A stretch of 12,176 bases of DNA from Pirellulales bacterium (lineage in GTDB: Bacteria > Patescibacteriota > Patescibacteriia > JBDRGY01), in contig JAIWBS010000009.1 in the NCBI GenBank assembly GCA_048633705.1, positions 1 to 12,176 of the forward strand, read 5' to 3'. The translations under genes were made by a program, and so were the position numbers. Below the pieces are notes generated by a model. The model was not told where the DNA came from. It worked only from the letters and a program-made list of their open reading frames with translations, and did no database searches. Within the stretch, counting starts at the first letter, position 1, and the number at the start of each line of letters is the position of its first letter. This document shows, one piece after another, positions 1-12,176 of this stretch.

Positions 1-1
1 C

Positions 2-793
2 CCCTCTGATATAAAAGAGAATTTCAGCAAAGCAGGCACCAGTCATATTATTGCCATCTCGGGGATGCACATTACTATCATATCGGGCTTGATTCTCGGC
101 CTACTGATGGGCATTGGCTTTAATCGCAAGCAGGCATTTTTGGCAGCTACCATGATACTGCTAATTTATCTGTTTATAATCGGTTTTCCGGCCTCGGCAG
201 TCAGGGCAACCATTATGGGTTTTTTGGTAATGTGGGCAATGTATTTAGGCCGGCTAAATAATTCCCTGAACGCTCTTTTATTAACAGCTTCGATCATGCT
301 TTTGATAAATCCTAGACTGTTGAGGAATGATATTGGCTTTCAACTTTCTTTTGCCGCGGTTATCGGAATAATATATTTTAAACCACTTTTTGATAATCTA
401 TTCGCCAAACTGTCCAGTCGGTTCCAAATAAAAGAAGCAATTGCCATGACTTTAGCTGCTCAAATCACTACTTGGCCGCTGACAATTTATTATTTTGATA
501 AGTTTTCTCTAATTGCCCCAATTGCTAATGTTTTGATTGTGCCGGTTTTGCCCTTTGTCCTAATCTTAGGAATTATTGGAATAGGATTAGGATTTATTGT
601 ACCGTCCATGGCTCAGCTGGTTTTTTGGATTCTGTCTTTGTTGATCACTTATGTAATTAAAACAATTGAGGTATTGAGCACATTATCCTTTTCTTACCTA
701 AGGATTGAAGGATTTCAGCCGGTCTATATTCTGTTTGCTTATTGTCTAGTTTTTGGTTTACTATTTATAATAAGGAGAAGAAAATATGCCTAG
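2..793 (+). CDS. comEC: ComEC/Rec2 competence-domain polytopic membrane protein, 5'-truncated by the window edge
   Basis: The frame of the 65..793 ORF stays open back to nt 2, reading PSDIKENFSKAGTSHIIAISGMH. The 'SHIIAISGMH' stretch matches the classic ComEC competence-domain signature (HLLAISGLH-like). The rest is multi-helix hydrophobic, typical of the ComEC channel domain. A stop at 791-793 overlaps the next ORF's start. Confidence 0.75.
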   Translation, partial: PSDIKENFSKAGTSHIIAISGMHITIISGLILGLLMGIGFNRKQAFLAATMILLIYLFIIGFPASAVRATIMGFLVMWAMYLGRLNNSLNALLLTASIMLLINPRLLRNDIGFQLSFAAVIGIIYFKPLFDNLFAKLSSRFQIKEAIAMTLAAQITTWPLTIYYFDKFSLIAPIANVLIVPVLPFVLILGIIGIGLGFIVPSMAQLVFWILSLLITYVIKTIEVLSTLSFSYLRIEGFQPVYILFAYCLVFGLLFIIRRRKYA

Positions 794-1640
794 TCGCTAT
801 AAACTATTAATAATTATTGTTGTCCTTATGGCTGTTGGGGCAGGAGTTTTCTTTTGGCTTTATAGAGAAAGTCCCCAACAGCTGGAAGTAATTTTTATGG
901 ATATTGGCCAAGGTGATGCGATTTTGATTAAAACACCATACGACCAGCAAATATTAATTGATGGGGGACCAGACAATTCAATTCTCCAAAAATTGGGAGA
1001 ACATATGCCGTTTTGGGACAGGTCGATTGATTTGATGATACTAACTCATCCCCATTCAGATCACGTGGGCGGCTTAGTGGCAGTGTTGGATCGCTATGAA
1101 GTAGCCAATATTTTCTACACTGGAGTCAGTTGTCATTCGCCCGATTATTTGGCTTGGCTAGAAAAAATCGAAAAAAAAGGAATCCCCCTAAAGATTATGA
1201 AGATTGGGAACAAAATAACTTTGGGCGGTGATTTGGTTTTGGATACGCTATTTCCCTTCCAGGATTTGACCGATCAAGAAGTAGATGATTTAAATGGCAC
1301 CTCGATTGTCAACAGGCTGGTTTACGGCCAGCACAGTTTTCTATTAACCGGTGATTTGACTTCTGTGCAGGAAGAAGAAATTTTACAAAAGAGATTAATT
1401 ATTGAATCAGATGTTTTGAAAGTAGGGCATCATGGTTCAAAGTATTCTTCCTCGCCAGATTTTTTGGAGACAGTTGATCCACAATACGCGGTTATTCAAG
1501 TGGGCCAAGATAATAGGTTTGGCCATCCTCATCTTCTTACTATACAAAATCTAGAAAATGCAGATGCTGTGATTTTGCGCAATGACCGACAGGGTGACAT
1601 TAAATGTCAGTCGGATAAGGTTGTTTTATCTTGTTTTTAG
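786..1640 (+). CDS. comEC: ComEC-type metallo-beta-lactamase-fold domain protein with an N-terminal TM anchor, encoded as a separate ORF
   Basis: The 786..1640 ORF has an N-terminal TM helix (LLIIIVVLMAVGAGVFFWLY). It then shows 'IFMDIGQGDAILIK', an HxHxDH motif 'HPHSDHVGG' and 'VGHHGSKYSS', which together are characteristic of the ComEC C-terminal MBL domain. An SD-like AGGAGA lies 7 nt upstream of the ATG. The start overlaps the upstream stop in ATGCCTAG. Confidence 0.8.
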   Translation: MPSRYKLLIIIVVLMAVGAGVFFWLYRESPQQLEVIFMDIGQGDAILIKTPYDQQILIDGGPDNSILQKLGEHMPFWDRSIDLMILTHPHSDHVGGLVAVLDRYEVANIFYTGVSCHSPDYLAWLEKIEKKGIPLKIMKIGNKITLGGDLVLDTLFPFQDLTDQEVDDLNGTSIVNRLVYGQHSFLLTGDLTSVQEEEILQKRLIIESDVLKVGHHGSKYSSSPDFLETVDPQYAVIQVGQDNRFGHPHLLTIQNLENADAVILRNDRQGDIKCQSDKVVLSCF

Positions 1641-1644
1641 TTTG

Positions 1645-1653
1645 TGCTATAAT
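1645..1653 (+). promoter_or_regulatory. Extended -10 element TGcTATAAT, 9 nt upstream of the ATG at 1663, implying a leaderless or near-leaderless transcript
   Basis: TGCTATAAT sits at 1645-1653 and the ATG at 1663. There is no SD in between. Confidence 0.4.
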
Positions 1654-1662
1654 TTTTAGTAT

Positions 1663-2334
1663 ATGAAAGAAGATCAATCAGAACAAGCTATTCCCAAGCC
1701 GTGGTATTTTAAGCCCTGGGAGGTTTTGGTTTCTTTTTTATTGGTGATCGTTCTAGTTTGGTTGATTGGTTTGAATATGTGGTTATGGAATCCTGATCCT
1801 TTTCCTGAAGACAATGAGCAAGCAGCCAACCCTTTTGCTACTGACGTAGACGATGATCCCTCTTGGGGTCCGCTAAATTCCGGAATTACTATTATTTCTT
1901 TTCAGGATTTTACCTGTTCAGCTTGTGCCCAGGCTTACCAAGCCATGAAGCAGTTAAGGGAAAATTATCTGACCAAAATTCATTTTGTGTTTAGAGATTT
2001 TCCGATTATCGGGGCTAATTCAACCGTTGCCGCTATGGCAGCAGAATGTGCCGATGATCAGGGGAAATTTTGGGAAATGCACGATAAACTTTTTGAAAAT
2101 CAAGAAAGAATATCCAAAGAGTACGTCAAAGCTTTTGCTGCTCAGATCGGTTTAGATATGATGGATTTTAATGAATGTTACGATTCCAATAAATATCTCA
2201 ATGAGATTCGCAATGATTTCAATGAAGGATTGGCAGCCGGAGCTACTGCCACACCGACTTATTTTGTCAACGGCACCAGAGTTGAAGGTGCTTTTAGTTA
2301 TGATGTCTGGGCGGAGGTGATTGAGAGTATTTAG
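1663..2334 (+). CDS. Membrane-anchored DsbA/BdbD-family thiol-disulfide oxidoreductase (thioredoxin fold)
   Basis: The 1663..2334 ORF has an N-terminal TM helix (VLVSFLLVIVLVWLIGL). Its CxxC active site reads 'FTCSACAQ'. A cis-Pro loop 'ATPTYFVNG' and 'GKFWEMHDKLF' match the DsbA-like Thioredoxin_4 family. Confidence 0.8.
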   Translation: MKEDQSEQAIPKPWYFKPWEVLVSFLLVIVLVWLIGLNMWLWNPDPFPEDNEQAANPFATDVDDDPSWGPLNSGITIISFQDFTCSACAQAYQAMKQLRENYLTKIHFVFRDFPIIGANSTVAAMAAECADDQGKFWEMHDKLFENQERISKEYVKAFAAQIGLDMMDFNECYDSNKYLNEIRNDFNEGLAAGATATPTYFVNGTRVEGAFSYDVWAEVIESI

Positions 2335-2365
2335 CAGTAGTTACTCTTATTAATCTGTTTCGGGG

Positions 2366-2393
2366 TTGACATTTTTTTTAATTGTGTTAAGAT
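2366..2393 (+). promoter_or_regulatory. Sigma70-like promoter: -35 TTGACA, 16-nt spacer, extended -10 TGtTAAGAT
   Basis: TTGACA at 2366-2371, TG at 2385-2386, TAAGAT at 2388-2393. AAGGA lies 6 nt before the ATG at 2432. Confidence 0.4.
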
Positions 2394-2431
2394 TTGAAAA
2401 CAAGTTAAAAATTAATAAATAAAGGAAAAAT

Positions 2432-3205
2432 ATGGAAGACGAAAAAACACCAGAAAGTAAGGGGTTATTTAAGAATCAATCCAAATTAACCTTTATGTTG
2501 GGTTTATTTATAGGGATTGCCGTGGTATCCACTTTTGCTTTCTTTTTTACGCTAGTTGTTCTGCTTAATGATGGCGAAGAGAGTGGAAATGTGGCTTCTG
2601 CCGACGGAGCCGTGGCCGGTCAAGCTGACGCTGATCCCGGTCCAATACCAACAGACGGTACAGCACCGCAAGCTCAAGGTAATATCGAACTGATTGTTAC
2701 CATCGACGACAATACACCAATTCGGGGCAACAAAGATGCCAAAGTGACCTTAATTGAATTTTCTGATTTTGAATGTTCTTATTGTTCCAGGCATCAGGAA
2801 ACTTTGAAACAGATCGTGGATGAATTTCCCAATGATGTTAGATTGGTCTACAAGCACTTTCCTTTGTCATTCCACACCAATGCTCAGAAAGCAGCTGAAG
2901 CCTCAGAATGTGCCGGTGAGCAAGGTAAGTTTTGGGAAATGCATGACAAACTATACGAAGCAGCCGCTAACAAAGAATTGAGTGTAGAGAAATATAAAGA
3001 GTTGGCCAAAGATCTGGGTTTAAATACCGGTCAATTCGATTCCTGTCTGGATGACGGCACCTACGCTTCCAAAGTCCAATCAGATATGCAGGAAGGGATT
3101 GCGGCTGGCGTAGAAGGTACTCCTGGTACCTTTATCAACGGTACTCTGATTTCCGGAGCAGTACCCTACGATTCTTTCGTAACGGTGATTCAAGGCGAAC
3201 TCTAA
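2432..3205 (+). CDS. Second membrane-anchored DsbA/BdbD-family thiol-disulfide oxidoreductase, a paralog of the upstream gene
   Basis: The 2432..3205 ORF has a TM helix, then a low-complexity Ala/Gly/Asp/Pro linker, then a thioredoxin domain. The CxxC reads 'FECSYCSRH'. 'GKFWEMHDKLY' and the cis-Pro loop 'GTPGTFINGTL' are clearly paralogous to ORF 1663..2334. Confidence 0.8.
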   Translation: MEDEKTPESKGLFKNQSKLTFMLGLFIGIAVVSTFAFFFTLVVLLNDGEESGNVASADGAVAGQADADPGPIPTDGTAPQAQGNIELIVTIDDNTPIRGNKDAKVTLIEFSDFECSYCSRHQETLKQIVDEFPNDVRLVYKHFPLSFHTNAQKAAEASECAGEQGKFWEMHDKLYEAAANKELSVEKYKELAKDLGLNTGQFDSCLDDGTYASKVQSDMQEGIAAGVEGTPGTFINGTLISGAVPYDSFVTVIQGEL

Positions 3206-3966
3206 TGCCCTGGTGGCAATTTACAGATATATCTATAGGACCCTTGACTATTCAAGTCTGGGGTCTTTTGGTTTCTTTAGCTTTTTTGGTCAGCATCATC
3301 GTTGCTTATTTTGAACTAAAAAGAAAAGAGCTGGATAGTAAGATTGTTCTGGACTTGGCGGTCTGGATTATTATCGGGGCGATAATCGGCAGCCGGCTTT
3401 TTTACGTGATAAACGAGTGGAGCAAGTTCCAAAATAATCTGGTTGATATTTTTAAAGTTTGGGAAGGGGGCATGGCTTTGTATGGAGGGGTGGCACTGGG
3501 AAGCTTGGCTGCTTGGCTTTTTATCAAGAAAAAGAAACTAAAATTTGGACCGTACGCCGATGCAGTGCTTTTTGTTTTACCCTTGGGCTTGTTTATCGGC
3601 CGGATCGGTTGTTTCATGATTCACGATCATCTAGGCACAGTAACTAGCTTTCCCTGGGGCATAGAATACCAAGGGGCATTGCGGCACGAAACCGCCATGT
3701 ATAGTATGATAGCTAACCTGATTATATTTTTCTGTTTATTCTATATCAGAAAAGCCAAATTCAATTTTACCGGGCTGGTTTCTTCGGTGTTTATGATTTG
3801 GTACGGGGTGACCCGGTTTATTATCGATATGTTCCGAGCCCAGGATTTACCGATGTCTGATCCCAGAATTGGAGGATTTACCCCCTCGCAGTATATTAGC
3901 GTTTTGTTGGTCGTATTGGGTGTTTGGTTGTTGGTGAGAAAAAGGAGATTAGAGATCGGTAATTAG
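3205..3966 (+). CDS. lgt: Prolipoprotein diacylglyceryl transferase
   Basis: The 3205..3966 ORF is a 7-TM protein. Its N-terminus 'GPLTIQVWGLLVSLAFLVS' resembles Lgt 'GPLSIHWYGLMY'. 'GGMALYGGVALG' is present. A divergent Lgt signature 'GRIGCFMIHDHLG' (compare GRxGNFxNxExxG) and the C-terminal 'YGVTRFIIDMFR' (compare E. coli YGxFRFIIEFFR) support the call. The ATG overlaps the upstream stop (TAATG). Confidence 0.85.
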   Translation: MPWWQFTDISIGPLTIQVWGLLVSLAFLVSIIVAYFELKRKELDSKIVLDLAVWIIIGAIIGSRLFYVINEWSKFQNNLVDIFKVWEGGMALYGGVALGSLAAWLFIKKKKLKFGPYADAVLFVLPLGLFIGRIGCFMIHDHLGTVTSFPWGIEYQGALRHETAMYSMIANLIIFFCLFYIRKAKFNFTGLVSSVFMIWYGVTRFIIDMFRAQDLPMSDPRIGGFTPSQYISVLLVVLGVWLLVRKRRLEIGN

Positions 3967-4045
3967 TAATTAGAATAATTAAAAACTCCATTTAGTGGAA
4001 TTTTTTTGTTTATGGGTTTAAAATAAGGCTGCATTAGTTATAAGG

Positions 4046-4074
4046 TTGACAAATTCACAGATATGTGATAATAT
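4046..4074 (+). promoter_or_regulatory. Consensus sigma70 promoter: -35 TTGACA, 17-nt spacer, extended -10 TGaTAATAT
   Basis: TTGACA at 4046-4051, TG at 4066-4067, TAATAT at 4069-4074. The predicted TSS is ~4081, giving a ~127-nt leader to the ATG at 4208. Confidence 0.6.
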
Positions 4075-4207
4075 CACCCGTCATCCTAGGAGTATTGTCT
4101 CTTGGGACGATCTGTCCTTTTTAGGATGGAATATAGTGTACATTGACAAGTTCTGAGTGCTAAACAAGCAGTATAACCAATGGCCATCAAACACGGAGGT
4201 GATGAGA

Positions 4208-5632
4208 ATGTATTGGCCCATAGTGTGGATCTGTATCGTCGTTGCTGTCATCGTGCTGGCGGTTGTTTTTCACAAGAAGGTTATCGAGGCAATCACCAGA
4301 TCAGCTACTCAGGTGGCCAGAGAGATAGCCCACAAGACAGTGGATGCGCGCATCGACGAGCTGAAGCCGATTACTGAAGGAGAGGCTGAATCGTCTAGTC
4401 AGGGCGGTAACGCCACGCAAAGTCCGGTTTACGAGAGTGTACCGGACATCAAGATCCGAAAGAACAGCTGGTTACTCTTTCCACTGGTTATCCAGTTGAT
4501 AGCGGTTGTTGTCATCTGGTCGCTTACTAGCGGTTTCGGAGATTCCGGTTGGAGCTGGCAGGGTTTCGCCCAGGGTCTGGCTAAGGCCGGATTGCTGGAG
4601 CTCGGCCTGGCTCTTCTGATCAAGCCGCAGCGAGTCGAGCAGCGGAGAGCCCGAGGCATCGAGTTTCTGGGCCGTCCGGTAGCCATCGCTCTAGAAGGAC
4701 TGGTTTTCCTCTGGCGTTGGGAGAGACTAAGCACCAAGCTAGGTACTGCCGAAGATACCGACGGCAAGAAAGTAACCAGAGCGGTGCCTCATTTCGTGAC
4801 TTCTCGGATGGTTACCATAGACATGGAACCTGAGGATGTTCACGATGAGGACATGGTTCCCTTCAAGGTTCAGATGGCCATGAAGTATGAGGTAGTCTGG
4901 ACTGAACAGGGAATCGTAGCAGCTCTCTACGGTTTCGAAGGTGACATCGAGATGCATATTGACCAGTCACTGCGGTCGGCTCTGGCAGATTTTGCTGGCA
5001 GTAAGAAAGTCAAAGATGTTCCTAGTAGCCAGAAAGAGCTGGAAGCCAGTGTCGAAACGTACTTCAAGAAAGAGGCCCTCGATTTCGTTCATCGCTTCGG
5101 CTATAAGTTGAAACAGGCTGAGTACAAAGGCCTGACTAGTCGGTTCTCCGATGCTCTGGCGGCTGGACAAATCAAGAAAGCCCTGGCAGCTGGTGATATT
5201 GCGGAGGCTGAAGGTAAGAAGCGAGCTGCCATGAAGGGGACCGATGCCAGGGTCTACGACATCGAAGAGAGCGGTAAGGCAGAGGCCAAGCGTCGAAAGA
5301 TGCTGGCGAAAGCTGATGCCAAGCGGCTGGAGCAGGCTATCCTGCAGATGGCTGGTTCTAATACAGAATTGGCCCAGCTTTCAGCCGAGGATAGACGTCA
5401 TCTGGCTGAGCGGGCGGCTGATTACCTTGGCACGCTCGACTACAACGCGGCCATCAAGACAGGAGCAGCTGACGAGAGTACGGTCGTCTTTGCCTCCCAG
5501 AGAGTGCCTGGTGTTCAGTTGGACGAGGCAGCTCTGCGTAGTGTGGTTTACCGTGTCATGCACGAAACTCTACCCGGAGGCAACGAGGCTGAGAACGGAC
5601 CTGCTGCGGCTGGTGCTGCTGCCGGGCAGTAA
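4208..5632 (+). CDS. SPFH/band-7 (flotillin/YqiK-like) membrane protein with two N-terminal TM helices and an Ala/Glu/Lys-rich coiled-coil C-terminus, high-GC
   Basis: The ORF track starts this frame at GTG 4157. GGAGG at 4195-4199 is optimally spaced (8 nt) for ATG 4208, where 'MYWPIVWICIVVAVIVLAVVF' begins. The SPFH-like core reads 'IALEGLVFLWRWERLS...VPHFVTSRMVTIDMEPEDV...FKVQMAMKYEVV...LRSALADFAGSKKVKDV'. It is followed by EA/K-rich repeats 'AEAEGKKRAAMKGTDARVYDIEESGKAEAKRRKMLAKADAKRLEQA' that resemble flotillin coiled coils. GC is ~55-60% against ~37% in the flanks. Confidence 0.55.
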   Translation: MYWPIVWICIVVAVIVLAVVFHKKVIEAITRSATQVAREIAHKTVDARIDELKPITEGEAESSSQGGNATQSPVYESVPDIKIRKNSWLLFPLVIQLIAVVVIWSLTSGFGDSGWSWQGFAQGLAKAGLLELGLALLIKPQRVEQRRARGIEFLGRPVAIALEGLVFLWRWERLSTKLGTAEDTDGKKVTRAVPHFVTSRMVTIDMEPEDVHDEDMVPFKVQMAMKYEVVWTEQGIVAALYGFEGDIEMHIDQSLRSALADFAGSKKVKDVPSSQKELEASVETYFKKEALDFVHRFGYKLKQAEYKGLTSRFSDALAAGQIKKALAAGDIAEAEGKKRAAMKGTDARVYDIEESGKAEAKRRKMLAKADAKRLEQAILQMAGSNTELAQLSAEDRRHLAERAADYLGTLDYNAAIKTGAADESTVVFASQRVPGVQLDEAALRSVVYRVMHETLPGGNEAENGPAAAGAAAGQ

Positions 5633-5650
5633 GCCGGAAAGGAGGGCGCC

Positions 5651-6799
5651 ATGAAGGTTAAGTGGATTTGGATCGCGATGGCTGGCTTCCTGGCTCTCTG
5701 GCTTTTGTCCAACGTTGACTTCAGTCGGCCGGCTGAGACGGTGAAAGCTGAGGTTGGAGCAGTTCAGGGTCTCCAGTTTAACTGGCTCTGGGCGGTTATC
5801 GCTCTGATCGTGTTGATCGTAGTATTGGTCATTCTGGCCAAGAAAGGAATCCTGAAGAATACCGGGTTGCCGAGCAAACTGTTGCTAGCAATCTTGTTCC
5901 TGGTTATGGCTATCGGCATCTTAGTGGCTGTTATCAAGCCGGATCGGTTACTGTTGATGGCCAAAGGGGAACCAGTAATATTCTTCGTATGTCTGGGTTT
6001 GCTGATTGTGGGCATTGGGTTCTGGAAGTTGTCAGAGCTGAACTACCCAGTCTGGTTTGCTTTCGTTGCCTTGTTGCTAGTTCTGCCGATTGGTCTGGCA
6101 AGAACCAATCCAGATCGAACGCCGAGTCATGACGAGCTGGAAACCGTCTTCGAGCACGAATGTTACCCCATTACCGACCCTGAGCGTTTGGCCCAATTTC
6201 CCTCTGTAGTTCGGGCTTACGACGTTAAGGTCGGACTGATCGAGGGTGGTGTAGGTGTTAGTAAGATCACCTTCACTGCCGAGGATGAGGGGTACTGGTG
6301 CCTGCTACGCAATTGGCAGGGCTGGTGGTGTGTCGGTGACGAGAAGACAGGCCGTCCGGTGGTTGGTATTCAAGGAGAGCCATCCTGGGAGTACGGTGAC
6401 AACAGAATGTGTACTTCCCGGAAATGGAATGTCGGCGGCTTGATGTGTTGGATTGGTACGCCGTTTGCCTACGACATGCCGCGAAAAGGGCTCTATAGCC
6501 TCAAGCACAACCCTTACTGGGAGCCCAGTCATCCAGACTGTTTCTTGGTGGGAGGAGACAAGCTGTTTCCCATCTTAGCCAAGGACTGGCTGGAATGGCT
6601 GGGTACAGATGAGGGCAACATCGTACTCTGCGGCAACGAGTCTGAAAACGGCTACAATGATGGCAACAATCTAGGTTTTGTCTGGGGTGAGCTCTGGATT
6701 CTCAGAGAGCGCCCGGTAGAGAGCCAGTTGCTGCCGTTGTTGGAGAAGTCTCGTGGTCGTACGAGCACTCAGAACACATGTGGGGTTTCTCCCGCATGA
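5651..6799 (+). CDS. Polytopic membrane protein (~5 TM) with a ~230-aa C-terminal Cys- and Trp-rich domain of unknown function, high-GC
   Basis: The 5651..6799 ORF has GGAGGG 5 nt upstream of its ATG. Five hydrophobic helices occupy the first ~150 aa. The C-terminal domain holds 8 Cys and ~12 Trp (YWCLLRNWQGWWCVGD, MCWIGTPFAYD, HPDCFLVGG) and I recognise no family in it. Codon usage is GC-rich like the upstream gene. Confidence 0.6.
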   Translation: MKVKWIWIAMAGFLALWLLSNVDFSRPAETVKAEVGAVQGLQFNWLWAVIALIVLIVVLVILAKKGILKNTGLPSKLLLAILFLVMAIGILVAVIKPDRLLLMAKGEPVIFFVCLGLLIVGIGFWKLSELNYPVWFAFVALLLVLPIGLARTNPDRTPSHDELETVFEHECYPITDPERLAQFPSVVRAYDVKVGLIEGGVGVSKITFTAEDEGYWCLLRNWQGWWCVGDEKTGRPVVGIQGEPSWEYGDNRMCTSRKWNVGGLMCWIGTPFAYDMPRKGLYSLKHNPYWEPSHPDCFLVGGDKLFPILAKDWLEWLGTDEGNIVLCGNESENGYNDGNNLGFVWGELWILRERPVESQLLPLLEKSRGRTSTQNTCGVSPA

Positions 6800-6805
6800 C
6801 TTCAC

Positions 6806-6846
6806 GGCCCCAGCGAGCATCGCTTGCTGGGGCCTCTTCTTTTTCT
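6806..6846 (+). terminator. Rho-independent terminator
   Basis: GGCCCCAGCGAGC (6806-6818), loop ATC, GCTTGCTGGGGCC (6822-6834). This is a 13-bp stem with one G.U pair, followed by TCTTCTTTTTCT. Confidence 0.8.
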
Positions 6847-6861
6847 AAAAAGTGACAAAAT

Positions 6862-6870
6862 TGCTATAAT
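6862..6870 (+). promoter_or_regulatory. Extended -10 element TGcTATAAT, 6 nt upstream of the ATG at 6877 (leaderless-type)
   Basis: TGCTATAAT at 6862-6870. ATG at 6877 with no SD. This is the same architecture as at 1645-1663. Confidence 0.4.
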
Positions 6871-6876
6871 AAGGGC

Positions 6877-8427
6877 ATGAAGGTAATTACCAAAAAGGAA
6901 TGGCTTTGGGTTTTGATTTTTGCCTGTTTGGTGATGTTGGTAACAGTGGTTCCTTATATTTATGGAATGTTAATCAAGCCGGACAATTTGTATTTTTCCG
7001 GGGTGCACCGCTTAAATTCTGGCGATACTTATTCTTATCTGGCTTGGATGCAGCAAGCCAGAGAAGGTAACTGGCTATTCAAGATATTATACACAACTGA
7101 AGCACAGCCCAGAGTGATTTTCTTGCCGTTTTTTCTGGTGATGGGTTGGTTGGCCCGATTGACCAATTTATCCAATATTGCCTTTTTTCATTTATCCCGG
7201 TTTATTTTAGGGATAATTTTTTTATTGGTGGCCTATAAATTTTTGGCTCTGTTTTTTAATGAAGTTAGAAAAAGGAAAATTGCTTTGGCTGTTTTGGCCT
7301 TGAGTTCTGGTTTGGGTTGGTTATTTGGCAATTACAGTTTATCGACTGATAAATTCATGACCGAGTCCATTACCTTTTTAAATCTTTATGAATCCCCTCT
7401 CAATTTAATTTCTTTAATATTGATACTTACAACTTTTTATTTTTTACTACGCTCTTTTAAGGAGAATCAAAAGAGATTTATTGGTTTTTCTGGTTTGTCT
7501 TTGTTATTTTTACATTTGATTCATCCTTTTGATTCTATAACCGTAATGATTACTGTGGTTTTTTTGATGACTTTTTTATTCCTTTACAGTCGAGATTTTT
7601 GGCCTAAATTGAAAACGGCTATTTTTGTTATTTTGATTAGCTTGCCAGGATTATTTATTACCATTTTCGCCTTTATCAAAAATCCGGCTTTGCATAGCTG
7701 GCACGAAGCTAATGTCAGACTTTCTCCTTCTTTCTGGGCTTATTTATCGGGTTACGGTTTGTTGATAGTACTGGCCTTGTTTAGTATCAAAAAGTTTTCA
7801 GTTAAAGAAGACAAATTCTCTTTGGTTATGGCTTGGTTGATTACCACTTTAATTTTGATTTGGCAACCTTTTCTTCATTTCCAAAGAAAGTTTGCTTTAG
7901 GGTTGCATATCCCCATTGTTATTTTGGCGGTGATCGGTCTTTTCGGGCTGGCCAAGAAATTTAAATTATCCCGCAAATTTGTTATTGGTTTAATTATTGT
8001 CTTATCCTTTACCAACATCAAGATAATGTTAAACGACACCTATTCTTTCGACTCCCTGACTGCTCCTTATTATTGGAACCAGGATTATATCACGGCGATC
8101 GAGTGGCTGGCGGATCAAGAAAAAGGAGTAGTTTTGACTAATCCTAGTATTTCTAATATTGTTCCGGGTTTATCTGGTCAGACAGTTTATTCAGGACATA
8201 CTGATCAAACTAAAGATAGAGAGCATAAAATTGAAGAATTCAAATGGTTTATCAGTAGTCAGGGGACAATCACTGCCAAAAGGCAATTCTTGAGCGATAA
8301 AGGCATTAATTATATTCTTTATTTGACTGATTTAGTTGACGAGGATTATGTTTTAGTTCATCAAGATGATTTGGGATTAGAGCAAATTTATTTCAATGAC
8401 AGCTGTGCAATTTTCGGTTATAATTAA
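6877..8427 (+). CDS. Polytopic membrane protein, putative GT-C-fold glycosyltransferase (PMT_2/ArnT-like), with a C-terminal extracytoplasmic domain
   Basis: The 6877..8427 ORF has ~11 predicted TM helices. The first loop motif 'SGDTYSYLAWMQQAREGNWLF' resembles the ArnT/PMT 'DExRYAEIAREMxxSGDWxxP' region. A ~150-aa soluble C-terminal domain follows. The call rests on motif and topology only. Confidence 0.45.
   Translation: MKVITKKEWLWVLIFACLVMLVTVVPYIYGMLIKPDNLYFSGVHRLNSGDTYSYLAWMQQAREGNWLFKILYTTEAQPRVIFLPFFLVMGWLARLTNLSNIAFFHLSRFILGIIFLLVAYKFLALFFNEVRKRKIALAVLALSSGLGWLFGNYSLSTDKFMTESITFLNLYESPLNLISLILILTTFYFLLRSFKENQKRFIGFSGLSLLFLHLIHPFDSITVMITVVFLMTFLFLYSRDFWPKLKTAIFVILISLPGLFITIFAFIKNPALHSWHEANVRLSPSFWAYLSGYGLLIVLALFSIKKFSVKEDKFSLVMAWLITTLILIWQPFLHFQRKFALGLHIPIVILAVIGLFGLAKKFKLSRKFVIGLIIVLSFTNIKIMLNDTYSFDSLTAPYYWNQDYITAIEWLADQEKGVVLTNPSISNIVPGLSGQTVYSGHTDQTKDREHKIEEFKWFISSQGTITAKRQFLSDKGINYILYLTDLVDEDYVLVHQDDLGLEQIYFNDSCAIFGYN
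8396..8424 (+). promoter_or_regulatory. Candidate promoter for the large surface-protein gene, embedded in the 3' end of the upstream CDS: -35 ATGACA, 17-nt spacer, -10 TATAAT
   Basis: ATGACA at 8396-8401 and TATAAT at 8419-8424. AAGG lies 4 nt before ATG 8462. Confidence 0.35.
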
Positions 8428-8461
8428 TAATATCCGATTTACCATTAATAATTTAAGGTTT

Positions 8462-11400
8462 ATGAAGAAAGTATTCAGTTTAATGGTCGTAATCGTCCTC
8501 ATAGGCGGTTTTTTTGTTCCAAAAAGTATAGTCCAAGCTACTTACGGTGATGTGACGACTTATCTCGGTCATATATATGGCGGCGATGGTGGTCCAGCCC
8601 TGGATGCCTATTTAGATTTTCCAGAGGACATTGCAGTGGATTCTTCAGGTAATTTTTTTGTGGCTGATACCTATAATAATGTTATCCGGAAAATTAATTC
8701 ATCAGGCACTATTTCCACTTTGGCCGGTACCGGTTCTAATGGTTTGACTAATGGTGTAGCTTTATCAGCTGAATTTTCTTTGCCCAGGGGAGTGGCCCTA
8801 GACGGATCCGGTAATGTTTATGTAGCGGATACGGGTAATAACGTTATTAGAAAAATATCAGGGGGAACAGTAACTACTTTAGTTAGCTCAGGTTTATCCG
8901 GGCCAGAGGGTTTGGTGGTTTACGGTTCAACCGTTTTCATCGCTGATACCGGCAATGATGCCATAAAAACAGTATCAACTTCTGGAGGCTCGGTGGCTAC
9001 TTTAGCCGGTTCGGGATTAAGTTCTCCCAAAAAAATTGACATCTCCAGTGGCGGTACACTTTTATACGTAGCTGATGCTGGTAGTTATCGAGTTTTGACT
9101 GTAGACACCGGAACCGGGGCAGTGGCTGTTTTAGCCGGCTCTGGAACCGAAGGATATCAAGAGGGAATTGGCACGGCAGCCAAGTTTCAAAACATCTGGG
9201 GGGTTACTCTTTACGATGGATATCTTTATGTAGCCGATGGGGATGGTTATGACGACTTGATCAGAAAGATTGACACTAGTACCGGCGAAACCAGTTTGTA
9301 CGCCGATGACAGTAATATGCTGTCAATCAATTTCGGTACCGGAATCAAAGTTTATGACGGATACATCTATTTATGCAATTCAGGGATCGGGACAATTCAT
9401 AAATTCAATTTACTGGACGATGGTGACAATGAACTATTTGCCGGTTATGAGCGATTTGGCTACCGCAATGGCACTAATCCGCTTTTTGGCCGGCCGCATG
9501 ATATGGTTATGACTAAAGACGGATCAACTTTTTATTTGGCTGATAATAATAAAATTAGAAAAATAGTTAAAGCGACTGGTAATACATCTTACATAACTGG
9601 CTCCTCGGTTGATAATTATCGAGAAGGTTTGCCAATGGGAGCCTCGGGTGGTATCGGAGTAGAGTCTCGCTTTAGTACCATTGCTTCTATTACTATTAAT
9701 AATGCCGGTACCTCCTTGTATCTAGTCGACCGTTGGAATAACCGTATTCGTAAAGTTGATTTATCTGATCCTGATTACCAAACATATCTGATTTCCGGGG
9801 CAGGACGAATAAACACCACTGGGCAGCAGACACACGGCTACCAAGAAGGGAAAAAATGTGTTTCGGTCAAAGATAAAGACGAGACATTTACCAAACAATC
9901 AGGTTGTGCCTATTTTGACAACCCCGCCGGAATTGTTATCTCTCCCGATAATAGCTATTTATATGTGGCTGATACCAATAATCAGCGAATTCGTAAGGTC
10001 AGTATTATCGACGGCCAGACTTCATTGGTAGCTGGCTCGGGTAGTGCTGCCTATAAAGATGGCACAGGATTGGCTGCCAGTTTTCACACACCTTATGGTA
10101 TAGCCATTGATCAATCTGGAGATTATTTATACGTGGCTGATCGGGATAATCACCGGATTAGAACAATTAATACCACGACCGGGGTGGTAACTACTTTGGC
10201 TGGCAACGGAACAGCTGGCTATCGAGACGCTATCGGTACGGATGCCGTATTTTCCTACCCAGAATATATTAAGATGGGAGCTGACGGTAATCTGTACGTG
10301 ACCGAAGTGGGTTCACACCGGATTCGAGTAGTAAATCCGATTACCGGCGACACCAGATTGGTAGCAGGTTCAGGCGATCGGGGTTTTGCTAACGGGGCCA
10401 AGGAGGAAGCAGAGTTCAATAATTTGGAAGGAATTGCCCCAGATACCGCCAATGACACAGTTTACGTAATAGACTCCTGGAATGATTTGATTCGCCAGGT
10501 GGATATCACTGGCGAGATTCCTTATACTGAACCGGCTCCAACAGTAACCTCTGTTGATCCGGATTTTGTGGAACCCAAATGGGACGACGGTACTGGTTTG
10601 CGGGTGAGGATTTTAGGTACCAATTTCCGTCATGGAGCAATTACCCAGTTTTACAATTATCGGGCAGAGGAGACTTATGTAGTTTCCAGTACAGAATTAG
10701 TTGCCGAATTGCCACTGGATCAAATGGCAGCCGGTTATTATGATGTCAAAGTAACTAATTTGGATGGTCAGTCAGCCACCTTGTCCAAGGGAATCGGAAT
10801 TTCTGATAATCTGGGCAGTGTTCCGGACGAACACTTTGCTTTGCCGGGAACGGTAAGTAATGAGGAAATAACTGTAGCTGAGGGTACTAGTTTTTACGCT
10901 TATGCCGAATCAATTCGCGGTGGTTATTACGTGGCAGTTGGCAATGTGAGGGATGATAATCGGGAAGAAATTGTGACCGGAACCGGAGAAGGGCTGGGAC
11001 CTCAAGTTCGAGTATTTGATTTGGAAGGCAATGATAAAACTACATTTTTTGCATACGCAGAACATTTAAGGTCGGGTATCAGGGTAGCGGTGGGAGATTT
11101 AAACGGCGATGGCAGGAACGAAATAATTACCGCTCCTGGTCCGGGTGGTCGTCCCCATATCCAGACTTTTGACGGTGATGGTAATCGATTAAATCCCGGT
11201 TTTATGGCTTTGGACGGGCAGTTTTTAGGTGGAGCTTTTGTAGCCTGTGGAGATATTAATGGTGATGGTAAAGACGAAATTATTGTTACAGCAGGGCCGG
11301 GTGGAGGACCGCATGTTACTGTTCACAATGGTGATGGGGAATTGTTAGCTTCTTTCTTTGCTTATGATCAGCATACTTTCCGTTATGGCATCAGACCGGC

Positions 11401-11821
11401 AGTTTTGGATCTAGACGGCGATGGTAAGATGGAAATCCTAACCGGCCCGGCAACCGGTTCACCTCACATTCAGACTTTCCAAATCAGGCCTAATGAAATC
11501 CGACAGCTTAATCCGGGTTTTTACGCCTATGATCCTGACTACAAGGGAGGAGTGTCAGTAACGGGAGGTGATATAGATGGTGATGGAGAGGATGAAATAA
11601 TAACCGGAGTAGGTGATCAAGCCACTCCTCTGGTTAGGGTATTTGATAATGACGGTTCTGGTCTTATCCGCCAAGAATTTTACGCCTATAACACTTCTTT
11701 TCTATCAGGAGTCAATGTTGCCTCCGGTGATGTAGACGGGGATGATATTGATGAAGTGGTTATGTCGCCTATGGCTGACGGAGGACCACAGATCAGGATA
11801 ATTGAAGTGGATAGATTATAG
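8462..11821 (+). CDS. Large secreted/surface multi-domain protein: signal peptide, 12 NHL repeats (two predicted 6-bladed beta-propellers), an IPT/TIG Ig-like domain, and 6 FG-GAP-like Ca-binding repeats
   Basis: This is the 8396..11821 ORF. ATG 8462 begins a signal peptide 'MKKVFSLMVVIVLIGGFFVPKSIVQA|TY'. There are twelve 'YVADxxNxRIRKI'-type NHL blades. The TIG-like segment is 'PTVTSVDPDF...YDVKVTNLDGQS'. Six ~51-aa repeats read 'F(Y)AY...GDxDGDGxxEIIT..G....P.v.vF'. No C-terminal anchor or LPXTG motif is present. Confidence 0.8.
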   Translation: MKKVFSLMVVIVLIGGFFVPKSIVQATYGDVTTYLGHIYGGDGGPALDAYLDFPEDIAVDSSGNFFVADTYNNVIRKINSSGTISTLAGTGSNGLTNGVALSAEFSLPRGVALDGSGNVYVADTGNNVIRKISGGTVTTLVSSGLSGPEGLVVYGSTVFIADTGNDAIKTVSTSGGSVATLAGSGLSSPKKIDISSGGTLLYVADAGSYRVLTVDTGTGAVAVLAGSGTEGYQEGIGTAAKFQNIWGVTLYDGYLYVADGDGYDDLIRKIDTSTGETSLYADDSNMLSINFGTGIKVYDGYIYLCNSGIGTIHKFNLLDDGDNELFAGYERFGYRNGTNPLFGRPHDMVMTKDGSTFYLADNNKIRKIVKATGNTSYITGSSVDNYREGLPMGASGGIGVESRFSTIASITINNAGTSLYLVDRWNNRIRKVDLSDPDYQTYLISGAGRINTTGQQTHGYQEGKKCVSVKDKDETFTKQSGCAYFDNPAGIVISPDNSYLYVADTNNQRIRKVSIIDGQTSLVAGSGSAAYKDGTGLAASFHTPYGIAIDQSGDYLYVADRDNHRIRTINTTTGVVTTLAGNGTAGYRDAIGTDAVFSYPEYIKMGADGNLYVTEVGSHRIRVVNPITGDTRLVAGSGDRGFANGAKEEAEFNNLEGIAPDTANDTVYVIDSWNDLIRQVDITGEIPYTEPAPTVTSVDPDFVEPKWDDGTGLRVRILGTNFRHGAITQFYNYRAEETYVVSSTELVAELPLDQMAAGYYDVKVTNLDGQSATLSKGIGISDNLGSVPDEHFALPGTVSNEEITVAEGTSFYAYAESIRGGYYVAVGNVRDDNREEIVTGTGEGLGPQVRVFDLEGNDKTTFFAYAEHLRSGIRVAVGDLNGDGRNEIITAPGPGGRPHIQTFDGDGNRLNPGFMALDGQFLGGAFVACGDINGDGKDEIIVTAGPGGGPHVTVHNGDGELLASFFAYDQHTFRYGIRPAVLDLDGDGKMEILTGPATGSPHIQTFQIRPNEIRQLNPGFYAYDPDYKGGVSVTGGDIDGDGEDEIITGVGDQATPLVRVFDNDGSGLIRQEFYAYNTSFLSGVNVASGDVDGDDIDEVVMSPMADGGPQIRIIEVDRL
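8540..10510 (+). repeat. Intragenic array of 12 NHL repeats (protein-level tandem repeats)
   Basis: Recurring motifs include VADTYNNVIRKIN, VADTGNNVIRKIS, IADTGNDAIKTVS, VADAGSYRVLTVD, LIRKID, LADNNKIRKIVK, LVDRWNNRIRKVD, VADTNNQRIRKVS, VADRDNHRIRTIN, VTEVGSHRIRVVN and VIDSWNDLIRQVD. Confidence 0.7.
10889..11818 (+). repeat. Intragenic array of 6 FG-GAP/integrin-alpha-like repeats with DxDGDGxxE calcium-binding loops, period ~150-165 nt
   Basis: Repeat starts are at ~10892, 11044, 11200, 11353, 11518 and 11668 (FYAYAE, FFAYAE, FMALDG, FFAYDQ, FYAYDP, FYAYNT). Each is followed by GDLNGDGRNEIITAPGPGGRPHIQTF-type segments. Confidence 0.65.
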
Positions 11822-11907
11822 GAGTATAGATATTACCCTGGAAGAGGTGATCAAAAAAATCAGAGCCAAAGCAGGCGTTTAATTTTTCTAAATTCATAAA
11901 TATCCTT

Positions 11908-11936
11908 TTGACAAAAAGTTAAATTTAGTGTATAAT
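11908..11936 (+). promoter_or_regulatory. Consensus sigma70 promoter: -35 TTGACA, 17-nt spacer, -10 TATAAT
   Basis: TTGACA at 11908-11913. Spacer 11914-11930. TATAAT at 11931-11936 with TG immediately upstream. TSS ~11943. Confidence 0.6.
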
Positions 11937-12005
11937 AGTAGTAAGAAATATATTAATCTTGCAGTAAAGTACGGATAGATGATTAATAAATTAATCGGAG
12001 AAAAT

Positions 12006-12033
12006 TAGACCTTTTGTAGGTCTTTTATAATTT
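12006..12033 (+). other. Terminator-like hairpin (AGACCT / AGGTCT, 5-nt loop) plus a U-rich tract, ending 1 nt before the ATG at 12034. Candidate leader attenuator.
   Basis: AGACCT at 12006-12011, loop TTTGT, AGGTCT at 12017-12022, then TTTATAATTTT. It lies ~65-90 nt downstream of the consensus promoter. Confidence 0.35.
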
Positions 12034-12176
12034 TATGAAAAGCGAACATAAATCAAAACAAACTTCCGGAAATTTGGCCAAGGCGATCTTGTTAGTGATT
12101 GGCTTTGGTTTTTAAAGAAGAATGCGTGGTTTATACTTACGTTATTCAGAGTGAAAAAGATGGTAAATGGTATACC
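12034..12176 (+). CDS. 3'-truncated ORF encoding a small N-terminally anchored membrane protein (47+ aa, runs off the window)
   Basis: ATG at 12034. My own translation reads MKSEHKSKQTSGNLAKAILLVIGLWFLKKNAWFILTLFRVKKMVNGIP with no stop before the window end. It shows a basic N-terminus followed by a hydrophobic helix. It is not in the supplied ORF track because it is truncated. Confidence 0.35.

What the first reader, a model, noticed from the sequence alone, without database searches (positions are those of the whole stretch)
1663..3966. Competence-linked oxidative-folding block: comEC followed by two BdbD-like DsbA paralogs and lgt, with no DsbB/VKOR partner in view
Established knowledge: in Bacillus subtilis the thiol-disulfide oxidoreductases BdbD/BdbC are required for competence, because ComEC and the ComGC pilin need disulfide bonds. 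Here two membrane-anchored DsbA-family proteins sit directly downstream of comEC in the same orientation. lgt follows, translationally coupled by a TAATG overlap, which links disulfide formation and lipoprotein maturation of exported proteins. Both DsbA paralogs have proline-less CxxC dipeptides (CSAC and CSYC, not the usual CPHC/CPSC), which would tune redox potential. No DsbB- or VKOR-like reoxidase is visible in this window.
Basis: partly seen in the sequence, partly recalled or inferred. Interest (0 to 1): 0.5.

Follow-up and report, generated by a model that had tools for sequence, protein, structure and literature searches.

The report
Two DsbA paralogs beside lgt
This is an ordinary cell-envelope gene cluster of an uncultivated Patescibacteria bacterium: two old, membrane-anchored disulfide-bond enzymes followed by the lipoprotein enzyme Lgt, sitting next to the DNA-uptake gene comEC only in this narrow lineage and not as a dedicated competence module.

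Summary
Positions 1663-3966 encode two signal-anchored DsbA-family proteins (CSAC, CSYC) and lgt, joined by a TAATG overlap. They lie downstream of comEC, and the window holds no DsbB or VKOR.

The "competence-linked" reading is only weakly supported.
- comEC/MBL lies next to dsbA only in close relatives. None of about 160 more distant DsbA loci shows it.
- dsbA1 and dsbA2-lgt each have their own conserved promoter-like element.
- The ComEC channel protein has no extracytoplasmic cysteine pair.

The recurrent unit is dsbA-dsbA-lgt. It appears in other Patescibacteria with unrelated upstream genes. The two paralogs are ancient, separate clades (38% identical; never sisters in 100 bootstraps). 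In relatives an ABC transporter separates them, and the window has lost it.

This enzyme family, its enrichment in Patescibacteria (CPR) and its usual VKOR partner were already described (Méheust 2019). There VKOR was adjacent in only 88 of 750 genomes, so a missing neighbour is unremarkable.

Smaller new points:
- The active sites are plastic. A 93%-identical relative has CPYS instead of CSYC.
- The ComEC nuclease domain is a separate gene with a perfectly covarying cysteine pair.
- dsbA-lgt adjacency is statistically enriched.

The parts
1..793 (+). 3' part of the comEC channel gene (DUF4131 + Competence domains). It runs off the left end of the window and is 418 aa as called in the identical NCBI contig L001.
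   Evidence: Pfam Competence 5e-48 and TIGR00360. The full gene is seen in L001. It has only one Cys, which lies in a TM segment.
786..1640 (+). Separate gene for the ComEC metallo-beta-lactamase (nuclease) subunit. It has its own N-terminal TM anchor, an HPHSDH motif and a C-terminal hairpin Cys pair C274/C283. It overlaps the channel gene by 8 nt (ATGCCTAG).
   Evidence: Lactamase_B 1e-16 and TIGR00361 C-terminal half 1.5e-33. The AF2 model has pLDDT 95.9, and its best PDB match is the ComEC MBL domain 9IC4 (E 5e-28, TM 0.80/0.85). The split is conserved in L163 (52-nt gap), L166 (a GIY-YIG gene in between), L176 and L178. Cys274 and Cys283 covary: 13 sequences have both, 140 neither, 0 only one. 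They sit in register on adjacent strands E272-276 and E281-283.
1645..1653 (+). Extended -10 promoter-like element TGcTATAAT, 9 nt before the dsbA1 ATG, with no Shine-Dalgarno sequence. The dsbA1 mRNA is probably leaderless or nearly so.
   Evidence: TTTGTGnTATAAT is invariant in window, L163, L166 and L083, at 6-9 nt from the ATG. A promoter function is inferred and not shown.
1663..2334 (+). dsbA1: a signal-anchored DsbA-family thiol-disulfide oxidoreductase with active site CSAC (C85/C88), a cis-Pro loop T197-P198 and a second Cys pair C129/C172.
   Evidence: Pfam. AF2 pLDDT 89.9 with a DsbA fold. Foldseek hits to Wolbachia alpha-DsbA2, BdbD and C. diphtheriae DsbA/TsdA. The narrow orthologue clade has 100/100 bootstrap support.
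2366..2393 (+). Sigma-70-type promoter-like site for dsbA2-lgt: TTGACA, 16 nt, TG-extended TAAGAT. The AAGGA Shine-Dalgarno is at 2422-2426.
   Evidence: Found by the scan. The -35 and extended -10 are conserved in L163, L166 and L105. The spacer is 97% identical in L179.
2432..3205 (+). dsbA2: a signal-anchored DsbA-family protein on a ~50-aa Ala/Gly/Pro-rich tether. Active site CSYC (C115/C118), cis-Pro loop T-P, second Cys pair C160/C205.
   Evidence: Pfam. PDB sequence hits to C. diphtheriae DsbA 4PWP (7.6e-18), ScsC and BdbD. It belongs to a large Patescibacteria clade (6914 homologues at E<=1e-5). Clade bootstrap is 99/100.
3205..3966 (+). lgt, prolipoprotein diacylglyceryl transferase, translationally coupled to dsbA2 by TAATG at 3203-3207.
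   Evidence: PF01790 3e-58 and TIGR00544 above its cutoff. The overlap is read directly from the sequence. The same coupling is seen in L179, L163, L166, L105 and L154.

Best explanation
The region is a housekeeping envelope-biogenesis stretch of a Patescibacteria (CPR) genome. DsbA1 and DsbA2 are two anciently diverged members of the CPR-enriched, membrane-anchored BdbD/MdbA-type DsbA family. Their catalytic domains face outward from the cytoplasmic membrane. There they exchange disulfides with cysteine pairs of exported proteins.

Likely substrates in and near the window are:
- the C274/C283 hairpin of the exported ComEC nuclease subunit;
- the 8-Cys C-terminal domain of orf382;
- the giant NHL/FG-GAP surface protein;
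- type IV pilins encoded elsewhere;
- the second disulfide of the DsbAs themselves.

dsbA1 is expressed from its own, probably leaderless, promoter. dsbA2 and lgt form a separate, translationally coupled unit. DsbA1 keeps both catalytic cysteines in every orthologue and is the likelier constitutive oxidase. DsbA2 tolerates loss of the resolving cysteine in sister lineages (CPYS), so it may act more as an isomerase or mixed-disulfide partner.

Reoxidation is most likely by a VKOR homologue encoded elsewhere in the genome. Failing that, it would be by ambient oxidants, as for partner-less Gram-positive DsbAs. The adjacency to comEC is synteny specific to this clade and not a functional module.

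What is shown: gene identities, folds, synteny, conservation of motifs and of promoter-like elements. What is inferred: oxidase activity, the substrates, the division of labour between the paralogs, and the reoxidant.
For: - Family and fold.
- The family, its enrichment in Patescibacteria, its MdbA similarity, CxxC retained in 89% of members, and VKOR adjacent in 88 of 750 genomes are all already described (PMC6744442).
- VKOR genes directly beside DsbA genes were found here in an Andersenbacteria locus and a Nanoarchaeota locus, with a fusion in L082.
- Clade synteny is glmS-comEC-MBL-dsbA1-ABC-ABC2-dsbA2-lgt. The window and its 93-99% identical relative L179 have lost the ABC pair.
- The dsbA-dsbA-lgt trio occurs with other upstream genes in L105/L121 and L154. 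The first gene is nearer the A1 side and the second nearer A2.
- The paralogs are 38% identical. The clades score 100/100 and 99/100 and are sisters in 0/100 bootstraps.
- Promoter-like elements are conserved.
- lgt lies next to dsbA in 4 independent lineages out of 94 loci with adequate flanks. Binomial P<=3e-4 even for a 600-gene genome.
- Cys-pair covariation and hairpin register in the MBL subunit. An extracellular location of the ComEC MBL domain is published (PMC8579336).
Against: - No reoxidase was found in the window or within +-10 kb in relatives, so the electron sink is unknown.
- comEC/MBL-dsbA1 adjacency is kept across four lineages down to ~55-60% protein identity. That is more than random drift would necessarily preserve.
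- No terminator separates MBL from dsbA1, so read-through co-transcription is possible.
- CSAC and CSYC differ from the family norm, so the redox properties may not be those of a typical oxidase.
- No biochemical or expression data exist.
Confidence: 0.7

Rival explanations
1. One reading: a dedicated competence-linked oxidative-folding module. DsbA1, and perhaps DsbA2, exist mainly to oxidise ComEC or pilin components, as BdbDC does in B. subtilis, and are co-expressed with comEC.
For: - BdbDC introduce disulfides into ComGC and ComEC (PMC8262900).
- dsbA1 follows the ComEC nuclease gene by 12-22 nt in window, L179, L083, L163 and L166.
- That nuclease subunit has a conserved, perfectly covarying Cys pair in this clade.
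- No terminator-like site lies between MBL and dsbA1.
Against: - The adjacency is absent outside the clade.
- It is also absent beside Cys-pair MBL homologues in L176 and L178.
- dsbA1 has its own conserved promoter-like element.
- The ComEC channel protein has no extracytoplasmic Cys pair; L166 has zero Cys.
- 58 of 135 stand-alone MBL homologues have no Cys at all.
- In relatives dsbA1 is followed by ABC transporter genes, and dsbA2-lgt forms a separate unit.
Confidence: 0.12
2. DsbA2 is functionally coupled to Lgt and is not a general oxidase. It handles the lipobox cysteine of prolipoproteins, either keeping it reduced or holding it as a mixed disulfide, so that Lgt can lipidate it in an oxidising compartment. 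Only the nucleophilic first cysteine would be needed.
For: - The dsbA2 stop and lgt start overlap or abut in window, L179, L163 and L166. They lie 4-10 nt apart in L105 and L154.
- dsbA-lgt adjacency is enriched.
- The resolving Cys is replaced by Ser (CPYS, codon AGT) in L179/P0001, L163/P0003 and P0013. These genes stay intact and remain coupled to lgt.
- 7 of the 17 amino-acid differences between window and L179 DsbA2 fall in residues 116-134, around the active-site helix.
Against: - I know of no precedent for such a role, and no paper found here links DsbA to lipobox handling.
- lgt is adjacent in only ~5% of DsbA loci.
- Most lgt-adjacent DsbAs have canonical CPFC or CPYC.
- In L154 the lgt-proximal DsbA is itself a lipoprotein, so adjacency could simply reflect an enzyme-substrate or shared envelope-operon logic.
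Confidence: 0.1
3. dsbA1 belongs with the ABC-2 exporter that follows it in relatives, as an export-plus-oxidation module for a secreted disulfide-containing product. This would be analogous to bdbA/bdbB beside the sublancin transporter in B. subtilis. The window retains only an orphaned dsbA1.
For: dsbA1 is followed after ~40 nt by an ABC ATPase and an ABC-2 permease in L163, L166/L167 and L083. The bdbAB/sunT analogy is from my own knowledge.
Against: - The window and L179 lost the transporter yet keep dsbA1 at 98% aa identity with an intact CSAC.
- More distant trios (L105, L154) lack the ABC genes.
- The transporter is of the DrrA/ABC-2 type, with no peptidase or bacteriocin hallmarks.
- No candidate Cys-rich peptide gene was seen.
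Confidence: 0.05

Closest known systems
CPR-enriched MdbA-like thiol-disulfide oxidoreductase family fam000318 with VKOR (Méheust et al. 2019, PMC6744442); MdbA/VKOR of Actinomyces oris and Corynebacterium diphtheriae
   Same: - Membrane-anchored DsbA-fold protein on the outer face of a monoderm-type envelope.
- Found in Patescibacteria.
- Sequence and fold hits to C. diphtheriae DsbA/TsdA and A. oris MdbA.
- CxxC usually but not always retained, and VKOR usually not adjacent.
   Different: - No VKOR in view here.
- Dipeptides are CSAC/CSYC, against CPHC/CPFC-type.
- The BdbD-type metal-site residues are present here but absent in MdbA.
- Two ancient paralogs are arranged with lgt.
BdbD/BdbC of Bacillus subtilis
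   Same: - N-terminal TM anchor and DsbA fold (3EU3: TM 0.76, rmsd 2.3).
- A T-cisPro loop.
- Residues aligning to the E115 and D180 Ca2+ ligands are invariant, and Q49 aligns to Asp in the DsbA1 clade.
- BdbD serves competence proteins (PMC8262900).
   Different: - BdbD has CPSC and sits in an operon with its DsbB-type partner BdbC; no such gene is here.
- Only ~24% identical.
- The ComEC channel here has no disulfide pair.
- These proteins have an extra helical-domain Cys pair that BdbD lacks.
Wolbachia alpha-DsbA1/alpha-DsbA2 and Staphylococcus aureus DsbA
   Same: - Top structural neighbours (6EEZ, 3F4R, 3BCI).
- alpha-DsbA1 also has a second, non-catalytic disulfide (the PDB entry 3F4T is a C97A/C146A mutant) and a proline-less CxxC (from my own knowledge).
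- S. aureus DsbA works without any DsbB or VKOR (from my own knowledge).
   Different: These are proteobacterial periplasmic proteins or a staphylococcal lipoprotein. The window proteins are signal-anchored and not lipoproteins. Sequence identity is only 21-26%.
Three-domain ComEC (DUF4131-Competence-MBL) of B. subtilis / Moorella glycerini
   Same: All three domains are present. The MBL part matches the M. glycerini ComEC nuclease domain crystal structure 9IC4 (E 5e-28) and keeps an HxHxDH motif.
   Different: Here the nuclease domain is a separate gene with its own TM anchor. This agrees with the report that the fusion is essentially absent in Patescibacteria (PMC6744442). It also carries a lineage-specific C-terminal Cys pair.

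Membership tests
DsbA family (Pfam PF01323 / PF13462 Thioredoxin_4) | Thioredoxin fold with an inserted alpha-helical domain | tested here: met
   The AF2 model of DsbA1 (pLDDT 89.9) shows beta-alpha-beta, then five helices, then beta-beta-alpha. 192 PDB matches at E<=0.001; the best 50 listed are almost all DsbA-family proteins. Pfam hits for both proteins exceed the cutoffs. DsbA2 was not modelled; its membership rests on Pfam and PDB sequence hits.
DsbA family (Pfam PF01323 / PF13462 Thioredoxin_4) | CxxC at the N-terminus of helix alpha1, and a cis-Pro loop | tested here: met
   C85/C88 sit at the start of helix 86-102, with C115/C118 the equivalent in DsbA2. C85 and T197 are invariant, and C88 and P198 nearly invariant, across 49 homologues. 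The cis conformation itself was not checked.
DsbA family (Pfam PF01323 / PF13462 Thioredoxin_4) | Extracytoplasmic location | tested here: met
   A single N-terminal hydrophobic helix (residues 18-42 in the model) is followed by the catalytic domain, with no other TM segment. This is prediction only.
DsbA family (Pfam PF01323 / PF13462 Thioredoxin_4) | Oxidising redox potential / oxidase activity | not testable with these tools
   Needs purified protein. The CSAC and CSYC dipeptides differ from the CPFC/CPYC norm, which accounts for ~93% of the family.
BdbD-type (B. subtilis BdbDC system) | Ca2+ site formed by Gln49, Glu115 and Asp180 (PMC2749146) | tested here: inconclusive
   By MAFFT alignment, the DsbA1 clade has D/E/D and the DsbA2 clade T,S,A/E/D at these positions; MdbA has -/R/A. 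Ligand-compatible residues are present in DsbA1, but metal binding was not tested.
BdbD-type (B. subtilis BdbDC system) | Adjacent DsbB-family partner gene (bdbC) in one operon | tested here: not met
   No DsbB Pfam hit and no multi-TM ORF with CxxC in the window. None found within +-10 kb in L166 either.
BdbD-type (B. subtilis BdbDC system) | Needed for competence through disulfides in ComEC/ComGC | tested here: inconclusive
   The ComEC channel protein lacks any extracytoplasmic Cys pair. The separate MBL subunit has a covarying C274/C283 pair. Pilins are not in the window. No functional test was possible.
MdbA/VKOR system (Actinobacteria; CPR fam000318 + fam000898) | VKOR homologue that reoxidises the DsbA-like protein | not testable with these tools
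   Absent from the window and from the flanks of relatives. The rest of the genome (GCA_030617445.1) could not be searched. VKOR lies beside DsbA in other Patescibacteria/DPANN loci (L069, L061).
ComEC/Rec2 | Competence (PF03772) channel domain with DUF4131 OB-fold and an MBL nuclease domain | tested here: met
   All three domains are present but on two polypeptides. The MBL fold matches ComEC 9IC4, and an HPHSDH motif is present.
Lgt (prolipoprotein diacylglyceryl transferase) | Full-length match to the equivalog model | tested here: met
   TIGR00544 at 133.3 bits against a cutoff of 118.9, and PF01790 at 197 bits covering positions 4-239 of 240.
DsbB / VKOR reoxidases | 4-5 TM protein with a CxxC plus a second loop Cys pair | tested here: not met
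   No window ORF of >=50 aa in any frame has two or more TM segments together with a CxxC. There are no VKOR HMM hits. orf382 (5 TM) has one membrane Cys, and orf516 (10 TM) has 2 Cys in all.

The most novel reading that the evidence does not exclude
The conserved, translationally coupled dsbA2-lgt pair reflects a real functional partnership. DsbA2, whose resolving cysteine is dispensable in sister lineages (CPYS), would act on the lipobox cysteine of prolipoproteins. It would protect or present that cysteine for Lgt in an oxidising extracytoplasmic space, while DsbA1 is the general oxidase. This would be a previously undescribed link between disulfide management and lipoprotein maturation.
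Probability: 0.1. Interest if true: 0.6.

Novelty: new member of a known kind. Interest (0 to 1): 0.3.

Why it matters
As it stands, little changes. The finding adds a well-documented example to a known, CPR-enriched family of extracytoplasmic disulfide enzymes, and it shows that the apparent competence link is local synteny.

The by-products are more useful.
1. ComEC proteins of Patescibacteria that "lack" the nuclease domain can have it as a separate, anchored gene nearby. It lies next to the channel gene in the window clade and in L176, and two genes away in L178. This bears on the open question of how ComECs lacking the nuclease domain degrade the non-transforming strand (PMC8579336).
2. 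A perfectly covarying Cys pair in that subunit is independent sequence evidence that the nuclease domain folds outside the cytoplasm.
3. Active-site toggling (CSYC, CPYS, CPYC) between near-identical strains, together with the enriched dsbA-lgt coupling, gives a concrete and testable lead on specialised roles for DsbA paralogs in organisms with minimal envelopes.

Tried and rejected
I judged this too insensitive and replaced it with HMMs built from VKORs confirmed by Pfam.
- An unbiased neighbour clustering around 160 DsbA loci gave ABC ATPases, Cu P-type ATPases, cupredoxin-like proteins, Lgt and thioredoxin reductase. No comEC appeared.
- Exact look-up of orf516 found no record.
- Rfam, tRNA and PADLOC scans of the window were negative or insignificant.
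- The idea that the two dsbA genes are a recent tandem duplication is rejected. They are 38% identical, form separate clades, and are never sisters in 100 bootstraps.
- The idea that the comEC split is a frameshift artefact is rejected. It is conserved, with a gap or an inserted gene in relatives, and stand-alone TM+MBL proteins make up 135 of the top 150 representatives.
- The idea that the unannotated membrane CxxC family 'X' is the missing partner here is not supported. It is absent from the window and from close relatives, and it sits in copper-resistance contexts.


Full report
**What is there.** The 12.2-kb window carries only + strand genes:
- the 3' part of a comEC channel gene (to 793);
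- a separate metallo-beta-lactamase (MBL) gene (786-1640);
- dsbA1 (1663-2334);
- dsbA2 (2432-3205);
- lgt (3205-3966);
- an SPFH-like gene (4157-5632);
- a 5-TM, Cys-rich orf382 (5651-6799);
- a 10-TM orf516 (6877-8427);
- a 1141-aa NHL/FG-GAP protein (8396-11821).

The same DNA occurs in the NCBI MAG GCA_030617445.1 (L001). Homologues are overwhelmingly from Patescibacteria and DPANN archaea.

The motifs CSAC and CSYC, the single N-terminal anchors without a lipobox, and the TAATG overlap at 3203-3207 are all as described. The window has no DsbB or VKOR by Pfam, none by a VKOR HMM built from Pfam-confirmed examples, and none by a scan for multi-TM ORFs with CxxC. comEC is split, and the gene touching dsbA1 is its nuclease subunit.

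**What the DsbA proteins are.** The AlphaFold model of DsbA1 (pLDDT 89.9) has the DsbA architecture, with C85/C88 at the start of helix alpha1. Its nearest solved structures are Wolbachia alpha-DsbA2, B. subtilis BdbD, C. diphtheriae DsbA/TsdA, a Silicibacter oxidoreductase, Wolbachia alpha-DsbA1, ScsC proteins and S. aureus DsbA. Sequence searches give the same set.

The BdbD Ca2+ ligands are Gln49, Glu115 and Asp180 (PMC2749146). They align with D/E/D in the DsbA1 clade and with T,S,A/E/D in the DsbA2 clade. MdbA lacks them. "BdbD-like" is therefore fair at fold and site level, but the defining bdbC partner is missing.

Both proteins also have a second Cys pair in the helical domain, a feature shared with most family members.

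**This family is already described.** Méheust et al. 2019 (PMC6744442) reported the following:
- a thiol-disulfide oxidoreductase family enriched in Patescibacteria (CPR);
- similarity to membrane-bound MdbA;
- CxxC kept in 89% of members;
- a proposed role in folding pilins;
- VKOR as a frequent neighbour, but adjacent in only 88 of 750 genomes that have both families.

The missing neighbour is therefore expected. I did find VKOR directly beside DsbA genes in an Andersenbacteria locus and a Nanoarchaeota locus, and fused to DsbA in another.

**Paralogy.** DsbA1 and DsbA2 are 38% identical. DsbA1 belongs to a small orthologue group: six clusters at 55-64% identity, then a drop to 40%. DsbA2 belongs to a very large Patescibacteria clade. 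In NJ trees the two clades have 100/100 and 99/100 bootstrap support and are never sisters (0/100). This is not a recent duplication.

**Synteny.** Close relatives share this order (L163, L166, L083, L179):

glmS - comEC - MBL - dsbA1 - ABC ATPase - ABC-2 permease - dsbA2 - lgt - two GC-rich genes - NHL/FG-GAP giant.

The window and L179 have lost the ABC pair without trace. The direct juxtaposition of the two dsbA genes here is therefore secondary.

Two more distant Patescibacteria lineages have an A1-side dsbA, an A2-type dsbA and lgt in a row. Upstream they carry suf genes (L105/L121) or gatCA (L154) instead of comEC. In L154 a third, lipoprotein-type DsbA sits before lgt.

Counts among 160 DsbA-anchored loci, 94 of which have >=1 kb flanks:

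| Neighbour of dsbA | Loci | Note |
|---|---|---|
| lgt directly adjacent | 5 (4 independent) | binomial P<=3e-4 |
| comEC/MBL adjacent | 1 | the close relative L083 |

MBL homologues from other lineages that carry the same Cys pair have no dsbA beside them. The conserved core is therefore dsbA-dsbA-lgt, and the comEC link is specific to this clade.

**Expression signals.** TTTGTGnTATAAT is invariant in four lineages and lies 6-9 nt before the dsbA1 ATG. There is no Shine-Dalgarno sequence, which suggests a leaderless transcript. TTGACA-16/17-TGnTAnnnT precedes dsbA2 in window, L163, L166 and L105. These are consensus matches made credible by conservation; function has not been shown. No terminator separates MBL from dsbA1, so read-through cannot be excluded.

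**Competence proteins and cysteines.** The ComEC channel/OB protein has one Cys in the window's genome, none in L166 and three in L163. All lie in hydrophobic segments. The B. subtilis rationale (PMC8262900) does not transfer to it.

The MBL gene is the genuine ComEC nuclease domain. Its best PDB match is the M. glycerini ComEC MBL structure 9IC4 (E 5e-28), and it has an HPHSDH motif. It carries its own N-in anchor, which places the domain outside, as published for ComEC (PMC8579336).

C274 and C283 covary perfectly across 153 sequences: 13 have both, 140 have neither, none has only one. Hydrophobic residues fill these positions in the rest. In the model the two Cys face each other in register on the C-terminal hairpin, strands 272-276 and 281-283. 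This is good indirect evidence for a disulfide, and so for a local DsbA substrate. However, 58 of 135 stand-alone homologues have no Cys at all, so it is a lineage-specific stabiliser and not a general requirement.

**Active-site plasticity.** About 93% of family members have CPFC or CPYC.

| Clade | Active-site motifs seen | Second Cys |
|---|---|---|
| DsbA1 orthologues | CSAC, CTAC, CLAC, CPAC, CPVC | always kept |
| DsbA2 clade | CSYC (window, P0002); CPYC (L166/P0009, P0010); CPYS (L179/P0001, L163/P0003, P0013) | lost in CPYS members |

L179 is 93% identical to the window in DsbA2 and 98% in DsbA1. Even so, it differs at both variable active-site positions (TCT/CCT and TGT/AGT). Seven of its 17 substitutions fall in residues 116-134. 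The CPYS genes are intact and still coupled to lgt.

I infer that DsbA1 is the constitutive dithiol oxidase and that DsbA2 has a role which tolerates a monothiol site. This is inference only.

**Verdict.** The finding is real but ordinary. It is a new member of a described Patescibacteria DsbA/MdbA-like family, in an envelope-biogenesis neighbourhood. The competence interpretation is mostly not supported. The most novel reading still open is a functional DsbA2-Lgt partnership acting on the lipobox cysteine. I rate it at about 10%.

Noticed in passing
window 1-1640; L163 3100-5365; L166 7345-9980; L176; L178: comEC is split. The DUF4131+Competence channel and a ~285-aa TM-anchored MBL nuclease are separate genes. 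They overlap by 8 nt here, are separated by 52 nt in L163, by a GIY-YIG gene in L166 and by two genes in L178. Stand-alone TM+MBL proteins make up 135 of the top 150 cluster representatives. The ComEC papers I checked do not mention a separate gene; they note only that the fusion is absent in Patescibacteria.
   Followed up: partly
window 1605-1637 (MBL residues 274 and 283): The C-terminal hairpin Cys pair of the MBL subunit covaries perfectly (13 both, 140 neither, 0 single). In the AF2 model it sits in cross-strand register, which implies a disulfide in an extracytoplasmic nuclease domain.
   Followed up: yes
window 4157-6799; L166 14381-16933; L163 9781-12578: A two-gene cassette lies between lgt and the NHL/FG-GAP gene: an SPFH-like protein plus a multi-TM protein with a Cys-rich C-terminal domain. 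It is 53-56% GC against 38-47% in its flanks in all three lineages. The proteins are only 22-31% identical between window and L166, and undetectable by BLAST against L163. It may be a replaceable or fast-evolving GC-rich cassette. Unexplained.
   Followed up: partly
L006:8974-9576, L037:10517-11056, L051:10499-10930, L059:812-1411, L098:1990-2508, L140:880-1356, L170:4001-4558, L173:4001-4597, L175:4001-4585: An unannotated family of 118-199-aa proteins with 3-6 TM helices and a CxxC inside a TM helix (G-C-[AP]-[AS]-C). It has no Pfam hit, and 59 homologues are all 'hypothetical'. It lies immediately downstream of, and once upstream of, DsbA/ScsC-like genes in CPR, DPANN and proteobacterial MAGs. 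A second unknown ~190-aa gene followed it in all three looked-up loci (L170, L173, L175), and the surroundings in those three are copper or other metal-handling genes. It is a candidate membrane redox partner of ScsC-type DsbAs. It is not present in the window.
   Followed up: partly
window 2-3717 vs L179 424-4139: Nucleotide identity to the closest relative is mosaic: comEC 96%, MBL 88.5%, dsbA1 99.0%, spacer 97%, dsbA2 93.9%, lgt 91.6%. This suggests recombination between related strains.
   Followed up: no
L105 9767-12153; L154 7849-10815: Other Patescibacteria carry dsbA-dsbA-lgt trios behind suf or gatCA genes. In L154 a third DsbA with a lipobox (LLVGC) sits directly before lgt.
   Followed up: partly
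(e.g. P0004-P0008, L046, L062, L118): Many high-scoring homologues are 400-900-aa proteins with two or three tandem DsbA domains. They come from Myxococcota, Acidobacteriota and DPANN archaea.
   Followed up: no
window 8396-8461: The listed start of the NHL/FG-GAP ORF overlaps orf516 by 32 nt. A signal-peptide-like MKKVFSLMVVIVL begins 22 codons later (about 8462), so the real start is probably downstream.
   Followed up: no

Follow-up and report, generated by a model that had tools for sequence, protein, structure and literature searches.

The window, a 12,176-nt stretch of contig JAIWBS010000009.1 (assembly GCA_048633705.1), belongs to an AT-rich Patescibacteria (CPR) bacterium. Within a block of cell-envelope genes (a split ComEC, two DsbA-like genes, Lgt, a polytopic membrane protein and a giant NHL/FG-GAP surface protein), it carries a two-gene unit that is compositionally foreign and self-contained as a transcription unit. 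The features of the locus are as follows.

3205..3966, + strand: lgt (prolipoprotein diacylglyceryl transferase), the left-flank host gene; Pfam LGT PF01790, E 3.1e-58; GC 0.43, GC3 0.49
3986..4008, + strand: weak hairpin right after lgt, TCCA-TTTAG-TGGA and then T7, read from the sequence
4046..4074, + strand: sigma-70-type promoter-like site, TTGACA, 17 nt, (TG-n-)TAATAT
4075..4207, + strand: 5' leader of ~130 nt with two small hairpins and GGAGG (4195-4199), by sequence reading
4150..4161, + strand: left arm of a perfect 12-nt inverted repeat (GTTCTGAGTGCT), with only two copies in the window
4208..5632, + strand: gene 1, a 474-aa divergent SPFH/Band_7 protein (Band_7 match, hydropathy, GC3 0.584)
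5633..5650, + strand: 18-nt intergenic spacer with GGAGG (5640-5644) 6 nt before ATG 5651
5651..6799, + strand: gene 2, a 382-aa polytopic membrane protein (hydropathy, Cys/Trp counts, GC3 0.623)
6764..6775, - strand: right arm of the 12-nt inverted repeat, within the 3' end of gene 2, partner of 4150-4161
6806..6846, + strand: intrinsic terminator with a T-rich tail; at 6806-6834 a 13-bp stem (10 G-C pairs) with a 3-nt loop, then TCTTCTTTTT
6877..8427, + strand: right-flank host gene for a 516-aa polytopic membrane protein, ~12 hydrophobic segments (hydropathy); GC 0.35

An earlier, sequence-only reading had named lgt as the left neighbour, and the PF01790 match agrees; relatives of this Lgt at 33-47% identity come from Patescibacteria/Magasanikbacteria MAGs. 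Its "GT-C" label for the gene at 6877 found no backing, as the product had no Pfam match even to E 10 and none in NCBIfam or PDB sequences. Two neighbours, dsbA1 and the 6877 gene, do look leaderless as it described, with TATAAT 7-9 nt before the ATG (7 nt for the 6877 gene) and no Shine-Dalgarno site.

The promoter-like site, described in that reading as a perfect consensus, is near-consensus, with 10 of 12 positions matched, 4 of 6 in the -10 hexamer, and an extended -10 TG. It lies in AT-rich DNA (GC 0.29-0.40) and is identical in a second assembly and one Logan contig. Three promoter-like sites were found in the region against 2.4 expected from shuffled sequence, which is no excess. The leader folds unexceptionally (z = -0.84) and has no Rfam match. 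Shine-Dalgarno sites of the GGAGG type precede both genes, as had been noted; the first stands 8 nt upstream of ATG 4208, which is a better start for gene 1 than the GTG at 4157 of the ORF list. With their 18-nt spacer, the two genes are likely co-transcribed. The GC-rich 13-bp terminator sits immediately downstream, where the reading had placed it, and its right half persists in a strain of ~90% nucleotide identity (contig from window position 6812), where a change restores the stem. The hairpin at 3986-4008, which was not detected in a terminator scan, is possibly lgt's own weak terminator.

The claimed rise in GC between ~4160 and 6840 was evident in both window GC and GC3. Per 300-nt window, GC is 0.35-0.44 at 3150-4200, 0.49-0.60 at 4200-6900, and 0.28-0.44 at 6900-8700. 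At finer scale the right edge is sharp, dropping from 0.60 (6760-6839) to 0.30 (6840-6919), while on the left GC climbs gradually (0.23-0.29 at 3960-4079, ~0.40 at 4040-4200, at least 0.51 from 4240). On that side the promoter and leader share the AT-richness of the host, which blurs the boundary of the foreign DNA. The shift of the unit is found in synonymous positions: GC3 is 0.584 in gene 1 and 0.623 in gene 2 vs 0.36-0.49 in seven flanking genes. From flanks to unit, the codon fractions of CTG (0.14 to 0.42), AAG (0.30 to 0.71), GAG (0.29 to 0.71) and ATC (0.24 to 0.65) rise, as do TTC, TAC and AAC. The unit had also been called GCC- and CGG-rich along with CTG-rich, yet GCC is unchanged (0.34 vs 0.32) and CGG rises only slightly (0.17 vs 0.24). 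RSCU values of gene 1 and gene 2 correlate with each other at 0.71, with L001, the contig that holds the one homolog of gene 1, at 0.68 and 0.51, and with host genes at ~0.05-0.14.

Gene 1 is a very divergent member of the SPFH/Band_7 family, matching Pfam Band_7 at 30.0 bits (cut-off 23.6; E 6.7e-7) over residues 195-336. Hydropathy gives TM segments at 3-21 and 89-107 and an amphipathic hydrophobic segment at 118-138, consistent with the SPFH core and extended N-terminal membrane region that had been read from the sequence. The SPFH core spans ~150-336 and an Ala/Glu/Lys-rich helical region ~318-400; the conserved motif STVVFAS...VPGVQLDEAALRS and then an Ala/Gly tail form the C-terminal end. 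Following the hydrophobic hairpin is the stretch KPQRVEQRRAR, whose strong positive charge suggests that the core and helical region are cytoplasmic. The "flotillin-like" part of the description is unsupported: no flotillin-specific, HflK or HflC family match was returned. There was no match in PDB or NCBIfam, and a conventional stomatin matched colinearly but weakly (E 0.027). The two AlphaFold models made for the pair had pLDDT values of 46 and 40, too low for use.

Among ~15 billion proteins, gene 1 has only one relative (P0003, on contig L001), at 54% identity and with a Band_7 score of 24.4 bits, above the gathering cut-off. Its contig has a GC of 0.48-0.59 throughout (uniformly 55% GC), also over the 100 nt that precede the gene, and is a candidate for a donor-type context. 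A multi-TM ORF starts 18 nt after this SPFH gene, equal to the spacing in the window, and shows weak colinear similarity to the TM2-TM3 region of gene 2 (z 2.8; score reached by 2 of 300 shuffles).

Gene 2 has five TM segments by hydropathy (6-24, 45-63, 77-95, 109-127 and 132-150) followed by a C-terminal domain of 232 aa that contains 8 Cys and 12 Trp and has a predicted location outside the cell; the five-TM, W/C-rich layout given in the sequence-only reading is thus accurate. No homolog was found in a word-indexed search of 5.8e9 clusters or in an exhaustive HMMER search of 1.84e9 representatives. Pfam, NCBIfam, PADLOC, PHROG and PDB gave no match, nor did NfeD (PF01957), searched with the C-terminal domain to E 10 and the whole protein to E 0.1, in line with the view that the protein is not NfeD-like and fits no described family. 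Because gene 2 lacks any homolog, co-occurrence with the SPFH gene has to be judged by architecture. On the proposed check of whether the pair travels together, the sole SPFH homolog also has a multi-TM gene behind it, which weakly supports co-occurrence.

A comparable cassette was observed in L003, from the Patescibacteria MAG that is the host's nearest relative by Lgt (47% identity) and has the DsbA-DsbA-Lgt synteny in common with it. It occupies L003 11820-15547, in the middle of the 131-kb contig CAZQLY010000003.1 and ~1 kb downstream of lgt, with GC of 0.50-0.58 against 0.35-0.42 outside. Protein 1 has 737 aa, is multi-TM and scores 25.3 bits against Band_7, above the gathering cut-off; the partner is a polytopic protein of 475 aa with six hydrophobic regions and a C-terminal domain. 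Like the window unit, this cassette is GC-rich in an AT-rich genome and has a TTGACA-17-TGnTA promoter, a leader of comparable length (~150 nt), GGAGG sites and a strong terminator. It differs in its larger proteins, in a partner C-terminal domain without cysteines, and in the conventional stomatin gene that separates it from lgt. The two pairs have no significant similarity beyond Band_7, and their codon usage is correlated (r 0.38-0.55), with no such correlation between either cassette and its own host. Such a pair was present at 1 of 30 Lgt-anchored loci. Finding a similar cassette close to lgt in the nearest relative speaks for a recurrent variable locus and against a single insertion event. 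As the Lgt proteins of the two genomes are only 47% identical, the presence of GC-rich cassettes near lgt in both could instead mean long residence with maintained composition.

We lean slightly towards the reading that the unit is an SPFH scaffold-client operon of foreign, mid-GC origin which was acquired laterally, or exchanged, at a variable site among envelope genes. The recent insertion previously proposed is made plausible by composition; of other marks, relatives yielded no empty site, the unit lacks an integrase, a transposase, a tRNA and direct repeats at its flanks, and no donor was identified. The inverted-repeat arms lie near both ends of the unit, with ~0.3 such pairs estimated by chance in 3.1 kb, so their significance is uncertain. 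It is unlikely, though it deserves weight, that the unit is instead an old, very fast-evolving native cassette at the lgt locus of this lineage, its GC-rich codons preserved either by selection or by recurring gene conversion or exchange among a pool of cassettes. The architecturally equivalent L003 pair and its correlated codon usage would fit this, as would the lack of mobility genes or att-like repeats and the host-like promoter and leader. Against it, a GC3 of ~0.6 should decay in an AT-biased genome over the time that Lgt needs to fall to 47% identity, and the favoured codons AAG, GAG and CAG all end in G, a pattern that looks like mid-GC mutational bias, not translational selection. The dissimilarity of the two cassettes beyond Band_7, the rarity of such pairs at Lgt-anchored loci and the uniformly GC-rich contig of the only true gene 1 homolog likewise argue against long residence. 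A chimera of DNA from two organisms, through assembly or binning, is excluded within the reach of these tools and is very improbable, even though the GC change is abrupt and contigs of related strains stop or break close to the unit (L035 at window-equivalent 3717, L036 at 4087, L033 starting at 6812, L002/L034 breaking at 5897/5981). It would need two precise junctions, and both are present in assembly GCA_030617445.1, which covers window positions 1-5897 (1 SNP) and 5981-8643 (3 SNPs), with all four SNPs outside the two genes. The unit's promoter, Shine-Dalgarno sites and terminator are coherent and fit the flanks, and the analogous L003 cassette lies well inside its contig.

The function of the pair, including a phage-defence role, is unsupported. 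An anti-phage defence or abortive-infection module, in which an SPFH scaffold and a membrane effector would disrupt the membrane on infection, is improbable. It would suit an accessory-looking, foreign, rapidly diverging two-gene membrane unit, and residues 215-304 of gene 1 gave borderline PADLOC matches to the candidate system PDC-S05 (E 0.004-0.026, 12-15 bits). These matches are at noise level, however, and absent from the 54%-identical homolog and the L003 proteins; gene 2 has no PADLOC or PHROG match, and PADLOC called no system. All neighbours are envelope or competence genes, with no defence gene among them, neither protein has relatives in phage or plasmid collections, and scans of viral contigs, with patterns that reach fairly close relatives only, found none. 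A literature full-text search gave no established SPFH-based defence system, and the phage-defence or membrane-stress module suggested earlier is not supported. There is also little chance that gene 2 is a very divergent NfeD-type partner in an ordinary SPFH-NfeD operon missed by sequence tools. SPFH genes are typically paired with NfeD, in which TM helices at the N-terminus precede a soluble, beta-rich C-terminal domain, and weakly NfeD-like partners such as YuaF exist (PMC2636767). The layout of gene 2, TM helices and then a beta-rich C-terminal domain, is broadly as in these partners, but PF01957 did not match and there are five TM segments vs two to three in short NfeD proteins. The NfeD OB-fold is ~60-90 aa and on the same side as the SPFH domain; the gene 2 domain is 232 aa, Cys/Trp-rich and predicted extracytoplasmic.

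SPFH genes are known to have a patchy distribution and to undergo lateral transfer, and a membrane partner is usually encoded alongside them (PMC2636767; PMC13086221). Close parallels include SPFH6-12 (Hinderhofer et al. 2009), small orphan prokaryotic subfamilies that are highly divergent and patchy with few members (PMC2636767), and PaFlo3-9 of Pseudomonas aeruginosa, highly divergent and laterally acquired (PMC13086221); some orphan SPFH and PaFlo proteins lack an NfeD partner (PMC2636767; PMC13086221). Gene 1 resembles them in being highly divergent, with few members and signs of lateral transfer. It differs in that its lineage has two known members and a far stronger compositional signal; most of the cases in the 2009 paper show little codon deviation (PMC2636767). 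SPFH-NfeD systems (stomatin PH1511/PH1510; E. coli QmcA-YbbJ; FloA/FloT with NfeD) are likewise operons of an SPFH gene and a membrane partner. Gene 1 resembles them in its helical region and in a C-terminal "TVVF"-type strand, which is like the one in the conventional stomatin of L003; it differs by an additional TM helix at the N-terminus and a charged linker of 65 aa.

In HflK/C-FtsH and flotillin cages, an SPFH oligomer encloses a membrane patch and a client protein. By analogy, this working principle is likely common to the window pair, although the unit has no protease gene. As a scaffold-client operon, the pair would have been acquired or cassette-swapped, probably from a ~55% GC lineage, at a strain-variable site just downstream of lgt. 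Gene 1 would be anchored by its N-terminal TM helix and a stomatin-like hydrophobic hairpin, and gene 2, made from the same mRNA, would be its cognate membrane client or partner. The Trp-rich, disulfide-capable domain of gene 2 may be displayed outside the cell, where the adjacent DsbA-type oxidoreductases could oxidise it. Following SPFH-NfeD, QmcA-YbbJ and HflK/C-FtsH, the helical region and C-terminal strand of the SPFH protein may let it oligomerise into a ring or cage attached to the membrane, which would corral or stabilise the partner and so organise an envelope or surface function.

A sliding GC profile of the window, which is the complete 12,176-bp contig of an NCBI assembly, gave values of 0.35–0.44 at 3150–4200, 0.49–0.60 at 4200–6900, and 0.28–0.44 beyond. 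The two-gene unit itself has a GC content of 0.53–0.55, compared with 0.35–0.44 for the host. When evaluated in 80-nt windows, the right edge was abrupt (0.60 at 6760–6839, 0.30 at 6840–6919), and the left edge was stepped, with 0.23–0.29 after lgt, ~0.40 over the promoter and leader, and more than 0.5 from 4240 onwards. The features of the unit are as follows:

4208–5632 (+), gene 1, 474-aa protein with a Band_7 domain
5651–6799 (+), gene 2, 382-aa protein with five hydrophobic segments and a 232-aa C-terminal domain
6806–6834, intrinsic terminator, 13-bp stem with ten G-C pairs and a T-rich tail

GC3 was 0.584 in gene 1 and 0.623 in gene 2, compared with 0.36–0.49 in seven flanking genes, and the shift is independent of amino-acid content. 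Synonymous preferences differed in the same way between the unit and its flanks (AAG 0.71 vs 0.30, GAG 0.71 vs 0.29, ATC 0.65 vs 0.24, CTG 0.42 vs 0.14), with TTC, TAC, AAC, and CAG also commoner in the unit. Relative synonymous codon usage (RSCU) correlated at 0.71 between the two unit genes, while the correlation of either with host genes was about 0.05–0.14. GC profile, GC3, and RSCU thus confirm that the GC-shifted two-gene unit described in the sequence-only reading is real. The codons named there as enriched, CTG, GCC, and CGG, were only partly right: CTG is up, but GCC is the same in unit and flanks and CGG nearly so.

GGAGG motifs lie 8 nt upstream of the ATG at 4208 and 6 nt upstream of the ATG at 5651. 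The former is likely the true start of gene 1; the GTG at 4157 given in the ORF list precedes the Shine-Dalgarno site. A promoter-like site, TTGACA-17-TAATAT with an extended -10 TG, matches the consensus at 10 of 12 positions, making it good rather than perfect, as had been claimed; promoter-like sites in the region showed no excess over shuffled sequence. No Rfam match to a regulatory RNA was found in the leader, and its fold z-score was -0.84. Upstream of dsbA1, TATAAT lies 9 nt before the ATG (1645–1665), and the right-flank gene at 6877 has this motif 7 nt ahead of its ATG (6864–6879), in both cases without a Shine-Dalgarno site. The layout of these two genes is of a leaderless type, unlike that of the unit with its GGAGG sites, in agreement with the earlier description of leaderless neighbours.

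To the extent that assemblies allow, a chimeric artefact can be ruled out. A second assembly, GCA_030617445.1, carries the region on two contigs, one matching window positions 1–5897 with one mismatch (L002) and the other 5981–8643 with three mismatches (L034). Because of these four differences (2563, 6834, 6853, and 7384), the two assemblies are not copies of each other, yet each junction is found again and the unit does not differ between them. In a related strain with 90–94% nucleotide identity (ENA ERZ23498665, SAMN18200500), one contig (L035) ends inside lgt at the 3717 equivalent, and another (L033) begins at 6812, within the terminator. The right arm of the terminator is retained in L033 (1–65), with a change that restores a G-C pair of the stem. 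Gene 1 and gene 2 had no match among the proteins of that sample, whose flanking proteins the database does contain, a pattern compatible with the unit being absent or the locus being heterogeneous. A Logan contig (L036, from SRR19020594) is identical to the window and ends at 4087. In related strains, contig breaks thus flank the unit, at the equivalents of 3717, 4087, and 6812, which would fit population heterogeneity at the locus.

The SPFH fold is an alpha/beta domain followed by a long helix that drives oligomerisation into rings or cages. Gene 1 matched Pfam Band_7 (PF01145) at residues 195–336 with 30.0 bits, above the cut-off of 23.6 (E 6.7e-7). The match was to this generic family only: no flotillin- or HflK/C-specific model was hit, NCBIfam gave nothing at E up to 0.1, including the HflK/HflC equivalogs, and a profile search of the PDB recovered no SPFH chain. 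The only PDB match, of the stretch GLAKAGLLE to designer PPR proteins, was repeat-summed and dismissed as spurious. Ahead of the SPFH domain, where the family has its membrane anchor, hydropathy analysis placed TM segments at residues 3–21 and 89–107, with a less hydrophobic, amphipathic segment at 118–138. The latter two, which have equivalents in the only homolog, resemble a stomatin-type hairpin; the homolog does not have the extra N-terminal TM helix. Five basic residues after the hairpin (KPQRVEQRRAR) suggest, by the positive-inside rule, that the SPFH domain is cytoplasmic. An AlphaFold2 model built from a two-sequence alignment reached a mean pLDDT of 40.3, too low to be usable, and the helical Ala/Glu/Lys-rich stretch was read from the sequence only.

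Gene 1 is extremely rare. Among 5.8e9 clusters, it matched one other protein (P0003), at 54% identity over 390 aa, and a profile made from these two sequences recovered no further relative. Pattern scans of metagenomes and viruses were empty, a degenerate hand-made pattern around the motif GVQLDEAAL gave 120 loci of which none were related by tblastn, and the phage and plasmid collections held no relative. The homolog is encoded on a 1,843-bp JGI contig (L001, from JGI 3300045411), where the true SPFH ORF is 450 aa long with its ATG behind GGAGAGG, and its protein also passes the Band_7 cut-off (24.4 bits). With the domain above cut-off in both proteins, the assignment of gene 1 as a divergent SPFH protein stands. 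Relative to this homolog, gene 1 carries an 18-residue insertion (KLGTAEDTDGKKVTRAVPHF) at window positions 4733–4795 (residues ~176–196), where the SPFH core starts. The L001 contig has a GC content of 0.48–0.59 throughout, including the 100 nt upstream of the SPFH gene. A multi-TM ORF begins 18 nt past the SPFH stop, the same spacing as between gene 1 and gene 2. This incomplete partner showed weak colinear similarity to TM2–TM3 of gene 2 (score 57 vs 37.7 ± 6.8, reached by 2 of 300 shuffles), which is suggestive of orthology.

For gene 2, a word-indexed search and an exhaustive HMMER scan of 1.84e9 representatives both returned only the protein itself. There was no match in Pfam, NCBIfam, PADLOC, PHROGs, or PDB sequences, nor in phages and plasmids by tblastn or in a scan of viral contigs. 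Gene 2 is nonetheless a credible gene, because it is a 1,149-nt ORF with a strong Shine-Dalgarno site, a GC1 > GC2 < GC3 coding pattern, and codon usage like that of gene 1. The earlier statement that the partner is not NfeD was upheld by every NfeD test run: Pfam PF01957 was not found in the whole protein at E up to 0.1, nor, with the limit relaxed to E 10, in the C-terminal 232 aa or a 157-aa piece from within them, and NCBIfam gave no NfeD match. The C-terminal 232 aa contain 8 Cys and 12 Trp and are predicted to be extracytoplasmic, given the N-terminal lysines, the AKKGILKN stretch after TM2, and the positive-inside rule. The neighbouring DsbA-type proteins could form the disulfides of this tail. 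A structure model of gene 2 had a pLDDT of 46.0, likewise too low to be usable. The tail motifs GGLMCWIG and NIVLCGNE..YNDGNNLGF suggested a resemblance to the lectin LecA/PA-IL. This idea was dropped for want of statistical support: in BLASTP comparison with LecA, gene 2 scored E 4.8 (0.22 for the partner protein in L003, the 131-kb contig CAZQLY010000003.1 of the nearest relative by Lgt), neither Pfam nor PDB matched, and a MAFFT alignment showed motif-level resemblance only.

The assignment of Lgt itself is unambiguous (PF01790, E 3e-58). Its relatives in a one-genome-per-species GTDB set are Patescibacteria MAGs, mostly Candidatus Magasanikbacteria, at 33–47% identity, and the host is a CPR bacterium without a close sequenced relative. 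On the 5' side, the neighbours are two DsbA-like thioredoxins and a split ComEC; on the 3' side, they are a 516-aa polytopic protein and a 1141-aa NHL/FG-GAP protein. The DsbA-like paralogs are in tandem directly upstream of lgt (1663–3205) with ~38–40% mutual identity, and the DsbA-DsbA-lgt order is kept in the two closest relatives (L003 8257–9550, L004 8237–9554). The tandem pair implies that this CPR lineage forms disulfides outside the cytoplasm. ComEC is divided into two ORFs with an 8-nt overlap, a DUF4131/Competence membrane part (65–793) and a 284-aa metallo-beta-lactamase part (786–1640). The same split is seen in L002 (2997–5256) and L035 (1–2062), and its presence in all three strains seen means that it is not a sequencing frameshift. 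The 516-aa protein (6877–8427), which had been called GT-C, was compared with PDB sequences, NCBIfam, and, at E up to 10, Pfam, and none of these gave a match; the label is unverified, and the protein shows polytopic topology only. Its 90% cluster has three members, and it is an uncharacterised family itself. The listed start of the NHL/FG-GAP ORF (window 8396–8465) lies 32 nt inside the preceding gene, and a start at the in-frame ATG at 8462, opening with the signal-peptide-like MKKVFSLMVVIVLIGGFF, is more plausible.

In both closest relatives, a conventional stomatin-type SPFH gene (251–263 aa, Band_7 E 5e-36) sits directly 3' of lgt on the opposite strand. In the window, no stomatin-type gene follows lgt, and the divergent GC-rich SPFH unit occupies that position. 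Gene 1 and the L003 stomatin gave a weak colinear pairwise alignment running from the SPFH beta-region into an AEAE-rich helix (E 0.027). L003, which has the same DsbA-DsbA-Lgt order, also carries a GC-rich two-gene cassette of its own:

L003 10829–11584 (-), stomatin-type SPFH gene, Band_7
L004 10994–11785 (-), stomatin-type SPFH gene, Band_7
L003 11820–15547 (+), GC-rich two-gene cassette, ~1 kb 3' of lgt with the stomatin gene between

The first protein of the cassette has 737 aa, four N-terminal TM segments, and a Band_7 match with insertions (25.3 bits, E 1.8e-5). The second has 475 aa and six hydrophobic regions, and its C-terminal domain (~200 aa) contains no cysteines. The cassette has a GC content of 0.50–0.58 against a background of 0.35–0.42, and its signals comprise TTGACA-17-TGnTATTGT, a leader of ~150 nt, GGAGG sites, and a GC-rich terminator. 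In codon usage, the cassette correlates with the window unit (0.38–0.55) and not with its own host. Between the two pairs of proteins, BLASTP, hhalign, and shuffle-calibrated Smith-Waterman found no significant similarity, and none of the other 29 Lgt-anchored loci had such a pair. There are thus two, perhaps three, instances of one design and compositional oddity, two of them in the same chromosomal neighbourhood. A third GC-rich ORF in L003 (17401–18282, GC 0.50 vs a locus mean of 0.43), encoding a 293-aa membrane protein, lies ~2 kb past the cassette just before parA/parB and has no Pfam or PADLOC match. CPR genomes often contain ORFan membrane genes, and GC-rich ones may be recurrent in that of L003.

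Searches for traces of mobility at the unit found no tRNA, no flanking direct repeats, and no integrase or transposase ORF. A perfect 12-nt inverted repeat, GTTCTGAGTGCT / AGCACTCAGAAC, is present at 4150–4161, 47 nt ahead of the gene 1 start, and at 6764–6775, 22 nt short of the gene 2 stop, with no other copy in the window. About 0.3 such pairs would be expected by chance in 3.1 kb, and the repeat could be a coincidence of this kind, a remnant of terminal repeats, or a site of 5'–3' mRNA pairing; the L003 cassette has no flanking counterpart. An empty site was sought by a genome scan with the protein of the gene at 6877, which gave nothing, and by the Lgt scan, which gave only distant relatives (<=47% identity).

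The proposal that the unit is a phage-defence module found no support. In PADLOC-DB v2, gene 1 matched PDC-S05 and PDC-S23 only, at the noise level of 12–15 bits (E 0.004–0.026), and gene 2 had no match. The PDC-S05 lead was rejected because it was not reproduced in homologs, being absent from the L001 and L003 proteins. The neighbours are envelope genes, and a full-text literature search found no established SPFH defence system.

In the literature, prokaryotic SPFH genes are described as patchily distributed and laterally mobile; many are extremely divergent, and a membrane partner is usually encoded with them (PMC2636767; PMC13086221). The best-supported interpretation is that the unit is a bicistronic operon, acquired or exchanged laterally, that encodes a divergent SPFH scaffold and a membrane client, and the pair would work as known SPFH-partner pairs do. 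Its main rival is that the unit has long been resident as a native cassette that evolves fast and whose composition has been maintained. Such residence is favoured by the L003 parallel and disfavoured by the codon pattern and by the L001 contig, which is GC-rich throughout. A broader proposal, which we consider unlikely, is that the window unit, L001, and L003 belong to one undescribed class of GC-rich, hyper-divergent cassettes, each pairing an SPFH scaffold with a polytopic surface-domain partner, swapped at a DsbA-Lgt hotspot of Patescibacteria and perhaps serving strain-specific host-surface recognition or exclusion for episymbionts. Overall, the picture of a foreign SPFH gene with a novel, non-NfeD partner was retained, while the defence role, the perfect promoter, and the GT-C label were not.

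The unit is an SPFH operon whose partner is unprecedented and whose host and composition are unusual. Its rarity and the L003 parallel are intriguing, yet it is one rare operon of predicted proteins to which no function is assignable. SPFH proteins organise membranes universally, but few of their clients are known. Where operon structure makes the client evident, a pair would offer a clean system for studying how an SPFH cage serves it, and the putative client here is neither NfeD nor a protease and is unique in sequence space. As a strongly GC-shifted, possibly strain-variable envelope cassette, the unit also bears on how surface functions are gained and turned over in the reduced, host-dependent Patescibacteria.

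Follow-up and report, generated by a model that had tools for sequence, protein, structure and literature searches.

The window analysed here is the whole 12,176-nt stretch of contig JAIWBS010000009.1 (assembly GCA_048633705.1), in whose numbering all positions are given and whose + strand carries all of its large ORFs. Its genes and features are listed below; "the target" is the 382-residue protein under study and "the tail" its C-terminal domain.

65-793, + strand: ComEC, C-terminal part (best profile match).
786-1640, + strand: metallo-beta-lactamase, a separate ORF (best profile match).
1663-2334, + strand: DsbA-like thioredoxin-fold protein, TM-anchored (best profile match).
2432-3205, + strand: second DsbA-like thioredoxin-fold protein, TM-anchored (best profile match).
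3205-3966, + strand: lgt (PF01790, E = 3e-58).
4046-4074, + strand: sigma-70-like promoter, TTGACA-17-TAATAT with TG, a consensus match only, in the AT-rich spacer upstream of the island.
4150-6840: GC-rich two-gene island between lgt and the gene for the 516-aa membrane protein (composition profile).
4208-5632, + strand: SPFH/Band 7 gene, 474 aa, first gene of the island operon (Band_7 match).
5633-5650, + strand: SPFH-partner intergenic spacer, 18 nt, with the RBS AAGGAGG (sequence).
5651-6799, + strand: target ORF, 382 aa (no family match above cutoff).
5651-6112, + strand: N-terminal membrane anchor of the target, five hydrophobic helices (hydropathy, AF2 helices).
6113-6799, + strand: coding region of the Cys/Trp-rich C-terminal domain, residues 155-382 and stop, 228 aa (in-frame translation).
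6806-6844, + strand: intrinsic terminator-like hairpin, 13 bp with 10 G-C pairs, and T tract, 7 nt past the stop codon.
6877-8427, + strand: polytopic membrane protein, 516 aa (no family match).
8396-11821, + strand: NHL/FG-GAP repeat protein, 1141 aa (best profile match).

The composition profile sets the SPFH gene and the target ORF apart from their surroundings, with GC at 50-58% across about 4150-6840 against 35-45% in the flanks and sharp shifts at about 4150-4200 and 6840. By this contrast the two genes stand out as a 2.7-kb island of foreign composition (~55% GC) within a Magasanikbacteria-like host genome of ~40% GC, and we conclude that the island is a foreign, horizontally acquired cassette. 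Relatives of the Lgt protein place the host in the Patescibacteria, the nearest being Magasanikbacteria-type MAGs at 45-47% identity at best. The island is absent from these Lgt relatives, and an empty-site comparison among them defined no exact insertion site, as the nearest are just 45-47% identical and synteny stops after lgt. The surroundings of the island contain neither a tRNA nor an integrase gene, and no direct repeats flank it. A 12-nt perfect inverted repeat (4150-4161 / 6764-6775) was rejected as a terminal repeat because its right arm falls inside the target ORF, and by our estimate such a repeat arises by chance about 0.3 times per 3.3 kb. Sigma-70-like sites are no more numerous than in shuffled sequence, and Rfam and folding searches of the 5' leader gave nothing significant.

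The first gene of the island encodes an SPFH protein that scores 29.9 bits against Pfam Band_7 (PF01145; cutoff 23.6); alternative starts lie at 4202 and 4157. The protein has no match in the PDB, phage or plasmid collections, and its sole detectable homologue (55% identity; Band_7 24.8 bits) is encoded on a 1.8-kb JGI contig of ~55% GC (Ga0438317_0081818, sample 3300045411; here L001). There the SPFH stop codon is also followed by an 18-nt spacer, the near-identical GAAAGGAGGGC, before the ATG of a multi-helix membrane protein, at residue 123 of which the contig stops. This second partner and helices 2-3 of the target align collinearly over 55 residues, 31% of them identical (BLASTP E = 0.16); the local alignment scores 57, where shuffles reach 38 +/- 7 (P about 0.014). 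The conserved junction combined with weak partner similarity indicates that the operon architecture has been kept while the partner has diverged much faster than the SPFH protein, and retention of the junction supports a functional pair like qmcA-ybbJ. The target is the operon partner of the SPFH protein, a link conserved in one homologous contig. The partnership with an SPFH scaffold protein proposed in the initial annotation is thus upheld by the 18-nt gap, by the strong RBS (AAGGAGG at 5639-5645, 5 nt before the target ATG) and by the junction shared with the only homologous contig.

The target ORF is a real gene, with the AAGGAGG site before it and the terminator-like hairpin behind it. 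Its 382 codons exceed the longest stop-free stretch in any of 300 island shuffles (mean 144, maximum 305), and its GC at the three codon positions (0.56/0.45/0.62) is like that of the SPFH gene (0.63/0.42/0.58). A codon model trained on the SPFH gene and scored in 150-nt windows places the annotated frame first in 14/14 windows and first among the six frames of the tail, on which grounds a frameshift or a wrong frame was rejected; at 6326-6450 the preference is weak, with scores close to or below zero. In Pfam, the two alternative-frame ORFs within the tail region match nothing up to E <= 10. Hydropathy defines hydrophobic segments at about residues 3-20, 43-63, 77-95, 109-125 and 133-150, with which the helices of the AF2 model coincide. 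The 228-aa tail that follows holds eight Cys (residues 171, 217, 227, 254, 266, 297, 327 and 377) and 12 Trp, in agreement with the earlier description of a domain of ~230 aa with 8 Cys and ~12 Trp behind five TM helices, and the four local motifs quoted there are all found in the tail translation, beginning at residues 215, 251, 294 and 324. At 5.3% of the tail, Trp is above both the 2.5 +/- 1.0% that local nucleotide composition predicts (binomial P = 0.012) and the 1.5% of the remaining proteins of the window (P = 2.5e-4). Cys likewise, with 3.5%, exceeds the 0.6% of those proteins (P = 1e-4), but random translation of the local G+T-rich DNA would give an equal level (3.6%), so Cys richness by itself is no proof of selection.

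Searches for relatives of the tail were uniformly empty. Against Pfam nothing was found at E <= 0.1 and then at E <= 10, with the whole tail and with both halves, and NCBIfam, PHROGs and PADLOC likewise gave nothing. A word-indexed search of 5.8 billion proteins, queried with the whole target and again with just the tail, and an exhaustive phmmer search of 1.84 billion representatives of ~15 billion proteins each returned only the target itself, whose 90% cluster has one member. PDB sequences at E <= 10 gave chance-level matches only. With tblastn the tail had no match in phage and plasmid collections and only chance matches in 32 retrieved loci and elsewhere in the window; back-translated pattern scans of metagenome, viral and genome collections, based on the tail, on the SPFH alignment or on the two together, yielded no relatives, and exact-sequence look-ups of the target or the downstream gene found no further copies. 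Two sub-threshold matches fall in the TM region of the target, to Acyl_transf_3 (PF01757; 20.1 bits against a cutoff of 31, TM helices only) and to DsbI (NF003304; 14.6 bits against a cutoff of 212), and both look like effects of hydrophobic composition. We rejected assignment to Acyltransferase 3, as the match is below the gathering threshold, and to DsbB/DsbI, the match being below cutoff and the lone Cys of the TM region, C114, lying within helix 4, whereas that family has two Cys pairs in the extracytoplasmic loops of a 4-TM core. The tail is a strict singleton orphan without detectable relatives in the databases searched, and is lineage-restricted; that it carries no known family or fold signature, as first noted from the sequence, is supported by every profile and sequence search. 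Orphan domains are common in Patescibacteria MAGs.

AF2 was run on the single sequence, without an alignment; the pLDDT was 46 with the full protein as input and 41 with the tail alone, values at which no fold call is possible. The low-confidence model hints that the tail is mostly beta, and a Foldseek search of the PDB with it returned nothing at E <= 0.001 and TM-scores <= 0.17, scores to which, as was to be expected of such a model, no meaning attaches. The tail is acidic (33 D/E and 21 K/R over residues 155-382), and Cys spacings of the metal type (CxxC, CxxH) are absent from it. Two of its loops, C217-LLRNWQGWW-C227 and C254-TSRKWNVGGLM-C266, resemble each other and share the pattern C-x2-R-x-W-x(4-6)-C. 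Such features would fit disulfide-closed hairpins better than metal sites. The suggestion in the initial annotation that the W/G/N-rich composition reflects carbohydrate or peptidoglycan binding found no support: no lectin or CBM profile matches at E <= 10, and the best internal self-alignment (35, against 30.7 +/- 5.5 for shuffles) is not a significant repeat of the kind that marks beta-trefoil or beta-prism lectins. On these grounds a known carbohydrate- or peptidoglycan-binding module was rejected (bulb-type lectin, ricin-B, LysM, SH3b, CBMs and others in Pfam); the tail's TDEGNIVLC bears only a loose likeness to the bulb-lectin motif QxDxNxVxY.

On which side of the membrane the tail lies can be judged from the loops between the helices. 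In an N-in/C-out arrangement the inside loops (the N-terminus, KKGILKNTGLPSK and KLSELNY) carry 7 K/R and 1 D/E and the outside loops 5 K/R and 5 D/E, a net charge of +6 inside against 0 outside; K+R alone count 7 against 5, or 7 against 7 when the first 15 tail residues are included (R151, R156). The three helices of the partner on L001 are arranged with the same basic loop past helix 2 (EKTRGFKLSWR), which predicts C-out too. We think it fairly probable that the tail faces outward, and the charge distribution, in modestly favouring this, makes disulfides plausible. The extracytoplasmic location on which the earlier idea of a disulfide-bonded tail depends is modestly favoured: the net charge of the loops points to C-out, although K+R differ little between the two sides and tie once the tail flank is added.

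The other argument brought forward for disulfides, that two DsbA genes lie immediately upstream, is inexact, as lgt and the SPFH gene intervene before the target ORF. The vicinity of the DsbA genes does not serve as evidence either: the DsbA-DsbA-Lgt block belongs to the host and is conserved in two relatives lacking the island (L003 and L004), so that its closeness to the island is coincidental. The two DsbA-like proteins have CSAC and CSYC motifs. As in disulfide-rich extracytoplasmic substrates of DsbA in DsbA/BdbD/MdbA-type hosts, the tail has an even Cys count, no metal-type spacing and a probable location outside, in a host with two DsbA-like proteins that carry TM anchors and CxxC motifs; unlike in those systems, the disulfides of the tail are predicted and the DsbA genes form a host block unrelated to the island.

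SPFH genes are often paired with a membrane partner bearing a soluble C-terminal domain, as in the SPFH-NfeD operons, among them that of E. coli in which qmcA lies upstream of ybbJ (PMC10434171, PMC2636767, PMC4208085). The NfeD domain itself adopts a small OB-fold of five strands (PMC4208085). Like the SPFH-NfeD operons (qmcA-ybbJ and yqiJ-yqiK of E. coli, yuaF-floT of B. subtilis and PH1510-PH1511 of P. horikoshii), the island has a Band 7 gene tightly linked to the gene of a multi-helix membrane protein with a soluble C-terminal domain, and as in qmcA-ybbJ the SPFH gene is upstream and co-oriented. The NfeD OB-fold comprises ~60-70 residues, and on the usual view NfeD C-domains lie in the cytoplasm, on one side of the membrane with the SPFH protein they pair with. 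Unlike NfeD proteins (PF01957), the target has no profile match even at E <= 10 (Pfam with the full protein, the tail and its halves; NCBIfam), and its tail differs from the OB-fold in being 228 aa long, Cys/Trp-rich and probably on the outer face; a ClpP-like protease domain is also absent. Membership of the NfeD family was rejected, since the NfeD sequence test failed and the tail is far larger than an OB-fold. As judged from sequence, the target works as an SPFH operon partner, yet outside the NfeD family.

The alternative that survives best, though we consider it unlikely, is that the target is an NfeD-like analogue in N-out/C-in orientation, its tail inside or beneath a cytoplasmic SPFH cage in the manner of the NfeD/YbbJ OB-fold and its Cys serving as free thiols or as metal or redox ligands. 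The gene order of qmcA-ybbJ and the shared plan of TM helices followed by a soluble C-terminal domain suit this alternative, as does the tie in K+R once the tail flank is included. So does the SPFH protein itself, in which a two-segment hydrophobic hairpin precedes the SPFH domain and is followed by the basic stretch KPQRVEQRRARG, suggesting that the domain is probably cytoplasmic. Against it, PF01957 is unmatched even at the most permissive threshold, the tail has about 3-4 times the size of the OB-fold and is rich in Cys and Trp, CxxC/CxxH spacings are absent, and the net loop charge favours C-out in the target and in the partner on L001. If the SPFH domain is cytoplasmic and the tail outside, the two would lie on opposite sides of the membrane, which makes direct contact between cage and client less obvious.

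A further alternative, which we regard as still less probable, is that the TM anchor is the functional partner of the SPFH protein and that the tail is weakly constrained or decaying, drifting fast or recently originated, with no stable conserved fold. A singleton among ~15 billion proteins is what such a sequence would give, and the far faster divergence of the partner (31% identity over 55 residues, E = 0.16) than of the SPFH protein (55%), the near-zero or negative codon-model score at 6326-6450, a Cys content equal to the nucleotide expectation and the very low AF2 confidence all point the same way. The last of these, however, is expected for any single-sequence input, and the 228-codon extension is intact with the correct frame preferred throughout, resembles the neighbouring conserved gene in its codon-position GC, is enriched in Trp beyond composition, and has an even number of Cys and two like loops of the C-x2-R-x-W-x(4-6)-C pattern.

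We think it very unlikely that the island is a two-gene anti-phage or stress cassette of an abortive-infection-like kind, with the SPFH protein as sensor of membrane perturbation and its polytopic partner as membrane effector. A small, foreign, self-contained cassette of patchy distribution would be in keeping with this, and the SPFH gene weakly matches the PADLOC candidates PDC-S05 and PDC-S23 (E = 0.004-0.03), but these weak matches cover the generic SPFH core only and the target has none. Moreover, the PHROG, phage and plasmid searches were empty, no defence genes were found near the island in the window (ORF list, Pfam), and the literature gave only passing mentions of SPFH beside anti-phage defence terms.

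The left island junction is independently supported, as contig JAUWVJ010000010.1 of GCA_030617445.1 matches window positions 1-5897 at 99.98% identity with one mismatch (position 2563) before breaking off at 5897, within the TM region of the target; a Logan contig (SRR19020594) matches 2573-4087 exactly and stops just short of the island, and the right junction (6799-6877) is present in this contig only. That the GC-rich segment is an assembly artefact, a chimeric join from another organism that would make the host, DsbA and SPFH context misleading, is barely credible, for despite the abrupt GC steps at ~4150-4200 and ~6840, the breaks of other assemblies near or inside the island (at 4087 and 5897) and a right junction known from a single contig, the left junction and 1.7 kb of island recur at near-complete identity in the independent NCBI assembly, the operon's own terminator is directly followed by host-like AT-rich DNA with the start of the next gene, and the ORF and its SPFH partner stay intact and linked even if the join is chimeric.

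Our preferred reading, in which our confidence falls a little short of even, is that the tail is an orphan ectodomain carried by the five-helix partner of a divergent SPFH scaffold, in an island operon acquired by a Magasanikbacteria-like Patescibacteria genome. The SPFH gene and the target make up an operon of their own, complete with RBS, terminator and a promoter-like site. In its most likely arrangement, N-in/C-out, the target would place an acidic, Cys/Trp/Gly/Asn-rich and mostly beta domain outside the membrane of a monoderm cell, where the membrane-anchored DsbA-like oxidoreductases of the host could stabilise the tail with up to four disulfides. The five-helix anchor would be confined within the membrane by an SPFH oligomer, much as NfeD partners and FtsH are by their SPFH proteins, and an exposed module for binding or sensing may thereby be clustered or gated. 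Here we infer the topology, the disulfides, the relationship of SPFH protein and client and any ligand.

The orphan ectodomain so envisaged has a conceptual parallel in HflK/C-FtsH, in which an SPFH cage surrounds the extracytoplasmic domain of the polytopic membrane protein that it confines (PMC10434171 and general knowledge). The island differs in that its SPFH domain, which comes after a two-segment hairpin, probably lies in the cytoplasm, in that one SPFH gene stands in place of the K/C pair, and in that the client has neither an AAA nor a protease domain. A bolder form of the proposal, which we put forward as speculative and doubtful, is that the tail has an extracellular, disulfide-rich fold not seen before, which replaces the NfeD OB-fold, and that the five-helix anchor couples a cytoplasmic SPFH assembly to a surface ligand-binding or sensing domain, the whole being a mobile two-gene unit in an ultra-small, probably host-attached Patescibacteria cell.

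At present the tail is one among very many singleton orphan domains in metagenome-assembled genomes. If it is a folded, disulfide-bonded ectodomain tied to an SPFH protein, a new small Cys/Trp-rich fold would be added and SPFH-partner operons would not be limited to NfeD-type partners. Surface proteins mediate host attachment in cells of the Candidate Phyla Radiation. It would then follow that SPFH operons could carry surface modules and move as small cassettes between distant bacteria, including those of the Candidate Phyla Radiation.

The SPFH gene (4208-5632, forward strand) and the gene for its five-helix membrane partner with a Cys/Trp-rich tail (5651-6799, forward strand) are separated by an 18-nt spacer, GAAAGGAGGGC, followed by ATG. 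Only one contig, L001, is homologous; it carries the single SPFH homologue and the start of a partner gene, and its spacer is almost identical (window 5630-5653, L001 1454-1475). The partner proteins of the window and L001 can barely be aligned, so the SPFH gene and the partner gene, although they share an operon, diverge at very different speeds.

The SPFH proteins themselves differ at the N-terminus (window 4208-4470 compared with L001 102-350), where the window protein has an extra TM helix (residues ~4-22, counting the ORF from 4202) and a linker of ~60 residues, both absent from the L001 orthologue. Should translation of that orthologue begin at an ATG further upstream (L001 102), its N-terminus may instead be a basic soluble extension. 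Conservation between the pair peaks at the far C-terminus (window 5420-5560, residues ~405-450), in a stretch outside the Band_7 match, LDYNAAI..GA.D.STV.FAS..VPGVQLDEAALRS, which may be a conserved oligomerisation or cap element.

The SPFH and partner genes are the only gene content of a 2.7-kb island (4150-6840) of 50-58% GC set in DNA of 35-45% GC. The island has neither an integrase nor a tRNA, and it is not flanked by direct repeats. A perfect 12-nt inverted repeat lies close to both its borders; by our own estimate, ~0.3 such repeats would be expected by chance in the island region:

4150-4161, first arm of the inverted repeat (GTTCTGAGTGCT)
6764-6775, second arm of the inverted repeat (AGCACTCAGAAC)

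Two assemblies independent of the window contig break off at the island or inside it. One, the Logan contig (SRR19020594), stops at 4087, just 5' of the GC shift; the other, from GCA_030617445.1, stops at 5897, within the TM region of the partner. Some strains might carry the island and others lack it, or the breaks might come from differences in coverage.

Downstream, a gene of 35% GC (6877-8427) encodes a polytopic membrane protein of 516 aa that matches no family in Pfam or NCBIfam, even with the threshold relaxed to E <= 10. The next gene (8396-11821), if taken from the start of its longest ORF (8396), shares 32 nt with the 3' end of this one. It encodes a 1141-aa protein with NHL repeats in its N-terminal two thirds and FG-GAP repeats in its C-terminal third. 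This protein has a hydrophobic N-terminal segment and is probably a large surface protein. At the other end of the window, ComEC is seemingly split (65-1640; 3153-5256 in the GCA_030617445.1 contig), with DUF4131 and the Competence membrane part in one ORF and the metallo-beta-lactamase domain in another, overlapping by 8 nt. A DsbA-DsbA-Lgt block is kept across distant Patescibacteria relatives, including two loci lacking the island, L003 and L004:

Window 1663-3966, DsbA-DsbA-Lgt block
L003 7978-10774, DsbA-DsbA-Lgt block
L004 8009-10771, DsbA-DsbA-Lgt block

This block ties genes for disulfide formation to those for lipoprotein maturation.

Follow-up and report, generated by a model that had tools for sequence, protein, structure and literature searches.

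The gene at positions 8462..11821 (+ strand) of the window, the 12,176-nucleotide stretch of DNA analysed here, encodes an anchorless protein made of a signal peptide, twelve NHL blades arranged as two propellers, an IPT/TIG-like Ig domain and a six-bladed FG-GAP/VCBS propeller. The outcome is mainly a correction. The F-x-A-Y blade, described as unusual in a previous sequence-only reading, is the standard bacterial VCBS/FG-GAP blade. A six-bladed propeller of the FG-GAP-like type is also normal, so neither the fold, nor the motif, nor the mechanism is new. Every part of the protein is of a common, known type. As a whole, the protein is probably a secreted, calcium-dependent, non-catalytic binding platform of three propellers and an Ig spacer.

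The coding sequence, supported by the open reading frame and by an identical protein at NCBI (P0001), translates to 1119 aa plus a stop codon, one residue fewer than the 1120 aa given earlier. The predicted start codon is ATG 8462 and not the upstream ATG 8396, from which NCBI annotates its copy, because the reading frame that begins at ATG 8396 runs over the end of the gene before it and has its start codon within a promoter-like site. This longer frame, of 1141 aa, is probably spurious. The promoter-like site, ATGACA-17 nt-TATAAT (8396..8424, + strand), agrees with the consensus at 11 of 12 positions in a consensus scan only, and ends about 37 nt 5' of ATG 8462. The mature product is computed at ~1093 aa, ~116 kDa and a pI of 4.45.

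The predicted Sec-type signal peptide covers residues 1-26 (8462..8539, + strand). It consists of MKK, a core of 16 hydrophobic residues and VQA, with cleavage before TYGD and small residues at -3 and -1. Hydropathy, family conservation and an AF2 helix spanning residues 2-17 all point to it. All 61 family members compared begin with a hydrophobic helix, after which come (A/V/S/G)-x-A and (A/T)YGD. This, with the n-h-c pattern, agrees with the cleavage site after VQA put forward earlier. Membrane-grade hydrophobicity is limited to residues 1-27, with KD-19 windows of at least 1.6 beginning only at residues 1-9, and no second hydrophobic segment at this threshold lies beyond residue 27 in the whole protein. 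No LPxTG-like sorting motif was found in the protein either, and the claim that the C-terminus lacks a cell-wall or membrane anchor holds. A lipoprotein, prompted by a nearby lgt gene, was rejected because there is no lipobox cysteine, the first Cys not occurring before residue 305. Export and signal-peptide cleavage are thus predicted from these features. No mechanism retaining the protein on the cell is visible in the sequence, and it may or may not stay there.

The two NHL propellers follow each other directly. In propeller 1 (residues 28-322; 8543..9427, + strand), residues 31-36 form an N-terminal closing strand, and the six blades begin close to residues 54, 110, 148, 189, 245 and 292. 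Propeller 2 (residues 323-686; 9428..10519, + strand) also has six blades, starting near residues 345, 407, 491, 544, 600 and 655, and a 45-residue insertion (446-490) that bears the only paired cysteines, C466 and C482. In the Pfam scan, NHL (PF01436) reaches 122 bits against a cut-off of 20, in five stretches, and TEN_NHL 82.8 bits. AF2 models 12 NHL blades, each four-stranded, in closed six-bladed beta-propeller folds, and the two halves align colinearly (hhalign E 3.3e-44), in line with the twelve blades in two propellers read from the sequence. A single 12-bladed ring was rejected, given the colinear duplication of the halves and the superposition of complete NHL domains of six blades at 1.9-2.0 A. 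Sequence matches of the protein in the PDB include PknD, SOQ1, NHLRC2, teneurin, CRTAC1 and integrin alpha-V, the last two being weak.

Next comes the IPT/TIG-like Ig domain (residues 688-784; 10523..10813, + strand), with seven beta-strands, assigned by PF01833, NCBIfam, profile matches and AF2. PF01833 gave no match in the full-length Pfam scan, and on the isolated segment it scored 20.5 bits (E 4.9e-4), below the cut-off of 20.9. When Pfam was run on 35 orthologous segments, TIG was found in 29, with a best E of 5.9e-9. The NCBIfam model CoaZ_rpt_PGGG reaches 42.4 bits against a cut-off of 30, the profile of the domain matches, among PDB entries, the TIG domain of RBP-J and domain D of CGTase, and AF2 places seven Ig-like strands within 694-780. 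The TIG domain proposed earlier is thus probable from the family and the model but weaker than claimed, its own score staying under the cut-off.

The C-terminal domain is a six-bladed FG-GAP/VCBS-type propeller (residues 806-1119; 10877..11818, + strand). Modelled alone by AF2 (pLDDT 90.9, pTM 0.88), it has 24 strands, equal to 6 blades, of which the last is probably completed by the first F-Y-A-Y strand. FG-GAP_3 (PF13517) scores 62-75 bits and FG-GAP (PF01839) 55-67 bits, both above their gathering scores. The six-bladed FG-GAP-like propeller of the first reading is upheld. With the 12 four-stranded NHL blades and a full-length model at pLDDT 92.2, AF2 thus returns the three propellers it had been suggested to confirm, and NHL, FG-GAP and FG-GAP_3 are all well over the Pfam cut-offs.

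The motif D-x-[DN]-G-D-x-x-x-E is present in five of the six blades, as a predicted cation loop between strands 1 and 2. These loops start at residues 879, 931, 983, 1037 and 1090 and read DLNGDGRNE in blade 2 (11096..11122), DINGDGKDE in blade 3 (11252..11278), DLDGDGKME in blade 4 (11408..11434), DIDGDGEDE in blade 5 (11570..11596) and DVDGDDIDE in blade 6 (11729..11755), all on the + strand and all identified by motif and family conservation. Their ligand positions are kept in 47-61 of 61 family members (54-59 of 61 for the D/N/D/E of blade 2), and they may well be occupied by calcium. The blade 1 loop NVRDDNREE (10943..10969, + strand) is degenerate across the family, with no calcium binding expected, so a calcium loop in each repeat, as first claimed, is true of five blades only. 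Similarly, the ‘GPGGxPH’ turn has its exact form in two blades and not in the other four. When plasmids were searched by tblastn with the C-terminal domain, a single weak match, in Mycobacterium, came up.

The F[YF]AY sequence occurs at residues 811, 862, 965, 1020 and 1073, with FMAL at 914. It had been read as standing in place of the canonical FG. The FG glycine is, however, kept, about 10 residues downstream of F-x-A-Y, with a hydrophobic residue, usually Phe, three positions before it. Positions 2-26 of the FG-GAP HMM align to residues 924-948, beginning at the G of F921-L-G-G924, and F921, three residues ahead, is the nearest equivalent of the FG Phe. The equivalents of the GAP motif are TAP, TAG and TGP. 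Judging by strand order, F-x-A-Y is the fourth, outermost strand of the blade, an additional strand and not a substitute for FG. Nor is it unusual. An exhaustive search of representatives matched the same blade type in 44,169 protein clusters, and a degenerate DNA pattern scan was also used to trace it. The signature is abundant in several bacterial phyla, with occurrences in Planctomycetota, Gammaproteobacteria, Actinomycetota and Chloroflexota as well as in many Patescibacteria. The consensus FFAYxxxFRGGxxVAxGDxDGDGxxEIxTxPGxGGGPxVRxF is common to thousands of bacterial proteins, shared by members of Planctomycetota, Proteobacteria, Actinomycetota, Chloroflexota and Patescibacteria.

Compared with the NHL propellers of NHLRC2, SOQ1, TRIM71/Brat, M. 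tuberculosis PknD and teneurin, the present protein has two six-bladed ones in tandem on one secreted chain, lacks a thioredoxin, TRIM, kinase or YD-shell partner domain, and carries the Cys-Cys insertion in propeller 2. The Bacteroides surface proteins that combine Ig-like and NHL domains (PDB 3hrp, 3tc9 / BT_3476 ‘auxiliary nutrient binding protein’) have only one propeller and are lipoproteins encoded in polysaccharide utilisation loci, whereas here there is no lipobox, there are three propellers and the genome is of Patescibacteria. With the bacterial VCBS/FG-GAP_3 (PF13517) propellers, the third propeller supercluster of Pereira and Lupas, the C-terminal domain shares the DxDxDG cation motif, the blade consensus and the blade number, six being the reported median for VCBS-like repeats (PMC9218822). 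Other proteins with the same module differ only in partner domains, having DUF11, carbonic anhydrase, DUF5122 propellers or others where this one has two NHL propellers and TIG. The FG-GAP propeller of integrin alpha subunits (PF01839) is alike in its HMM, above cut-off here, and in the calcium hairpin loops between strands 1 and 2. In contrast, bacterial integrin-type propellers have seven FG-GAP/Cage repeats and are seven-bladed (Chouhan et al. 2011, PMC3192720), so that the six blades found here set the protein apart from them.

By sequence, the protein is a member of a conserved family in Kerfeldbacteria-like Patescibacteria, the listed full-length relatives being 44-86% identical and 1063-1161 aa long. 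The gene is downstream of comEC in 5 of 8 loci examined (5 of 7 distinct proteins). In these, the proteins are 52-100% identical to the present one, and comEC with its MBL gene precedes the propeller gene by 0-7 kb, all in the same orientation; in locus L126 the propeller gene overlaps the MBL gene by 4 nt. This synteny is broken in L127 and L128, and the upstream DNA of L005 is too short to tell. The genes between comEC/MBL and the propeller gene vary among loci, while those directly upstream are non-homologous between loci, bar one weak pair, and absent in L126-L128. A conserved operon with three upstream genes was rejected, with only an SPFH-like gene and, weakly, a TM/Cys-rich gene recurring. 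Just downstream, response-regulator genes are present in L001 and L005, which are the closest two relatives, the latter also with a histidine kinase, and absent in L002-L004 and L126-L128. The 516-aa membrane protein upstream is an orphan family. The gene row also holds two DsbA-like genes and lgt, an extracytoplasmic theme. For a small unit that follows the gene, neither a match in Rfam nor a significant fold was found. Some family members are named ‘DNA-binding beta-propeller fold protein YncE’ by JGI, and a search of the literature on the family in CPR/Kerfeldbacteria found nothing specific.

In terms of function, the protein would be Sec-exported, processed by signal peptidase I and extracellular, an anchorless ~116 kDa molecule in which non-catalytic binding modules are strung together, and its source is a tiny, uncultured bacterium of the Patescibacteria (CPR), Kerfeldbacteria-like. 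Duplication of a six-blade unit would have given the two homologous NHL propellers, followed by the IPT/TIG Ig-like spacer and by the VCBS/FG-GAP propeller, putatively stiffened by five calcium ions in its DxDxDGxxE hairpin loops. The whole probably serves at the cell surface as a binding platform dependent on calcium, with a glycan or protein of a host cell or substrate as ligand. An adhesin or ligand-binding platform, possibly for host attachment, had already been suggested and seems reasonable by analogy with these types of domain. The domain scans, which found no catalytic domain in the protein, agree with it. No His or Cys is invariant in the propellers across the family alignment. VCBS propellers are typically tied to the recognition of carbohydrates or proteins (PMC9218822). 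Counting against the binding reading, sequence conservation in the family is higher than is usual for fast-evolving adhesins.

Two other explanations concern the nature of the protein itself. Instead of a ligand-specific adhesin, it could be a structural envelope component, either resembling a surface layer or acting as a scaffold linked to the SPFH and multi-pass membrane proteins encoded next to it. The lack of homology among the directly upstream genes and their absence in some loci, described above, make this unlikely, and no self-assembly or cell-wall-binding domain (e.g. SLH) was detected. An extracellular enzyme was kept as a rival because the Pfam models SGL, Arylesterase and Lactonase exceed their cut-offs on one or two blades; one NHL propeller would then be a lactonase-, arylesterase- or PAL-like hydrolase/lyase, targeted to its substrate by the other domains. 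Yet these matches cover about a third or less of the profiles, on generic blade motifs (SGL PF08450 matches partially, at profile positions 133-216, or 84 of 246, with 47.3 bits), far below the scores of NHL and TEN_NHL. In the NHL region, the residues invariant in the family are those of the structural NHL motif (D..N..IR, G, P), with no invariant His or Cys and with variable columns 486-487 before the invariant P488. As the nearest structures are also non-enzymatic NHL propellers, we regard catalysis as quite unlikely.

Partnership with other cellular systems was also considered. Sequence and fold likeness to the PknD sensor propeller, Foldseek matches to the sensor domains of BT4663 and BT4673, and the regulators and kinase downstream in L001 and L005 suggest a ligand-sensing partner, similar to the PknD NHL sensor or to the Bacteroides two-propeller hybrid two-component sensors, signalling via a membrane partner to the nearby response regulators. 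This is very unlikely for a protein with no transmembrane or output domain, given that six other loci have no such regulators downstream and the window ends before the downstream genes. The link to comEC/MBL and the YncE label would fit a DNA-uptake accessory, capturing extracellular DNA or host material for the ComEC channel. Here the label appears generic, assigned at family level and not a finding about this protein, the linkage is interrupted or variable as noted, no DNA-binding domain was detected, and the strongly acidic pI is unfavourable for DNA binding, all of which leaves this role highly improbable.

Beyond the calcium-dependent binding platform, a broader proposal, quite doubtful at present, is that of a lineage-wide core surface receptor of Kerfeldbacteria-like CPR. 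Co-inherited with ComEC and with its length and architecture almost unchanged, such a receptor would bind a ligand coming from the host (host cell surface or extracellular DNA/material) and be key to the episymbiotic lifestyle. The variable upstream protein, multi-pass and Cys-rich, might tether it to the membrane. Lastly, if the binding role is true, the family would give one lineage of Patescibacteria a conserved surface protein that is easy to recognise and could be used for host-partner pull-down or cell labelling.

The window is an entire 12,176-bp contig from a metagenome-assembled genome in NCBI, with all of its large ORFs on the + strand. The propeller gene has two possible starts: ATG 8396, called by NCBI and giving 1141 aa, and ATG 8462, giving 1119 aa and the stop. 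ATG 8462 is the better start, because the longer ORF overlaps the upstream gene, which stops at 8427, because a promoter-like ATGACA-17-TATAAT (8396-8424, + strand, 11 of 12 consensus matches) has ATG 8396 at its first base, and because of the N-terminal pattern of the relatives. In almost all of the 61 aligned sequences this is a short basic stretch, a hydrophobic helix and then (A/V/S/G)-x-A↓(A/T)-Y-G-D. The coordinates first proposed from the sequence, 8462-11821, hold, while the length of 1120 aa becomes 1119 residues.

In terms of domains, the Pfam NHL match is well over the cut-off (122 against 20 bits), with TEN_NHL at 82.8 bits. In the PDB, the sequence of this region matches, among others, the PknD sensor and the Pizza proteins derived from it, teneurin-like proteins, SOQ1, NHLRC2 and TRIM71. 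The full-length AF2 model, built from the 61-sequence alignment (mean pLDDT 92.2, pTM 0.68), has 12 NHL blades within residues 54-681, eleven of them four-stranded and the last three-stranded, and an additional N-terminal strand at 31-36. Superposition with TRIM71 covers 273 of 277 residues at 2.0 A. A profile-profile alignment sets residues 28-322 and 323-686 in colinear register across 269 columns (probability 100%, E 3.3e-44). The twelve blades therefore make up two propellers, as the sequence-only reading had it, which are six-bladed and homologous. Blade 12 itself contributes just three strands, and strand 31-36 resembles the fourth strand of a blade, so that the strand order in the model suggests that each ring is probably closed by a strand preceding it in the chain.

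The TIG domain claimed by the same reading is supported for the family and marginal for the target sequence alone. It goes unreported in the Pfam scan of the full-length protein, and residues 688-784 scanned alone match PF01833 with E 4.9e-4 and 20.5 bits, against a cut-off of 20.9. Among orthologous segments, 29 of 35 match PF01833 (best E 5.9e-9). The NCBIfam domain model CoaZ_rpt_PGGG scores over its cut-off at residues 691-773, the segment profile matches the RBP-J TIG domain and domain D of cyclodextrin glucanotransferases in the PDB, and the AF2 model has seven strands here.

As for the C-terminal propeller, the expected FG-GAP/VCBS assignment is borne out by FG-GAP_3 at 75.5 bits and FG-GAP at 67.1 bits on residues 795-1119. 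Proteins named alongside this propeller are TRIM2, Brat, Bacillus phytase, PAL and PknD. The six repeats begin at 811, 862, 914, 965, 1020 and 1073. A calcium-binding loop had been proposed for each of them; D-x-[DN]-G-D-x-x-x-E is found in five, and in most family members the loop of blade 1 is degenerate. Predicted calcium ligand positions 1, 3, 5 and 9 are kept in blades 2-6 across the family.

The F-Y-A-Y signature of these blades had been described as unusual and as standing in place of FG. The FG glycine is in fact retained. Pfam FG-GAP positions 2-26 align to residues 924-948, a stretch that opens at the Gly of F921-L-G-G924, 10 residues past the F of the F-M-A-L strand (914). The family consensus, FFAYxxxFRGGxxVAxGDxDGDGxxEIxTxPGxGGGPxVRxF, holds both F-x-G-G, equivalent to FG, and T/G-x-P, equivalent to GAP. 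Because FG lies in strand 1 and GAP in strand 2, with the calcium hairpin linking the two (PMC3192720), the F-x-A-Y strand is by strand order the outermost, fourth strand of the blade. The first such strand, F-Y-A-Y at 809-812, would most likely belong to the last blade and complete it.

Nor is the signature rare. Among 1.84 billion cluster representatives, 44,169 match the six-blade profile of the target at E <= 1e-3 and 6,023 at E <= 1e-30. The best 150 matches have lengths of 294-4928 aa; in most of them the profile matches 6, 7, 11 or 12 stretches, and in 109 the motif F[FYMLW]A[YF] occurs four times or more. Nine scanned matches, one of them from Planctomycetota, join the blade module to DUF11, to carbonic anhydrase with SdrD_B and He_PIG, to DUF5122 propellers and to others. 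Searched as a degenerate DNA pattern, F-[FY]-A-Y followed by twelve residues and G-D-x-[DN]-G-D-G had no match in 200 shuffles of the window and at least 120 in species-representative genomes. The matches listed belong to Gemmataceae, Fimbriiglobus, the cultured Limnoglobus roseus PX52, Singulisphaera, Rhodopirellula, Gammaproteobacteria, Alcaligenaceae, Acidimicrobiia, Chloroflexota, Saccharimonadia and Uhr-, Falkow-, Magasanik- and Parcubacteria; translated stretches, e.g. from Limnoglobus, give the same blade. VCBS-type propellers carry DxDxDG, have a median of six blades and typically recognise carbohydrate or protein (Pereira and Lupas, PMC9218822). Given this spread and this median, the signature and the blade number are ordinary, those of a standard bacterial VCBS/FG-GAP blade.

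The N-terminus (residues 1-26) is a signal peptide of the classical n-h-c type with V-Q-A↓T at its end, the site first proposed, and the small-x-A↓(A/T)YGD pattern is kept in the family, which suggests export and cleavage. The reported lack of a cell-wall or membrane anchor also stands: Kyte-Doolittle 19-residue windows of at least 1.6 start at residues 1-9 only, the sequence has no LPxTG-like motif, and the first Cys is residue 305, so that there is no lipobox. In the AF2 model the final propeller strand stops at 1114, 5 residues ahead of the stop. The mature protein would be about 116 kDa and acidic (pI 4.45).

Upstream, on the + strand, a ComEC competence (channel) domain gene (65-793) and a separate MBL (metallo-beta-lactamase) gene (786-1640) overlap by 8 nt, a split shared by all comEC-bearing related loci (L001-L004, L126). 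Two paralogous, thioredoxin-fold DsbA-like genes (within 1663-3205, +) adjoin lgt (+); in L001 they are split by an ABC transporter pair. Such a layout suggests a system for disulfide formation outside the cytoplasm, with which the conserved Cys466-Cys482 pair of the propeller protein would be consistent. Then come an SPFH-like gene (4157-5632, +), a gene (5651-6799, +) whose product has five TM segments at its N-terminus and a C-terminal half rich in Cys and Trp, and an orphan gene for 516 aa with about 10 predicted TM segments (6877-8427, +). G+C is 0.50-0.55 across the first two of these, 0.34-0.40 in the genes flanking them and about 0.34 in the 516-aa gene; this island (4000-7000) could reflect foreign origin or unusual amino-acid usage.

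Even at a threshold of E 10, neither Pfam nor NCBIfam gives a match to the 516-aa protein, and it has only 21 relatives in 5.8 billion proteins, one with PF20176. Its layout is reminiscent of GT-C glycosyltransferases, and none of the other loci examined has its gene next to the propeller orthologue. The 5651-6799 product, which could partner the secreted protein at the membrane, is weakly related (phmmer E 1e-7, small set) to that of L001 7726-8892, the gene immediately before the propeller gene on the closest long contig.

Downstream, at 11908-11936, is a perfect sigma-70 consensus, TTGACA-17 nt-TATAAT (12/12), followed by an AT-rich leader of about 70 nt, a hairpin and T-run at 12007-12033 (AGACCTTTTGTAGGTCT TTTATAATTT) with the look of a terminator on either strand, and a 26-aa ORF with a hydrophobic tail at 12035-12115 (MKSEHKSKQTSGNLAKAILLVIGFGF), shortly before the contig end. 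The 11908-12115 unit has no Rfam match and a fold z-score of -0.8.

The overall architecture had been well read from the sequence, and we consider the protein to be probably a calcium-stabilised extracellular binding platform, an adhesin or ligand receptor, released or held non-covalently. This reading rests mostly on the well-supported architecture and less on a binding role drawn by analogy: in characterised relatives, each of the four modules serves for binding or as a spacer, not for catalysis. No catalytic domain was found in the target protein, and what is invariant in the family is the structural NHL motif together with Gly, Pro and predicted calcium-ligand residues. An enzyme, as the SGL, Arylesterase and Lactonase matches might suggest, is quite improbable, since these are partial and confined to one or two blades and the propellers have no invariant His or Cys across the family. 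A scaffold of the envelope is unlikely.

A role as accessory to DNA uptake is very hard to credit. The order comEC, MBL, variable genes and target recurs in L001, L002/L003 (one protein on two contigs) and L004, and in L126 the target follows MBL directly with a 4-nt overlap; the order is absent in L127 and L128, and L005 has too little upstream DNA to show it. Immediately upstream genes show no homology between loci, except the SPFH-like gene and one weak pair, and downstream genes vary too. We read the linkage as inherited gene order, not a functional operon; a link of the target to ComEC or to the membrane neighbours is possible. That the protein is the sensor partner of nearby response regulators is highly unlikely. 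In the two closest relatives (L001 13138-13900, L005 4477-11225) at least one stand-alone response-regulator gene comes after the propeller gene, and L005 additionally has a PAS/HAMP histidine kinase and another four receiver genes there; the window stops short of the corresponding region. All four alternatives have less support than the binding platform.

A literature search found no paper on this protein family. More than 100 of the best 120 matches are full-length relatives; those listed have 1063-1161 aa and 44-86% identity, are annotated as FG-GAP-like, VCBS, IPT/TIG or hypothetical, and are named only as Patescibacteria, Kerfeldbacteria, Parcubacteria or unclassified "bacterium". The target is an uncharacterised protein made of known domain families, in a conserved arrangement specific to Patescibacteria.
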